A stretch of 64,000 bases of DNA from an uncultured Armatimonadia bacterium (lineage in GTDB: Bacteria > Armatimonadota > Zipacnadia > CAVVLO01): assembly GCA_963749155.1 (NCBI GenBank), contig CAVVLO010000005.1, positions 192,001 to 256,000 on the forward strand, in the 5' to 3' direction. The notes beneath the pieces were generated by a model. The model had not been told where the DNA came from. It saw nothing but the letters and a program-made list of their open reading frames with translations, and did no database searches. A program made the translations under genes and the position numbers. Each line of letters starts with the position of its first letter. The first letter of the stretch is position 1. This document shows, piece after piece, positions 1 through 64,000 of the stretch.

Positions 1-237
1 GGCCATAATCTTGGCCCGGTCGCCGACCGCCGCTTTCACGACCTCGACAAGCTTCAGTTTTTCTTCCGAAGAGAGGGTAGGTGATTCTCCCGTCGTGCCT
101 GATACGACCAGCCCTTCGCTGCCACTGTCGACAAGCAGCGAGGCAACCTCGGCTGCCGCGTCATAGTCCACGCTCAGGTCTTCCTTGAAAGGAGTGACCA
201 TCGCAGTCAGTAATCTTCCGAAGTCCCGCGCCTGCAT
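1..237 (-). CDS. dapA: 4-hydroxy-tetrahydrodipicolinate synthase, 5' part (runs off the window edge)
   Basis: Manual translation from ATG 237: [25 protein letters not shown]...[13 protein letters not shown] (DapA TPF and GTTGE motifs); GAGGAG RBS upstream; follows asd. Confidence 0.93.
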
Positions 238-253
238 TGCGAGTCTCCTCCAC

Positions 254-1276
254 TTACTTCTGTGGAATCAAACCTCTCTCGATCATTGTCTCTGCTATCT
301 GGATGGCGTTGGTAGCGGCTCCCTTGCGCAGATTATCGGAGACCACCCACATCGCCAGCCCGTGCTCTACAGAAGGGTCCTTCCTTATTCGACCTACGTA
401 GGTCTCATCCCTGCCAGAGGCCTCAATTGGCATTGGATATACGGCGGAGGCGAGGTCGTCCTGCACGATGAGATTGGGCGCCTGGCTCAGAGCCGCCAGC
501 GCGTCCTCAACACTTACAGGGCCATCGAACTCGACGCTTACCGACTCGGAGTGGCTGTTGTAAACAGGCACTCGCACACAAGTGGCGCATACCCGGATGC
601 TGGCGTCATCGAAGATGCGCTGGGTCTCGCGCACCATTTTTTCTTCTTCGGTAGTGAAGCCTGCCAGCGTCTCGTCCTTGCATAGAGAGCCGATATGGGG
701 CAGCAGGTTGCCAGCTATCTGATGGGGATAGACCTTGACCTCGACTTGCTCTCCCTTTACCAGCGCCGCGTTCTGGGCAGCAAGCTCGTCAATCGCATCG
801 CGGCCAGTGCCCGAGACAGCCTGATAACTCGATACCACGATGCGAGTTATGTTCGCCAGCTTCCTCAGAGGATGCAGGGCGACAAGCATCTGGATAGTCG
901 AGCAATTGGGATTGGCGATGACTTTGTTGTGGTCGTCCAGCGCCTCGGGATTAACTTCGGGCACGACCAGCGGGCAGCGCTCATCCATCCGGAAAGTGGC
1001 GCTGTTGTCCACTACGACGGTGCCCCACTTCTCCGCGATGGGGAAGGCGTAATCCTTGGAGGCTTCCTCGCCGCTGGCAAACAGCGCGATGTCTACCCCT
1101 TCGAAATCGTCGATCTCGGTCTTGCGTACCTCGTAAGTCTTGCCACCTGCTTCGATTGGGCGAGGTGTGCGGGCAAAAACCCGAATCTCATCGGCTGGAA
1201 AATTACGCTCCTCCAGCACCTCGAGCATTGTCTTGCCAACTGCGCCAACGCCTACGACTGCAACCGTGTAACCCAT
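254..1276 (-). CDS. asd: Aspartate-semialdehyde dehydrogenase
   Basis: [49 protein letters not shown] motifs. Confidence 0.96.
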
Positions 1277-1293
1277 CAGGCCAATCGCTCCTC

Positions 1294-2106
1294 TCAGCCC
1301 TGCGAGAGCAGTATGTCTCGCAGGCTCGTAGTCAAGCCCTTGTTCTTCATAACATAACGCACAGCCATTAAGACTCCAGGCATAAAACTTTCCCGGCTGG
1401 TGCTCTCGTGTTTGATGGTAAGCACCTCGCCAGTATCGCTAAACATAACTTCCTGGTTGGCGACATAACCCGGCAGTCTGACACTGTGGACAGGCACGCC
1501 ACTTGCGGCCAGGCCGCGCGCCGCGACTTCAGGGCCTGGCGGTTTGGCGGGGATAAAACCTGCCTTCGCGCGGGCCTCCTGGATAAGTTCGGCGGTAAGC
1601 AGCGCCGTGCCGCTAGGGGCGTCCTTCTTCTTCTCGTGGTGCAACTCGATGATCTCGGCATAGGGATAATGCTTCGCCGCAAGCTCTGCGGCCAGCATCA
1701 TCAGGTTGGCGCCAAGCGAGAAGTTGGGACAGACAACCGCGCCAAGGCGCTTCTGCTCGACCAGGGCCTGAACCTCGTCCAGGGTGGCCTCGCCAATACC
1801 CGTAGTGCCGACGACCAGTCTTACCCCTTTGTTCAGCGCCGCGATCATATTGGGGCGCACGACATCGGGGATTGTGAAGTCAATCATTACATCCGGCTCG
1901 CCGCGCCCGATTGCGCATTCGAGGTCGCTGACGATGGGGGTGCCTGTGACTTCGCCCCCGGCCAGCTCGCCGGCGTCTCTGCCGACCTCGCGGTTGTCCA
2001 CCGCAGCTACCACTTTCATATCAGGCGCTTTACGCACGGCCTGGGTTACAAAACGACCCATCTGCCCCGCTGCGCCGCAAACCAGCACTCGAATATAATC
2101 CGCCAT
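1294..2106 (-). CDS. dapB: 4-hydroxy-tetrahydrodipicolinate reductase
   Basis: GAAGQMG, IDFT, VGTTG, PNFSLG, ELHHEKKKDAPSGTA motifs; ATG 2106 chosen from the GGAGGGAG RBS. Confidence 0.95.
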   Translation of the reverse strand: MADYIRVLVCGAAGQMGRFVTQAVRKAPDMKVVAAVDNREVGRDAGELAGGEVTGTPIVSDLECAIGRGEPDVMIDFTIPDVVRPNMIAALNKGVRLVVGTTGIGEATLDEVQALVEQKRLGAVVCPNFSLGANLMMLAAELAAKHYPYAEIIELHHEKKKDAPSGTALLTAELIQEARAKAGFIPAKPPGPEVAARGLAASGVPVHSVRLPGYVANQEVMFSDTGEVLTIKHESTSRESFMPGVLMAVRYVMKNKGLTTSLRDILLSQG

Positions 2107-2160
2107 TGGTCTCCCTCCAGCTCGGAGGCGCTCAGCCAGTAGACTGAGATATTGAAACAA

Positions 2161-2191
2161 GACCCCCGACGCAGTGGTGCCATCGGGGGTC
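2161..2191 (-). terminator. Stem-loop, probable intrinsic terminator after pnp
   Basis: GACCCCCGA...TCGGGGGTC 9-bp stem followed by TTGTTT on the minus strand. Confidence 0.6.
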
Positions 2192-2208
2192 CTGCCTGCT
2201 AGTGTCTC

Positions 2209-4431
2209 TTAGCGATTCCTGCTTCCGCCGGACCTGCCGCCGCCACTGCCACCACGTCGGTCGCCGCCGCCACTACCGCCGCGCCGGTCACCGCCCCGGT
2301 CACTACCGCGGTCACTGCGTTCGCGCTCGGGGCGCTCGACATAGCCTTCCGGCTTGGGCGTGAGCTCTTTCATCGAAAGACGCACCCGGCCCAGGTCGTC
2401 GACTTCTATGATCTTGACCTCTACCTCATCGCCGATATGCAGCCTGTCTTCGACTTTCTCGACGCGTTCCCAGGAGATGTGCGAGACGTGCAGCAATCCA
2501 TCCTTGCCTGGAGCTATCTCGACGAAGGCCCCGTAAGGCTCGATGCGCACGACTTTACCCATCGTAACGAGGCCAGGCTCGGGATCGTGGGTCATCGCGT
2601 CGATGATGGCGATGGCCTTGTCCGCGTCTTCCTTGTTGAGAGCGGCGACGTAGACGGTGCCATCGTCTTCGATGTCGATGGTAGTATTGGTCTCTTCGAT
2701 GATCTTCTTGATGGTCTTGCCGCCTGGGCCAATGACCAGACCGATCTTCTCGCGGTCAATATGCAGGCTGAAGATGCGCGGCGCGAACGGCGAAAGATCG
2801 GCGCGCGGCTCGGAAATGACGTCGCGGATCTTGCCAATGATGTGCAGGCGGCCCTTGCGAGCGCGCTCGAACACCTCGGCCAGGAGCTGCTCGGGCAGGC
2901 CCTTGATTTTCATGTCGAGATGCATTGCCGTGACGCCTTTCTCGGTGCCGGCAATTTTGCAGTCCATGTCGCCGAGGAAATCCTCGAGCGCCATAATGTC
3001 AGTCATCAGGACGTACCGGTCCTCGTCAGTAACGAGGCCCATCGCGACCCCTGCGACAATGGCGGTGATCGGCACGCCCGCGTCCATCAAGGCCAGCGTC
3101 GAGCCGCATACAGCGCCCATCGAAGTGGAGCCGTTCGACTCTAATACTTCAGACACCAGACGGACCGTATAGGGGAAGGCTTCCTTGGTTGGAAGAACGG
3201 GCATCAGGGCTTTCTCGGCCAGGGAACCGTGACCGATTTCGCGCCTGCGCGGGCCCATCATCCGGCCGGTCTCGCCAGCGGAGAAGGGAGGGAAGTTGTA
3301 GTGATGCATATAGGTCTTGTCAGGCGCTTCGAGCATCGTATCGACGACCTGCGCCGAGCCGATGGTCGCTAGCGTCGCGACCGTCAGCACCTGGGTCTCG
3401 CCGCGCTGGAAAAGTCCGGCGCCATGCACGCGCGGCAGGAAGCCGACTTTGCACATAATGTCGCGCACTTCTTCAATGCCGCGGCCATCAGCGCGCACGC
3501 CGTGTTCCATAATAGACTTGCGAAGCTCGACTTTAATGACATCGTCGATAGCCTCTGAGACCTCGAAGCCCCGCTCGGCGTATTCGTCGCCCAGTTCGGT
3601 TTTGATACGCTTGTCAAGCGCGCTGAGGGCTGCGCTGCGCGCTTCCTTCGTCTTTATGAACAGTGCGGTCTTCAGGTCTTCGGTGTATTTCTGACCGATG
3701 AGAGTCTTAAGGGTCTCGTCTTTCTCGGGTTCGGTGAAAACAACCTTGGGCCGGGCGACCTTCGCGGCGATAGCTTCGATGGCGTCAAGCAGCGGGGGCA
3801 GTTGCTCCCAGGCAAACTTGATGGCGCCAAGTACAATCGGCTCGGGCAACTGCTCGGCTTCGATCTCGATGGTCAGCAGGCCGTCACGATGGCCCGCCAC
3901 TATCATGTGGAGCTCGCTGGCTTCCTGCTGAGCCGCGTCGGGGAAGGCGATATACTCGCCTTCGACATATGCGATGGGAAGAGCAGCTACCGCGGCATAT
4001 ATGGGTGCCTGCGAGGCCATCAAGGCCGCACTGGCGCCGATGATACCGAGGGCTGGCAGCGAGGTGTCATTGTCTACGGAAAGGGGCGAAACCACTACCT
4101 GCATATCTCTGCGGAACTTCTTGGGGAAGAGGGGGCGAAGCGGCCTGTCGATAAGCCTGGCCATCAAAGTGGCGGCCTCGCTTGGGCGTCCCTCGCGCTT
4201 GATGAAGCCGCCGGGGAGCTTGCCCGCTGCATACATCCTCTCTTCGACATCGACGGTGAAGGGCAGGAAATCGGTGTCGCGGTCTTCGTCTGAGACGCAA
4301 GCGGTGCAGAGCACTACGCTGTCTCCGTGACGAACGACCATTGAGCCGCCCGCCTGTTTGGCCAGTTCGCCAGTCTCAATTATGAGGGGCTTGCCTGCCA
4401 GTGTTAGTTCTACTTTCTCCATTCTACTCAA
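2209..4431 (-). CDS. pnp: Polyribonucleotide nucleotidyltransferase (PNPase)
   Basis: GGFIKREGRP, RREIGHG, SEVLESNGS, DFLGDMD motifs; KH (IGPGGKTI) and S1 domains; follows rpsO; TTG start with AGGAGG RBS. Confidence 0.97.
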   Translation of the reverse strand: MSRMEKVELTLAGKPLIIETGELAKQAGGSMVVRHGDSVVLCTACVSDEDRDTDFLPFTVDVEERMYAAGKLPGGFIKREGRPSEAATLMARLIDRPLRPLFPKKFRRDMQVVVSPLSVDNDTSLPALGIIGASAALMASQAPIYAAVAALPIAYVEGEYIAFPDAAQQEASELHMIVAGHRDGLLTIEIEAEQLPEPIVLGAIKFAWEQLPPLLDAIEAIAAKVARPKVVFTEPEKDETLKTLIGQKYTEDLKTALFIKTKEARSAALSALDKRIKTELGDEYAERGFEVSEAIDDVIKVELRKSIMEHGVRADGRGIEEVRDIMCKVGFLPRVHGAGLFQRGETQVLTVATLATIGSAQVVDTMLEAPDKTYMHHYNFPPFSAGETGRMMGPRRREIGHGSLAEKALMPVLPTKEAFPYTVRLVSEVLESNGSTSMGAVCGSTLALMDAGVPITAIVAGVAMGLVTDEDRYVLMTDIMALEDFLGDMDCKIAGTEKGVTAMHLDMKIKGLPEQLLAEVFERARKGRLHIIGKIRDVISEPRADLSPFAPRIFSLHIDREKIGLVIGPGGKTIKKIIEETNTTIDIEDDGTVYVAALNKEDADKAIAIIDAMTHDPEPGLVTMGKVVRIEPYGAFVEIAPGKDGLLHVSHISWERVEKVEDRLHIGDEVEVKIIEVDDLGRVRLSMKELTPKPEGYVERPERERSDRGSDRGGDRRGGSGGGDRRGGSGGGRSGGSRNR

Positions 4432-4586
4432 CGCTTCCTCCTGGGGCTCTCTTGGCCCCTCCTTAAGCCGCCAGCAACAACTAACAGCACCTCTCCCCGG
4501 CGGCGGGGGAAGAGGCCCTGGGTTCCTGTGCTAACCGAGAGGCTTCCTTGTCGGATAACTACTCTCGGAACATACCAGGGAACAGA

Positions 4587-4615
4587 ACTCCCGGCCCGCT
4601 TTGCGGACCGGGAGC
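4587..4615 (-). terminator. Stem-loop after rpsO, probable terminator
   Basis: Minus strand CTCCCGGTCCGC-AAA-GCGGGCCGGGAG then TTCTGTT. Confidence 0.6.
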
Positions 4616-4625
4616 AGGACAGGTT

Positions 4626-4892
4626 TTAGCGACGCAGACCGAGGCGCTGGATAAGATCGCGATAACGCTTCGAGTCCGTGCGCTCCAGATAACGTAGCAT
4701 GCGGCGGCGCTCGCCAACCATAACAAGCAGACCGCGGCGGGAGTGGTAGTCCTTCTTGTGCAGCTTGAGGTGCTCTGTAAGCTGGCTGATACGCGTGGTA
4801 AGCAGAGCGACCTGCACTTCGGGTGAGCCGGTATCGTTATCAGCAAGACGATATTGCTTGATGACCTCGGCTTTCTCTTCAACTGTAAGCAC
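4626..4892 (-). CDS. rpsO: 30S ribosomal protein S15
   Basis: [25 protein letters not shown] motifs; 88 aa; GTG start with AGGAGG. Confidence 0.97.
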
Positions 4893-4962
4893 TGTTTTCT
4901 CCTCCTGTCTCGGTAAACCGTGCTCGCGCCAGGCGCTGAGCCACAGTAAACCGTCTGCGCGT

Positions 4963-4991
4963 AGGATAGCACAAGGCGCCTTCGGGGTAAA
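4963..4991 (-). promoter_or_regulatory. Putative sigma70 promoter for rpsO-pnp
   Basis: Minus strand TTTACC-17 nt-TATCCT with extended -10 TG. Confidence 0.5.
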
Positions 4992-5017
4992 GTCAGCCCG
5001 TCCTTCGGCAGGCGGCC

Positions 5018-5046
5018 TTCTAACTAACCTCTCGCGGTGCTAAAAT
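5018..5046 (+). promoter_or_regulatory. Putative sigma70 promoter for the 5072-14761 gene run
   Basis: TTCTAA-17 nt-TAAAAT with extended -10 TG; GGAGGAGG RBS follows. Confidence 0.5.
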
Positions 5047-5071
5047 CCTGTGTGGAGGAGGCGAGCTGGCA

Positions 5072-5971
5072 GTGAAGACTATTGCGAGCATCTCCCTTGG
5101 CTCAAGCACGCGTGATTTTGAGGTCGAGGCCGAGTTTGGCGGGCAGCAGTTCAGGTTGCTCAGGCTTGGCACCGATGGCAGTCTTGGGGAATATAGACGT
5201 CTCCTCGAGGAATGGGACGAGAAAGCTGATGTGCTGGCGCTTGGAGGCATCGACCTTTACGTGCGCCAGGGGCAGCGGGTTTATACTTTTCGGGATGCGG
5301 CGCGACTTGCCAAAGGGCTGAAAAAGCCTGTCGTAGATGGCTCGGGCCTCAAGGCTACCCTCGAGCGCAACGCGGTGCGCTCACTGGCCGAGCAGGGAGT
5401 GCTCAAGTTTGAGGGGCTGCCAGTGTTGCTGGTTGCCGGCATCGACCGGTTTGGCCTGGCCGAGGAATTGCGCGACCGCCACTGCGACCTGGTACTGGGC
5501 GATATGATGTTCGCTCTTGGAGTGCCAGTGGCCTTCACCCGCTGGTGGCAGTTCCTTGTGGCAGGCAAGTTATTACTTCCGATAATCGTGCGTTTGCCGT
5601 TCAAGTGGATATATCCCACAGGCGAAAAGCAGGAAACGACCAAACCGCGCTTTGGCAAGTGGTACAAGTGGGCCGAGTTGATCTGTGGCGACTTCCATTT
5701 TATTCGCAAGTATCTGCCCGAGAGGCTCGAGGGCAAGTATATACTTACCAATACAATCACTTCAGCGGATCGGCAGTTGCTGAAGGAGCGCGGGCTCAAG
5801 GCGCTTATAACCACAACCCCAAGTTTTGGAGGACGCAGCTCGGGCACCAATGTCCTCGAAGGGGTTGTGTTGTTGCTGTCAGGGGCGACCCAGTACGACC
5901 CAGCCAGGTATGAAGCAGTGCTGGATGAATTGAAACTGCAGCCAGAGGTTAGCTGGCTGCAGGAAGGATAA
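5072..5971 (+). CDS. Conserved protein of unknown function (family often loosely labelled quinate 5-dehydrogenase), partner of the downstream reductase
   Basis: 299 aa ORF with strong RBS; SISLGSS, GLGGIDL-like, VVDGSGLK, GDFHFI, GRSxGTNVLE motifs. Confidence 0.65.
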   Translation: MKTIASISLGSSTRDFEVEAEFGGQQFRLLRLGTDGSLGEYRRLLEEWDEKADVLALGGIDLYVRQGQRVYTFRDAARLAKGLKKPVVDGSGLKATLERNAVRSLAEQGVLKFEGLPVLLVAGIDRFGLAEELRDRHCDLVLGDMMFALGVPVAFTRWWQFLVAGKLLLPIIVRLPFKWIYPTGEKQETTKPRFGKWYKWAELICGDFHFIRKYLPERLEGKYILTNTITSADRQLLKERGLKALITTTPSFGGRSSGTNVLEGVVLLLSGATQYDPARYEAVLDELKLQPEVSWLQEG

Positions 5972-5980
5972 TCCAGGTCT

Positions 5981-7054
5981 ATGGAGCGCTTTGCCTTCAT
6001 TATTCACCCGCTCAAGCCCAAGCAGGCGGCTCGGAAGTATCCTGTCGCCAGGCTACTGCCTGATTTCCTCCTTGAAAAGCTGTTGCACAAGCAGCACTCC
6101 AGGATCGCCTCCCATATAACAGGGGTCAAATCGGCGACAGGGGTTGAGGCAGAGGGCTGGTTCGTAGGTTGCCCGCTTACCCCGAAGGCGATAATGACGA
6201 TGCCGGAGGAGTTCACGGTCGGCAAGATAATAGAATCCGCCCGGATCGCCCAGGAGCATGGCGCAGGTATCGTAGGCCTGGGCGCCTATACCTCTATTGC
6301 TGGCGATGCGGGAATTACAGTTGCCAAAAACGTAGATATCGCGGTCACCACCGGCAACAGCTATACGGTTGCCACTGCTGTCGAAGGGTTGCTTCAGGCA
6401 GCAGAACTAATGCGCCACAAGCCTTCGGAGTCGCTTTGCACCATCATCGGCGCGACTGGCTCAGTTGGGCGCACCTGTGCGATTTTGCTCGCGGATTCTG
6501 TGGCTGGACTGCGACTGGTAGGCAGAGACAGCGCCCGGACCGAACGCGTGGCGGCAGAAGTGCGCGAGGCCTGCCCTGATTGCCCTGTCGAGATCACTTC
6601 TGACATCGAGGCCTCACTCAAAGACGTGCCTCTTGTTGTGACCGTTACCAGCGCAATCGAGTCGGTCATCCAGCCTGCCTGGCTGACGAAGGGCGCTGTC
6701 GTATGCGATGTCGCCCGGCCAAGGGATGTCTCCGTCGCCGTTGCGAAGGAGCGCCAGGATGTGCTCGTCATCGAGGGAGGCGTGGTCAGTGTGCCAGGCC
6801 AGGTCGAGTTCAGGATGGACTTCGGCTTCCCCCCCTGCACTGCCTATGCCTGTATGTCTGAAACAATGATTTTGGCTCTCGAAGGGCGCTACGAAAGCTT
6901 CTCTCTGGGGCGCGATATAGAGCCTGACAAGGTGAAAGAGATAGCCGGGCTGGCTGCCAAACACGGTTTCAAGCTGGCGGGTTTCCGCAGCTTTGAGCGC
7001 GCCGTGACACCCGAGCTGATCGAGTCCGTTCAACGCGCGGCCGGATTGTTATAG
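5981..7054 (+). CDS. Acyl-ACP reductase-like (COG5322-type) NAD(P)-dependent thioester reductase
   Basis: FAFIIHP, VTTGNSYT, GATGSVG, DVARPRD and YACMSETMILALEGRYESFSLGR, which parallels cyanobacterial AAR FACFAEAMLLEFEG..FSWGR including the catalytic Cys. Confidence 0.75.
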   Translation: MERFAFIIHPLKPKQAARKYPVARLLPDFLLEKLLHKQHSRIASHITGVKSATGVEAEGWFVGCPLTPKAIMTMPEEFTVGKIIESARIAQEHGAGIVGLGAYTSIAGDAGITVAKNVDIAVTTGNSYTVATAVEGLLQAAELMRHKPSESLCTIIGATGSVGRTCAILLADSVAGLRLVGRDSARTERVAAEVREACPDCPVEITSDIEASLKDVPLVVTVTSAIESVIQPAWLTKGAVVCDVARPRDVSVAVAKERQDVLVIEGGVVSVPGQVEFRMDFGFPPCTAYACMSETMILALEGRYESFSLGRDIEPDKVKEIAGLAAKHGFKLAGFRSFERAVTPELIESVQRAAGLL

Positions 7055-7062
7055 GAGCTGGG

Positions 7063-8272
7063 ATGGACAGCCACAAGCTCGCGGAAAGCTGGCTCTCAGA
7101 CCTGGTTGCCCTGCCCAGTGTAACGGGGGAGGAAGAAGCCGCCCTGGCCTGGGTCGAAGCCAAACTGATCGAACTTGGTTATGCTCCTCAACGCCTTCCG
7201 CTGGGGGCCGATACCCTGGCCCATGAGGCTTATCGCCCCTTTCGAGCCGCTTTCAGACTGGCAAAGGGCCAATCTGGTAGTGAAGCTGCCGGGCGAAGGC
7301 GCTCCGCTGCTCCTTAACACCCATCTCGATACCGTCCCGGCCGCAGGCTGGGAGGAGGCCTTCACCCCCCGGATTGTGGGAGACAGGCTTATCGGACGCG
7401 GAGCCTCTGATGCCAAAGGCCAGGTGGTCACTCTCCTCCTGGTCGCAGCGGCGCTGAAAGAGCGTGGCCTTGCCCTCGAGCGCCCTCTGGAGTTCCATTT
7501 CGTCATCGAAGAAGAGGTCGGCGGGAATGGGGCACTTGCCCTTGCGCTGGCCTCGAAGGGCGCCTCCGGTTGCGTGGTGCTCGAGCCAACAGGTTTGAAT
7601 ATCCACCCGTCCAACCGCGGCGCGCTCTGGTTCAAGTACAGGTTGGAAGGTAAGAGTGTGCATATGGGGCGCATCCAGGAGGGCGTAAACGCCATCGAGA
7701 AAGCCTGGCTGCTGGCCGAAAGCCTGCGGGCTTATTGGGCAGAGCTACTCGAAGCAAGTCGAGGCTATCCTGGTTATGAGCACTATGAGGTGCCAGTGCA
7801 AGTGAATCTTGGGACAATCCATGGCGGTGACTGGCCCTCGATGGTGGCGGGCTGGTGCGAGCTGGAAGGCGGAGTTGGCTTCCTGCCGAGCAAGACTCTT
7901 GCCGAGGTCGAAGCCGACCTCAGAGCGCTTATCGCCAGCCATCCGGACGACTGGCTGCGAGACCATACTACTGTGACCTTCGACCGGCTGCGCAACGAGG
8001 CTTTCGCTTTCCCTCTCGATCATCCTCTGGCGCTGGGCCTGCACCAAGCCGCCCGCGCTGCTGGAGGCAAAGCCGAGATCACTGGCTGGAACGTCTCTTG
8101 TGATGCGCGCCTTTATGCGAAAGTGGCTGAAGTGCCGACCGTCGTTTTCGGTGCTGGCGACGTGGCTGAAGCCCATTCGGCAGGGGAGAGCATCGCGCTC
8201 CCCGAATTACTGCTCGCTGCCGAGGCGCTTACCGAGTTTGTTTTGGACTGGTGTGGTGTAAGGAGTATCTGA
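7063..8272 (+). CDS. M20 (ArgE/DapE-like) deacylase; +1 frameshift near 7241
   Basis: N-part LVALPSVTGEE in ORF 7063; NTHLDTVP, GRGASDAKG, EEEVGG, CDAR, AHSAGE in ORF 7175; removing one T from CCC TTT CGAG joins the frames. Confidence 0.85.
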
Positions 8273-8274
8273 AA

Positions 8275-9606
8275 ATGAAGCAAGGTATTGAGATCCTTAC
8301 CGAGTTGCCCGGCCCGCGCTGCCGCGCGGCGCTGGAGGAAGCCAGGCTGTATGAGCCTGCTTCGATGAGCGAACAGGCGCCTGTGGTCTGGGATCAGGCT
8401 GAAGGCTGCTATGTGAAGGATCTCGATGGCAACGTTTTTCTTGATTTTACCTCGGGAGTGCTGGTTGCCAATGTCGGCCATTCACGTCCCGAGATTGTAG
8501 AAGCCATCCGCGAGCAGGCAGGCAAGGTTATAAACTGTTATGACTTCCTCTCGGAGCCTCGGCTTGCCCTCTCAAAGCGGCTTGTAGAACTCGCTCCAGC
8601 CCCTCTGGACAGAGCTTTCATCCTCACCACAGGCGCCGAGACTACCGAAGCGGCCATCAAGCTGGCGCGCAAGGCCACCGGCAAGTATGAGATTATCGCT
8701 TTCTGGGGCGCCTTCCATGGCAGGACGATGGGGGCTCTCTCTTTAGGCGGCAAGCGCTCCGGAGCAGGGGCCTCGGGCTTTGGGCCTTTCGTGCCAGGCA
8801 TCCATCATGCACCCTTCCCTTATTGTTATCGCTGCCCCTTCGGGAAGAGCCGGCCTGGTTGCGCCCTGGAATGCCTGGCTTTCCTCGAGCCTTTCTACGA
8901 TATGGTCACAGAGCACAAGGTGGCCGCGGTCATCGTCGAGACCTACCAGGGGGGCGCGGGCAGCATAATCGCGCCGAAAGAATGGTGGCAGGGGCTGCAG
9001 GCCTGGTGCCGCAGCAAGGATATCCTGCTGATAATTGACGAGGTGCAGGCCTCCTTTGGGCGCACGGGCAAATGGTTCGCCTTCGAGCATTACGGCCTGG
9101 AGCCTGACCTCGTATGCCTGGGCAAGGGGCTCTCGAGCAGCCTGCCTGTCTCGGCGCTGCTTGGGCCGTCCAGCCTGATGGATTGCCTGGGGCCTGGCAC
9201 GCTTTCCAGCACGCATGGGGGCAATCCGCTTGGCGATGCCGCGGCGCTGGCCAATATCGATGTTATCGAAAAAGAAAACCTCTGCGATCGCGCCGCCAGG
9301 CTTGGCGACTTGGCTCTGGGGCGGATGAAAAGCTGGCAGGAGCGCTTCTCCATCGTGGGAGAGGCGCGCGGTATGGGCCTTGCGATGGCGCTTGAACTGG
9401 TGGAGGACAAGGTCACGAAGCAGCCTGCGCCCGCTCTCGTGAAGCGGCTGATAGATTTATGTTACCGGAAAGGCTTGCTGTTGATTGCGCCCATCGGCAC
9501 CTATGGCAACTGCCTCAGGCTCTCGCCTCCTCTTGTGATCACCGAAGCAGAGCTGGCTCTGGGCCTGGACCTTATCGAAGCTGCACTTGAGGAGCTGACT
9601 TCCTGA
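8275..9606 (+). CDS. Class III PLP-dependent aminotransferase (GabT/ArgD-like)
   Basis: DFTSGVLVANVGH, TGAETTE, FHGRT, DEVQASFGRTG, PDLVCLGKGL, STHGGNP; ATG 8275 after AAGGAG. Confidence 0.92.
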   Translation: MKQGIEILTELPGPRCRAALEEARLYEPASMSEQAPVVWDQAEGCYVKDLDGNVFLDFTSGVLVANVGHSRPEIVEAIREQAGKVINCYDFLSEPRLALSKRLVELAPAPLDRAFILTTGAETTEAAIKLARKATGKYEIIAFWGAFHGRTMGALSLGGKRSGAGASGFGPFVPGIHHAPFPYCYRCPFGKSRPGCALECLAFLEPFYDMVTEHKVAAVIVETYQGGAGSIIAPKEWWQGLQAWCRSKDILLIIDEVQASFGRTGKWFAFEHYGLEPDLVCLGKGLSSSLPVSALLGPSSLMDCLGPGTLSSTHGGNPLGDAAALANIDVIEKENLCDRAARLGDLALGRMKSWQERFSIVGEARGMGLAMALELVEDKVTKQPAPALVKRLIDLCYRKGLLLIAPIGTYGNCLRLSPPLVITEAELALGLDLIEAALEELTS

Positions 9607-10433
9607 GTACCTCTCGCAACAAGCGGTGGTCGAAAGAGGAGATCCTGACGCGGCTGCGCGAGTTGCACGAGCAGGGCGTGAAGCTGGTGCCTTCCGAAAT
9701 GCAGCGCAGGGAGCCAAAGCTTTTCTATATCGCCCGGTCGAGGTCTTATTTTGGCACCTGGAAAGAGGCCGTGCGCGCGGCAGGCTATTCGTATCGACGT
9801 ATAAAGAAAAGCGCCAGCAGGTGGAACCCCGAGCGCGTGCGTCGAGAACTTGCCAGACATTTTGCGGCGGGGGAGGATCTGCTGTCGCCTGTTTTCTGCA
9901 AGCAGAACGCCAAACTCGTCGAGGTGGCAAGAGGCAGGGGCGCCTTCGGGGGATGGCGTAAAGCGCTGGAGGCCGCCGGGATTGATCCGGAGGAAGTGCG
10001 CAAGCGGCATTTCCTCTCCAAGGAACGGATTATCGAGGAGCTGCAGGCGCTTGCGGCAAGCGGATCAGTACCAGATTCCAAAACTTTGCGCGAGACTCGG
10101 CCCGATTTGTATCGAGCAGCGCGCCGGCCGGAGACCTTCGGCAGTTTCCAGTCGGCGCTGGTGGCTGCTGGACTGGCAGAGGAAGAGCCGAAACAGCGCA
10201 TCCGCTGGAGCCGCGAACGCGTAAAGCTGGGGGTTCAGGTGCTCGCCAGACGCGGAGTTGGCCTGAGCCAGCAAGAGGCTCTGGCTGTCTCGCCAGCGCT
10301 GGTAGCGGCGGCCAAGAGCAAGCGCCATTTCGGCAGTTGGGGCAAAGCGGTCGAAGCTGCCGGTTTTGATTATGCCAAACACAGCCAGCGCAGGCGAAAG
10401 CCTGCCAAAGGCAGACGAGGTGAGGCGCGATGA
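9603..10433 (+). CDS. Basic protein of four ~65-aa helical repeats (resembles the homing-endonuclease-associated repeat); putative DNA-binding protein
   Basis: Four units W(S/N)xExx...FG(S/T/G)W/Fxx A(V/L)xAAG; the first repeat is complete only if translation begins at CTG 9603 (ORF track starts at TTG 9663). Confidence 0.7.
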   Translation: MSTSRNKRWSKEEILTRLRELHEQGVKLVPSEMQRREPKLFYIARSRSYFGTWKEAVRAAGYSYRRIKKSASRWNPERVRRELARHFAAGEDLLSPVFCKQNAKLVEVARGRGAFGGWRKALEAAGIDPEEVRKRHFLSKERIIEELQALAASGSVPDSKTLRETRPDLYRAARRPETFGSFQSALVAAGLAEEEPKQRIRWSRERVKLGVQVLARRGVGLSQQEALAVSPALVAAAKSKRHFGSWGKAVEAAGFDYAKHSQRRRKPAKGRRGEAR

Positions 10434-11389
10434 GGCTAGCTCTTGTAGAAGGCCCTGGCGGAAGGGAGTTCGCGCTACGACTTGGCAAGGAGTATTACGC
10501 TGTGTCAGCCCTGGCAAAAACGCTTGGGCGCGAGGACGAGGTCAGGCTACTGACTGACTGGCAGGCAGTCTGCTCACTTGACGGGCCGGCTCACAGTTTC
10601 CTGCAAGAGTTGCGCCAGACCTTTTCCACCAGGCCGGAGGCCTTGCCGGCGCCACTTGAACCCGGCAGTTTCGAGTTTCTGCCTGTGGTCGGGCCCGACA
10701 GGCAGCTCTTTCTGCTTGCGGGCAATTACCTCGAACATGTCAAAGAAGGCGAATCCATCCTCGCGCTCAAAGCGGCCGAGCAGCAGAAGTTCTACAGGCC
10801 ACGGGTCTTCTCGAAACACCCCGGTGTCTGTGGGATTGGTCACGGGACGCCTATCCAGATTCCAGTTAACGCTCGGCAGCCAGACTACGAAGGTGAGTTG
10901 CTTGTGGTTATCGGGCGAGAAGCAAGGCATGTTAGCCCTGATGAGGCTATGCAGCAGGTGTATGGTTACAGTATAATCAATGATGTTTCGGAGCGGGCTT
11001 TTCGCTCTGGCGCCGAAGAGAGCGAGCACCCCTTCGACAAGTTTTTCGACTGGCTTAACGGCAAATGGGCGGATGGTTACGCCGCCAGCGGCCCGGACCT
11101 GGTCAGCGCCGAGGAAGTGCCTGACCCATATGCCCTCGAACTGTCGACTGAAATTGACGGCGAGGTGCGCCAGAAGGCCAGCACGGGCGATATGATTTTC
11201 GACGTGGCTCGGGTGGTCAGCTTCATCTCGACCATCTGCACGCTAAGGCCAGGCGATGCCATCGCCACCGGGACGCCGAGTGGGGTTGGCAGCGCCTCGG
11301 GACGTTTCCTTAAGCCCGGTCAAACAGTCACAGTCCGCATCTCGGATGTGGGCGAGTTAAGCAACCCGGTTCAATCCGCGACACAGTGA
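10430..11389 (+). CDS. Fumarylacetoacetate hydrolase family protein
   Basis: AGNYLEH, DYEGELLVVIG, YSIINDVSER, GKWADG, LRPGDAIATGTPSGVG; ATGA overlap with the upstream gene. Confidence 0.93.
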   Translation: MRLALVEGPGGREFALRLGKEYYAVSALAKTLGREDEVRLLTDWQAVCSLDGPAHSFLQELRQTFSTRPEALPAPLEPGSFEFLPVVGPDRQLFLLAGNYLEHVKEGESILALKAAEQQKFYRPRVFSKHPGVCGIGHGTPIQIPVNARQPDYEGELLVVIGREARHVSPDEAMQQVYGYSIINDVSERAFRSGAEESEHPFDKFFDWLNGKWADGYAASGPDLVSAEEVPDPYALELSTEIDGEVRQKASTGDMIFDVARVVSFISTICTLRPGDAIATGTPSGVGSASGRFLKPGQTVTVRISDVGELSNPVQSATQ

Positions 11390-11393
11390 GGGG

Positions 11394-11789
11394 ATGGGTG
11401 TGAGCGTTAAAATTCTGGTTGTAGATGATGAGGTACCTGTAGCAACAGTTATCCAGGCGAACCTGGAACTCGAAGGCTACGAGGTCACAACCGCTTACGA
11501 TGGCAACCAGGGCCTTCTAAGGGCCAGAGAGCTCAAGCCTGACCTTATTCTGCTTGATGTGATGATGCCCGAGAAAGACGGCTGGACGGTATTGCAGGAG
11601 TTGCGCGGCGATCCGGAGTTGTACAAAACCCCGGTCATAATGCTCACCGCCCTTTCCCAGGAATCGGACATCTCGCGCGGCTGGGAGTCCGGTGTAGATT
11701 GTTACCTAACCAAGCCTTTTGATCCGCTTGAGATGATCGAGATTTGCAAACGCATCCTCGAGGCGGGCGATCTCGATCTCGATATGTAA
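11394..11789 (+). CDS. Single-domain response regulator (receiver only)
   Basis: ILVVDDE, LLDVMMP, IMLTA, YLTKPF; alternative start GTG 11400. Confidence 0.92.
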   Translation: MGVSVKILVVDDEVPVATVIQANLELEGYEVTTAYDGNQGLLRARELKPDLILLDVMMPEKDGWTVLQELRGDPELYKTPVIMLTALSQESDISRGWESGVDCYLTKPFDPLEMIEICKRILEAGDLDLDM

Positions 11790-11830
11790 CAAGACGTCCT
11801 GGCCTTGGTGCCAACGGGAGCTGAGGCCCA

Positions 11831-14293
11831 ATGCGGTGCGCTCTAGCTATGCTGCTTGCGCTAGGTCTTGCCTGCGCGAGTAACGCTGCTCCAGCCTTCA
11901 AGGCTGCACTTTTTGCCATCCCCACCGAGCTTCCCTGGCGTTACCACCTCGCTTGTGTGGTAGCCAACGCAGGGGACGAACCTGTCAAAGTCAGAGTCAC
12001 TCCTCAGCTTGTTGCCGAGGCCAATCCGGCCAGCAGGCTTCTCGAACTGAAGCGCGATGAGGTTGCGACCGCCAGCTTCGAGATTACCGTTCCCTCTGAG
12101 GCCTTGAACAAACTGGTGCGAGTCAGTTGCAACGCGCCGGGCCAGAGTGAACAGCTCAAGCTGCGGCTGACCTCCCTTACCAGCCTCGCTGGCGCCTGGC
12201 AGGTGAAGTTCGTTGGTGATGATACCTCGCTTGGCTATGCGGCTGAAGACGCTTCTCTGGAGGGCTTCCAGCCGCACATCGTCCCCTACACCCTTGAAGA
12301 CGTTGGCTACACCTGGCTCAGGCGAGAGGTCGTAATCCCAGAGGGCTGGGCCGGCAAGCCGTTGATGCTGCATATGGTGCAGGTGGACGACAACGATGCC
12401 ACTTTTTTCAACGGCCAGAAGATTGGCGAGACAGGTGGCTGGGACAACCCCCGCAATTATGTCATCCCTTCCGACTTGATCCGGTATGGAGAGCCTAATC
12501 TGGTTGCCGTGCGCGTTCATAATACGGCCTGGGGCGGTGGGCTTTACAAGCTGCCTCTTTATATCGCCCCCGAAGAAGTGATCTCTCGCGACCTGGCGAA
12601 GGGCCTTGTCCTGACTGACTATGCCCCCAAACCCGCGCCCAGATCAGCCCCGGGCGCCGTTGGCCCAGCCTTGCCCATGCGCCCGATTTTCGAGGAAGAG
12701 GGCGTCCTCTATTATATGGAAGGCCAGGAGGTCGCTCTCTGGGGCACCAACTACTACCCGATGGCCTGGGGCCAGTACACCAATATGCAGGCCAGGGGTG
12801 CCGATTTCCATAAAGCCATCGTGGAAGACCTCGATATGATGCAGCAGATGGGTATAGAGGTGCTGCGGCTGCATCTCTTCGACACCGAGATGTCCGATGC
12901 CCAGGGCAATCTGATAGACAACGAGCATCTGGAACTGCTTGATTTTCTTATTGCCGAGTGCAACCGGCGCAGTCTCTACTTTGTTATGACCACGATGGCC
13001 TGGTGGGGGTCGCCTTCGCAGCGCCCGGATGCCTTCTCGGTATTGCATCCGAAGGAAGCTCTGCTCTGGGGCGCTGAAGCAAAAGCGGCGGAGAAGAACT
13101 ACCTGAACCAGCTGCTAACCCATGTGAACCGATATACCGGCAATCCGTACGCCAAAGAGCCCTGCATCGCCTGTTATGAGTTGCTCAATGAGCCGACCTA
13201 CTACAGTTATGGCCAGGTGACCAGCGGCGCTGAAGAACGCGAGATTACCGAGTTACGGCAGCTTTATGCCGATTGGCTCGAGGCCAACGCCCTGCCTGAT
13301 AACGCGATGACCTACGATGCCTTCAGTTGCGAATTGGCAGCTAGCTGGGCCAATGGCAATCTGCGCGCCTTGCGCGAGGCAGGGGCCAGGCAGCCTGCGG
13401 GCATCGCTTTCTTCGCAGCGCATACGGTGGAGGGATTGCATCTCGGATTTTACCTTTCCCATGCCCAGCTCTTCACCACAGGCCGCTATATCGGCAGCTC
13501 GGAAGGCTGGAAAGGCCATGACACAACGGCCGACAACTATATGGCCTCCTACAACGCCGACAGCTTCCCCGAGGCTCTGGATAGCCTTGCGCGTATCGTC
13601 TACGAGTTCGATGCCATCTCGACGAGTCGCAGTTATATGTATCCGCCTTTCGCTGCGATGTGGCGCGATGCCGAGGTCCAGATCGCAACCCAGTTCCAGT
13701 ACGACACAATCGTAACCGCCGATCGCAACAGCGACTGGAATATCCATTATCTGAACTTCTGGTACACGCCCCGCAAAGCCGTCAGCTTCCTCATTGCGAG
13801 TGATGTATTTTTTGATCTGCCGAGGGGAACACCCTTCGCGCCAGAGCCAATGGGCAATATCCTGCCTGAACTGGGCGTCGCCTTCAGCTTCGAGCATGAT
13901 GTCAGTATCGAGGCGCGCCCAGACGTCTACAGGCAGAGCGCCCCGACCGACTGGAGGCCCTTGCCAATACCCCGGACCCCGCGCGAGATTATGGCCGTAG
14001 GCAATTGTCCCTACTGGGAATATGATGGAACCGGGCTGGTGCAACTGAAAGCCTCTGCAGAAGGTGCTACACTTGTAATAACGCCCAACGTGACTGAGCA
14101 TTATCCCTCGGGCGAATACTGGCACGAGGGGATGACCCGCACGCTGGACTCGGAGCCGAAAACGCTCAGGCTAAGATTGCCTGGTTATCAGGAGGCCAGG
14201 CTCATCGCTGCTGATGGCGCCATCCTGCAGCTTGTAAAAGGCGCAATCGAATTGAAACCTGGCACCTATAAACTCGAGCCTGCTGCTCGCTAG
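11831..14293 (+). CDS. Secreted glycoside hydrolase: jelly-roll sugar-binding domain plus clan GH-A (GH5-like) catalytic domain
   Basis: Signal peptide; VDDNDATFFNGQKIG...NLVAVRV..GGG domain; WGTNYY, RLH, ELLNEP acid/base, VYEFD nucleophile candidate. Confidence 0.75.
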   Translation: MRCALAMLLALGLACASNAAPAFKAALFAIPTELPWRYHLACVVANAGDEPVKVRVTPQLVAEANPASRLLELKRDEVATASFEITVPSEALNKLVRVSCNAPGQSEQLKLRLTSLTSLAGAWQVKFVGDDTSLGYAAEDASLEGFQPHIVPYTLEDVGYTWLRREVVIPEGWAGKPLMLHMVQVDDNDATFFNGQKIGETGGWDNPRNYVIPSDLIRYGEPNLVAVRVHNTAWGGGLYKLPLYIAPEEVISRDLAKGLVLTDYAPKPAPRSAPGAVGPALPMRPIFEEEGVLYYMEGQEVALWGTNYYPMAWGQYTNMQARGADFHKAIVEDLDMMQQMGIEVLRLHLFDTEMSDAQGNLIDNEHLELLDFLIAECNRRSLYFVMTTMAWWGSPSQRPDAFSVLHPKEALLWGAEAKAAEKNYLNQLLTHVNRYTGNPYAKEPCIACYELLNEPTYYSYGQVTSGAEEREITELRQLYADWLEANALPDNAMTYDAFSCELAASWANGNLRALREAGARQPAGIAFFAAHTVEGLHLGFYLSHAQLFTTGRYIGSSEGWKGHDTTADNYMASYNADSFPEALDSLARIVYEFDAISTSRSYMYPPFAAMWRDAEVQIATQFQYDTIVTADRNSDWNIHYLNFWYTPRKAVSFLIASDVFFDLPRGTPFAPEPMGNILPELGVAFSFEHDVSIEARPDVYRQSAPTDWRPLPIPRTPREIMAVGNCPYWEYDGTGLVQLKASAEGATLVITPNVTEHYPSGEYWHEGMTRTLDSEPKTLRLRLPGYQEARLIAADGAILQLVKGAIELKPGTYKLEPAAR

Positions 14294-14308
14294 AGGAGTG
14301 ATTTGCCA

Positions 14309-14761
14309 ATGAAGCCCTTGTTGCTTGTTCTGTTGATTCTGGCTGTGCTGCTGGGACTGGTTGCCTGCATCGCGCTTGCTGACGAAGATGCCTGTGAGAT
14401 TATCCGCACCGATGCGCCGGCAATTATTGTGAATGGCACAACGCTCGTGCCGATGAGAGCCATCTTCGAGTGGCTGGGCGCCGAGGTCAACTACACTTCG
14501 GCCGACAAGCACATCGAAGCCATCCGCAAAGGCATCTCGGTCAATCTCTGGATAGGGGACAGGCACTTCAAGATTCGTTATTCGGACGGCAGTCGGAAGG
14601 TAGGCAATCTGCTGGCGAAGCCTGTGGTTCGCAATGAGCGTACCCTGGTGCCACTTCGGTTCGTTTCCGAAGCAATGAACTGCAAAGTCGAATACGACGC
14701 CGATGCCAAGACTGTACAGATCAAAGATGGCGAGCGTTGCGGCCTGGTAATGCTGCCCTGA
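14309..14761 (+). CDS. Copper amine oxidase N-terminal (stalk) domain protein, secreted
   Basis: Signal peptide; NGTTLVPMRAIFEWLGAEV and RTLVPLRFVSEAMNCKVEYD. Confidence 0.88.
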   Translation: MKPLLLVLLILAVLLGLVACIALADEDACEIIRTDAPAIIVNGTTLVPMRAIFEWLGAEVNYTSADKHIEAIRKGISVNLWIGDRHFKIRYSDGSRKVGNLLAKPVVRNERTLVPLRFVSEAMNCKVEYDADAKTVQIKDGERCGLVMLP

Positions 14762-14789
14762 ATCTGGGGTTCTGAGCCCAGGGTCTGGC

Positions 14790-14818
14790 TTGACAGCGGG
14801 AGAGGCCATCTCTATAAT
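14790..14818 (+). promoter_or_regulatory. Consensus sigma70 promoter for the ffh operon
   Basis: TTGACA (14790-14795), 17 nt, TATAAT (14813-14818). Confidence 0.9.
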
Positions 14819-14839
14819 CTCACCGCGCTGAACGGCCTA

Positions 14840-14945
14840 GTCCAGTCTGCTCGGACGCAGCCCCGCCCTCGTGTGGTACGGGACACCTTCCTCTCGCGAG
14901 GGACGCCCCTGAGCGCTGAGGGGAGTAGGGCTGCGCTCGTTTTTT
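14840..14945 (+). ncRNA. Structured ffh 5' leader, candidate cis-regulatory RNA
   Basis: Closing stem CGCAGCCC/GGGCTGCG enclosing three hairpins, followed by a T run just before the ffh start. Confidence 0.5.
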
Positions 14946-14954
14946 AAGGTAGCA

Positions 14955-16289
14955 ATGTTTGAGAGCCTGACCGATAAACTCTCCGGCGTCTTCTCTCGGC
15001 TGCGCAACAAGGGCAAGCTGACGGAAGCTGACGTTAAGACGGGCCTGCGCGAAATCAGGCTGGTGCTACTTGAGGCGGATGTCAACTACAAAGTCGTAAA
15101 AGACTTTGTAAAGAGCCTCGAAGAGGAAGCTATCGGCGAGGCCGTACTGAAGAGCCTTAGCCCTGACCAGCAACTCGTGAAGCTGGTGCGAGACAAGCTC
15201 GTAGAGTTGCTTGGGACGGAGCAGGCCAAACTGGAATTCGGCCCCGCAAGGCCTGCCGCGCTGATGCTGGTTGGCCTCCAGGGCAGCGGCAAGACCACCT
15301 GCGCCGGCAAACTTGCGCGCAGGCTGAAGAAAGAGGGCCATAGGCCTTTGCTCGTGGCGTGCGACGTGTATCGCCCGGCCGCGATTGACCAGCTCCAACG
15401 GGTCGCCGAGATGGCCGAGGTGGACGTCTTCCAGATGGGCACTGGGACTGATCCGGTGGACATCGCAAAGGCGGGTTTTGCGCACGCGCGTCAGCATGGC
15501 AACGATTTGGTGCTGCTGGATACCGCGGGCCGGCTTCAGCTCGATGATGATTTGATGCAGGAACTCGAGCGGATGAAGGCCGCCGTCAGGCCGGCCGAAG
15601 TGCTACTGGTCGTGGACTCGCAGACAGGCCAGGAAGCCGTTAACGTTGCTGGCGAGTTCGATGCGCGCATCGGGCTTACGGGCCTTGTACTAACCAAGCT
15701 GGACGGCGATGCGCGCGGTGGCGCCGCCCTCTCGGTGAGAGCGGTCACCGGCAAGCCCATCAAGCTGGTGGGCGTCGGAGAGAAGCTCGATGCGCTCGAG
15801 CCTTTCTATCCTGACCGGATGGCTTCGCGTATCCTCGGGATGGGCGATGTGCTCTCGCTCATCGAGAAAGCCGAAGAGCAGGTAGATCAGGAAGAAGCGA
15901 AGCGGATGACCGAGCGCCTGATGCGCGCGGAGTTCAACTTCGAGGACTTCCTTAAGCAGATGAAACAGCTTCGCAATATGGGGCCACTCGATCATATCCT
16001 GGATATGATGCCCGGATTCGGCGCCATGAAGAAGAAGCTTAACCTGCAGGTGGACGAGAGCCAACTCAAACACCTGGAAGCAATGATCCAGTCGATGACG
16101 CTGGAAGAGCGCCGGAACCCGGATCTGATAAGCTCAAGCCGGCGCAAGCGGATAGCGGCCGGTAGCGGCAAGAAAGTGCACGATGTAAACGAACTGCTCA
16201 AGCAGTTTCGCCAGATGAAGAAGATGATGAAAGGTATGGGCTCTGCAGCAAAGAAGGGCAAACTCCCCTTCAATCTGCGTGGGTTCTAG
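14955..16289 (+). CDS. ffh: Signal recognition particle protein
   Basis: GLQGSGKTT, DVYRPAA, DTAGRL, TKLDGDARGG, RMASRILGMGD, Met-rich M domain. Confidence 0.98.
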   Translation: MFESLTDKLSGVFSRLRNKGKLTEADVKTGLREIRLVLLEADVNYKVVKDFVKSLEEEAIGEAVLKSLSPDQQLVKLVRDKLVELLGTEQAKLEFGPARPAALMLVGLQGSGKTTCAGKLARRLKKEGHRPLLVACDVYRPAAIDQLQRVAEMAEVDVFQMGTGTDPVDIAKAGFAHARQHGNDLVLLDTAGRLQLDDDLMQELERMKAAVRPAEVLLVVDSQTGQEAVNVAGEFDARIGLTGLVLTKLDGDARGGAALSVRAVTGKPIKLVGVGEKLDALEPFYPDRMASRILGMGDVLSLIEKAEEQVDQEEAKRMTERLMRAEFNFEDFLKQMKQLRNMGPLDHILDMMPGFGAMKKKLNLQVDESQLKHLEAMIQSMTLEERRNPDLISSSRRKRIAAGSGKKVHDVNELLKQFRQMKKMMKGMGSAAKKGKLPFNLRGF

Positions 16290-16326
16290 TTGTATAGGTG
16301 CAGACACCGTGGAGGTGACCCCGTAA

Positions 16327-16830
16327 GTGCTTAAGATCAGACTGAAGAGACTTGGGGCGAAGAAGCGTCCTTTCTATCGCATCGTAGTCGCAGATTGCAA
16401 GAAGCCCCGTCAGGGCAGGTCAGTAGAAGAGCTGGGCTGGTACGATCCGCTTACCAAGCCGGCTCGCGTTGAGTTCGACACCGAGAAGGCCGATAGCTGG
16501 GTAGCCAAAGGCGCCAAGATGAGCGAGACTGTTGCCAGCCTGTATAGCCAGGTAAAGGCAGGTCTACTCGGTAGTGCAACTCCCGAAGCTCCTGTTGCCG
16601 CCGAGGCCAAAGCGCCGAAAGTGGAAGAGGCTCCGGTTGTCGAAGAGGCTCCCGTGGTTGAAGAAGCAGTTGCCGAAGAGGTTGTTGCCGAAGAACCAGT
16701 TGCCGAAGAACCAGTGGCGGAAGAAGCTGTCGCGGAAGTTGTTGAAGAGCCAGTAGCGGAGGTTGTTGAAGAGCCGGTAGCTGAAGAGCCGACCCTTGAA
16801 GAGCCAACCGAAGAAACCGAACAGAGCTAG
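16327..16830 (+). CDS. rpsP: 30S ribosomal protein S16 with long acidic C-terminal extension
   Basis: [31 protein letters not shown]-type repeats in the tail. Confidence 0.95.
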
Positions 16831-16876
16831 ACGCCGTCGGATGTTCGATCTCGTCTAGAAGTTGGGGGTGGGTGTG

Positions 16877-17107
16877 GTGAAGGAGTTCGTCGAGTTCGTT
16901 GTGAGAGCCTTGGTGGATTCCCCCGACGCGGTAGAGATCAACCAAGTTGAGGGCGAGCGCACCATTGTCATCGAGGTAAAAGTCGCCTCGGATGACCTGG
17001 GCAAGATAATTGGCAAGCAGGGACGCATCGCAAATGCTTTGAGGACCATCGTCAAAGCTGCCGCGATGAAGGACGACAAGAAAGTGACACTGGAGATACT
17101 TCCCTGA
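16877..17107 (+). CDS. khpA: KH domain RNA-binding protein
   Basis: DLGKIIGKQGRIANALRT; located between rpsP and rimM; start could also be 16862 or 16874. Confidence 0.9.
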   Translation: MKEFVEFVVRALVDSPDAVEINQVEGERTIVIEVKVASDDLGKIIGKQGRIANALRTIVKAAAMKDDKKVTLEILP

Positions 17108-17121
17108 GGGGGCCTGGCACC

Positions 17122-17643
17122 GTGGGCGAACCGCTTGATGAGTGGGACGTCACAGTAGGGCTGCTGCGTACCTCTTCGGGGCTGGATGGCAGCGTCAAGG
17201 TCGAGCCTATGACCTTCGATCCTGAGCGTTTCGAGCTGCTCAAGCAGGTCGCGATTGAGACGGTGCGCGGCAAGCGCCTGTTCAAAATCGAACGGGTAGA
17301 GTTCAGAGACAAACTGCTGCTGCTGAAGCTCGAAGGCATAGACAGCAGAGAGGCGGCCAAGGCGTTGGCGACCAGCCGGATTTTGATTCGAGAGGCGGAT
17401 CGTCTGCCCCTCGATGAGCCTGACGAGTTCTATGTAGACGAACTTCTCGGGCTTGAGATCGTCACAGAGAGCGGCGAAAGTCTGGGCCCGATTATCGAGG
17501 TACTGAACTATCCCGCCAACGATGTGTATGAGACACCGGTGGCTCTGGTGCCCGCCATCAGGCAGATCGTGAAACAGATCGATCTGAAGGCACGGCGAGT
17601 GATAGTTGAGGACAGGCCAGGGCTGCGCAAGGCCGATGTATGA
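17122..17643 (+). CDS. rimM: Ribosome maturation factor RimM
   Basis: GLDGSVKV, EGIDSREAA, DEFYVDELLG, ANDVY, LVPAI; conserved synteny. Confidence 0.92.
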   Translation: MGEPLDEWDVTVGLLRTSSGLDGSVKVEPMTFDPERFELLKQVAIETVRGKRLFKIERVEFRDKLLLLKLEGIDSREAAKALATSRILIREADRLPLDEPDEFYVDELLGLEIVTESGESLGPIIEVLNYPANDVYETPVALVPAIRQIVKQIDLKARRVIVEDRPGLRKADV

Positions 17644-18437
17644 GGATCGACGTCGTCACGTTGTTTCCCGAGGCGCTGGAAGGCCCGCTAGGGCACAGTA
17701 TACTTGGGCGCGCGGTGGAGAAAGGCCTGGTGGACATCAGGCTTTGGAATCTGCGCGAGTTCACTGACGACCTGCATCGCACCGCGGATGACGCGCCTTA
17801 TGGCGGCGGAGCCGGGATGGTGCTCAAGCCAGAGCCTTTCTTCAAGGCGGCGGAGACCATCTTTGCCGATTGGGGCACCCGCGAGGCGTCCAGAGTGTTG
17901 CTTACGACGCCGCAGGGACGAGTGTTCGACCAGGAGTTTGCAGAGGAGCTTGGCGACTCGGAGCGGCTTCTGGTGTTATGCGGTCACTATGAGAGCGTCG
18001 ACGAGCGAGTGCGCGAGCACCTGGCCACCGATGAAGTCTCAATTGGCGATTATGTTTTGACTGGCGGAGAACTGGCCGCGGCGGTTATAATCGACGCCAC
18101 TGTGCGGCTGCTGCCAGGGGTAGTGGGAGAGGGTGACTCCACCGTGATGGAGTCTTTTTCGGGCTTCCTGCTCGAGCACCCCCACTACACCCGGCCCGCC
18201 GAGTTCAGAGGCTGGCGCGTACCTGACGTACTGCTGTCAGGTCACCACGAAGAAGTGCGGCGCTGGCGACTGAAGATGGCCCTCAAGCGGACGCTTGAGC
18301 GGCGAGCTGACCTGCTTGAGGCCACGGAACTGACGGGCGAAGAGCAGGCTTTGCTGGATGAAATTGGACAGGAGCTGGCGGCGCAGGCCGAACAGCCAAA
18401 CGGAGGACCAGAAGATGGACGTTATCAATCGGATTGA
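17640..18437 (+). CDS. trmD: tRNA (guanine-N1)-methyltransferase
   Basis: [42 protein letters not shown]. Confidence 0.97.
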
Positions 18438-18762
18438 GTCAGCGCAGCTGAGGGAACAGACCACCGAATTCAACGCCGGTGACAATGTGCGCGTTTCCTT
18501 CCGCATCAAGGAAGGCGACACCGAGCGCACTCAGGTATTCGAGGGTGTAGTTATCGCCCGGCGCGGCGATGGCCTGCGCGAGATGTTCACCGTGCGCAAG
18601 ATTAGCCACGGTGTAGGCGTCGAGCGGATCTTCCCGCTGCATTCTCCAAGGATTGAGAAGATCGAAGTCACGCGCCACGGCAAGGTGCGCAGGGCGAAGC
18701 TCTTCTTCCTGCGTAACCGCATCGGCAAGAAAGCCAGACTTAAGGAACGCGGCAGACAGTAG
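18415..18762 (+). CDS. rplS: 50S ribosomal protein L19
   Basis: [40 protein letters not shown] 18415 after GGAGG. Confidence 0.97.
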
Positions 18763-18809
18763 TCCAATTCGACCGGGCGCCTTTGGGCGCCTGGAACTGG
18801 TGACGCGGC

Positions 18810-19538
18810 TTGATTCTTAACAAGAACACAGCCATCATGCTGGCAGTACTGTTTTCGGTGCTGGTCCTGGTCCGCATCGTCTACACTATCTGGCGCCGCA
18901 AGGCGGATGCCGTAACTCCAGCAGGAGGCAACGATCCACTGGATGACAAGAGCCTTATCAAGTCCACCATCGACCTGGTGGATGCGTTTCTGGTGGCTAT
19001 TGTCCTAGTGTTTATGATCATCAAACCGTTCGTGGTGCAGACTTTCTTCATCCCGAGCGAGTCGATGCTGCCGACCCTGCAAATCCAGGACAGGCTGCTG
19101 GTCAACAAGTTCGTCTACTGGCTCAAGACCCCGCAGCGGGGCGATATTATCGTCTTCGCCGCGCCGCCCGAAGCGCTTGGCCCTGGAGATCAGGACAAGA
19201 AGGATTTCATCAAACGCATCGTCGGCCTGCCTGGTGACCATATCCAGGTTGTGGGACGCCGATATGTCAACCAGAACGAGGTTGTCGGGGGCATCGTCTA
19301 TGTAAATGGCGAACCACTTGACGAGCCTTATGTAACCCCCGAAAACTTGCCCGATTACGACTTTGATACCGAATATGTCGTGCCAGGTGGCGTCGTGCCT
19401 GAGGGTCAGTTGCTGGTGTTTGGCGACAACCGGGATGACTCTAATGATGGTCACGTGTGGGGCTTGCTGGATCAGAATCGTATCATAGGGAAGGCCTTGT
19501 GCATTTTCTGGCCTCTCAACCGAATGCACCTGCTGTAG
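18810..19538 (+). CDS. lepB: Signal peptidase I
   Basis: IPSESMLPTL (Ser), FIKRIVGLPGD (Lys), GDNRDDSND; N-terminal transmembrane segments. Confidence 0.95.
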   Translation: MILNKNTAIMLAVLFSVLVLVRIVYTIWRRKADAVTPAGGNDPLDDKSLIKSTIDLVDAFLVAIVLVFMIIKPFVVQTFFIPSESMLPTLQIQDRLLVNKFVYWLKTPQRGDIIVFAAPPEALGPGDQDKKDFIKRIVGLPGDHIQVVGRRYVNQNEVVGGIVYVNGEPLDEPYVTPENLPDYDFDTEYVVPGGVVPEGQLLVFGDNRDDSNDGHVWGLLDQNRIIGKALCIFWPLNRMHLL

Positions 19539-19574
19539 GGCCAGAGCAGGCCAACCCCAACCAGTCAACTAACA

Positions 19575-19604
19575 GGGCCAGGCGCAAGTCTGGCCTTCTT
19601 TATT
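19575..19604 (+). terminator. Probable intrinsic terminator after lepB
   Basis: GGGCCAGGC-GCAA-GTCTGGCCT followed by TCTTTATT. Confidence 0.65.
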
Positions 19605-19805
19605 GCTTGAAGAAAAGCTTGATAACTTCGTCTCTGGCGGGAGGAACTGACCTTCTGCCAGAGAACTGTAAAGAGCCTCTGGGGGGAGGCGCGCTGTTTT
19701 ACCCGTCGCATTGCGATATGCCAGTCCACTTTCGCTGTCTTCTTCTGCCAACCGGACCGGCGTGCTCTCCCTGGACGGCTTTGCAACCACAAGGAGATAC
19801 TCAAT

Positions 19806-20444
19806 TTGCTCCGCTTCGAACGCGCAGCCTGGGATCAGGGCGCCCAATGGATAGCCGGCCTCGACGAGGCTGGACGCGGGTGTCTGGCTGGGCCGGTCTT
19901 CGCCGGTGCTGTGGCGATTACGCGTCAGCATTCACTGCCTGATGTGCGCGATTCCAAGACCCTCTCAGAGCTGCAGCGCGAGGCGCTTTATGCTCAACTG
20001 AGAGGCCGCGCCATCCCTCTAGGCGTAGGTCAGGCAAGCGTTGCGGAGATTGAGAAGCTCAACATTTATCAGGCCTCCATCCTCGCGATGAAACGCGCTC
20101 TGGCGGCGCTCGGGGGCCGGCCTTGCCTCGTGCTGATTGATGGGCTGTCCATTCCCGGCTTGCCCTTTAACCAGCAGAAAGTCATCAAGGGAGATGCCCG
20201 GTGCGCTTCGATAGCGGCCGCTTCCATCGTCGCCAAAGTCGAACGAGACCGGTATATGGTGCAAATGGAAGAAGAATATCCCGGGTATGGTTTTGCCAAA
20301 CACAAGGGGTATGCGACGCCCGAACATAAAAGCGCTTTGGCAGAGCTTGGGCCTTGCCCGCTCCACCGCTGCTCTTTCAAGCCGGTGCGCGAGCTACTTT
20401 TAGGCAATCTCTATACCGAACTCGGAGAGGCAGGACTGCTCTAG
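19806..20444 (+). CDS. rnhB: Ribonuclease HII
   Basis: GLDEAGRGCLAGP, DSK, IDG, KGDA, IAAASIVAK, HKGY; TTG start after AAGGAG. Confidence 0.96.
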   Translation: MLRFERAAWDQGAQWIAGLDEAGRGCLAGPVFAGAVAITRQHSLPDVRDSKTLSELQREALYAQLRGRAIPLGVGQASVAEIEKLNIYQASILAMKRALAALGGRPCLVLIDGLSIPGLPFNQQKVIKGDARCASIAAASIVAKVERDRYMVQMEEEYPGYGFAKHKGYATPEHKSALAELGPCPLHRCSFKPVRELLLGNLYTELGEAGLL

Positions 20445-20721
20445 CCGGAAGTTTTCCTTCGCTCAGGCGCCAGGCAAAGGGGCATTTCAGGCCAGCCTCG
20501 GGCTTGCCGCAATGGGGACAGCCCCCGCAACTGGTTTCTAGTGGGCAGCTTGCCTGCCCGCAGTCCGCAGCGACTTTCTGCAGCTTGCCCAGGCGCGCCA
20601 GCTCCTCCAGGGCGGACTCGACCAACTCGCGATTCGTGCCGGTCAGCCGCGCCAGTTCGGGCACGGTCAGTGGTCCACTGGTTTCATGCAGCAATTTGAG
20701 CAGGTCGCTGATAATCGCCAT
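20377..20721 (-). CDS. FeoC-like winged-helix protein with Cys cluster
   Basis: Directly after feoB; HTH-like N-terminus and C..C..CGGCPHC motif; 3' end overlaps rnhB, so the true stop is uncertain. Confidence 0.7.
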   Translation of the reverse strand: MAIISDLLKLLHETSGPLTVPELARLTGTNRELVESALEELARLGKLQKVAADCGQASCPLETSCGGCPHCGKPEAGLKCPFAWRLSEGKLPARAVLPLRVRYRDCLKVARAPA

Positions 20722-20724
20722 ACC

Positions 20725-22765
20725 TCAGCCCATCCCCAAGAGCCGCAGCAACTGGAAAGTAATCGTTGCCATAATCCAGGCCAGCCCGACCGTATAGCAA
20801 AGGACGAAGGCGGGCCATTTCCACGAGTTGGTCTCTACCTTTACCGCTGCCAGAGTGGCAACGCAGGGCACATAGAGCAGCACAAAAACCATAAAGGCGA
20901 AACCAGAGGCTGGGGTGAAATGGTTGGCTACCACGGCGGTCAGCGTCTTGCCACCGGCCAGCTCGGGCGCATACAGGGTGCCGAAGCTGCTTACGACTAT
21001 CTCCTTGGCCGCAAATCCGCTCAGCACGGCTACCGATGGCTGCCATTCGCCGAAGCCGCAAGGCGCAAGCACCGGCGCTACAAAAGTCCCAAGGCGTCCC
21101 AGATAGCTGTCCTTGGAGGCATATTCCACGCCCTGGGGGAAACTCGCGACCAGCCAGAGTATGGCAGAGGCAAGCAATATAACCGTGCCAGCTTTGATCA
21201 GGAAATGCTTGCAACGCTCCCAGGTATGGGTCAGCAGGCTGCGACTGGTTGGCATCATATACGGAGGCAGTTCCATTATGAAGGCAGGACTCTCGGAGCG
21301 GAACAGGAGCTTGCGCAGCAGCATACCTACTCCAAGCGCAAACACGATGCTGAGCATATAGATGGCGAAAATGGCGGTGCCCTGGTGGTTGGTAAACACC
21401 GCACCTGCTATCAGCACATAGACTGGCAGTCGCGCGCTGCACGAGATCAGGGGCGCTATCAGTATGGTCAGCAGTCGGTCGCGAGCATTCTCCAGCGTGC
21501 GAGTAGCCATTATCGCGGGCACACTACAACCAAAACCGAGCAGCAAGGGGATAAAGGATTTCCCGTGAAGGCCAAGCCGGTGCATCAGCCGGTCGGTTAT
21601 GAAAGCCACACGAGCCAGATAGCCCGAGTCCTCCAGAAAGCTCATCAGCAAGAAGAGCACGAACAAGCTCGGCATAAAGGAGAGCACCGCGCCAACCCCT
21701 GCGACCAGCCCGTCCGCCACCAGTGAGCCAACCCAGGCCAGGTTGCCTTCGGCGGGAAAAAGCCCGGCTACCCCCTGGCCGATTACTACAAAGAGCTGCT
21801 CCAGCAAATCGTTTATTGGAGCTGAGACTTTGAAGGTAAGCTGGAAGACCGCCCACATCACCAGGGCAAACAGAATAAAACCGAGGTTGCGGCTCATCAC
21901 AAAGGAGTCCAGCTTGTCCGACAGCTCATATTTGCTGGCCTTGGAGACTCGCTTGATGACTTCTTTCCCAAGCCCCGCGATCAGGCCATACCGAGCGATC
22001 AACGAGCAGAGTCTCGGGCGAATCTCCCAGCAGCTCTTCAAGCCGTCGGGCGCCCTCCTGGACTCTGGCTGCGATCTCGCCTGACTGCGGCAGCAGCAAG
22101 TCACAGACAAGCGGGTCGCCTTCGAGCAACTTTATTGCGACCCAGCGTGAGGGCATATTGTTGGTGGACAGCTTCTCCTGCAGCAGAAGAGCTTCCAGGG
22201 CAGTCAGCTCGGTTTCTATCTCGCGCGAATACTGAGGGCGGAAAGGTGTCAGGGAGACTTTGTTGTCCAGTGATTCGAGCAGGGCAGCTTTTAGTTCTTC
22301 TATCCCCTGGTCTCTGGAGGCAACAGCGGGTATCACAGGCACCCCAAGCAAGCTGGAAAGTTGAGCGATATTTATCTCCTGCCCGTCCGCTTCGGCCAGG
22401 TCAATCATATTGAGAACCAGCACCACGGGCAAAGACAGCTCTAGCACCTGCAGGATGAGATTAAGCCCGCGCTCCAGATTGGAGGCATCCACCACGGTAA
22501 TAACAAGAGAAGGCTGTCGTTCCAGCAGGAAATCTCGAGCGATGACCTCTTCAAGAGTATAAGGGGTGAGGCTGTAGATGCCAGGCAAATCAACCAGACG
22601 GAAATCTTTGTCGCCTGCTTCGACATGGCCTTCTTTACGTTCTACCGTGACCCCTGGCCAGTTGCCCACGTATTGATGGGCGCCGGTAAGCGCGTTGAAG
22701 AGGGTCGTCTTGCCACAATTGGGATTGCCCAGAAGGGCAACCAGGCGGGAGTCAGGCGCTGTCAC
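20725..22765 (-). CDS. feoB: Ferrous iron transporter B; +1 frameshift near 21997
   Basis: GNPNCGKTT, VGNWPGVTVE, DLPG, NMID in ORF 21926-22765; EDSGYLAR, GFGCSVP, CSARLPVY, AKEIVVS, YVPCVAT in ORF 20725-22110. Confidence 0.93.
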
Positions 22766-22855
22766 AGGGCGCCTCCTCGAGGGCAGGAAGCTTTGAGGAG
22801 ACTACTAGCGGGGCTTTGCAGCCCTGGTTAGCAGCACCATCACTTTTGTCAGGCA

Positions 22856-23107
22856 TCATGAAAGCGAAACCAGGATCCGGTCCGCTACTCCTCGGCCAAG
22901 CATCAACCTTGACCCTCTTAGCTCTACAACAAGAGGAGAACCCGGCTCGTTGCGCAACACCTTTACAGGTGTGCCAGGGGTCATTCCCAGCTCTGCAAGC
23001 CGCCGGCGAAATCCATGACCACCCTCGACGCGGACAAGCGACAAAGGGCGGCCCTGAGGCGCGGCCGACAAGGGTAAGGTTTGGCTCTCCATAGGCGATT
23101 CGCCCAT
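22856..23107 (-). CDS. feoA: Ferrous iron transport protein A
   Basis: RRLAELGMTPGTPV...LRGSRLMLGRGVADRILV; upstream of feoB; start 23107 (GGGAG RBS) or 23092. Confidence 0.9.
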   Translation of the reverse strand: MGESPMESQTLPLSAAPQGRPLSLVRVEGGHGFRRRLAELGMTPGTPVKVLRNEPGSPLVVELRGSRLMLGRGVADRILVSLS

Positions 23108-23135
23108 CGGCGCCAAGCTCCCGACAGGCGGCAAG

Positions 23136-23164
23136 ATAATATAGGATACCTTCTTCCTTGTCTA
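23136..23164 (-). promoter_or_regulatory. Putative sigma70 promoter for feoABC
   Basis: Minus strand TAGACA-17 nt-TATTAT. Confidence 0.65.
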
Positions 23165-23232
23165 CTGGGAACAACAACCGAATTTCGTAGTAAAATAGGG
23201 GCCAAGCCAACGTAATGCCAGGAGGATGAAAG

Positions 23233-23769
23233 ATGGCCATATCAAGAGCCGAGTATGAAGCCGCCGTCGCGCGGACCCTCGAGTATTTCGAGAAAGCCTG
23301 TATTGCCTTGACCGAAGAAGAAAAAGCCGGTGTCGAAGTCGCGGAGTTCGGGCTGGGAGAACTGGAAAAAACCGGTCTCGAAATCGTCACCTACGTCAAC
23401 ACCAAGCGTTGCTGTGCGAAGGAACTGGTCCTCTTCCCAGGCCAGACCTGCCCAGAACACAGGCACCCTAACGATGGCGTCATACCAGGCAAGGAAGAGA
23501 CTTTCCGCTGTCGCTGGGGCGAGGTTTGGCTGTACGTCGCAGGGATGCCCACTGCCAATATCAAGGGGACGCCTCCGGGAGAATTCTATTCGGTTTTCCA
23601 CGAGGTCATCCTGAAGCCAGGCGAGCAGTATACGCTGGAGCCCAACACGTTGCACTGGTTCCAGGGTGGTCCGGAGGGCGCTGTCGTGTCGGAGTTCTCC
23701 ACGATGAGCACCGACGAGGCAGATTTCTTCACCGACCCGCGCATCCAGCGCGCTCCTGAAGTTTATTAA
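23233..23769 (+). CDS. D-lyxose/D-mannose isomerase (cupin, YdaE-like)
   Basis: CAKELVLFPGQTCPEHRHP, GKEETFRCRWG, HWFQGG, VSEFST, FTDPRI. Confidence 0.9.
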   Translation: MAISRAEYEAAVARTLEYFEKACIALTEEEKAGVEVAEFGLGELEKTGLEIVTYVNTKRCCAKELVLFPGQTCPEHRHPNDGVIPGKEETFRCRWGEVWLYVAGMPTANIKGTPPGEFYSVFHEVILKPGEQYTLEPNTLHWFQGGPEGAVVSEFSTMSTDEADFFTDPRIQRAPEVY

Positions 23770-23781
23770 GCGGCAAGTAAA

Positions 23782-23805
23782 AGGGAGCCGGTCATCCGGC
23801 TCCCT
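23782..23805. terminator. Terminator hairpin between convergent genes
   Basis: AGGGAGCCGG-TCAT-CCGGCTCCCT perfect stem; T run on the minus strand. Confidence 0.75.
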
Positions 23806-23828
23806 GCTAGCTGTCAAAATCCCCAGAG

Positions 23829-26260
23829 TTAATCGAAGTAGATTTCGATCGGCGCTCCGGTAGCCGCGACCTCGCCTTTCACCTCGAAATCCGCGTAATG
23901 GCTTTCGGCCAGCACGTCCTCGATTGCAGGTACCTGCTTGCCGCCTGCCAGTACCTTGCGGAGTCGCTTGCCCGCCGGCAGCAACACGTGGAAGTCGGCA
24001 TCTTCAACGCCAGAGCCGCGCAGGACGAGAGTAAGGTGGTCTTCGGCCAAAGTCCAGTCATAGCCCAACCAGGCGCCTGACGGCCCGTAGGCGGCTGTGA
24101 TACTGGCCTGAGTGAGTCCGGTGATAGCCCAGCGAGGAGATATGCGCGCCTGCTGCCAGAGCTTGCCCCTGTCTTCGAGGCCGGCCAGGCCTTCCATCAA
24201 AGCCGAGATGAAAGCCGCTGCCGCCCAGCCCGATGGACCCCCGCCCTGATTGGCGCCGTCTGCTGTATAGAGGAAATATATGGAGCCATCCTGTTCGACC
24301 TGCTTCCTTGCGCGCTCGAGCAGATCCCAGCCATAGGCTTCCTCGCCGTACTGGAAGGCGCCCTTGGCCAGTTCTCCGCCAACGAAACCTGCCAGCCCGC
24401 CGTTTATATAGGTGCCGGCGGTCATCGTGTGGCCCCCCATAGGGAAGGCCTGATAGGGGGGATCGACGCTGTACCATTCCGAAAAGAGTGCCTCGCCGTG
24501 TTGCTTGCGTCTGTTTTGATACTCTGCCAGCACCTTCCGGCCTTCATCGAACTCCAGCACGTCCCGATTGAGCGCGTAAGCGTTGGAAAGTGACAGTCGC
24601 TGCTCTTCGGGCGTCTCGCCCGCGGGCAGTGGATTGCCGTCGAGATGCACCTGGTGAGTGAAGAAACTCCCGTTCCAGCAGGTCTGGAACAGGTTGCGCC
24701 GCAGGAGACTGGCTTTTTGGGCCCAATATGCGGCAGCTGTTTCATCGCCCAAGTAGTCCCAGAGGCGCTCTACCTGGTGGCAGGCCTGGATTAGCCCTGT
24801 ATTGTCCCCGTGCATAATCGCCATCGGGATGGGCGGTTCAATCCGCCGGTTGCTGTCAGATACTCCCCAGCTAAAGTCCCAGGTGTCTACCGTAAAGGTA
24901 CGTTTGAGCAGGCCGTGAGTGGGATCCCAACGCTTGGGGTCGCTCATACAATAGTCGAGGCCTCTTGCAAGAGGGGGCAGCACCCTGGCCAACCACTCGT
25001 CATCACCAGTCGCTTGCCAGGCCTGATAACAGCCCTCGACCATCAGATACTCGACATCGGCCTCCAGCTCCAGGCGCACGAGGGCCATCTTGTCCTCAGG
25101 ATAGAACTGCACACAATCGGGGTTTACGAAGGTCGTATGCGCATCATCGCTGGCCATAAATATCTCGTAGAAGAAGCCAGGCGCCGTTTGGCGCTCGCAA
25201 AGGAACTCCAGCGCGCTGGTCAGGTCTTTCTCCCAAAACTTGTAGCCTTTTAGCTCGTGGATATGGTCGCGTATCCAGGTCGGATTGGTTCTGACCGTTA
25301 CACCATCAAGGGTATGGGTGCTCGAATCGCCCCTCACCTGGGCTGTCATCCGGTTGAAAAAGGCTTCCAGCTCGGGTGATTCAGGCACCGAGAACTTCGT
25401 CTGGGCTATCACTTCGAACTCCTCCTCCAGTGCAAGCTTGCCGTTTACAAGCACCTGGACCTTCTGAAGACCAGGCGCGCCGGTCGGGGCAAGTGAAGTC
25501 GAGAACTGCCCATCGGTAGTGGTTTTGTATTCCGGCCCTGCCTTGCCTTTGGCATCAAGCAGGCGCACCGTGATTCGGGCTTTCTCCCTGAAAACAGGCG
25601 AAACCTCAAACCGTGCCGGGACGCCAGCCTCGGCGTAGCGAGGAAGAGCTGAAAGCTCGATAAAGCCCGCCTCTGTGACTGTTTCGGAACCAGACTTTGG
25701 GGGGGCTGTGCGCCAGCACTCGATGGGGCAGGCAAGCCCGAACTCGCACTCTGGCTTCGGGGCATCCTCAGCCAGAGGGGTCACCGTCAGGTTGCGCCAA
25801 AGCGCTCTGCCGTTTCCGATTCTGAGCCCCACCAGGCCCGCGCGCGGCTGAACATCGCGTGAATGCAGCACCTGGGCGCCGTCCAGCCAGAAGAAGACCT
25901 CGGAGCCCTGTACTACCAGGCGCAGCGAGAGCCAGGTGTCGGCAGCCGGCGGCGGGATGTTACGTCTTGCAGCGGTTGTCCAACCGCCAGGGGCTGCCTT
26001 GATGTGCGCAACTGTGCCTGAGCGCCTGTCCAGGTAGACCTGCTCGAACTCCTCGCCTACCCGGCGGAAGGTGATGCAGGCTTCTTCATTCTCATAACCT
26101 GCCGGCAGCAGCACCTCGGCCTTCAGCTCGAAATCCTGCACCTGGCCTGGCGCATCAAAGGTATACTGACTGCTCGGAGACAGCTCTATGTCGATGCCAG
26201 GCAAGGGAAAGCGAGCAACCCAAGCAATACCAGCAGGAAGGACCTAGTCCGGCCTGACAT
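23829..26260 (-). CDS. Secreted six-hairpin glycosidase-like protein with N-terminal lectin-like domain; signal peptide is out of frame (indel near 26195)
   Basis: WIRDH, EADVEY, WQATGDDEWL, DTWDF, YINGG motifs in ORF 23829-26204; ATG 26260 encodes MSGRTRSFLLVLLGLLAFPCLA in another frame. Confidence 0.7.
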
Positions 26261-29200
26261 AATCAACCTCGACCACATCGCCCACCTGACCGGGTGGATC
26301 CAGCCTGAGCCTGGTAATAAGGCCCTTCCAGTTGGGGTTCGTCCCGGCAGGGAAGACTAACTCCTGCCACTCGCCGGGGTTTGTGTACTCGACGGTAAGG
26401 CTCATACCGGCTGCGAATCCCGCCGTGTCGGTGGTGAAATACAAGTCAATCGGTCCGGCTGTGGGAGCTTTCACCCTGACTTTGACAAGCTGCTTGCTCG
26501 AAGCCTCGAAACTGGTCTCAGGCCCGACAAGGTAAGGATCGTCGCCAGTGATGCGGAACTGGGCTGCTCCCACAGCCATCCCGACGAACTCTACCCCGTT
26601 GGCCGGCGTCCAGCCTGACGCATCCACAGCGAATTCCCAACTGGTCGCAGGGGGGGGCGGTGTCGCAAAGCCAGCCCCCTGGATTTCAAGGTTCACCACT
26701 TCAGCCGGCTGCATCAACCTGATCTCGGCCATCGCATAAGCGGGCTGGTAAGTCCAGGCCGAGCCCTGGCTGCTAGCCAGATCGTCCGCGTAGGGGAGAG
26801 CCTTGCCTTCCACCAGCACCGCGGTTGGCCGGCGCGTATCGGACAGGACAAGGTGATTCTCATACCCCTCGGTATAAGCCACCTGGCAGGTAAGCTTGCC
26901 TTCCACCAGGTCAGCTTGAGATAACTCGGCCGCGCCGTTCAACCTCAGCTTGCCGCCGGCTCCCTCAACTACCCTGGTCTTCAAGTCACTCGTATTGCCC
27001 AGCAGCGCCGCTACGTTGTCAATTATCCGCTGAGGCGAGAGCATAAGCCCCCAGGAGATAGCCTTGTCGAGCATCCCCCAACTGTCGGGATAACACCCAT
27101 AGTAGTCGGGCTCCAGCCGCTGCTGTCGGATGCCGCTTCTCACGATACCAGCCGCGATATGGCGCCAGTCGAGGCTGGTATCGTATTCTGCCAGGTCCAG
27201 CAAGGCCAGCGAATACTCAAGCCCGCACCACTGCACCAGCCGCCCATACCAGGAGCCAACCCAGAAGGTCGCGCCGAAGATTGGTATGGTGCCGTAGAGC
27301 ATCGGTTCGAGCCCCTCTTCTTGCTGCTCCCAGACATAGACGAAAGGCAGGCCAGTCCGCGCCCAGTAGACCGACTTCTCCAGATATTCCTGCTTGCCGG
27401 TCGTTTTGTAGGCTTCCAGATAGGCTGCGCAAGCCTGGGCCGAAGCGAGGATATCTGGGGCGTGGACGGGTATCTCCCAGACCTGCGAGGCGGCAGGCAC
27501 GGAGAAACGCTCCATATACCTGAAGGTCTTCTCGCCGGCCTCGATCAGTTTCTCATCGCCCGTTATGCGCGCGGCCCGCCAGATAATCCACGAGTTGCGC
27601 GCGGTGAATCCGAGGCCCTCATCGCCCTTGTTGCCAAGTGCCGCGGTGTCCTCGTTGGGGCTGAAGGTCCAGCCGCCCTCTTCGTTCATCCCGCGCGAGG
27701 CGCCAAGCGCCCCATCGCGCAGGTTGCGCAGCTCCTGAGCCAGGCTTGGGCCAATCCGCGCTGCCAGTTCCGCGTTGCGGCCACTCCCAAGTTCGGTCAG
27801 TGCCTTGCGGGTGTATTCGCCTTGTTTACCAAGTAACTCATCAGCCTGCACATAGCAGAGCGCGATACCGGGATTCTTGCTCGGCTCCCACGGCAGCACA
27901 CCGCGCCACCCTTTGCCTGGCACCTTGAGCAAGGTCTCAAAAGATTTAATGCTGACCTCGAGCGTCTCGGTGTAGCTGCGCGGCAGTTCGGGCAAGGCCG
28001 GCGCCCCGTACCAGTTGTACCAGTCAGCCGCCACCTGGGTGATTTCACTATCCGCCCGGGCAAAGAGCCTGATAGCCACTGCAAGAGGCCTGTCCGCCTG
28101 CGTAATATAGGGCTTGAAGGCCAGCGGCTGATTTTCTTCCACATAATCGGGTATGCCAGGCGCCCAGACCTGCATCAGCGTGTTCTGCTGCCCCAGCAAG
28201 AAGTTTGGCGCCGCAAAAGTACTCGAGAGCCGGTTGCGGATACGATCCCACTTGGCGTTTGGATCCCACATCAGCCCGGCGACCAGCCCATCGCTGCTGG
28301 CCGCAGCCATCAGGGGCATCGTCACCCGGTTAGGGTGGGGGGTAATCAGTTCGTTGACTGGCGGGGCCGCATCAAGCAGGTTGAGTGAATTATCGCCAGG
28401 CCCAAGGTACTCAAGCCCCGCGAACCAGGCGTTGGCGTAGTCGGCGCCCCAGGCGCCCTCGCCCGCCAGGAAAGGCCCAGGCCCAAACTTGCCGACAGGC
28501 GCCACTGGCAGGCCAGCCAGGGTAGCCGTGTAGTCGAGATAGGGTTTACCGGCGGTTGCCCTGATGAACAACTTGGCTGTGTAGTTATTGCCCTCGAAGT
28601 CAAACTTGTAACTGGCCGAAAGCAGCGCCTGCCCTTCACTTTCGGTAAAAGTGAAAGAACCAAAGGCTGGATTCACCGAGGTGCGTTCAAAGCCGCCTTT
28701 CTCGGCGGGCAGCCACAACTCAATAGGCCAGGGCAGCGTGCCAACGGTGCTCCACCCAGCGCCTTTCCGCGCGCGCAGCTCAAAGGGATAGACGCCACGC
28801 GGGCCATTGTCAGCCGCCACGAGGCAGACCAACTCGTTCCCAATTGCCAGACCGCCGTCAAGTTTTTTACAGAAAGGCCTGGTCTCGGCGCCGACTTCGG
28901 GCAGCGCTTTGCTGGCAAGCAGTTGCAAGGCACAGCTCGAGCCGGCCCCTCCCTCCGCCGTTGCCTTCAGCGTAGCGTTTATCGCGGCAGGGGTAGAGAG
29001 CGTAACGCGCAGGGGCACCAGGCGTTCCTCTCCCGCTGTGAGTCCTGGTATCTCCGCTGTGGCAAGCACGGCGCCCTTCGCATCGGTCAGTGCCAGCTTA
29101 ACTTCGCGCACGGGTTGCTCGGAAGGATTAAGCAGCTTCGCGCTGAGAGTGAAGGGCTCTCCCACGGTAGCGACAGCCCGGCCAAGGGTCACCTCCGAGA

Positions 29201-30140
29201 GTTCAACTCGAGGCTCATCGAGAGCGGTCTTGCCCAGAGCGAAAAGCTCCAGCTCGAGGGGCCAGGCGCCGCTAGTGTTGGAATAAACGTCGAACTGGAG
29301 CCGGCGCAGGCTCCCCTCCCAGCCGCGCTGCCTGGACAGGTCGACCACATAAGTGTGCGGTCCCGGGTCGCGATTTGCCGGGATATACAAGGCCGCCTGG
29401 CTGTTCATCCCCGGCTTGTCAGCCGTCTTGTAACTCAGCACAAAAGCCCGCGCGCTTGGCGCTGCGCAGCGGAAGGTCAGAATCGGATGCTCTGCCAGGT
29501 CCAGTTCCATCATCGGCCCGAGCAGCGAGGCCACCGAGCCTTTGCAGGTCAGCTTCAGCTTGCCGTCTGCGGTTGCAAAGGTCTCAATCCCCGAGGTGGG
29601 TATGAATCCAGGCGCGCCACTTTCAAAAGCGATTCTGCCGCCTTTGAAATCGCTCTTCTGCACGGGGTACTGCAGCAGTCGGATGCTCTCAATACGGAAA
29701 GTTGCCTGCTCCAGCAGGTCCAGCCGGAGGCGCGTAATGGTGCCTGACCAGCCTGGGAATATGCGATATACCTGCTCAGTGCCGTCTCCGGTGACCTGGA
29801 AGCGCATCTCATAATTCGGCCGGAAGCCGAGGTCGGCACCATCGGCGAAATTATTCCAGAAAAATTCCGCGAAGCCCGATTTGTCCGAGGCCAGCGTGAT
29901 CTCGATGACCTGAAAATCGTTGCCTTCGATACGGAAGGCAGGCTCGGGCAAGGTGATGTAGGGGTCGCCGCCAGTTGCCTTGGCGAGGAGCTTGCCGTCC
30001 TGGACTGTAAGTGGCGCTACCGAGTGGTCACTATGCCACCCTTGGGCATCAGTCTTGAAATCCCAGGTCTGGATGACAGTCTGCCCGCAGGCAAGACCAG
30101 CTATCAGGCTTATCAGAAGCAGCAGAATACTCCAGCGCAT
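26244..30140 (-). CDS. Large secreted multidomain protein: three related beta-sandwich modules and an alpha/alpha-barrel glycosidase-like core
   Basis: 1298 aa; signal peptide; WxGx(I/L)xRLx(L/F)D recurs three times; ARITGDEKL and AYKTTGKQEYLE helical hairpin motifs. Confidence 0.7.
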   Translation of the reverse strand: MRWSILLLLISLIAGLACGQTVIQTWDFKTDAQGWHSDHSVAPLTVQDGKLLAKATGGDPYITLPEPAFRIEGNDFQVIEITLASDKSGFAEFFWNNFADGADLGFRPNYEMRFQVTGDGTEQVYRIFPGWSGTITRLRLDLLEQATFRIESIRLLQYPVQKSDFKGGRIAFESGAPGFIPTSGIETFATADGKLKLTCKGSVASLLGPMMELDLAEHPILTFRCAAPSARAFVLSYKTADKPGMNSQAALYIPANRDPGPHTYVVDLSRQRGWEGSLRRLQFDVYSNTSGAWPLELELFALGKTALDEPRVELSEVTLGRAVATVGEPFTLSAKLLNPSEQPVREVKLALTDAKGAVLATAEIPGLTAGEERLVPLRVTLSTPAAINATLKATAEGGAGSSCALQLLASKALPEVGAETRPFCKKLDGGLAIGNELVCLVAADNGPRGVYPFELRARKGAGWSTVGTLPWPIELWLPAEKGGFERTSVNPAFGSFTFTESEGQALLSASYKFDFEGNNYTAKLFIRATAGKPYLDYTATLAGLPVAPVGKFGPGPFLAGEGAWGADYANAWFAGLEYLGPGDNSLNLLDAAPPVNELITPHPNRVTMPLMAAASSDGLVAGLMWDPNAKWDRIRNRLSSTFAAPNFLLGQQNTLMQVWAPGIPDYVEENQPLAFKPYITQADRPLAVAIRLFARADSEITQVAADWYNWYGAPALPELPRSYTETLEVSIKSFETLLKVPGKGWRGVLPWEPSKNPGIALCYVQADELLGKQGEYTRKALTELGSGRNAELAARIGPSLAQELRNLRDGALGASRGMNEEGGWTFSPNEDTAALGNKGDEGLGFTARNSWIIWRAARITGDEKLIEAGEKTFRYMERFSVPAASQVWEIPVHAPDILASAQACAAYLEAYKTTGKQEYLEKSVYWARTGLPFVYVWEQQEEGLEPMLYGTIPIFGATFWVGSWYGRLVQWCGLEYSLALLDLAEYDTSLDWRHIAAGIVRSGIRQQRLEPDYYGCYPDSWGMLDKAISWGLMLSPQRIIDNVAALLGNTSDLKTRVVEGAGGKLRLNGAAELSQADLVEGKLTCQVAYTEGYENHLVLSDTRRPTAVLVEGKALPYADDLASSQGSAWTYQPAYAMAEIRLMQPAEVVNLEIQGAGFATPPPPATSWEFAVDASGWTPANGVEFVGMAVGAAQFRITGDDPYLVGPETSFEASSKQLVKVRVKAPTAGPIDLYFTTDTAGFAAGMSLTVEYTNPGEWQELVFPAGTNPNWKGLITRLRLDPPGQVGDVVEVDYVRPD

Positions 30141-30199
30141 CTCTCATCACCCCTTGTAAGGTTGCCCGGACCTTCGGGGAGAGCGCCGCTTCTCCTGCT

Positions 30200-32071
30200 C
30201 TACTGGGGGACAGGCCCTTGCCAGAGATAAGCCTGCCCGCGATACGAAAAGGCAAGCAGGAGTTGCTTGCCATCGGGGCTGATGGCGTAATCCTGCACCT
30301 GGTCAAAGGGGCCATAGCGCTGCCCTGCGAGCCAGAAGTAGCCAATCCTCTCGCCTGCCTCGTTGAGGCTGGTTGGGAAGCCGCCTGCCTTGGCCAGCCG
30401 CTTGTACTGGCGTAGCGAGTAAGTTTGCCCGTCAACCCACACGTTGGTTGGGTCGCCGCCCTCTGGGCGCAAGTGGCCAGGCATCGCAGGTGGACGCCCT
30501 TCCTCTCGCTGGTGCCGAAGGGTTGCGCTCTCATGCGCATAGCAGATGGTGAGCGGACCGGAGTGCGACTCTTCCCGCACGAAGTTTACCCAGCCGAAGA
30601 GGCCGACAGGTTTCCCGTCTACCAGGACTTGCTGGCCTTTGGGTGTCGTAATGATCCACCCGGGCGTCAAATTTAACACGCCCTCCGCTCCTCTCACCGG
30701 CTTGTAGTTGGTTAGCTCCTCCAACGTTCCTAAGGAATTGAGTCCGCTTGCCGGTGAGCCCTTCAGTATTACTCGCCCATCAAGGCAGAAGCTGGGCGGG
30801 GTGTCCTGGGCCTGCCCCGCTGGAATCGCCCAATAACACACCTGCCCTGTCTTGCCCACCTCCCCAAGCCATCTGACGTCCTCATAAGGGCCGTAGCGTC
30901 TATCGCCGGCGCGCACCCATTCCTGGCCCCCCTGCTCGTGATTCTCGACCCAGGCGGGTTGGCCGGTTGACAGGAAGGGGTTGTAGACGAAGGGCCCCGA
31001 AGCCACGGAGCCTTGCCCGATGAGCTGCCCGTCCACGTAGAACTCGTTCGGTTTTTTGTCCTTCTTGTAAGCGAAGAACCCCAGATGGCCGCTACCTGGC
31101 CTCTCGCCGACACTTGAAACGCCGTGGAAGGGGCCCAGCCACTTCCCATCGAACCACACCTTTGCGCTGTCCTTGCTTTCGAAAACTAGCGCCAGATGCT
31201 TGCCGTCATCGGAAAGCGTCGGCTCGCCAATTTCGTCAAAACGCTGCACTTTACGCCCCTGGTCTACCAGCCAGACGGGGCCGTCTTCCCGCTCGCGCAC
31301 CATATAGACCAGGCGCGGGGTACCGGTGAGGCTTGCGGTCGGGCCGGATAACTCTACGAAGGGGCCCTGGGTAGTTGTGCCATCCCAGAGGTAGTAGGCC
31401 TTCCGGCCGACCTGGTAGCGCGCCAGTGGCCTGTTGCGCGCCCTGTCCCAGCAGGCCCAGACCTGGAAGGTGTCGAGGAGAGGAGTATGCTCATCCTGAT
31501 AATTCAGTACGCAGTAGGCGCCACTTAGCGGCACCTGACACAGGGCGCGCTGACCGTCGGGGCTCGCAACATAGGGGCTTGCAGGCTGACCTCGCTTCAA
31601 CTCGGGTATGTAGTAATTATGCAGCAGCTGGCCGTCGAGCCAGACGTTGGTGGCACCGACCCAGAGCGATCCTCGCCAGAGCTGGCCCCACTTGAGATAT
31701 GGCCCTTGCGTGTCCAAATCGCCCTGACCATACTCGTGCCCCTCAAGTGGCCCCTGCAGCTTGCCATCGGTGAGCCATACTTCTCGCCCATCGGGCAGCA
31801 ACCGGGTCGCCACCGAGTGCTTCCCGTCGGGGGTGTAAAGGGTCAGTGCCTCGCCGCCCGGATAGGGCCCGCAGAGTTGCCCGGCCTTGGGGATGACCTG
31901 CTCCAAAGTTGAGTGAGCCTGCCTGGCTGCCAGCCAGCGCTGCTCAAGCGAGAGCCACCGGGAGGGCCAGGCCTCTCGGACAGTGCTCCAGAAGCTGCCG
32001 ATAACCCATATAACGAGCACTACCCACCAGCCATTGCGGTACAGCCAGGAGTCAGAGCGAGCGCGGTTCAT
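30200..32071 (-). CDS. Membrane-anchored beta-repeat (propeller-like) protein, array copy 4
   Basis: N-terminal hydrophobic segment; repeated (W/Y)xDGKxxGP(F/Y)xxV units; ISPDGKQLLLAF...YLWQGPVP C-terminus. Confidence 0.8.
   Translation of the reverse strand: MNRARSDSWLYRNGWWVVLVIWVIGSFWSTVREAWPSRWLSLEQRWLAARQAHSTLEQVIPKAGQLCGPYPGGEALTLYTPDGKHSVATRLLPDGREVWLTDGKLQGPLEGHEYGQGDLDTQGPYLKWGQLWRGSLWVGATNVWLDGQLLHNYYIPELKRGQPASPYVASPDGQRALCQVPLSGAYCVLNYQDEHTPLLDTFQVWACWDRARNRPLARYQVGRKAYYLWDGTTTQGPFVELSGPTASLTGTPRLVYMVREREDGPVWLVDQGRKVQRFDEIGEPTLSDDGKHLALVFESKDSAKVWFDGKWLGPFHGVSSVGERPGSGHLGFFAYKKDKKPNEFYVDGQLIGQGSVASGPFVYNPFLSTGQPAWVENHEQGGQEWVRAGDRRYGPYEDVRWLGEVGKTGQVCYWAIPAGQAQDTPPSFCLDGRVILKGSPASGLNSLGTLEELTNYKPVRGAEGVLNLTPGWIITTPKGQQVLVDGKPVGLFGWVNFVREESHSGPLTICYAHESATLRHQREEGRPPAMPGHLRPEGGDPTNVWVDGQTYSLRQYKRLAKAGGFPTSLNEAGERIGYFWLAGQRYGPFDQVQDYAISPDGKQLLLAFSYRGQAYLWQGPVPQ
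30210..30292. repeat. 83-bp direct repeat, copy A (partner 32099-32181)
   Basis: One mismatch (30218 T vs 32107 C); 74 consecutive identical bases. Confidence 0.9.
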
Positions 32072-33948
32072 TGTTTGCTCTTCTCCTCTTGCCCTGGCAC
32101 AGGCCCCTGCCAGAGATAAGCCTGCCCGCGATACGAAAAGGCAAGCAGGAGTTGCTTGCCATCGGGGCTGATGGCGTAATCATAGAGGTTCTCGAAGGGT
32201 CCGAGCTTCTCCCCGCCGACCCAGAGGTAACCGCCCTGGCGCCTCGCATCGTGGTAGCTGGTGGGGAAGCCGCCCGCCTGCCTTAGCCGCTTATACTGGC
32301 GTAGCGAGTAAGTTTGCCCGTCAATCCACACCTGATTAGGCGCGACCTTGCCTGGTCGCTGGTCTTCAATGCCGTTGTCTTGTAGCAAATACTCGCGCAT
32401 CTGGCGCAGGCTCGAGTTGTCCTTCTTGCAGAAGGCGGTGATGGGGCCGCTGACGGACTCCTCGCGAACGAAGTCCACCCAGCCGAAGGGGCCGATGGAT
32501 TTCCCGTTCACCAGCACGTATTGGCCTTCCCCGTTCATACATACGACCGGCGTGGCGTTGGCCTGGCCCTCCGCACCGCGCACTGGCTTGTAGTTGGTGA
32601 AGTCCTCCAACCGCTGCGCTGCGTTGGGAGTGCGCCTGGGCTCTGCGTCGATAAGCTTGCGTCCGTCCATATAAAAGCCCTTCAGGGACTGAGGCGTCTT
32701 GCCCTGCAGATCCGCCCAGTACCAGACATCGCCCAGTTCTCCAGCAGGAGCAACCCAGCCCACGTATTTGTAGGGGCCCCACTGATTGGCGCCTGCATGC
32801 ACCCAGACTTCGCCTGGCTTGGGACTATCCAGCCAGACTAGCTTGCCGTTGGGCAGGAAGGCCTGCGGCCAGAGGGGCCCCATAGGGCCCTCGCCCCGGC
32901 CAATCTCTTTCCCGTCGAGGTAAATTGCGTTGCGTAGTGGCTGCCCAGTCGAAGCCTCAAAAGCCAGGTGGCCAGTGCCGGGGCACGTGCCAAGCGAACT
33001 CACCTTCCGGAAGGGCCCAAGCCATTTGCCGTCATACCACACCCGCGCCCCGCGCTTCGAGTTGAAGAGAACCTGCAGATGCTTGCCATCGTCAGAAAGC
33101 GTCGGCTCGCCAATTCCGTCAAACCGCTGGACCTTGCGCCCTTGATCCACGAGCCAGGCGGGGCCGTCTTCCTGCTCGCGCACCATATACGCAATGCGCG
33201 GGGTACCTGTGAGGCTTGCAGTCGGGCCGGATACCTCTACGAAGGGGCCCTGGGTGTTCGTGCCATCCCAGAGGTAGCCTTTGTCATATTCGCCCCTGAA
33301 ACCGATCAACGGCTTGTTCGCCGCGCGGTCCCAGCAGGCCTGGACGCCCATCACCGCAGCCAGTGGGGAGAAGCGGCCATCATACTCGAAAACAGTCAGG
33401 TGGCCGGCTCGAAGGCGCGCTACTAATTGCCCCTCGGGGCCGGCCATATAGAAATGCGGCTCGCTGTAGCGCAGGCCACCTGGACCGCCTTTCGGACGCC
33501 CGAGGGAGTGCAGCTTGCCCTCATACCACACGCTGCCCGCCGACACCCACACCCCGCCTCGTCGGTCCGTGCCCCAGTCCAGCCCAGATCTGGGGCCGTC
33601 AACCGTCAGGCTCTGAGCCGTCGGGTGGCCGGTAGTCTCCACAAGTTGGCCGTCATTCAGCCACGTGACGGAGCCGCCAGCACTTGCGACTACGGCCACG
33701 GAATGGCTGCCGCTCGGGGTGAAGAGCACAAGGCCTCCGTAGCTGGATGCCGAGCCGAATGGACCGTAAAGCTGCCCTCCCTTTGGCACGGTCTGGGAGA
33801 TGGGAATCAGCCGCTGCTGCAGCGAGAGCCACCAGGTAGACCAGGCTTCCTTTGTAGCAGAGGCCACCTGGAGGCCGAAATAGGAAACCAGAATCAGCCA
33901 CCAGGCATTGCGGTACAGCCAGGAACGACGCCTCGGCTCACTTGTCAT
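32068..33948 (-). CDS. Membrane-anchored beta-repeat protein, array copy 3
   Basis: Closest paralog of 30200-32071 (SWLYRNxWW, GPTASLTGTPR, TNYKPVRGAEG); ATGA overlaps at both ends. Confidence 0.8.
   Translation of the reverse strand: MTSEPRRRSWLYRNAWWLILVSYFGLQVASATKEAWSTWWLSLQQRLIPISQTVPKGGQLYGPFGSASSYGGLVLFTPSGSHSVAVVASAGGSVTWLNDGQLVETTGHPTAQSLTVDGPRSGLDWGTDRRGGVWVSAGSVWYEGKLHSLGRPKGGPGGLRYSEPHFYMAGPEGQLVARLRAGHLTVFEYDGRFSPLAAVMGVQACWDRAANKPLIGFRGEYDKGYLWDGTNTQGPFVEVSGPTASLTGTPRIAYMVREQEDGPAWLVDQGRKVQRFDGIGEPTLSDDGKHLQVLFNSKRGARVWYDGKWLGPFRKVSSLGTCPGTGHLAFEASTGQPLRNAIYLDGKEIGRGEGPMGPLWPQAFLPNGKLVWLDSPKPGEVWVHAGANQWGPYKYVGWVAPAGELGDVWYWADLQGKTPQSLKGFYMDGRKLIDAEPRRTPNAAQRLEDFTNYKPVRGAEGQANATPVVCMNGEGQYVLVNGKSIGPFGWVDFVREESVSGPITAFCKKDNSSLRQMREYLLQDNGIEDQRPGKVAPNQVWIDGQTYSLRQYKRLRQAGGFPTSYHDARRQGGYLWVGGEKLGPFENLYDYAISPDGKQLLLAFSYRGQAYLWQGPVPGQEEKSKQ
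32099..32181. repeat. 83-bp direct repeat, copy B (partner 30210-30292)
   Basis: Direct alignment shows one mismatch. Confidence 0.9.
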
Positions 33949-35891
33949 TGCGCCTCACCTACCGGCCCCTGCCAGAGATAAGTGTTGTTCTCCCGGATGA
34001 AGGCCAGGAGCGCTTGCTTGCCGTCCGGGCTTACTGTGCAGGCTAGCACGTCGTCGACGGGTCCAAGCTTGTTGCCAGCAATCCAGACCGCCCGCAGCGG
34101 GTGGGGCCAGGAGTGCTCCGGCCCAGGCACTGTAAACGTCACGGCGCCTGCGATCTCCCGCTGCTTCTGATACTGCTCCAGGCTGTACCGTTGCCCTGCC
34201 ACCCAGACGTGGTCGGGCGCCGGCTTGTCGCTGCTGCTGTAAGAGCCACTGGGGCGCTTCATGGCATCCTCAGCCTTGTCCACATAGAAGATAGCGAGGG
34301 GTCCAGAGGGCGATTCCTCCCTGGCTGACACCACATAGCCGAAGGGGCCTACCGGCTTGCCATCCACTAGTACATATTGGCCGGTGGCGTCCTCGCAGAG
34401 CACCTTGGGGGTCGAGTTGAACCACTCCCGCGCCGGGTTGCGCTGCGTGTAGTCGGGCCACAAAGCGTCCACATCCGCCATCTGCCCGGGCCGCCAATAA
34501 TTGCCAACGAGCTTGCCGTCAACGAAGAGCTGCCACTTCTCACGCGAGAAGGCGTCCTGCAAGTTGTTGTTGTACGTCCAGGGGGTACCTGGCGGGGTCG
34601 CCCAGTAGATGACGTGGCCTTCGCCAGGAGGCAGCCCCAGCCCGAGTACCGCCTCGTAGGGTCCGTAGCGCTTGCCCTCGAACCAGACACCCACTTGCTC
34701 AGAGCCCTCCACCCGGTAGCCGAAGGCGAGTCTCGATTGGCCCTCCCATCCACGGAAGGGGCCGCTATAGCGGCCATCTGCAGGCCTCCTGGCGACTGGC
34801 TTCCCATCCACCCACACGCGAGAGCCGGTTTGGCCAGGTTCAGTCGCGGAGAAGACAAAGCTCTGCCTCTCTCCGATGAAGCCATCGTGACCAACATCCC
34901 CGAAGACGCCAAGCTTTTTGCCGTCCAGCCACACCGTGGTGCGGTCGCCGCCCTTCGCGATTAGCGCCAGGTGCTTGCCATCGGCGGAGAGATCCACCTC
35001 AGGCGCCACTTCGAAGGGGCCACTGCGCTTGCCCGAATCCACAACCCAGGCAGGGCCAGACACCTTCTCCTGGTATGAGTAGACGATGCGCTGGGGTTGC
35101 TTCTCACTTAGCACGGGGCCTTCCAGGGTCGCGAAGGGGCCCTTCACCTCATCGCCCATCCGCAGGTACCACTTGCCATCCTTGGCATCGTGGTAACCAA
35201 ACACCAGCGCGCCATCGCTCAGCCGCTGGCCGCACCAGAAACTGGCCGCAGGGCCATACAGCTTGCCCTTCCACGCGAACCAGTATGGGACACAGTTGCC
35301 GCCGCCGCTTCTGGGGAGGGTACGGTCCATATCCAGGAAGCACCCACCCGCGGTCTTGCCGTCTTTGCCAAGCAGCGGGGCATAGTCTTCATACATCGTG
35401 TCTCGCTTGCCGCTAGTGGGCTGCAGCGAGCCGCATGCATTGAGGTAGCCGTTGTAGCAGACCTCGCCGAGAGCAACCCACAACCGCCCAGCCGCATCCA
35501 GCCCGGCTTCGGGCCTGCGAAGGTCGCCCCCCGTGCCGAGAACCGGCCCATGTGCCTGCCCATCTATCAGCCACACTTCGCTGCCGGTTCCAAGCGAGGC
35601 TACGAGGACGGAATGCTTGCCCGCCTGGTCGTAGGCCGCAAGTCCGCCCTCGAAAGAGGGCCACTGGCCCAGTCGCTCGTAGGGGCCCAAGAGGGTTCCT
35701 CCGGCTGGCACGACCTTTTCCGAGGGGTTGCTGATCCGCTGCAGCTTCTCCAGACCGCAGCCGGCCAGCTGCGTTACCAGTGAGTAGACTAATATCAGCC
35801 CCAGGACGATCGTCGGGCTTGCAAGTATCAGCGGTAACCACAGTTTGGCGAATCGGCTCGGTCTGCGCTGACCGGGTTCGGGTTGCTGCAT
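33945..35891 (-). CDS. Membrane-anchored beta-repeat protein, array copy 2
   Basis: Transmembrane segment; GTLLGPY, LSADGKHLA, GPFGYVVSAREESPSGPL, VSPDGKQALLAF...YLWQGP. Confidence 0.8.
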   Translation of the reverse strand: MQQPEPGQRRPSRFAKLWLPLILASPTIVLGLILVYSLVTQLAGCGLEKLQRISNPSEKVVPAGGTLLGPYERLGQWPSFEGGLAAYDQAGKHSVLVASLGTGSEVWLIDGQAHGPVLGTGGDLRRPEAGLDAAGRLWVALGEVCYNGYLNACGSLQPTSGKRDTMYEDYAPLLGKDGKTAGGCFLDMDRTLPRSGGGNCVPYWFAWKGKLYGPAASFWCGQRLSDGALVFGYHDAKDGKWYLRMGDEVKGPFATLEGPVLSEKQPQRIVYSYQEKVSGPAWVVDSGKRSGPFEVAPEVDLSADGKHLALIAKGGDRTTVWLDGKKLGVFGDVGHDGFIGERQSFVFSATEPGQTGSRVWVDGKPVARRPADGRYSGPFRGWEGQSRLAFGYRVEGSEQVGVWFEGKRYGPYEAVLGLGLPPGEGHVIYWATPPGTPWTYNNNLQDAFSREKWQLFVDGKLVGNYWRPGQMADVDALWPDYTQRNPAREWFNSTPKVLCEDATGQYVLVDGKPVGPFGYVVSAREESPSGPLAIFYVDKAEDAMKRPSGSYSSSDKPAPDHVWVAGQRYSLEQYQKQREIAGAVTFTVPGPEHSWPHPLRAVWIAGNKLGPVDDVLACTVSPDGKQALLAFIRENNTYLWQGPVGEAQ

Positions 35892-35906
35892 CTACTATAC
35901 GCCTCC

Positions 35907-37802
35907 CTAGTCTGGCGGAATGGGGCCTTGCCAGAGATAGCTCTTGCCGTCCTTGATGAAAGCCAGAGTGAACTCGTTTGCCTTCGGGCTGACCGCATAA
36001 GCCAGCAGCTTGTCGAAGGGGCCATAACGCTTGCCGGCCACCCAAACCTCGGGTGCTGGGAGGTTGCTGTTCACGGGCCAGTCCAGCCGGTTGCAGAGGT
36101 ATGTTGGCCCTGCCTTGGTGCGAGCCAGGTGGCTATACTGCCTCAGGCTGAGCCGCTCGCCGTTCACCCAGACGGCGCCAGGACGCTGTTGTTGGAACTG
36201 CTCGGACAGCAGGCGATGGACGAGGGAGTTGCTGCTGTAAAAAATAGTAAGCGGGCCCTGCGGGTTGTCGCGGCGTACCGAGACTACTCGAGGGAAGGGA
36301 CCGATAAATTCTCCACCCGCCCACACATATTGCTCTCCGGCCTTCTCCACGACCCGCTCGGGTGCCACGTGCGTGCCTGAGGGCAGTACCGGGCCGGGGA
36401 TGTGGCGATAACCGCTGGCCAGTGTGTAGCCCTCCAGCTTCTTGCCCTGGACGACCAGATAGGATTGCTGCCAATCCTGCTCGCTGCCTCCACCGTTCGG
36501 CAAGAAGCTGGTGAAGGAGCCAGCAAGGTCGCTTGCCCAGAAGGAGTAATCGTCTGGCCCCGGCCCAAAGGCGAGGTCGGCGATTTTGCCATACGGCCCG
36601 AGCAGCTTGCCGTTCACCCAGACCCAGGTGCGCCTGTCCTTCGCATCGATGCAGTGGAAAGCCACTGTCTTACCGGTCGTGGAGCGCTGCACGAAGCCCG
36701 TGTCGAAGCTGAGATTGGGGGTCGAGAGGGAGGTCGGCTTGCCGTCGATCCAGATCTGCCTGTCATCGCAAGAATTCCCCATCACGAAAGCGATGAGCTG
36801 GTTGCCCGGAGGAGCGAAGAAGGCATCGATCTGCTGGCCACGGACGAGTTCTTTCCCTTCGGCCATCAGCACGGCGCCCTTGGCATCCTTCAGGTTGAGG
36901 GCCAGGCGTTTGCCATCGGGCGAGAGCAACACCTCGCCGCCTGCGAGATACGGGCCTGCCTGGTTGCCGTTATCCCACAGCCAGACCGGCCCATCCTGGC
37001 TGTTGGAATACATAAAGGTGATACGAGTCGCGCCGTTGAGGTTGGCGTAGGGACCCCACAGCCGCGCGAAGGAGTCTGGCTTCTCCGCGCCGCGGGCGAG
37101 GCGGTATTCGGTAGTCCCCGGTACTTTATAACCGAACCAGGGTACACCTGGCTTGCCCGTGACCACGGCTTTGCAGCCATATGCACCTGGTCCTAGAAGC
37201 TTGTCGCCGAAGGCGAGGTAATAATATCGCTCCATCGCCGCCGGGCCGGTAGGCGTTTGCTGCGTCAACATAGCGGCGCCGCAGGCCAGCCCTCCAAACC
37301 TGCAGGGCACCTCGCCGAAGGTGTAGTTGAGGCTGCTGGTGCCGCCCTCTGGGCGCAGGGAGGCCGCCTTCCAGTAGTGGCCATCGTAGTAGTAATCGAG
37401 GGAGGTCGCCCAGAGCTTGCCCTCAGCGTCCAGTCCTCCGCGCACGCGATTGAAGTTGTCGCGGTTATCCGGACCTGTGGTTACAGGACCTATCGGCTTG
37501 CCATCGCAAAGCCAAAACTCCTGCTCCGAGCCCACCGCGACGACCGCAACAGAGTGGTTCCCTGCCGCGTCATATCCGACGAAAGCCTTGTCGTAGTAGT
37601 GGACGGGCGACTCGAAAGGGCCGTAGAGGGTGCCATCCTGGGGCAGGTGATACGGGGCAAGGGCCGAGAGCGTCTGCAGCAGGCTCCCACCGACCACCCA
37701 CAGCATCGGGAGGAGAAAGATCGCGAGCAGTACCAGGCCAAACAGTAGCCAGCCAGAGACTCGTCGCCTGGGTGACGCGGGTGGAACTTGCGTTTCGCTC
37801 AT
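35907..37802 (-). CDS. Membrane-anchored beta-repeat protein, array copy 1
   Basis: Transmembrane segment; GTLYGPF, LSPDGKRLA, LSLRQY, YLWQGPIP; ATG 37802 after AAGGAG. Confidence 0.8.
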   Translation of the reverse strand: MSETQVPPASPRRRVSGWLLFGLVLLAIFLLPMLWVVGGSLLQTLSALAPYHLPQDGTLYGPFESPVHYYDKAFVGYDAAGNHSVAVVAVGSEQEFWLCDGKPIGPVTTGPDNRDNFNRVRGGLDAEGKLWATSLDYYYDGHYWKAASLRPEGGTSSLNYTFGEVPCRFGGLACGAAMLTQQTPTGPAAMERYYYLAFGDKLLGPGAYGCKAVVTGKPGVPWFGYKVPGTTEYRLARGAEKPDSFARLWGPYANLNGATRITFMYSNSQDGPVWLWDNGNQAGPYLAGGEVLLSPDGKRLALNLKDAKGAVLMAEGKELVRGQQIDAFFAPPGNQLIAFVMGNSCDDRQIWIDGKPTSLSTPNLSFDTGFVQRSTTGKTVAFHCIDAKDRRTWVWVNGKLLGPYGKIADLAFGPGPDDYSFWASDLAGSFTSFLPNGGGSEQDWQQSYLVVQGKKLEGYTLASGYRHIPGPVLPSGTHVAPERVVEKAGEQYVWAGGEFIGPFPRVVSVRRDNPQGPLTIFYSSNSLVHRLLSEQFQQQRPGAVWVNGERLSLRQYSHLARTKAGPTYLCNRLDWPVNSNLPAPEVWVAGKRYGPFDKLLAYAVSPKANEFTLAFIKDGKSYLWQGPIPPD

Positions 37803-37870
37803 AGCGCTCTCCTTGGAATTCACCTGTCGGGCGAGCAGGTGGAGTCCGTCAGGAACGTGAGGCTAGAGGT

Positions 37871-37879
37871 AGTGTAGCA
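37871..37879 (-). promoter_or_regulatory. Possible extended -10 promoter for the paralog array
   Basis: Minus strand TGCTACACT with an AT-rich upstream tract. Confidence 0.4.
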
Positions 37880-37904
37880 TTAAATCGGAATATAAAAAAG
37901 AGGA

Positions 37905-39236
37905 TTAATTCAATTTCGGGGTCAGCCGCAGCAGCCAAAGCCGGCCCTCGCGGGACACCAGCAGTTCGCGGCCAGTGGGGGAGAGAGCCACCAGCGGGCC
38001 AGAGCCCTTGATATCATCCACATTGCCTGTCGTGGTTAGTCTAATCTGGTCAGTTGAAGTCAACTCGCGCAGATAAAGGTCGCCCTTGTTAAGAGTCAGA
38101 AAGCCCGTCCCATGAGGCAGCCAGGTCGCCCAATCGCCCAGATCCCAATAAGAAGTCGGATTGTCTGGGTCCTCCAAATCTACGACGACCGCCATCGCCT
38201 GGGAGCGGGCGGCTTCGATACAGGTCAGCCCAATATGGGTCTCATCGAGCCAGCGCAAGGCGTAAGGCGCTTTCATCCCAGGCAGGATGGCCAGCACCTT
38301 GAAATCGGGCTGTCCCTCGGTGAAGGTGAGCAAAGCCAGCTCCAGCTTCGGCTGCGAGCCAGTCAGTGGCGAGCGCAGCAGCGCCAGCCGGCGGCCCTCG
38401 GGAGAGGGCGCCAGCGCCAGGTACCGGCGCGTTGCGGCATCTTCCAGTGGGTAGACAGTGTCATCGGCGGCTCTTGCCACCCAATGCAACCGCAAGGCGT
38501 CTGGCCCTTCGGTGTTGCGCTCCAGGCACGCAACCAGCTCCTCCATCAGGAAGACAGGCGCTGTGAGCCCAGGTTGCTCGAGGCTCTCGAGTTCCAGCCC
38601 AGACTGCGACAACACGAGTACAGACGAAGTACTGGCTTTGGGAAGGTCCTGATAGCGTTCGACTGCAAGCTGGAGCCCTTCGGGTGAAAGTGCAAGCCGC
38701 TGGATCATCAGGGAAGGCAGGGCTTCCTTTGATATTCTGGCCGCGGCCGTAATCTGAGCTTCTGTAAGTGCAAAAGTGGTCAGTTCTTCCACTTGTCCCG
38801 AGGCCAACTCGAAGCCATATAGCAGGCTATACAAATTGCGCGCGGGTTCTTTCTCGTCCTTAAGCCCCACAAACCAGGCGTAATCTCCCCTGGGAGAGAA
38901 CACTGGTGGCTCGGTTAGCTGGCCTTTCCAGCTTTCGGGTGGGAGCTTATAGGCTGAGCTCAGCGCAAGTGAGGTAGCGGGGAAGGCCAGTGATTCCTCA
39001 GGCACATAACCGGTGTTAGTCCCAAGCTGCACCAGGCACCAGCCCTGGGCCAGACTTAATACTTCGACTTCCTCACCTGTGGGCACGGCGAGCCGCACTG
39101 GGCAGGCAAGCGAAGGCTCAGCCAGCAATTGGGGACTGGTACCAAGCAGCTTCGCCTTTACGCTGGCGAAAACAGCCAGGGGAGAAAGCAAAAGTACGCC
39201 AAGTGCAAGGGCCAGGCTAATCTTGCGACAGGTCAT
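37905..39236 (-). CDS. Secreted SH3-domain protein with TolB/PD40-like beta-propeller
   Basis: Signal peptide from ATG 39236; GEEVEVLSLAQGWCLV..GYVPE (bacterial SH3); FSPRGD, LSPEG, PSPEGRRLA, LSPTGRELL repeats. Confidence 0.72.
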   Translation of the reverse strand: MTCRKISLALALGVLLLSPLAVFASVKAKLLGTSPQLLAEPSLACPVRLAVPTGEEVEVLSLAQGWCLVQLGTNTGYVPEESLAFPATSLALSSAYKLPPESWKGQLTEPPVFSPRGDYAWFVGLKDEKEPARNLYSLLYGFELASGQVEELTTFALTEAQITAAARISKEALPSLMIQRLALSPEGLQLAVERYQDLPKASTSSVLVLSQSGLELESLEQPGLTAPVFLMEELVACLERNTEGPDALRLHWVARAADDTVYPLEDAATRRYLALAPSPEGRRLALLRSPLTGSQPKLELALLTFTEGQPDFKVLAILPGMKAPYALRWLDETHIGLTCIEAARSQAMAVVVDLEDPDNPTSYWDLGDWATWLPHGTGFLTLNKGDLYLRELTSTDQIRLTTTGNVDDIKGSGPLVALSPTGRELLVSREGRLWLLRLTPKLN

Positions 39237-39798
39237 CTTCAAGGAAATCCAGTCCTTTTGAAAAAGGCAGCAGATACTCGCGCCATTCTGGTTTATGGAG
39301 AGCTGCAACGAACTTCGAGAGGCTAATATAGGGCACAAAACGAGGCCTGACTGGTTGGCGCAGCAGTTTCATATTGACTTCTTCAAGCCGATGCTGGCCT
39401 TTACGGCCATTGCAGCGCTGGCAGCAGGCGACGAGATTGTCCCAGGTGGTCTGTCCCCCGCGCGTTCTCGGAATAACGTGATCGAGGGTAAGCGCGCGAT
39501 CTTTGCGCCCACAATACTGGCACTGATAGTTGTCGCGCGCCATTATGGCCTTGCGCGAGAGGCTGAGCTGGGGCACCGGGCGATGCACATAGCTGTGCAA
39601 TTTGACCACGGTCGGGGCGCGGACCGCCTCAAACTCCGAGTGGAAAGTGAGCGAGTCTAGCCTTATCGCCGCTGCTTTGTCCATCAGAAGCAGCACGACG
39701 GCCCGCCTCATCGAGGTCACGTTAAGAGGCTCGTAATTGGCGTTCAGGACTAGCACCTGGCCGCCCTCGAGCCCTGCCAGGGCACTCTCGGTAGGCAA
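39217..39798 (-). CDS. HNH endonuclease (McrA/COG1403-like, widespread stand-alone type)
   Basis: VLVLNANYEPL, RDNYQCQYCG, TLDHVIPRTRGG, WDNLVACCQRCNGRKG. Confidence 0.92.
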   Translation of the reverse strand: MPTESALAGLEGGQVLVLNANYEPLNVTSMRRAVVLLLMDKAAAIRLDSLTFHSEFEAVRAPTVVKLHSYVHRPVPQLSLSRKAIMARDNYQCQYCGRKDRALTLDHVIPRTRGGQTTWDNLVACCQRCNGRKGQHRLEEVNMKLLRQPVRPRFVPYISLSKFVAALHKPEWREYLLPFSKGLDFLEDDLSQD

Positions 39799-39889
39799 TC
39801 CAAATCCTCGCTTGGTCCTCTGCCAGGTGGTTCGCCGTTATTGTAGGAGAGGATTGGCCGTCGGTCAACCAACGGCCCTTGCTCAGGAC

Positions 39890-40477
39890 TCAGGTATATT
39901 CCTCAATCAGCATCTGACTGCGCGCATCCAGCCTGGAATAATCGTCCACCAGATAGCGCATCCCTTCGATATCGGTGAAAAGCAGCCGGTCGGGCGGCAG
40001 CTTGCGGATGTCACTGCGATCTCTGACCACGAGCGTGCGTTCGCCCCGGTCGGTAGTCATCTTCCAGGTTGTGATACCGAAAGTAGAGCGCACACTCAGC
40101 ACCTTAATAATGCGCACCTCATAATAAGCAGTGCCGAAATAGTGCGCTAGCGCCGCCTGAGAGGCATTGTCCAGCAAGGTAGAGTCGGGGATCATACCGA
40201 TCTCTTTGCCCTCTTTGTTGAGGACTGCTACATATTGATTTGGCGCTGTAAGCGGGAAGCCTTGTTTGATGCTTATATCGGCGTGTTCTTCCTCGCCCAG
40301 CAGCAGCTTCAGATGGGCGCCATCCACCAACTCGAGCCTGACTTGCTCCGGCTCCAGGATAACCAGTTCGTGACGCTTGGCAAGCTCAAGGCGCCTGGCC
40401 TGTTCGCGTTCTTCAGCCGTCTCGGTGACCTCTTCGGGCTGTTGCTCAAGGCCCGGCTCGATTTCTTGTTCGGCCAT
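39890..40477 (-). CDS. DUF1854 domain protein
   Basis: FPLTAPNQYVAV..GKEIGMI, W..TTDRGER, LLFTDIEGMRY...LDARS; 1 nt after the ABC gene stop. Confidence 0.8.
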   Translation of the reverse strand: MAEQEIEPGLEQQPEEVTETAEEREQARRLELAKRHELVILEPEQVRLELVDGAHLKLLLGEEEHADISIKQGFPLTAPNQYVAVLNKEGKEIGMIPDSTLLDNASQAALAHYFGTAYYEVRIIKVLSVRSTFGITTWKMTTDRGERTLVVRDRSDIRKLPPDRLLFTDIEGMRYLVDDYSRLDARSQMLIEEYT

Positions 40478-40478
40478 A

Positions 40479-42771
40479 CTAACCACCCACTGCCACGATG
40501 CTTGAAAGGTTGGACTGGATCTCCACCAGGCGCTTGAAGGTGCCCTCTTCTTTGGCCAGAAGCTCGGCATGCGAGCCAATCTCGGCCAGCTTGCCCTCTT
40601 CGAGGACTATCAACCTGTTGGCGCTTCTCAGCGTAGACAGGCGATGCGCTATGGCGAAAGTCGTGCGGTTCTTGATGAGGCGCTCGATGGCTTCCCGGAT
40701 CAGCTCTTCGGTTTCGCTGTCCACCGAAGAAGTCGCCTCGTCGAGGATAAGGATCTTGGGATCCATCAGCACGGCACGGGCAATGGAGATACGCTGGCGC
40801 TCGCCACCCGATACGCGGCTGCCTCGCTCGCCCACCATGGTGTCATAGCCTTCGGGCAGCCTCATCACAAAGTCGTGCGCGTTGGCGGCCTTGGCGGCGC
40901 GGATTATCTCTTCCCGGCTTGCGCCAGGTCTGCCATAGGCGATGTTGTCCGAAACTGTCGCGTGGAAGAGCAGCGGCTCCTGGGGCACGATGGCTATCTG
41001 GCTGCGCAGGCAGTCAAGGCCGATATCTCGCGTGTCCGCACCATCCACCAGGATACTGCCTTCCTGCACATCGTAGAAGCGCGTCAGCAGCGACATGGTG
41101 GTGCTCTTGCCCGCGCCACTTGGCCCGACCAGGCCGATCATCTCGCCAGCTTTCACATCGAAGCTGACTCCTCTGAGGACCGGGACGCTCGGGTCATAGC
41201 CGAAGGTCACATTATCAAAGGTGACGGCGCCCTTGATTTCGAATACCTGGGCATCGGGCTTGTCCATTATGTCAGGTTCAGTGTCCAGCACTTCAAAGAT
41301 ACGCTGAGCCGCGGTGAAAGCGCGCTGCAGCCGGTGGGACAGGAAACTGAGCTGATGCAGTGGCATATAGAACATCCACAGCATCCCGGTGAAGGCCCAC
41401 AAGGTGCCAAGGGTCATCTCGTTCTGGTTCATCACGACCATATAACCGCCAACGCCCAGGACGACCAACTCACCTAGAGCCGTGCTGCTGTCTATGGCGG
41501 GGAAGAACATATTGAAGAGCCGAGATACATAGATACCCGCCTGCATCAGGGGCTTGCTGCGGCTCTCGAACCGCTCCGCCTCGCGGCGCTCCTGCACGAA
41601 GGCCTTCACGACTTTTACACCTGGGATGACATCGCCCAGCAGCGAATAGACGGCGCTCCGCCGGCCCCACCAGCGCACAAAAGCGGGCCTGATGCGCCTC
41701 ATGAAGAGCCAGGCGCCCAGGATTACTATTGGCGCCGGGCAGCAAGCTCAGCACTGCCAGCATCCAGTTTTTAGTGAGCAGGATGACCGGCACCAGCACC
41801 AGCTTGATACTGTTGCTGAGGAGGTCAGGCAGCTGCCAGGTCACGAAATCCTGCAGGTTGGGCGCATCGTTGGTGATGCGGTCCATTACCCACCCGGTCT
41901 GTTTGCGGTCGTAGAAGGAGAGCGACAGGCGCTGGGTATGCTCGTACAGGCGCTTGCGCAGGTCGTAGGTGATGTGTTCGCCAAGCCAGTCCATCAGATA
42001 ACCGCGCAGGCCGCCAAAGGCAAGCGCTACCAGCCTGAAGCCAAGCAGAAGCAGGATATACCACTTCAGCAAATCGACATGTTCCAGCCGGGTAGCATCT
42101 GTCGCATCAGGCAAAACCGTAATAGCCTGGTCTACCATCTGCCCCTGGATCAGGGGTTGAGCGAGCTGGATACCTTCGAGCAGCGCCATTATGAGCAAGC
42201 CCGCGGCGATGACCAGCCAATAGGGCTTGCCCAGTCCAAGGAGCCGTTTGAGCAATTGGGCGTGGTTGATACAGTTGAGGCAACTGCCTATCCACTGGAT
42301 GATAGGCTGGCCACATTTCTCACAGATGTCCGGCGGCTTGTGAACAGGGGGCAGGCGAAACTGATCGGTGTCCTCACCGCGTAGTTCCTTTATATGGCGG
42401 TTGATGGATACCAGTTCGCGTGAAAACCCGAGCGCCTTGCGAGGAGGCAGCCTCAGAAGCTGTTCTTTATGGCCGTCCTGCCTGGCTTCGAGTATGGTAT
42501 TGCCGAAATAATCGAGTCGATCGAGTTGCTCAATCTCGCCAAGTGCCTGGTGCCGGGTGACGGTCAGGTCTTTTACTGTGGCGCCTTCGAGCACGACCAG
42601 TTGGTCAGGCGTCACGATAAGCCACGCAGCGCCAAACTGACCATCGAGTTTAAGTTCGGAATCTAGTGCGGCAAGAAGCCCTTCAGTTGAGAATCCAGCT
42701 TGCTCCAGAGTCTCACGAACGGCAGCCGGCAGATTATCCTGCGCGACGACCGGTTTATCTACTGATGCCAT
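40479..42771 (-). CDS. ABC exporter (TMD+NBD) with N-terminal extension; +1 frameshift near 41738
   Basis: GPSGAGKST, VSGGERQR, ILDEATS, IAHRLST; TMD continues across the two frames (LLP|APIVILGAWLF). Confidence 0.9.
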
Positions 42772-42989
42772 AAGCAACCACCGGCGCAACTTTATCTGTT
42801 TCGATAATCTAGTACAAGGGTAATTATTGGGAGGTTATTCCAGAATAAGGCGTACTCTACTCTAAGGTTCAGCTAGAAGTTGGAAAAGCAGTAGAAGTGC
42901 TGTTAAACTAGGCGGGTGTTAGCTTGCCGACATTTTAAGGTATTACATAGTTATATATTCGTTATATTTTGTGACAGGGAGAGGCCACA

Positions 42990-44543
42990 ATGAAGCTCTA
43001 CAGTCCCGACGCCTGTAGGGAAGCTGACAGGCGCGCCATCGAAGAGTTTGCTGTCCCAAGTCGTCTGCTTATGGAAGTCGCCGGTCGAGCCGCTGCCGAT
43101 GTTGCCGAAGAGGTGGCGCTTGGCCCCAGCGCTGTTGTACTCTCGGGAGCTGGCAACAACGGGGGAGACGGCTTTGTCTGCGCCCGGCATCTTGCCAGTC
43201 GTGGTCTCGATGTTGTCGTGCTGGTTTTCGCCGATCGCTCTCGTTTCAGTGAAGATACCGCTGCCAATTTTGCCCTGCTCGAGCGTTGGGGCATACCTGC
43301 CCAGTTTGTTTCGGACGAATCTGATTTGCTTGAACTCAGTTCCAATTTCGGCCATTACGGTGTGATGGTGGACGCCTTGCTTGGCACAGGTTTCCACGGA
43401 GAGCCCAAAGGCCTTATCGCTCTGGCAATTGCCCTGACCCAGATGACTGCCGCTCCCGTGCTCAGCCTCGATGTCCCAAGTGGCGTTGATGCGGCAACTG
43501 GCGTCGTCCCCGGGATTGCCGTCCAGGCAGATATCACTGTCACCTTTGGCCTGCCGAAAGTGGGGCTTTTTTTGCATCCGGGCTTGCAATATGTGGGCGA
43601 ATTGCGTCAGGCCTGTATAGGGCTACCCCCCGAAGTCAAAGCAGGGGCGCGCGCGGAAGCCGATCTTGTTACACGCGAGGTTGCCGCCTCAATCCTGGAG
43701 GAAGTGCTGGAGTGCCGTCGTCCCGACGCTCATAAGGGGAGCCTGGGCACCTTGCTGGTAGTGGCTGGCTCGCGCGGGATGAGCGGGGCTGCTATCCTCG
43801 CCGCCAGGGCCGCTCTCCATCTGGGCGCTGGCCTGGTTAAGGTCGCGGTGCCTGAAAGTATCTGGCAGCTAGTGGATTCCAAAGTGGTCGAAGCGATCAC
43901 TGTGCCACTGCCCGAAACTGAAGCCGGCACCCTGGCACTGGCCTCAGAGGCTCGCCTGCTCGAGGAATTGCGCGCTGCCAATGCCGTTGCGATTGGCCCT
44001 GGCCTTGGCAGGCATCCTGAGACCCAGCAACTGGTGCGCAGCTTGCTTCCCCAACTGGAGATACCTCTTGTGCTGGATGCCGATGGCCTGAACGCTCTGG
44101 AGGGGGCCGCCTTCCTGAAATCTGTTTCTGCGCCGATGGTCCTTACTCCCCATCCGGGCGAACTCGCCAGCCTTATGGAGATCGCCACTGTGGATGTGCT
44201 TAAGGACAGGCTGACCGCTGCCAGGCAAGCCGCCGCTGCCTCTGGCGCCACGGTGGTGCTGAAGGGGGCCTCAACCCTCATCGCCGAGCCGATGGGCGCC
44301 CTTTCCATCAATCCAACCGGTAATGAAGGGATGGCTACTGGAGGGAGCGGAGACGTGCTGACCGGCCTGATAGGCAGTCTGCTGGCTCAAAAACACTCTC
44401 CAGTCCGTTCTGCGCGCCTGGCTGTCTATCTGCATGGGCTGGCTGGCGACCTGGCTGCCCCGCTTGTTACTCGCCCTGCCCTGCTGCCCTCCGACCTGGT
44501 GATGTGGGTGGCTGATGCGGTGAAGGCGTTGCAACAGAGCTAG
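42990..44543 (+). CDS. nnr: Bifunctional NAD(P)H-hydrate epimerase/dehydratase
   Basis: GAGNNGGDG, DALLGTG, DVPSG, HKG..G, GPGLG, VLDADGL, LTPHPGE, ATGGSGDVLTG. Confidence 0.95.
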   Translation: MKLYSPDACREADRRAIEEFAVPSRLLMEVAGRAAADVAEEVALGPSAVVLSGAGNNGGDGFVCARHLASRGLDVVVLVFADRSRFSEDTAANFALLERWGIPAQFVSDESDLLELSSNFGHYGVMVDALLGTGFHGEPKGLIALAIALTQMTAAPVLSLDVPSGVDAATGVVPGIAVQADITVTFGLPKVGLFLHPGLQYVGELRQACIGLPPEVKAGARAEADLVTREVAASILEEVLECRRPDAHKGSLGTLLVVAGSRGMSGAAILAARAALHLGAGLVKVAVPESIWQLVDSKVVEAITVPLPETEAGTLALASEARLLEELRAANAVAIGPGLGRHPETQQLVRSLLPQLEIPLVLDADGLNALEGAAFLKSVSAPMVLTPHPGELASLMEIATVDVLKDRLTAARQAAAASGATVVLKGASTLIAEPMGALSINPTGNEGMATGGSGDVLTGLIGSLLAQKHSPVRSARLAVYLHGLAGDLAAPLVTRPALLPSDLVMWVADAVKALQQS

Positions 44544-44573
44544 GCTGCCAAGCTAGTTTAATTTGCACAAAAA

Positions 44574-44605
44574 GAGAGGAGGGACCCTACTGGGTCCCTC
44601 CTCTC
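44574..44605. terminator. Intrinsic terminator between convergent nnr and csp
   Basis: GAGAGGAGGGACCC-TACT-GGGTCCCTCCTCTC 14-bp stem; T run on the minus strand. Confidence 0.85.
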
Positions 44606-44629
44606 CTCGCAGGTTGGGCTTTGCAAGAC

Positions 44630-44830
44630 TTACGGTTTCGTGACGTGAGCAGCCTTGGGGCCGCGCGAGTCCTCTACTATTTCGAACTCGACTTCGTCAC
44701 CCTCCTCAAGCGTCTTGAAGCCATCCATCTCGATTGCGGAGTAGTGAACGAAGACGTCCTTGTTGTCTTCACCAGTTAGGAACCCGTAACCCTTCTCCGC
44801 GCTGAACCACTTGACTTTGCCTCTGGCCAT
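44630..44830 (-). CDS. Cold-shock protein
   Basis: [31 protein letters not shown] 44830 after GGGGAG. Confidence 0.96.
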
Positions 44831-44897
44831 GCCTTCTCCCCCTTGGATCTCCTGAGCAATGCATCGTTCGACAATTTGCCGCGCGATGCACAAGTCC

Positions 44898-44925
44898 ATT
44901 CTAACACGCCTTTCTATTTGGTCAA
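44898..44925 (-). promoter_or_regulatory. Putative sigma70 promoter for the cold-shock gene
   Basis: Minus strand TTGACC-16 nt-TAGAAT with extended TG. Confidence 0.65.
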
Positions 44926-45144
44926 CTGGGTTTTTGCCGTCTTTTTCCATCAAAATGTTTGAATTACACACGAAAGGGCCTCCGGTCGGTTGCCTCGTGC
45001 GAGCAGGAAACAAACTGCATGAGCTTGAATAAGACAGTCGCGATTTGTCATAAACCTAATAACCACGGGCTTTGCGGCCTCCTGACTGGTTGCTGGCAAG
45101 TGCCTGGGACAAACTTTGCATCTGGAAAGGGGAGCGCGATTAAC

Positions 45145-47128
45145 TTGCCTTCAAGATTTGACCTTCATGCGCTAAATTGGCGTTTGGCAGGATTTACACC
45201 CAATTTTTGGCTTGCGGTCCTCAGCGAGCCCTGGCTTACCGACAGTTATATCGCCGAAGTCGCCAGTATCCCCGCCCGGGTGCCGGGTTCAGTCCAGCAA
45301 GCTCTGCTTGCCGCTGGTCGTATCTCGGACTGGAATAAAGGCCTTGCGGCCCTGGACTGTGAATGGGTAGAACATCGCCACTGGGTCTACGAAGCCGAAT
45401 TGCCGGCCGAGTGGCTTGCCGCTGGCGGACAGGTGAAGCTGACCTGCCTCGGTCTTGACTACTCGGGCTGGCTTTATGTCGATGCCACCCTCATTGGAGA
45501 ATTCCGCGGAGGCCACGCGCCCTGCGTTTTCGACTTGACCGCTCATCTGAAGCCTGGTTCCAAGCTCCGACTGATTTTCGCGATGCCCCCGCAATGGCTT
45601 GGATACACGGGATTCACTTCCAGATTCACCGACTGGAAGGCCCGCTTCAGTTATAGCTGGGACTGGATGGTCCGCCTCGTCCCGGTCGGCATCTGGGACG
45701 ATCTCCTGCTGGAAATCAGTGAGGGCTCAGGGCTGGAATCACTCAATTGCCACGCCAGTGTTGAGCCCGCCGGCACCGGAGCCCTTTGCCTCACCGGCCA
45801 ACTGGCTGCCGAGGAGGGCGCAACTGTCACGGTTACACTGTCCGGAGAAGCCGGCCAGGTGCGTTCGGAGACTCTCCCCGCCGACCAGTTTGCAGCCTCG
45901 GGACTCGACTGGCCTGACCTTGAGGTCGAACTGTGGTGGCCAAACGGGCAAGGCGAGCAACCGCTCTACACGGCGGAAGTGGTTCTCTGCGACGCGGCTG
46001 GCCGAAAACAGGATCGACTTTCGCACCGAGTGGGCTTCCGCAGTTTTGACTGGGCATCCTGCGAGGGCGCGCCTGAGGGGGCCACTGATTGGCTCTGTGT
46101 CGTAAATGGTTGCCCTGTATTTTTGCAGGGCATCAACTGGACGCCCATCAGGCCAAACTTTCACGATCTGACCGAGGGCGACTACCGCCATATCCTTACT
46201 CTGTACCGCGATATGGGGGTGAATTGCCTGCGCGTATGGGGAGGAGGCATCCTTGAAAAGACCGCTTTCTATGACCTGTGTGATGAGTTGGGGCTGATGG
46301 TCTGGCAAGAGTTCCCCCTTTCCTCCTCGACTTTTGAGAACTGGCCGCCTGAAGCGCCTGAGGCTATCGCCGAGCTAGCCGCCCTTGCGGAGTCCTGGGT
46401 AAACCGGCGTCGCCACCACGCTTGCCTGCTGCTTTGGTGCGGGGGCAATGAACTCAGCCGCATCGACGACAGCAGTGGCACAAGAAAGCGTTATGCGCCC
46501 GACCTGAGTCATCCACTGATCGCCGCGCTGGCAGAAGTCGTGGCGACGGCTGGACCCTGGCAGGCGCTTTATGCCAACCTCGCCCTATGGCCCAGAGTTC
46601 TACGATGATCCGGCGTATTTCGATGCCTGGCCCCACTGGGACGTCCACGGCCCCTGGCGGCCGGACAAGGGACTGGCAGCGTGGGAAGAGTTCTGGGAAG
46701 CCGACGATTCGCTGCTGCGCTCGGAGGTCGGCTGCCCTGGCGCCTCTCCACTTGCACTGGTAGAGGAATACTGCGCGCCTGACGCTTTCGTGAAGCCGGG
46801 TGGAGAAGCCCCTGCCTTCCGCCGCCAGTTCGATTCCTGGTGGTGGATGGAATGGGCTACTTTCGAGCAGGAGAAGGGTCGCGCGCCTGTGGACAAGGCC
46901 GAGTTCATCGCCTGGAGCCAGGCGCGTCAGGCTGAGGCTCTCTCGGTGGCCGCTCGCACCTGCAAGAAGCGCTTCCCGCGCTGTGGGGGCATCATCTTGT
47001 GGATGGGTCATGACTGTTTCCCCTGTTCGTCCAACACTTCGATAATTGATTTTCTCGGGAATCCAAAACCTGCTGTGGCCGCGCTTGCCAAAGTATTCCG
47101 AGAGGGGACGACACTTGAAAACAAGTAG
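45145..47128 (+). CDS. GH2 beta-mannosidase-like glycosidase; +1 frameshift near 46546
   Basis: VPGSV, YSWDW, LWWPNGQGEQPLY, RVWGGG, CDELGLMVWQEF, WCGGNE; continues as LDPGRRFMPTSP...SEVG in the next frame; start uncertain. Confidence 0.85.
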
Positions 47129-49107
47129 ACTGCTAGTGGCGCTGGTGCTGGGCTTGCTGGGCAGCCTGATGGTCCTTGGGCAGGGGCAGGATACTGCTTC
47201 GACAGTGCTGCAGACGGGATCGCTTCAGGCCTCACTTGGCCCCGAAGATGGGCGTATCCGGTTGGCCACTCCAGGAGGCGAGGTTGTGCTCGAAGCCTCC
47301 TTCCTCCAGGCGGAAGGTTGGGCTGCGCCAGAGCCTGCCCTCGAGGGGCTCAAGCAGCAAGCCGCTCCTGAAGGAGAAAGACTTGTCGCGACCTTCCCCC
47401 TTGCCGGCGAAAGGGAAGTCGAGGTGCGTTTGCTTGCGCTTAGAGAGCTTCCAGTGGTCGTCGTAACCTCACGCTTGACCCACCTCGGCGACCTGGCCGG
47501 CGATTACTATTTCTGGCAGAGCAACTACGGTCTGTCACGCTACGTTGCACTTGAGGCCGATGGCCTTCGGGAGACTGTCATCCAGGACGCAGAGTGGCAC
47601 ACTCTGCCCTGCAGGCAGTGGTATTTCCTTCCCAGTGCGACCGGCCAGGGAGGTCTGGTGCTGCTGCCGACCAATGACTTCGGGCGGTCAGGCGGAGAGC
47701 CGGGCAGCTTCTACCTGCACGCCTTGCCGCGTTCTGCCCTGGTAGAACCGGGCCAGGTCCAGCAGGCAAGTTTCGCCCTCGGGTGGGCAAGCGATGTGGA
47801 AGAGGCTCAGCGCCTTGCAGAAGCTGTGCTTGCCCTGCACCTGCCTGAACTCGAACCGCTCGGTCCTGAGGCTGGTCTGCCCGAGCCTGTGGATTGGGGC
47901 AAGCCCGCGCCCGACTGGCTGAAAGAAATTGAGACCACGGCCTTCTTCTATCATCCTGCCGAGGACTGGACGCCCGAGCGAGTCGAAAGCCAGCTTTCAG
48001 GTTTCCCTTTGATTATTGGCAGCACGCCGGATGCGGTAGCACTTGCGCGCGTGCACGAAGGGGGTGGCAAGCTGCTGCATTATGTGACCTATACCTGCCT
48101 GCTCGATACCGACTTGCAGAAGGCGGGCGGCCGGGAAGTCTACAGCGAGTGGTTCCAGTCGCTGTATAATGAAGAGCGCGACCTCAAAGCCCATCCTGAC
48201 TGGCGCTGTATCGATGCCGAGGGCAAGGTCCAACACGATGCCTGGGGCCTCAGTTTCAACCATCCTGGCCTGCTCAACACCTGTTGTTTCCAGCCTGGAC
48301 TGGTCGAGGCGGCCTTGCACCAGACAGAAGGGCTGCTAGGATTAGGCTTCGATGGGGTCTTCATCGACCTGGCAGGGGCCACGGTGGGATGTCACGGCCC
48401 CGAGTTCGGCGCGCATGAGCATCTCGGCCCCGCCCAGACCAACACCCAGGCCTGGGAAGCCCTCCAGCGGCGTGTTTATGAAGCTGTGAAAGCTGCAAAT
48501 CCCGAGGCTAGCGTCGTTCAGAATCCAGTCACAGGGCTTGTGCCCTCTCACTGGGCCTATACCGATGTCCAACTGCTCGAGGCTTTCCCCTTTGGGGGCG
48601 AATCGACAAAGCTGACCGCCACCTGGCCAGAGCTGCTTTGGTATGGAACGCAAGCCCAGCAGGCCGCCCAGCACGGCAAGCGAGTGATGTGCCTGCCCTA
48701 TTTCGGCGCTTTCAAGGGAGACGACGTCCGCCCTGCCGCAGTGCTGTCCCTTGCCTGGGCGCGGCTCTTCGATGTCATCTGGGCCGATGCCTCGAGCGCC
48801 GGCTGATGAATTCACCCTCGAGGCGGTGCCAGGCCAGCAAGAGTTCTATCGCCGCCTTAATTCGGCGCGACTTGGTAAACCCATATCCGGGCTGGAGGTC
48901 GTTGACGGCTGCCTTATACGCGTTTTTGAGCGCGGCTTCGTGCTGCTCAACCTGATGCCCGAGGCAGTCTCACTTAATCTACCTTCGCTCGGTACGAACC
49001 GGTACGTCAGCCTTACCGACAACACGGAGGTCCTGGCCGAAACAGGCCAGCTCCAGCTTCAGATTGCGCCTGAATCAGCTCTCATCCTGCTGCAGGAAGC
49101 CGGCTAG
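47115..49107 (+). CDS. Secreted putative glycoside hydrolase (TIM-barrel, GFDGVFID); probable +1 frameshift near 48800
   Basis: Signal peptide from TTG 47115; HPDW, GFDGVFID, VVQN motifs; ORF 48751-49107 encodes a typical C-terminal beta domain (RVFERGFVLLN). Confidence 0.6.
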
Positions 49108-49154
49108 CCAGCGCGAACCTGCTTCGGTTAGCTTATTCCGAGGAGGTTCCTTCA

Positions 49155-50234
49155 ATGGCTTATCGTTGCATCCACATCGGCACCGGCGGCTTCGGCGGCG
49201 CCTGGTGCGTGGCTTTCTTGCCCCCGAGCGTCCAGCAAGGTCTTGTCGAGGTTGTCGCCGCGGTTGATATCAATCCCGACCACTTCATCAATGCGAAGAA
49301 CGGTCTTGGCCTTACCGATGAGCAGCTCTACACCGACGCTCGCCAGGCGATGGAAGAATGCGAGGCCGATTTCTGCACCATCGTCGTGCCGCCGGCCTTC
49401 CACGAGGGGATGGTAGACCTCGCCCTCGAACACGGCTTGAACATCCTCTCCGAGAAGCCTATCGCCGACACGATGGAAGGCGCCTGCCGTATCGCGAAGA
49501 AAGCGCGCGATGCCGGCGTCAAGATGGGCGTCACGATGAGCCATCGCTTCGACCAGGACAAGACAACCCTCCGGCAGCAACTGCGCTCAGGCAAGTGGGG
49601 CGCGCTTGACTACCTTGTCAGCCGTTTCACCTGTGAATGCCGCCGGTTTGCGACCTGGGGCAAGTTTCGCTACGAGATCCCTTATCCGCTGCTTATCGAG
49701 GGCTCCGTGCATCATCTGGACCTGCTGGTGGATATGGGAGGGGCTCTTTGCGAGGAGCTTTATTGTCAGGGCTGGCAACCCGCCTGGGGCGAGTTCGCAG
49801 GCGACTCTCAGGCGCTGATTACAATGCGGCTTGCAAACGGCGTGCGCATCTTCTACGAAGGCGCCAAGACCAACGCGGTCGGCCTCAATTGCTGGACACA
49901 GGAATATGTCCGCGCCGAATGCGAGGGCGGCACGCTGGTAATGGACCATCGCGAGATCGAAGCCTTCCCCTATATGCCTGAAGTGGTCGCGCGCAATGCA
50001 GTCGAGGGAGAGGGAGAGGAGGTGCAATTGCTCGAACAGCCTTTGTGGCAGAATGCCTGGCTCATCCAGCAATATGTCGCCTGGTTGGACGGCGGGCCGC
50101 CGATGGAGACCAACGTCGAGGCCAATCTGCAGTCTATGGCGCTCATCTTCGCGGCCATCGAGAGCAGCAAAACAGGCCAGCCTGTGAGGGTGCAGGAGTT
50201 TCTCGCCCAGCACCTGGCTGCGGTGGGCTATTAA
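49155..50234 (+). CDS. Gfo/Idh/MocA family oxidoreductase
   Basis: IGTGGFG, VPPAFH, LSEKPIA, HRF, EGSVHHLD. Confidence 0.92.
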   Translation: MAYRCIHIGTGGFGGAWCVAFLPPSVQQGLVEVVAAVDINPDHFINAKNGLGLTDEQLYTDARQAMEECEADFCTIVVPPAFHEGMVDLALEHGLNILSEKPIADTMEGACRIAKKARDAGVKMGVTMSHRFDQDKTTLRQQLRSGKWGALDYLVSRFTCECRRFATWGKFRYEIPYPLLIEGSVHHLDLLVDMGGALCEELYCQGWQPAWGEFAGDSQALITMRLANGVRIFYEGAKTNAVGLNCWTQEYVRAECEGGTLVMDHREIEAFPYMPEVVARNAVEGEGEEVQLLEQPLWQNAWLIQQYVAWLDGGPPMETNVEANLQSMALIFAAIESSKTGQPVRVQEFLAQHLAAVGY

Positions 50235-50235
50235 A

Positions 50236-51717
50236 ATGACTCTGGAGGATATGAAGCTCCTGCGAGAGGCGCTTGCTGGCGACCGGTATCGCCCAGCCTA
50301 CCATTTTGTGGCGCCTGGAGAGTATCTCAACGACCCCAATGGCACTGTTTTTTGGCGGGGGAGATACCACCTTTTCTATCAATATGCCCCCGACTGGCGC
50401 TCAGGCGACTGGAACAAGCACTGGGCGCACGCGGTCAGCAGCGACCTCGTGCATTGGGAGGACCTGCCCATCGCCCTTTCGCCCGAGCCAGGTCTTTATG
50501 ATGAGAAGGGTGTCTGGAGCGGTACTGCTTGCGCCGATGGCGACCGTGTGTGGGCCATCTACCACGCCCACCAGAGCGGCAACTGCCTGGCCAGTGCCTC
50601 AGACGAGTGGCTGACTGAATGGACCAAACATCCGGCAAATCCGGTTATCCCGCCCGACCCGGCGCGCGTATATGATCCGTGTATATGGAAGGACGAACGC
50701 GGCTACCATACCCTCTCGGGGCGGATCTCTTCAGCTTCCACGGGCGATGGCAGAGACGCGCTCTCCTTCGGTCATGACCTTGCCTACCACTGGCGCTCGG
50801 ATGACCTGACCAACTGGGAGGACACAGGACTCTTCTACGAGGGTGGTTTAGATACCGAGCCTGGCGAGGACTGCGCCGTGCCAGAATTCTTCCCCTTCGG
50901 CGACCGACATATGCTGCTTTTCGCAAGTCACAACCGCGGCGGTCAGTATTACATCGGCCGACTGGAAGGCGACCACTTTACCCCCGAGACCCACGGCCGG
51001 CTCAACTTCACGCGCTTTGGCCTGGCCCGTATCAATACTTGCGGCGACCTGATGGCGCCTCTCTCCTGGGGCGATGACCAGGGCCGGCGCATCGTCATCG
51101 CATGGGTGCCCGAGGGTACGACCGATGAGCGCCAGTTTTCCTCTGGCTGGGCGGGGATTATGTCGCTGCCCCGGATGATTGCTCTTGAAGAAAACGGTTC
51201 ACTGAGCCTCCAGCCTGTCCCGGAGCTTGCGGCCTTGCGCGGCCAGCCTGTCACTTGTGGCGGGATGATGTTATCGCCTGAAGCGCCCGTATGGCTCCAA
51301 GGATTCGAGAGCGACAGGCTGGAACTCGACCTTACTATTGAACCTGGCTCCGCAACTTCGGTGGGCATCAACGTGCTGTGCAGCCCTCACAATGAGGAAG
51401 AGACGACAATCCTCTTTGACCGGGAGGCCGAGACGCTTGGCCTGGATCCGACTCGCGCCAGCCTCGATCTGACGATGGTGGGGCGAGACCCCCAGGTTGC
51501 CCCGTTTGCGCTTGCAACTGGCGAAGCGCTCAGGCTGCGAGTTTTCGTTGACCGGAGTGTGGTGGAGGTCTTCGCGAACGACCGTCTTTGTCTTACCAAG
51601 CGCGTCTATCCCTCGCGCCCTGACAGCCTGGGCGTGCAGCTCTTTGCGACTGGCGGTCTGGCGATGGCGCTTGCCGCCACCGCCTGGGAGATGCAACCGG
51701 TCTGGCCGATAAGCTAA
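50236..51717 (+). CDS. GH32 family glycosidase (beta-fructofuranosidase-like)
   Basis: RPAYHF, LNDPNG, YHLFYQ, WAHAVSSDLVHW, WSG, YDP, MSLPR, VDRSVVEVFAN. Confidence 0.9.
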   Translation: MTLEDMKLLREALAGDRYRPAYHFVAPGEYLNDPNGTVFWRGRYHLFYQYAPDWRSGDWNKHWAHAVSSDLVHWEDLPIALSPEPGLYDEKGVWSGTACADGDRVWAIYHAHQSGNCLASASDEWLTEWTKHPANPVIPPDPARVYDPCIWKDERGYHTLSGRISSASTGDGRDALSFGHDLAYHWRSDDLTNWEDTGLFYEGGLDTEPGEDCAVPEFFPFGDRHMLLFASHNRGGQYYIGRLEGDHFTPETHGRLNFTRFGLARINTCGDLMAPLSWGDDQGRRIVIAWVPEGTTDERQFSSGWAGIMSLPRMIALEENGSLSLQPVPELAALRGQPVTCGGMMLSPEAPVWLQGFESDRLELDLTIEPGSATSVGINVLCSPHNEEETTILFDREAETLGLDPTRASLDLTMVGRDPQVAPFALATGEALRLRVFVDRSVVEVFANDRLCLTKRVYPSRPDSLGVQLFATGGLAMALAATAWEMQPVWPIS

Positions 51718-51748
51718 TTCGATTGTAAAGCCTAAAAATCAGCTCCAG

Positions 51749-51791
51749 GCCTTTCTCTGCGCCGACCGACCGCAGAGGAAGGCTTTTTTTT
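51749..51791 (+). terminator. Intrinsic terminator
   Basis: GCCTTTCTCTGCG...CGCAGAGGAAGGC followed by a run of T. Confidence 0.85.
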
Positions 51792-51848
51792 GCCCTCCTC
51801 AAGCCCTCTTATGATGTTTCTGGCACGTTTCTTGCATTGCACAAAACT

Positions 51849-52289
51849 ATGTGGAATTGGCGCAAGTTGTTACCCCGGCGAAAACTCCTGGGCGAGGTGG
51901 GCGAGGACCACGCCTGCCGCTTTTTGCGGTCGAAAGGCTACAAACTGGTCGCTCGTAACTTCCGCGTCGCCTATGGAGAACTCGATATCGTGGCGCTGAA
52001 GGGTGACAGAGTGTGTTTTGTCGAGGTTAAGACTCGCGCGCTGGATGCGGTAACTACTCCTCTTGAGGCCATCGGCAGAGAAAAACAGAAACGCCTGCTG
52101 CGCGCTGCCAAGGCCTTCCTGCTTGAGAGAGGGGCAGCGGGTACGGTGGACTTCCGCTTTGATGCCGTCGCGGTCTGGGTTAAGCCGAACACCGCCAGGC
52201 TAGTGCGTATCGAGTTATTTGAGGACCTTGAGATGGAGGATGAACTCTATGCTGGCAAGCCTGCATGGTGTGGTGCTTTCGGGGCCTGA
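51849..52289 (+). CDS. yraN: YraN (UPF0102) family endonuclease-like protein
   Basis: GEDHACRFL, RNFR, GELDIVA, FVEVKTR, RFDAVAV; upstream of yifB/comM. Confidence 0.9.
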   Translation: MWNWRKLLPRRKLLGEVGEDHACRFLRSKGYKLVARNFRVAYGELDIVALKGDRVCFVEVKTRALDAVTTPLEAIGREKQKRLLRAAKAFLLERGAAGTVDFRFDAVAVWVKPNTARLVRIELFEDLEMEDELYAGKPAWCGAFGA

Positions 52290-53775
52290 AGGTTACCTGG
52301 TAAGGGTCGAAAGTGACCTGGCGCGAGGCCAGTCGAAGTTTTTTCTGGTGGGCTTGCCTGATGCGGCTATGCGCGAAAGCCGCGAGCGAGTGCAGTCGGC
52401 GGTAAAAAACGCCGGGTATGAGTTCCCTGGGAAAAGGGTGACGGTCAATCTCTCGCCCGCCGACATCAAAAAGGAAGGGCCAGGGCTGGATTTGCCAATT
52501 GCGCTTTCCATACTGCGCGCCTCCGAGCAACTGCCAGCCTTCGAAGAAGACAAATGGGCTTTCGTCGGAGAGCTTTCACTCGATGGGCGGGTGAATCCCA
52601 TCACAGGCGTGCTGCCGATTGCTATGACAGCCCACCAGCAGGGCAAGCGATTTCTGATAGTGCCCACTGAAAACGGCACCGAGGCTGCGATGGTGGACGG
52701 TTTGCATGTGGTGCCCATTACTACGCTCAACCAGGCAGTGAAGGCCCTGGCGAAGCCTTCCGAAGCGCCAGCGGCCGATCCCCCTGACTGGAGCCGCCTC
52801 AACGAAGGGCCCTCCGGTGCAGATTTTGCCGAGGTAAAGGGCCAGGAACACGTAAAGCGCGCGATGGAAGTCGCTGCCGCCGGCGGGCACAACCTGCTGA
52901 TGATTGGCCCGCCGGGCTCCGGCAAGACCATGCTGGCGCGCCGCCTGCCTACCATACTGCCACCGCTCACCAGGCAGGAAGCACTCGAAGTGAGCAAGCT
53001 TTATAGCCTGAGTGGTTTGCTGCCCCGAGACACCTCGATGATCTCGAAGCGCCCCTTCCGCGCGCCTCACCATACGGCTTCGCGCGCCGGGATAATCGGA
53101 GGCGGGCCAAATCCGATGCCGGGCGAGGTTAGCCTGGCCCACCGGGGAGTACTTTTCCTTGATGAGCTGGCCGAATTCCCCCGCGATGTGCTTGAGGCAA
53201 TGCGCCAGCCGCTTGAGGACCAGCTCGTTACGATTGCGCGCGCCTCGGGTCGGGTGGCTTATGCGGCCAGTTTTATGCTCTGCGGCGCGATGAATCCCTG
53301 CCCCTGCGGTTTCTTTGGCGACCCCGTAAAGCCTTGCACCTGCAGTGCCCAGTATGTACGTAACTATCGCAAGAAAATTAGTGGGCCGCTGCTGGACAGG
53401 ATAGACATCCATCTGGAAGTTCCCCGGCTGAGGCCTGAAGAACTGGGCGCAAGGCCCGAGGGAGAGACTTCGGCCACCATCCAGCAGCGAGTAATCGCCG
53501 CCAGAGTGCGCCAAACCGCACGTTATGCAGGCACGAAGCTTATCTCCAATGCCGAACTTGGACCGCGAGAGGTGGCCCGTTTCTGCCAGATCAGCGAGGA
53601 AGCGCAGAGATTGCTGAAAGTTGCAGTCGCGAAATTTGCTCTTTCTCCACGCGCTTATGACCGGATATTAAAACTTGCTCGCACGATCGCCGATTTGGAA
53701 GGGCTCGAGAACCTTCAGGTCGCCCATGTTGCCGAAGCCATCCAGTATCGCTGTCTGGACAGGCAGTCATATTAG
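52249..53775 (+). CDS. comM: YifB/ComM family Mg-chelatase-like AAA+ ATPase
   Basis: VGLPD..RESRERV, NLSPAD, GELSLDG, GPPGSGKT, PFRAPHH, PGEVSLAHRGVLFLDE, MNPCPCG, SGPLLDRID. Confidence 0.93.
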   Translation: MLASLHGVVLSGPEGYLVRVESDLARGQSKFFLVGLPDAAMRESRERVQSAVKNAGYEFPGKRVTVNLSPADIKKEGPGLDLPIALSILRASEQLPAFEEDKWAFVGELSLDGRVNPITGVLPIAMTAHQQGKRFLIVPTENGTEAAMVDGLHVVPITTLNQAVKALAKPSEAPAADPPDWSRLNEGPSGADFAEVKGQEHVKRAMEVAAAGGHNLLMIGPPGSGKTMLARRLPTILPPLTRQEALEVSKLYSLSGLLPRDTSMISKRPFRAPHHTASRAGIIGGGPNPMPGEVSLAHRGVLFLDELAEFPRDVLEAMRQPLEDQLVTIARASGRVAYAASFMLCGAMNPCPCGFFGDPVKPCTCSAQYVRNYRKKISGPLLDRIDIHLEVPRLRPEELGARPEGETSATIQQRVIAARVRQTARYAGTKLISNAELGPREVARFCQISEEAQRLLKVAVAKFALSPRAYDRILKLARTIADLEGLENLQVAHVAEAIQYRCLDRQSY

Positions 53776-53778
53776 GTG

Positions 53779-55119
53779 TCAGCCTTCGCGAGGCGTCATC
53801 CCAAGCAGGTCCTGGGCGCTTTCGAACAGCAAGGCGCGCGCGATGCCCACTGCTGACTCGAAGTCGTACTGACCCTGGGCGATTTTCGAAGCCAGCACCC
53901 GAGCCATTGCCTTTCTGATCAGGACCGCTTTGGCGTACGCCCATTCGGCTGTGTAAGCGTCAGAGAAGAAGCCGACCTGCTTGCGCGTCGAGAGCATATC
54001 CAGCCGCTCTGAGAGCACCTGCTCGATGAAAGTAGGGAAGAAATTGTGCCACCAGTAGCCGGCCAGCGAGAAGTTGGGCAGCTCGCGCGCCAGGGTGCAA
54101 AGCGACTGGTTGGCAGCCGCGCTGGAAAGGAAACACTGGAATTGCACGCTTGGGTGCCTTGCAACGAGTTCTGCCAGATGAGCGATAGTCGGCGGATTGA
54201 GTCGAGAGACGGTCTCATAGGGCAGCGGTTCGGCCCCAAGTGAGAACTGGAACACAAAAGGCCGCCCCAGCTTGCCCAGGCGCGAGAGGAACCCTTCAAG
54301 CACATAGCTTGCGTAGGTGTCGCGCTCGGTGGGGCCGGCCTGGCCTCGCCTGGTCAGGGCATCGGCCATCTCACTCTGGCTTACCTGGCGATATGCGAGG
54401 TCGGTCGAGAGATGCTGAGCTGTGCTTAGCACCTCATCGTAAGGGATTGCCTCATAATAGAAGTCCAGCGCCTCTTCCACATCATCCAGCGTGTGGATTT
54501 GCCTGACCGGCACTGACCTGGCCTCGCCAGCCGTCACGGGAAGAGGAGCGCCGGGGCCTCCCTGGCTCCAGGCATTTTCGAGTTCGTACAGGGCAGTGTC
54601 GAATTCACCCCACTGACTGCGCGCGAAGAAAGCCCATTCCAGGCTGTACTGAAAACGCTCATCGGCCTGGCCCTCATGCCTGCGCCAAAGCTCGGTGCAG
54701 GTGCGCTTTATTCCGGCTTTGTCCAGTATTTGCCACGCCCAGTCTGACTGGGTGGCGCGTTCGCGAATCAGGGTATCCAAAGTGCGCCAGTTACTTTCGA
54801 GCACTGGCCCTTCCCACCCGTAGAGGTCGCGCAAGATGATCCGGACGCCCCAGAAGCAACTTGTATTCTGGATGTGCTTTACATAAGGCAGCGCGCGCTC
54901 AAGGCGAGAGTGAGACTCCTCAACCGAGGGCCACTCGCTAAGTCTTCCGCCATCAGGGCAGCCAGCGCTGTAGAGATCGGAGATGACCATATGGTACAGC
55001 AGCACATCATCCAGTCCGCGCGCGGCAGGATGGACTGCGTCCATATGGGTATGCGCATCGAGCAGAGGAAGCTCGCTTAGAGCTTCCTCAAGCGAGGCGA
55101 CGAGGTGTGCGAAATCCAT
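53779..55119 (-). CDS. Uronate isomerase-like amidohydrolase-fold protein
   Basis: LLDAHTH metal motif, YHMVISDL, GYWWHNF, FFSDAY motifs. Confidence 0.7.
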   Translation of the reverse strand: MDFAHLVASLEEALSELPLLDAHTHMDAVHPAARGLDDVLLYHMVISDLYSAGCPDGGRLSEWPSVEESHSRLERALPYVKHIQNTSCFWGVRIILRDLYGWEGPVLESNWRTLDTLIRERATQSDWAWQILDKAGIKRTCTELWRRHEGQADERFQYSLEWAFFARSQWGEFDTALYELENAWSQGGPGAPLPVTAGEARSVPVRQIHTLDDVEEALDFYYEAIPYDEVLSTAQHLSTDLAYRQVSQSEMADALTRRGQAGPTERDTYASYVLEGFLSRLGKLGRPFVFQFSLGAEPLPYETVSRLNPPTIAHLAELVARHPSVQFQCFLSSAAANQSLCTLARELPNFSLAGYWWHNFFPTFIEQVLSERLDMLSTRKQVGFFSDAYTAEWAYAKAVLIRKAMARVLASKIAQGQYDFESAVGIARALLFESAQDLLGMTPREG

Positions 55120-55150
55120 AATTCATCCTTCTCCAGACAGGTCGTTAGGC

Positions 55151-55960
55151 TCAGGCAAGCCCTGCAGCGGCCAGTGCCTCGGCAGGAGTGGCGTTGTCGT
55201 GGATGACCGATTTGAAGGCCAGCAGCGCTTTGGTTGGCTCCTCGTGGCTCCAGATGTTGCGACCGATGGTGGCGCCTCGCCCTCCACTTGCCACCACTCG
55301 TTGCATCGCGACCAGGGCATCTTCCAGATTAGTGGTTTTGGGCCCTCCGGCTGCCACAACCGGGATTGGGCAAGACCGGATTATCTGTCCGAAGCTTGCG
55401 GCGTCGCCGCAGAAGGGCGTCTTGATAACATCAACGCCAACCTCCATCCCGCAGCGGACGGCCCAGGCTACCGACTCGGCATCAAAAACGATGTCGGCTT
55501 TATCCTCATGATGGAAGCGTCGGGGGTAGATATGCAACACAACAGGCATCTCGAGCTTCTCAGCCTGGCGTACCAGGTCGGCTGCGCGCCTGAGATGGGC
55601 GGCTTCCGTGAAGCCTTTCACGAAGGCGCAGGTAGCGAAGGCGTCGGCGCCAAGCCGTACGGCATCCTCCGGGCTCGCGAGCAACTCATCCGCGCTGTCA
55701 TCGGGCCTGCCGATAAGGCTCTGAACGATCAACGGCACCTGACCAGCATGCGGTCCCCAGCAGGCTAGCGCCGCGCCTTTATGCATCGTCACCGCATCGG
55801 GACGCCCAGCTACGAGGGCCGCGAGGGTTTTGGGCAGATCATAAAGCCCGGCGGGCATCCCCTCCTGATAGCCGATAAAATGGTCTATCGCGACCGAACA
55901 TAGCCGTCCCGAGGGGTGAGAAAAAATCCGGTTGAGCCTTACCTGCTTGCCAAGTCCCAT
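55151..55960 (-). CDS. Class I aldolase (DhnA/LsrF family)
   Basis: VAIDH, EDAVRLGADA, HIYPR, GVDVIKT (Schiff-base Lys), PVVAAGGP, IGRNIW; ATG 55960 after AAGGAG. Confidence 0.88.
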   Translation of the reverse strand: MGLGKQVRLNRIFSHPSGRLCSVAIDHFIGYQEGMPAGLYDLPKTLAALVAGRPDAVTMHKGAALACWGPHAGQVPLIVQSLIGRPDDSADELLASPEDAVRLGADAFATCAFVKGFTEAAHLRRAADLVRQAEKLEMPVVLHIYPRRFHHEDKADIVFDAESVAWAVRCGMEVGVDVIKTPFCGDAASFGQIIRSCPIPVVAAGGPKTTNLEDALVAMQRVVASGGRGATIGRNIWSHEEPTKALLAFKSVIHDNATPAEALAAAGLA

Positions 55961-56078
55961 GCCATGTCTCCTTACTGGAAAGAGGATAACCAATACAAGG
56001 ACTCTCCCCCTCTGTCGCCAATAAGGGCGCACGCGGAGGAAGCGGTACCTTTTCCTCCCTGAAGGGAGGCCATCTGCT

Positions 56079-58944
56079 ATGAGATTCTGGCTCCTGCCCC
56101 TTATTACCTGCCTGGGAGGATTGTTTATGTGCCCGGTAAACGCGCAATCCAGCCTCTGCCCCAATCCCTCTTTTGAGCAACTCAATCCGGCTGGCGATAA
56201 TTTCCCCCTTGGCTGGCATGCCTACCGGGGCACTACGATCACCGGCGAGGCGTATGAGGGCAGTATCGCCCTCAGGATGGAGACCACTACCGACTCCACC
56301 GCGGGCGTAACCTCGGACTCAATCTCCGTAAAGCGCGGCAAGCTCCTATTCCATTACAAGGCACTAGTCTCAACGGTCGGAGGCGACAATCTGCGCTTCT
56401 GTGTCATCGCCATCAATCAGGACGGCATCGAGGTCAGCCGCGCCCAGGTGGCGGTGCCTGCCGAACACGTAGGCGATGGACAGTGGCACGAGGGGAGCCT
56501 GGCCTTCGACTTCCTGAACCTGCCAGCCGCGGTCGGGGTGTTGATTGCGCCGCGCCTGAACGAACAGAGCAACCCTGGCGAGGGCGCCTGGCTGCTCGAT
56601 GACATCGCCCTTTATGAGGAGAGGCTCGGTCAGAGGGCCGAGGTAGAGTGCCTCTGGATGCCGCAGCCGGTGATGACTCCCCGCGCGCCAACGCCGGTCG
56701 TCGTGCAGGTTACCAACACGGGAGATATGCCGGTGCCGGTCTCGAAGCAACGCCTGCAACTCACAGGACCAGTTCGGGTGCTGGGCAACAAGGCCCCTCT
56801 CGTGCTGGATGAACTCCTTCCTGGCGAGTCGCGCCGGATCGAGTGGCAACTGGTCGCCGATGAGCCTGGCCCGGTTGGCATCCAGTTCCAGTGGAGCGCC
56901 GCCGAGTTCCGCGAAAATACCATCGTGATGGCTGACTACTCGACCGTCTGCATCGAGGAGAAAGACAGGAGCCGGCTTTGCACTGGTCCCGGGGGCTTCT
57001 GGCGTCTGATGCCGGAGCCCCAGTCACTGCAACAGGATAATCCTGCGCCTTTGGAACCTCTCCAAACGAAGCGCTCAAGCGAGCTGCCGGAAAATTACTT
57101 CGGAATCACTGCCCACCTGCCGCGCGGGGAGGATTTCGAACCCATCTTCGAGCCGGATTTCCTGATAGATGGCGATGAGACCACCAACTGGTCGGGTCAC
57201 GCGCACCGCACGCCCGTTCCAGGCCCTGTGGACTGGGCTGAAGTGACCTTCGCCAGGCCGGCCGAGATTGTTCAGATAAACCTTGTACCTTATTGGCGCG
57301 CCGAGGGCTTCCCTGTGGACTTCGAAGTGAAGCTGCGCGCAGGCGGAGAGTGGCGCACTGTGCATCAGGCGAAGGGGTTGCGTCTGCCCAGCGAGGCTGG
57401 CGACTCGCCCAAGCAGCCTTATGTCATCCAGCTTGAGCAGCCCCTCGAGGCGGACGCTATAAGAATCGAAGTCAGCAGGTATTCGGCCTGTGGAGGCTTC
57501 TTCACGGAGTTCTTTACCTGTTATTACTTCCGCCTGTCAGAAATTGTGGCGCTGGATAAGGCAGGACGCAATATGGCGCTTGCCTCGGAAGGCGCAAAAG
57601 TGGCCGTGCCCTGGACCCATCGCTCCTGGTACAACTCGCGCGAGGACATCGAGGCGACTTATCCCTCGCTATATGATATCGGCGTGAAGTGGAACCGCGT
57701 CGGCCAGTGGGGCGACTGGACCGCCTGGGCGATGGTAGAGCAGCAGAAAGGCCAGTATTACATCGACCCGCGCACCGACCAGGCGGTGACCGACTCCGTC
57801 GAAAACGGCGTCGATATCCTCTACACGCTGGATTACGGCAATCCGCTGTATGAAGCGACTCCTCCGCTCGGAGACATTGGCCCACTGTGGCTGCATGGGC
57901 ATCCCTTTATGGGAGATGGCGGTCCGACCACGCCCGAGGCCATCGAGGGCTTCGTGAACTACGCCCGCTTTGTCGCCCAGCATTTCAAGGGGCGCGTGAA
58001 GTATTACGAGATATGGAACGAAGAAAATAGCTGGGCCTGGTATGGCTGCCCGCCCGATCCCGTCGCCTTTGGCACCTTGCTGCGCGAGACGGGCAAGGCG
58101 CTAAAAGAAGTAGACCCGGAGATCAAAGTGATGGTTGGTGGCACGGCGGCACTGGCGCCAACGCTCATCTCGGAGGCGCTCGAACAAGGCGCTGGGCCTT
58201 ATCTGGACGCAATCGGTTTCCATCCTTATACGATGGCCTGGCCCGAGCTCGGCCTGGGTTCGCTGGATGTTGTCGACGGCAAGCAGGTCAGCGTCTCCAA
58301 GGAAGACCTGGGCTTCGAGACCTGGGAGGAGATGCTTGCCTTCCTCAAGGCCAAGTTTGAGAAATACAATCCTGGCTTCGAGTTCTGGGCCAACGAGTGG
58401 AATGCCATCTCCGACAGGCTTGACGCTTATCAGTCAGGCACCAGCGAGCTGGCCGAGGCCAAGCAGGGAGCCAGATTCTTCCTCATGGGCACATTGACCG
58501 AGGTCCACTGTGTCTGGTGGTCGCTGGCCAACCGCAACGGCGAGCTGGACTGGGCAGTGCTCAGGATGGAGGACCTTTCGCCCAAGCCCCTTTACTATTC
58601 GTTGCGCGCTATGGCTACGCTGCTCTCAGGGGCAAAGCCGGATCTTTCTATCCCAGGTGAAAACCGAAGGCGAGGCGCCTGAGCTGCATACAACAGTCCT
58701 TGAAGGCAGAGACGGCGAGATGCTGGTCGCCCTTTGGTCGGCCTTGAATCCAGGCCAGGGTGACGCGTATGAGGGAGTTCATGTCAAGGTCCGCATCACT
58801 GTACCGGATGTAAAGCGCGTTACCGCGGTGGATACTCTCCAGTGCCTGACGCAGCAGCTAGAGGCCCATTACGAAGGCGATGAGCTGATTGTGGACGGCG
58901 TGCTGGTTATGGATTATCCCCTCGTGCTGAAGCTGGAACGTTGA
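56079..58944 (+). CDS. Secreted multidomain glycosidase: CBM-like, Ig-like, discoidin/F5-8-like and GH39/clan GH-A domains; +1 frameshift near 58653
   Basis: Signal peptide; NPSFE..GW, LIDGD..T.W, FPVDFEV, YYEIWNEE, DAIGFHPY, WANEW, PKPLYY; C-terminal beta domain in ORF 58510-58944. Confidence 0.75.
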
Positions 58945-59014
58945 GCCAGCCAGGCAGGCAAAGGGGCGCCTGGGTTGAAGTAAAACCCTACCTTGGTAGA
59001 GAGAGAGGGTCATT

Positions 59015-60194
59015 ATGATTAGAGAACCGTTCCTGGGGGTGCTTCTCGGACTTGCACTGCTTGCCCTTGAGACCGGGGCGCTGGCAGGTTCTGTAAAGCC
59101 AGGCCTGCATGTGGATGAGACCGGGACGCTGACGCGCGCTGGGCAGCCCTATCGCGGCATCGGGGTCAACTACTTCGATGCCTTCTTCCAGGCGCTGTTG
59201 AATCCTGATAGCCCCAAGTATGAGCAGGGCTTTGAGACGCTTGCCGGCTGACGGCATCCCTTTCGCGCGCATACTGGGCGGGCCCTTCTGGACGCCTGAA
59301 TACAAGCTCTACCTCGAAGACAAGCAGCGTTATTTCGAGCTTTTTGATGGTGTCGTGGCTAGCGCCGAGCGCCACGGCATCGGCCTTATACCGAGCCTTT
59401 TCTGGAACTACCACGCCGTGCCCGACCTGGTGAAGGAACCAGTCAGTGCCTGGGGAAATCCGAGGAGCAAGACCCTCGCCTTTATGCGCAAGTACACCAA
59501 AGAGGTCGTCACCCGCTATCGTGGGTCGCCCGCCATCTGGGGCTGGGAGTTCGGCAATGAGTACAACCTGATGGCCGACCTGCCCAATGCTGCCGAACAC
59601 CGCCCGACGACAGTCCCCGAACTTGGTGCCCCGCCGACTCGCAGCGAGCTGGACGACCTGACCCACGAGGCAATCCGCACCGCCTTTAGCGAGTTTGCAA
59701 AGGAAGTTCGCAGGCACGATCCCTGGCGGATGATCGGCACAGGAAGTGGCTTCCCGCGTCCAAGCGCCTGGCACCAGTGGACCGAGCTCTCGTGGAAAGG
59801 CGACACCTGGCATCAATACATCGATATGCTGATTGGCGATAATCCTGATCCGGTAGACACCCTTTCAGCCCATCTCTACCCCGAAGGGGGCGAACGCTTC
59901 GGGCGGCCCTTCTCGCCCAGGCTGTTGCTCGAGGCCAGTATGGAAGCCGCGAGGCGCAGCGGCAAGCCTTTGTTCGTGGGCGAGTTCGGCGCCAGCAACG
60001 AACTCGGTGCTGACGAGGCGCGCGCGCGTTTCAGTGAGATCCTGGACGCCTTCGAAGAGACGGGTGTCCCCCTCGCTGCGGTCTGGGTCTTCCGTCTCGA
60101 CACCGACGACACAAGCTGGAACCTGAGCCAGGCCAGCGGGCGTCTTTACCAGCTAGAGGCGATACGCGAGGTCAATCGCCGGCTGGGCGATTAG
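59015..60194 (+). CDS. Secreted GH5-like glycosidase; +1 frameshift near 59246
   Basis: Signal peptide and GIGVNYFD in ORF 59015; WGWEFGNE, SAHLY, KPLFVGEFG in ORF 59220. Confidence 0.85.
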
Positions 60195-60203
60195 GAGGGG
60201 AGC

Positions 60204-62396
60204 GTGCAAGAAACGAAGTTGCAGCCTGAGGCTCTTTGGCAGCTTGTCGAGGAGAGCCGCGACAGCCTGCTTGCGGCGAAGGACAACCTCGGTTTCGAGC
60301 GCGCGCGGCTGGTTACTGACGCCTGGGTCACTCACGAGAGCGAGCCAAGGCCTCTTTTGCGCGCGAAAGCCTTCACAAAAGTACTCGCCGAGATGACCCT
60401 GGACCTCGATTCCAATCCAGTTTTTGCGGGTAACACCTCGCCCAGGCCCCGCGAGTGGATGCTCATCCCCGAACACGGCTTTGGGGCCGATGCGCAAGTG
60501 CTGCTGGAGCACGACGGGCTGGATGCGCTGTGGGAAGGCGCTCCTGTCCCCGCTGACCTGGTGGAGTTCTGGCGCGAGCGCAGCTTCGGCGGCTTGTGTG
60601 ACGTCGGCCACCTGGCGGTTGACCTGTCGCGCGTTGTGCACGAGGGGCTGGGTTCCTTCCTCACAGAACTGGCTCACTTTCCGGCTGATGATTCGCCCGA
60701 GGGCGTTTATCGCCAGGCGATGAAGCTGTCGCTCGAAGCGGTCCTCGCCTGGGCAGAGCGCTACAGGCAGGCGGCGCTTGTAAGGGCCGCTGAAGAGGGC
60801 GATCCAACCCGCCGAGAGTGCCTTCTGCGCATCGCCAAGGCCCTCTCCCAAGTGCCTGCGAAGCCTGCGCGCAGCCTGTTCGAGGGGCTGCAGAGCATCG
60901 CTTTGGTGCACCTGGCCAGCGTTCTAGAGGGCCATGCTATCTCGCTTTCTGTCGGTCTGCCAGACCGTATACTGGCCCCCTTCATAACCGACGACTTCGA
61001 TGCCGAGGAAGCTACCGCCCTCATCGCTGCGTGGATGCTCAAGCTGACCGCCAACTCGTGGAATGGACGCGGCAGCAAGACGCAGGCTATCACGGTGGGC
61101 GGGGCAGACGCCACTGGCAAGGACCGGTGTAATGAACTCACAAGTTGTTTCCTGGCCGCGGCAGGACGCCTGCGAGTCGGCGATCCCCAGGTCTTTCTGC
61201 GTTGGCATCCAAAGCTGCCGGAGGCCATCAAACGCCAGGCGGCGGAATCACTCTGCTCAGGCCATGTGATGCCCTTGCTCATCGGCGATGGGCCGACCGC
61301 CCAGGGCTTCATCGAGGCTGGTTGTACTCCCGAGGATGCCTGGGACTACTGCGTCATCGGCTGCAACGAACTGGGCATACCTGGCCGTTCATGCGAGTCG
61401 GCGATGGCCTTGTGCGGCAGCGTGCCTTATGTGCGTTGCCTTTCGGAAACGCTTACTGCCCATCCGGATCTCGATTCTATCGCCGATATGGACGCGTTGC
61501 TTGGCCTGTATGAGCAGCGACTGCGCGCCTCGCTTGGGCAGCTGCGCAAGTGGGGTGAAGCCCACCGGCTGCGGCTGGCGGAGGAGTGTCCAACGCCCTT
61601 CACTTCCGCACTGATGACGGGCTGTATTGAACAAGGCAAAGACCTCCTGGTCGGCGAGAAGTACCAGCTTGCCGGCACCTATGAGCGAGGCCTGACAAAC
61701 GCTGCCAATGCCCTCCTGGCCCTGAGCGAGCTGGTCTTCAAGGAGCGTCAGATTAGCCTGAGCCAGGTTGCCGAGGCCTTGAGAGACGACTTTTCCGACG
61801 AGGCCCTGCGCCTGCTGCTGCACTCGCGCGGCAGATGGGGGCGCGATGAGGAAACCGCAGATGTGTGGGCGCTGCGGTTGATCGAGCTGCGAGAGCGCCT
61901 CCTTGACGAGTTGGATGTCCAATATGGCCGCCGCCATGTTGTCTGCCATGTTGTGCGCAGCCTGCACCGGCTGGATGGCCTGCACCTGGCCGCTTCGCCC
62001 GATGGCCGCAGGGCGGGAGAACCACTCTCTGACAGTATTGGCCCAGCGCTTGGGGTAAGCCCTGCCGGGCCAACCGGCCTGCTTGCCAGCGTGCTGAAGC
62101 TGGACGCCGCGCGCTACTACCGAGGCGGATACAATCTCAATCTGACACTCGACGGCGCGGTCGCCAGCCCCGAGGTGGTGCTCGCTCTGGCCGAGGGCTT
62201 CTTCACCGCCGGCGGGCAGGAGCTGCAGGTCCAGTGTCTTGATCCAGCGCTGCTGCGCGAGGCTCAACAACAGCCGAATCTGCATCAGGGTCTCGTGGTG
62301 CGCATCGCGGGCTTCTGCGCGCGGTTCGTGGACCTCTCCCGCACCGAGCAGGATGAACTGCTAGCCAGGGCTGATGCCGCAAGCGCTCAGACTTAG
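60204..62396 (+). CDS. Glycyl radical enzyme (PFL superfamily), substrate unknown
   Basis: GHL, VPAKPARSLFEGLQ, Cys loop CVIGCNE, ASPDGRRAGEPLSD, Gly-radical loop LVVRIAGF. Confidence 0.88.
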   Translation: MQETKLQPEALWQLVEESRDSLLAAKDNLGFERARLVTDAWVTHESEPRPLLRAKAFTKVLAEMTLDLDSNPVFAGNTSPRPREWMLIPEHGFGADAQVLLEHDGLDALWEGAPVPADLVEFWRERSFGGLCDVGHLAVDLSRVVHEGLGSFLTELAHFPADDSPEGVYRQAMKLSLEAVLAWAERYRQAALVRAAEEGDPTRRECLLRIAKALSQVPAKPARSLFEGLQSIALVHLASVLEGHAISLSVGLPDRILAPFITDDFDAEEATALIAAWMLKLTANSWNGRGSKTQAITVGGADATGKDRCNELTSCFLAAAGRLRVGDPQVFLRWHPKLPEAIKRQAAESLCSGHVMPLLIGDGPTAQGFIEAGCTPEDAWDYCVIGCNELGIPGRSCESAMALCGSVPYVRCLSETLTAHPDLDSIADMDALLGLYEQRLRASLGQLRKWGEAHRLRLAEECPTPFTSALMTGCIEQGKDLLVGEKYQLAGTYERGLTNAANALLALSELVFKERQISLSQVAEALRDDFSDEALRLLLHSRGRWGRDEETADVWALRLIELRERLLDELDVQYGRRHVVCHVVRSLHRLDGLHLAASPDGRRAGEPLSDSIGPALGVSPAGPTGLLASVLKLDAARYYRGGYNLNLTLDGAVASPEVVLALAEGFFTAGGQELQVQCLDPALLREAQQQPNLHQGLVVRIAGFCARFVDLSRTEQDELLARADAASAQT

Positions 62397-62409
62397 GGGA
62401 GGCGCTTCT

Positions 62410-64000
62410 ATGAAAGCCAGTCTTGTTGTCGTCCTGCTTGGCCTCGCCCTCGCCTCCCAGGCGCTGGCTTTCCAGCGGATCTATGTTGACGCGCCGGAGA
62501 CTGAGGAAGGCCTCTGGTGGGCCGCTCAGGAGGTCGCTCACCCTCGCTGGACTGTCGCCTCGAGGCCCTTGCTGCCCTTCGAGGGGCAACTTGGCGACTC
62601 AGACCTGTTTATCGCCTGGCCCGAGAGCGCTCACTGGGAGACTGCCCGCGGCTTGCTGCCCGCTGACCTCGACCTGGCGAAGCTCGGGGAGGAAGGTTTT
62701 GCGCTGGTACTGCACGGGGAAGGCGCGCTGGTGGTGGGCTTCACCCGGACAGGCGCCTTCTATGGGTTGATTGAACTGCGTCAGCGGCTCGATGACGGCC
62801 GGCCCCTCTTCACAGCGAAGGTCGAGACCTCCACCCCGATGCTGCGCTACCGCGGCCAGGCAGGCAGCTTCCCCTTCTGGCTTGGCACGACGATGTACGC
62901 GAACCAATGGTCAGGTTATGGGCCGACCGAACAGACTACCGACTGGTGGTGGTTCGATGAGGCCAACTGGCGCGGCCAGTTCCAGGAGCTTGCCCGGGGT
63001 CGCCAGAACGCCCTCGTCTACTGGCATCCTCACCCCTATCCTGCACTTGTTACGGTGCCAGGCTATCCTGAGGCCCAGTATTTTAATCCTGAACTTCAGG
63101 AGGCCTACCGCAAGCAATTTCACTGGATCCTCGAAACCGCTGCCCAATACGGCGTGCGCATCTATCTGCTGACGTGGAACATCTGTCTGACGCCAAAATT
63201 TGCCGAGGCGCAAAACGTACCCGAGTTTGGCGCCGACACGCCCCTGGTGCGCGACTATACAAAACAGGCGGTCAAGGCCTTGTTCACTGAATATCCGGAC
63301 CTCGGTGGGCTGATGACGATGGCGGCTGAGACGCCTCCAAACTGTGTCGATTTTGTGCGCGAGGCCCTCGTAGGCGGCCTTAACGAACTGGAGCCTAGAC
63401 CGCTGCTGGTGTTCTGGACCTGGTGCAGCTACCCCGACCAGGCGAAGGCCCTGCTGGATGAATACCAAGGCCCCTCTGAAGTGATGCACTACCTGCAATA
63501 CGAGCAGCTCTTCTCGGACCAGGTTGACCCGCGCGTGCGGATGACGGCCGATGCCGTAGGCCGTGATGTCGTTTGCCTGGGAGGGCTTGGCACTTCGACC
63601 GCCTGGCAGTATTGGTGCGATTTGCCCTTCCTCCAGCGGTTGCTAGCTGACCTGCCCGAGAAGCGCGGTAGTGGTTCCTTCTTCCAGGGGCTGGACTCCT
63701 ACGAGTGGCTTGGCAGCAAATGGCTCGCTCGCGAGGCCCTGGGACGTTTTCAGTGGGATGCGACAGCCGACTGGCCTGACAGTCTGTGGAAGGCCAAGCT
63801 TGCTCGCAAGTATGGCTCTCCGGAGCTTGCCGATGCCCTATGGACCGCGATGACCGAGGGCTCGGGCATACTGCTGCGCTTTGTCCAGCTAGTCCATTCC
63901 CAGACCGACCACTACCACCCTTATATTGGCCTGCCGCTGGTAAACCTGGTAGCAATGCCGACAATCGAGACCTATGTCTTCGAGAACCACGACTACATCG
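62410..64000 (+). CDS. Secreted putative glycoside hydrolase with GH20/GH67-like N-terminal domain, partial (open to the window end)
   Basis: Manual translation from ATG 62410: MKASLVVVLLGLALASQALA...LGEEGFAL...GAFYGLIEL...PMLRYRG...YWHPHPYP; GGGGAGG RBS; absent from the ORF track, consistent with no stop in the window. Confidence 0.7.
   Translation, partial: MKASLVVVLLGLALASQALAFQRIYVDAPETEEGLWWAAQEVAHPRWTVASRPLLPFEGQLGDSDLFIAWPESAHWETARGLLPADLDLAKLGEEGFALVLHGEGALVVGFTRTGAFYGLIELRQRLDDGRPLFTAKVETSTPMLRYRGQAGSFPFWLGTTMYANQWSGYGPTEQTTDWWWFDEANWRGQFQELARGRQNALVYWHPHPYPALVTVPGYPEAQYFNPELQEAYRKQFHWILETAAQYGVRIYLLTWNICLTPKFAEAQNVPEFGADTPLVRDYTKQAVKALFTEYPDLGGLMTMAAETPPNCVDFVREALVGGLNELEPRPLLVFWTWCSYPDQAKALLDEYQGPSEVMHYLQYEQLFSDQVDPRVRMTADAVGRDVVCLGGLGTSTAWQYWCDLPFLQRLLADLPEKRGSGSFFQGLDSYEWLGSKWLAREALGRFQWDATADWPDSLWKAKLARKYGSPELADALWTAMTEGSGILLRFVQLVHSQTDHYHPYIGLPLVNLVAMPTIETYVFENHDYI

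Follow-up and report, generated by a model that had tools for sequence, protein, structure and literature searches.

We consider it likely that a run of four genes in the window, the whole 64,000-nucleotide stretch of DNA that was analysed, joins two modules with separate histories, a U299-RED reductase and an M20-aminotransferase pair, that sit side by side, and are probably co-transcribed, in this lineage alone. The first module, composed of a 299-aa protein (U299) and a reductase (RED), would be a two-subunit enzyme of the type represented by cyanobacterial acyl-ACP reductase (AAR) and PigE's N-terminal domain. The second, an M20 deacylase and a GABA-aminotransferase-like enzyme, would be a local copy of a GFO/IDH/MocA-containing cassette that is unlinked to the first.

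Organization of the locus

The open reading frames resolve into four co-directional genes, the third of which contains a frame break:

5072-5971, + strand: U299, 299 aa; GTG start, with GGAGG 10-17 nt upstream
5981-7054, + strand: RED, a stand-alone AAR/PigE-N-type NAD(P)-dependent reductase, 357 aa; GATGSVG (residues 157-163) and Cys291
7063-8272, + strand: M20 ArgE/DapE-family deacylase gene, split in the window between two frames, 7063-7317 and 7175-8272
7236-7244, + strand: site of the M20 frame break, where the run CCCC TTT C G has one base too many
8275-9606, + strand: class III aminotransferase, PRK05769 / GABA-aminotransferase-like, 443 aa from ATG, a possible alternative start being the in-frame GTG at 8251

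The intergenic gaps are 9 nt (5972-5980), 8 nt (7055-7062) and 2 nt (8273-8274), confirming the coordinates and spacing given by an earlier sequence-only reading of this DNA. Contigs from other runs bridge the gene order, with U299/RED spanned by X2 record 11 and X6 record 18, the RED/M20 junction by X2 record 12, and M20/aminotransferase by X2 record 13 and X6 record 22; by these contigs, the arrangement in the window is real. The 8- and 2-nt spacing of RED, M20 and the aminotransferase is maintained in strains at 94-98% nucleotide identity, and such tight, strain-conserved spacing would be compatible with these genes forming a functional operon here. Neither promoter nor terminator signals rise above chance to delimit one. 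The earlier remark that the locus has no aldehyde-deformylating oxygenase extends to the entire genome G000 (100% complete), in which TIGR04059 has no match; the same model scores above its cut-off in Synechococcus elongatus.

The M20 hydrolase described in that reading stands as a family assignment (Pfam Peptidase_M20, 2.8e-28; M20_dimer, 1.5e-14) but not as a single intact frame in the window, where frame 1 (7063-7317) stops after 84 aa and the remainder lies in frame 2 (7175-8272). An intact orthologue, P0121 (402 aa, 96% identical), tracks frame 1 until '...AYRPF' and then frame 2 from 'EP.SDWQRANL', which places the break in the run at 7236-7244. Contigs from the public runs of two different studies each have one base fewer than the window: X2 record 12 (6467-7409) at 7240, and X8 record 29 (7168-7498), otherwise identical to the window, at 7244. 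The extra base probably reflects an assembly error or else a lesion specific to the strain, and the contigs of the two other studies, which do not carry it, favor the former.

RED and the predicted fold of U299

Family models agree with the earlier description of RED as an acyl-ACP-reductase-like enzyme with a catalytic-type Cys (YACMSE), finding homology to both AAR and PigE at scores below both curated cut-offs. Its best family is NF053554 PigE (E 8.7e-66, model positions 39-355 of 837), with 222.8 bits vs a cut-off of 850, and it matches TIGR04058 AAR (E 1.6e-24) with 86.8 bits vs an equivalog cut-off of 449.7, or 86.4 bits in the genome-wide search with this model. PDB sequence matches are 4ppm_A (2.7e-35) and 6jzq_A (6.5e-20). 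The AYACMSE motif comprises RED residues 288-294, and in HMMER alignments its Cys291 falls on the Cys of AAR 'FACFAE' and PigE 'GCMAET'. In the alignment with 6jzq_A, 'AYACMSE' lies on 'MFACFAE' and 'GATGSVG' on 'GATGDIG', both motifs in register; the roles of AAR Cys294, PigE Cys296 and the GATGDIG motif are treated in the accessible parts of PMC8341465 and PMC10829540. The RED Cys is conserved in 29 of 30 aligned homologues and invariant across 40 fusions. Judged by these alignments, RED is kin of cyanobacterial AAR and the PigE N-terminal domain with the catalytic-type Cys retained, and, as it scores far under the curated cut-offs, its substrate may differ from those of both.

AAR (TIGR04058; PDB 6jzq/6jzu; EC 1.2.1.80) aligns with RED over residues 42-331, but it works with an aldehyde-deformylating oxygenase, which G000 does not encode, and the AAR literature, in the portions available, reports no second AAR-fold protein of the kind that accompanies RED. 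The PigE N-terminal thioester-reductase domain (prodigiosin MAP pathway; PDB 4ppm) is the best family match, and RED Cys291 corresponds to Cys296 of PigE as numbered in the available text. Unlike PigE and TamH, RED is only 357 aa long, with the transaminase encoded not in the same polypeptide but by a separate gene two genes away; unlike PigE, it is not part of a pigment or polyketide cluster and is usually partnered by U299 rather than by a transaminase. By analogy with AAR and the PigE N-domain, RED most likely loads Cys291 with an acyl group from a thioester, acyl-ACP or acyl-CoA, and then reduces the bound group with NAD(P)H, releasing a free aldehyde.

U299 matches no Pfam or NCBIfam family at E<=0.01 and no PDB sequence at E<=1, yet it belongs to a large family: 3559 of 8000 scored candidates are homologues at E<=0.001, and there are 1343 representative clusters at the same threshold. 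The closest structural match of its AF2 model (pLDDT 87.2) is AAR 6jzq_A (Z 14.6, rmsd 4.1, 246 aligned; rank 1 of 48,161 chains), followed by the terminal amidation domain (TAD) of the carmabin NRPS (Z 12.3) and further rows near Z 10. U299 is thus predicted to be a cryptic AAR-fold protein of an unnamed family. It has neither a conserved or catalytic Cys nor a GxGxxG motif, 'VAGIDRFG' occupying the position of the glycine-rich loop, and it possesses an acidic/Arg core of D49, D53, D89, E98, R99, D144 and E263. The carmabin TAD (PDB 9e4s/9e4u; bioRxiv 10.1101/2024.10.28.620694) shares the AAR-like two-domain fold, but according to the sections of that preprint at hand its Cys is invariant and lies next to the bound NAD, and the domain closes NRPS modules, whereas U299, without a conserved Cys, occurs as a separate protein or forms the N-terminal half when fused to RED. 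U299 may be an old structural paralogue of RED's fold that lost the Cys and the glycine-rich loop and kept its own acidic/Arg core; because profile-profile comparison finds no homology between the two sequences (probability 0.3%), this proposal draws on the predicted structure. The partly accessible literature returned by our searches contains no description of U299 as a partner of such a reductase.

Homologues of U299 carry the source labels 'quinate 5-dehydrogenase' or 'serine carboxypeptidase', both of which are mislabels. We find it scarcely credible that U299 is a quinate or shikimate 5-dehydrogenase acting alone, as source names and automatic cluster names imply: shikimate dehydrogenases do occur among the structural matches of the model (Z 8.6-9.5), but AAR and the TAD are clearly better, there is no Shikimate_DH or other library match, the glycine-rich dinucleotide loop is replaced, and the best long homologues of RED nearly all carry U299 as a fused domain.

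Linkage of U299 and RED across genomes

RED lies directly downstream of U299, within 400 nt and on the same strand, in 107 of the 171 loci with at least 1200 nt of downstream sequence (47/73, 18/36 and 42/62 by scan); these fractions are descriptive only, because the loci are the 80 most similar per scan and the related genomes are non-independent. RED is not beside U299 in about a third of the loci with room, and in Syntrophomonadaceae-labelled loci an unrelated 304-aa protein occupies its position. Throughout the window's class, U299 is present in 40 of 41 genomes and RED in all 41 (40 with E<=6e-82). Moreover, of the 120 best long homologues of RED, 116 have U299 as a fused N-terminal domain (positions about 1-300) ahead of RED (about 307-665), and the two form a single chain in Chloroflexota-labelled proteins. 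Adjacency, co-occurrence and fusion together point to U299 as a partner subunit of RED, presumably in a physical complex, so that of the earlier suggestion of an activator or partner subunit it is the partner that is borne out. U299 may act as an obligate partner, for which substrate delivery, product hand-off and regulation are candidate roles. The pair is also present in contigs labelled human gut metagenome.

U299 and RED are 50-59% identical across phyla, and the order type III pantothenate kinase - Dus - (HTH) - U299 - RED - (GreA) - class II Lys/Asp/Asn-type tRNA synthetase is kept in Bacillota-labelled loci and in the window's own class. A lipid-tailoring or secondary-metabolite enzyme would not usually be encoded by core genes in a housekeeping neighborhood. 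The pair could instead be a housekeeping enzyme that acts on a small or macromolecule-bound activated carboxyl, such as a short CoA thioester or an aminoacyl-tRNA treated as glutamyl-tRNA reductase treats its substrate, and feeds central or cofactor metabolism. Core status in the class, identity across phyla and the kept gene order would all agree with this, as would the citation, in the available part of PMC8341465, of glutamyl-tRNA reductase as a second recognised structural relative of the PigE N-domain, and the presence of weak NCBIfam hits to hemA models. HemA/HemL resembles RED systems in that a Cys-dependent reductase acting on an activated carboxyl is paired with an enzyme of class III fold; the hemA models match RED weakly (E 1e-8 to 2e-6) and in the NAD-binding region alone. 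Gene order kept near housekeeping genes does not count as evidence for a common function, and a beta-alanine bypass is not needed, since G000 has panD. Furthermore, the closest characterised kin (the PigE N-domain, AAR and KecF/TamH-type fusions) use medium or long acyl thioesters according to the accessible parts of their descriptions, and lipid-binding SRPBCC domains are fused to RED in P0270, P0295 and P0349 and encoded between U299 and RED in L056. We therefore judge the housekeeping role unlikely, and favor an AAR/PigE-N-type reductase acting on acyl-ACP or acyl-CoA.

The M20-aminotransferase module and wider occurrence

The sequence-only reading had joined all four genes in one carboxyl-to-amine pathway. 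In a survey of gene neighborhoods for co-occurrence of the four, the first two occur in relatives without M20 and the aminotransferase, the outcome that this reading had itself named as refuting it: of 171 loci, 0 have M20 next to U299/RED and 0 the window-type aminotransferase, the single weak match, in L029, being a true HemL that sits about 3.6 kb from the U299 locus and looks incidental. The four-gene pathway is therefore not supported. In relatives, aminotransferase orthologues of 50-55% identity lie 1.4-6.4 kb from M20 orthologues; of the 33 related genomes that have an M20 match, 22 carry matches to both genes on a single contig and no more than about 7.5 kb apart (a count read from match coordinates), and these cassettes, apart from U299/RED, include a GFO/IDH/MocA oxidoreductase.

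The aminotransferase (Pfam Aminotran_3, 2.5e-102) scores 412 bits vs a cut-off of 552 with its best family, PRK05769, and 289.8 vs 410.05 with TIGR00707 argD; neither NF053554 nor any LysJ model is among its best 25 families. The M20 gene, scored on its frame-2 part, reaches 214 bits vs 376 with its best NCBIfam model, PRK06837, 125.9 vs 297.7 with ArgE TIGR01892, and 75.4 vs 363 with the PRK04443 [LysW]-lysine hydrolase. ArgC/ArgD/ArgE and LysY/LysJ/LysK resemble the locus in combining a Cys acyl-enzyme reductase, a class III aminotransferase and an M20 deacylase, but RED falls outside the ArgC/LysY semialdehyde-dehydrogenase family, the trio is not conserved and every curated cut-off is missed, leaving the analogy drawn in the earlier reading without support from these models.

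Reduction followed by transamination with this reductase type is described in the available parts of PMC8341465 and PMC10829540, and split or fused combinations like those of PigE, TamH, KecF and PpKTFusion do occur at some U299 loci. PigE/YgjG-type aminotransferases lie near U299/RED in a few lineages (NF053554: L056, 417 bits; L027, 391 bits; L067, 278 bits), and P0354 is a PigE-like reductase-aminotransferase combination. The reduce-transaminate logic proposed earlier therefore holds for RED-type reductases elsewhere. The window aminotransferase is by family scores of another subtype than PigE/YgjG; G000 encodes a PigE/YgjG-type gene elsewhere, at C1:182372-183564.

These results bear on a variant in which the four genes are a recently assembled operon, with U299-RED supplying an aldehyde, the aminotransferase converting it to an amine and M20 stripping an N-acyl protecting group. 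Lineage-specific recruitment of M20 and the aminotransferase could account for such an operon, and it would agree with the 9-, 8- and 2-nt gaps, the same order on contigs of other studies at 94-98% identity and the 95-96% identical proteins of U299 (P0001) and M20 (P0121), for which the longest contig has the same length, 99,937; the window enzyme also belongs to an omega-aminotransferase group, and class III aminotransferases adjoin or fuse with RED-type reductases in L056, L027, L067 and P0354. Those aminotransferases, however, are of the PigE/YgjG subtype (NF053554, 391-417 bits), of which G000 carries a gene apart from the locus. Together with the 0/171 counts, the separate cassettes of 22/33 related genomes and promoter and terminator signals not above chance, this makes the recently assembled operon quite unlikely. 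Since the four genes are not conserved as a unit, the proposed pathway ought not to be taken further in that form; we retain the reading of two modules juxtaposed in this lineage.

U299-RED is a very widespread family in which an AAR/PigE-type reductase is paired or fused with an AAR-fold protein unrecognised by family libraries. Once its substrate is assigned, thousands of genes would gain a function, and the origin of bacterial fatty aldehydes, alcohols or amines outside cyanobacteria could come to light. As a long shot, the pair may be a near-universal but so far unrecognised reductase of acyl thioesters in Terrabacteria-type lineages, consisting of a catalytic AAR-type subunit and a pseudo-enzyme paralogue, that supplies fatty aldehyde for non-ester membrane lipids and, with a PigE/YgjG-type aminotransferase, gives rise to long-chain alkylamines such as those of the N-glyceroyl-alkylamine phosphoglycolipids of Thermus and Deinococcus, for which the accessible part of PMC9636437 names no enzymes of the fatty-amine step. 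The observations that point this way are leads only: SRPBCC lipid-binding domains and PigE-type aminotransferases are, in some lineages, fused to RED or inserted beside it, the U299-like proteins of one Atlas cluster occur most often in Deinococcota, and the AAR model matches 4 of 14 control genomes, including Thermus thermophilus and Deinococcus radiodurans but not E. coli or B. subtilis.

Arrangement of the four genes

The four genes follow one another on the plus strand with gaps of 9, 8 and 2 nt, exactly as the sequence-only reading had described.

Genes at and around the four-gene arrangement (coordinates, strand, description)
2209-4431, -, PNPase-domain gene, upstream of U299
4626-4892, -, ribosomal protein S15 gene, upstream of U299
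5072-5971, +, U299, ORF of 299 aa
5981-7054, +, RED, the AAR/PigE-N-type reductase, ORF of 357 aa
7063-7317 plus 7175-8272, +, M20 deacylase gene, in two frames
8275-9606, +, class III aminotransferase, ORF of 443 aa counted from ATG
9663-10433, +, 256-aa HNH_repeat protein (PF18780, E 2.5e-21; three homing-endonuclease-associated repeats)
10430-11389, +, fumarylacetoacetate-hydrolase-family gene, 3' of the four genes and co-directional with them
11394-11789, +, gene 3' of the four, taken by eye from its sequence to be a single-domain response regulator
11831-14293, +, 820-aa protein 3' of the four genes; its one match, to a GH2 sugar-binding domain, is weak

Because the PNPase and S15 genes upstream lie on the opposite strand, U299 starts its own unit, and a GGAGG motif is found 10-17 nt 5' of its GTG start. 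Scans for consensus promoters and terminators gave signals no higher than shuffles, and Rfam returned 0 matches at gathering score across the whole 64-kb window (1-64000). The U299/RED, RED/M20 and M20/aminotransferase junctions are each bridged by contigs of other studies at 94-98% identity, and the gene arrangement in the window is real. Around the four genes, the PNPase carries a long Gly/Arg/Ser-rich C-terminal tail past its S1 domain (…RGGSGGGDRRGGSGGGRSGGSRNR), the HNH_repeat protein is without a nuclease domain and its gene overlaps the start of the next by 4 nt, and response-regulator-like genes lie directly upstream of U299 in four relatives (L122, L129, L135, L137).

The M20 hydrolase named in the sequence-only reading is present, yet it is not a single open frame in the window: the frame at 7063-7317 gives 84 aa to its stop, and it is 7175-8272, in another frame, that encodes the M20 domains. 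The intact orthologue P0121 (402 aa, 96% identical) matches the first frame as far as '...AYRPF' and picks up the second with 'EP.SDWQRANL', which places the break within CCCC TTT C G (7236-7244). Two Logan contigs, from sequencing runs of different studies, each have one base fewer than the window, at 7240 in X2 record 12 and at 7244 in X8 record 29, which is otherwise identical across 330 bases. Two further class III genes of the source genome, G000 (C1:182372-183564 and C3:338379-339563), are likewise split over two frames. Given these contigs and the two other split genes, we take the break to be an indel error of assembly, at the very most a lesion of the strain, and handle the gene as an ordinary M20. 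With at least three frame-split genes in the seven contigs of G000 (the M20 and the two class III aminotransferase genes), single-base indel errors throughout the assembly are suggested, and other 'pseudogenes' of the window therefore need caution.

U299 and RED as a pair

Counting loci that extend 1200 nt or more downstream of U299 (drawn from the 80 most similar per scan), RED lies directly downstream, within 400 nt on the same strand, in 47 of 73 from species-representative genomes, 18 of 36 from genomes of the window's own class and 42 of 62 from metagenome contigs, or 107 of 171 in all samples, with a median gap of 25-44 nt (tblastn). Of the 41 class genomes surveyed, including G000, 40 carry U299 and all 41 carry RED (40 at E<=6e-82), and both are still present in those where the genes are apart. 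The two are also fused: in 116 of the 120 long RED homologues listed (626-2000 aa; BLASTP), a U299 domain at ~1-300 precedes RED at ~307-665, so that the domain order is the gene order of the split form. Source names of these fusions include Herpetosiphon, Anaerolineae, Roseiflexaceae and Ardenticatenaceae, and a frequent label is 'serine carboxypeptidase'. The earlier suggestion that the 299-aa protein partners the reductase is thus borne out by adjacency, fusion and co-occurrence; U299 and RED belong together. A prediction of the RED and U299 complex returned a score of 0.00 and a mark of 0.32, which speaks neither for nor against binding. The AF2 model of one fusion, P0256, has a pLDDT of 87.7 and a pTM of 0.73, figures that say nothing of contacts between the domains.

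Of the other four long homologues listed, three are PilZ-SRPBCC-RED proteins and the fourth joins a class III aminotransferase to RED. P0270, P0295 and P0349 (647-663 aa) join PilZ, SRPBCC (Polyketide_cyc) and RED, and such fusions hint at c-di-GMP control and a lipid ligand in some lineages. One representative, P0423 (762 aa), has a BioF/Kbl/serine-palmitoyltransferase-like PLP acyltransferase fused to U299; enzymes of that type likewise use acyl thioesters. At seven Syntrophomonadaceae-labelled loci (L019 at 8908-9822, L057, L071, L023, L036, L063 and L077), a 304-aa protein takes the place of RED after U299. It was considered as a RED homologue and rejected, having no detectable homology to RED and no Pfam family.

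No Pfam, NCBIfam or PDB entry matches U299 itself by sequence. Some sources label it 'quinate 5-dehydrogenase'. The family is large, with 3559 homologues at E<=0.001 among 8000 scored candidates; its representative clusters number 1343 at E<=1e-3, 870 at E<=1e-10 and 347 at E<=1e-30. The proteins P0001 (U299) and P0121 (M20) are 95-96% identical to the window's; more distant relatives are P0002 for U299 (71%) and P0122 for M20 (66%). Single-sequence scans of genome and metagenome contigs found no close U299 relatives, and profile scans of the same contig sets with the family alignment A1 gave a closest locus of 52% identity.

Structural alignment of the U299 AlphaFold model (pLDDT 87.2, pTM 0.85) against 48,161 representative chains, with no Foldseek prefilter, ranked AAR, 6jzq_A (Z 14.6, rmsd 4.1, 246 aligned), first and the AAR-like carmabin TAD (Z 12.3) second, followed lower down by glutamate dehydrogenases, malic enzymes and shikimate dehydrogenases (Z ~8.6-10.2). 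Foldseek alone placed sugar-binding proteins at the top, with low TM scores. Sequence homology between U299 and RED was sought and none was detected (hhalign probability 0.3%); the best, insignificant pairing sets U299 'VLLVAGIDRFG' on RED 'CTIIGATGSVG'. In an alignment of 26 members, mean identity is 64% per column, with many invariant polar residues and no conserved Cys. Twenty-four positions are conserved across the stand-alone, RED-fused and BioF-fused forms, including D49, D53, D89, E98, R99, D144 and E263. Rossmann folds hold a ribose-binding acid where the strand after the glycine-rich loop position ends, and D144, at the end of the strand following a degenerate loop, would occupy the putative equivalent site. 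We infer that U299 may bind RED, as a paralogue that is either non-catalytic or catalytic in some other way. In open-access full text, no paper was found linking 'quinate 5-dehydrogenase' with acyl-ACP reductase (subscription papers lay outside this scope), nor did open-access literature on AAR homologues, Chloroflexi and wax esters yield anything on the U299 family; the available parts of the open-access COG5322 literature do not describe a U299-type partner. Nor does the accessible portion of the preprint on the AAR-like carmabin TAD report any partner protein of AAR.

Proposed reductase chemistry and genomic setting

RED is closer to the N-terminal half of PigE than to the AAR model: it matches NF053554 (PigE) at E 8.7e-66 over model positions 39-355 of 837, a far stronger match than that to TIGR04058 (AAR; E 1.6e-24, with 86.8 bits where the cut-off is 449.7). 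The AAR model also gives matches in Thermus thermophilus and Deinococcus radiodurans, which makes them candidate carriers of the pair. Sequence matches in solved structures are PigE 4ppm_A (2.7e-35) and AAR 6jzq_A (6.5e-20). RED 'AYACMSE' aligns on AAR 'MFACFAE' and PigE 'GCMAET', and 'GATGSVG' on 'GATGDIG', which upholds the assignment of an AAR-like reductase with a catalytic-type Cys. This Cys is present in 29 of 30 aligned homologues, L048 instead having a Cys two residues earlier, and is invariant in 40 fusion proteins. Sections of PMC8341465 and PMC10829540 identify AAR Cys294 and PigE Cys296 as the acyl-enzyme nucleophile and GATGDIG as the NADPH motif, and describe a ping-pong mechanism in which a thioester is reduced to an aldehyde. 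By analogy, the acyl group would move from a thioester onto RED Cys291, and NAD(P)H reduction would then release the aldehyde. In line with the sequence-only reading, no aldehyde-deformylating oxygenase was found anywhere in G000.

The proposed reduce-transaminate logic holds at other loci. Locus L056 runs U299 - class III aminotransferase - SRPBCC (Polyketide_cyc) - RED - GreA - tRNA synthetase, and in L027 and L067 a similar aminotransferase comes straight after U299, with the contig ending beyond it. The L056, L027 and L067 enzymes score 417, 391 and 278 bits against NF053554 and 516, 312 and 289 bits against PRK11522 (putrescine aminotransferase), and are of the PigE/YgjG type. The window aminotransferase is of another subtype. 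A PigE/YgjG-type transaminase is found at only three of the 171 loci counted, L027, L056 and the doubtful L182, besides L067, which was too short for the count. L182 is uninformative though counted: its PigE-type match covers half of an aminotransferase that continues into a PMT_4TMC region, RED is not nearby, and the contig is probably rearranged or chimeric. Transaminase-AAR fusions are described in parts of the literature for PigE (PMC8341465), TamH (PMC9594044), KecF (PMC6498172), and Pseudomonas putida and three thermophilic Firmicutes (PMC10829540); together with the L056-type loci, they indicate that RED-type enzymes can feed a transaminase. The SRPBCC neighbour in L056 and the SRPBCC fusions give a hint of a hydrophobic ligand. 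G000 has a PigE/YgjG-type aminotransferase gene elsewhere (C1), with one orthologue in 41 of 41 class genomes; its neighbours vary among genomes and showed no link to RED, and it may be a housekeeping enzyme.

The commonest Bacillota-labelled order is type III pantothenate kinase - Dus - 181-aa HTH protein - U299 - RED - GreA - class II Lys/Asp/Asn-type tRNA synthetase, these clusters being found in 34, 43, 49, 75, 52, 48 and 50 of 80 loci, respectively. Genomes of the window's class have the series MreBCD-like genes (presumed by eye from their sequences) - KDO genes - pantothenate kinase - Dus - U299 - RED - synthetase - UbiA-type transferase, and the window's organism has relocated U299-RED beside rpsO and pnp. 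A rival view is that the substrate of RED and U299 is a central metabolite, which this housekeeping setting and the 50-59% identity of U299-RED across phyla support. One candidate prompted by the pantothenate kinase neighbour, a beta-alanine bypass (malonyl thioester to malonate semialdehyde to beta-alanine), was dropped because G000 has panD and panD-like genes, so named by eye from the sequence of their cluster, co-occur with RED in some loci. The 181-aa protein, directly 5' of U299 in those 49 of the 80 loci L001-L080 (e.g. L017:2164-2709), has a weak N-terminal HTH_3 match and a C-terminal domain without assignment; it may be a dedicated regulator of U299-RED and is absent from the window.

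The M20 deacylase and the aminotransferase

The reading of all four genes as one pathway finds no support in relatives: within 6 kb of U299, neither M20 nor a window-type aminotransferase occurs in any locus (0/171 for each). One apparent window-type match, in L029, was discarded as a true HemL far from U299, the other members of its cluster being PigE-type. Of the 41 class genomes, 34 have M20 orthologues or paralogues (E<=1e-40) and 40 have the aminotransferase (E<=1e-60); in 22 of 33 related genomes with an M20 match, the two lie on one contig no more than ~7.5 kb apart (coordinates read by eye). M20 and the aminotransferase are a module separate from U299-RED. Since the junctions are bridged in contigs of other studies, and the longest contigs given for the 95-96% identical U299 and M20 proteins are equal in length, a functional link between the two modules limited to this lineage is conceivable.

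The parallel drawn with ArgC/D/E and LysY/J/K does not hold either, as the window M20 and aminotransferase fall below all ArgE, DapE, LysK, ArgD and LysJ cut-offs. The two may serve to break down or tailor an N-acylated amino compound. Two cassettes recur in 20 sampled stretches of G000 relatives (L141-L160), delimited by longest ORFs, which are crude and partly antisense artefacts, with family scans run on the named ORFs. The first runs alanine racemase - GHMP kinase - M20 - GFO/IDH/MocA oxidoreductase - aminotransferase, its M20 46-55% and its aminotransferase 50-55% identical to the window genes; the second runs D-2-hydroxyacid dehydrogenase - aminotransferase - M20 - Zn-alcohol dehydrogenase - GFO/IDH/MocA.
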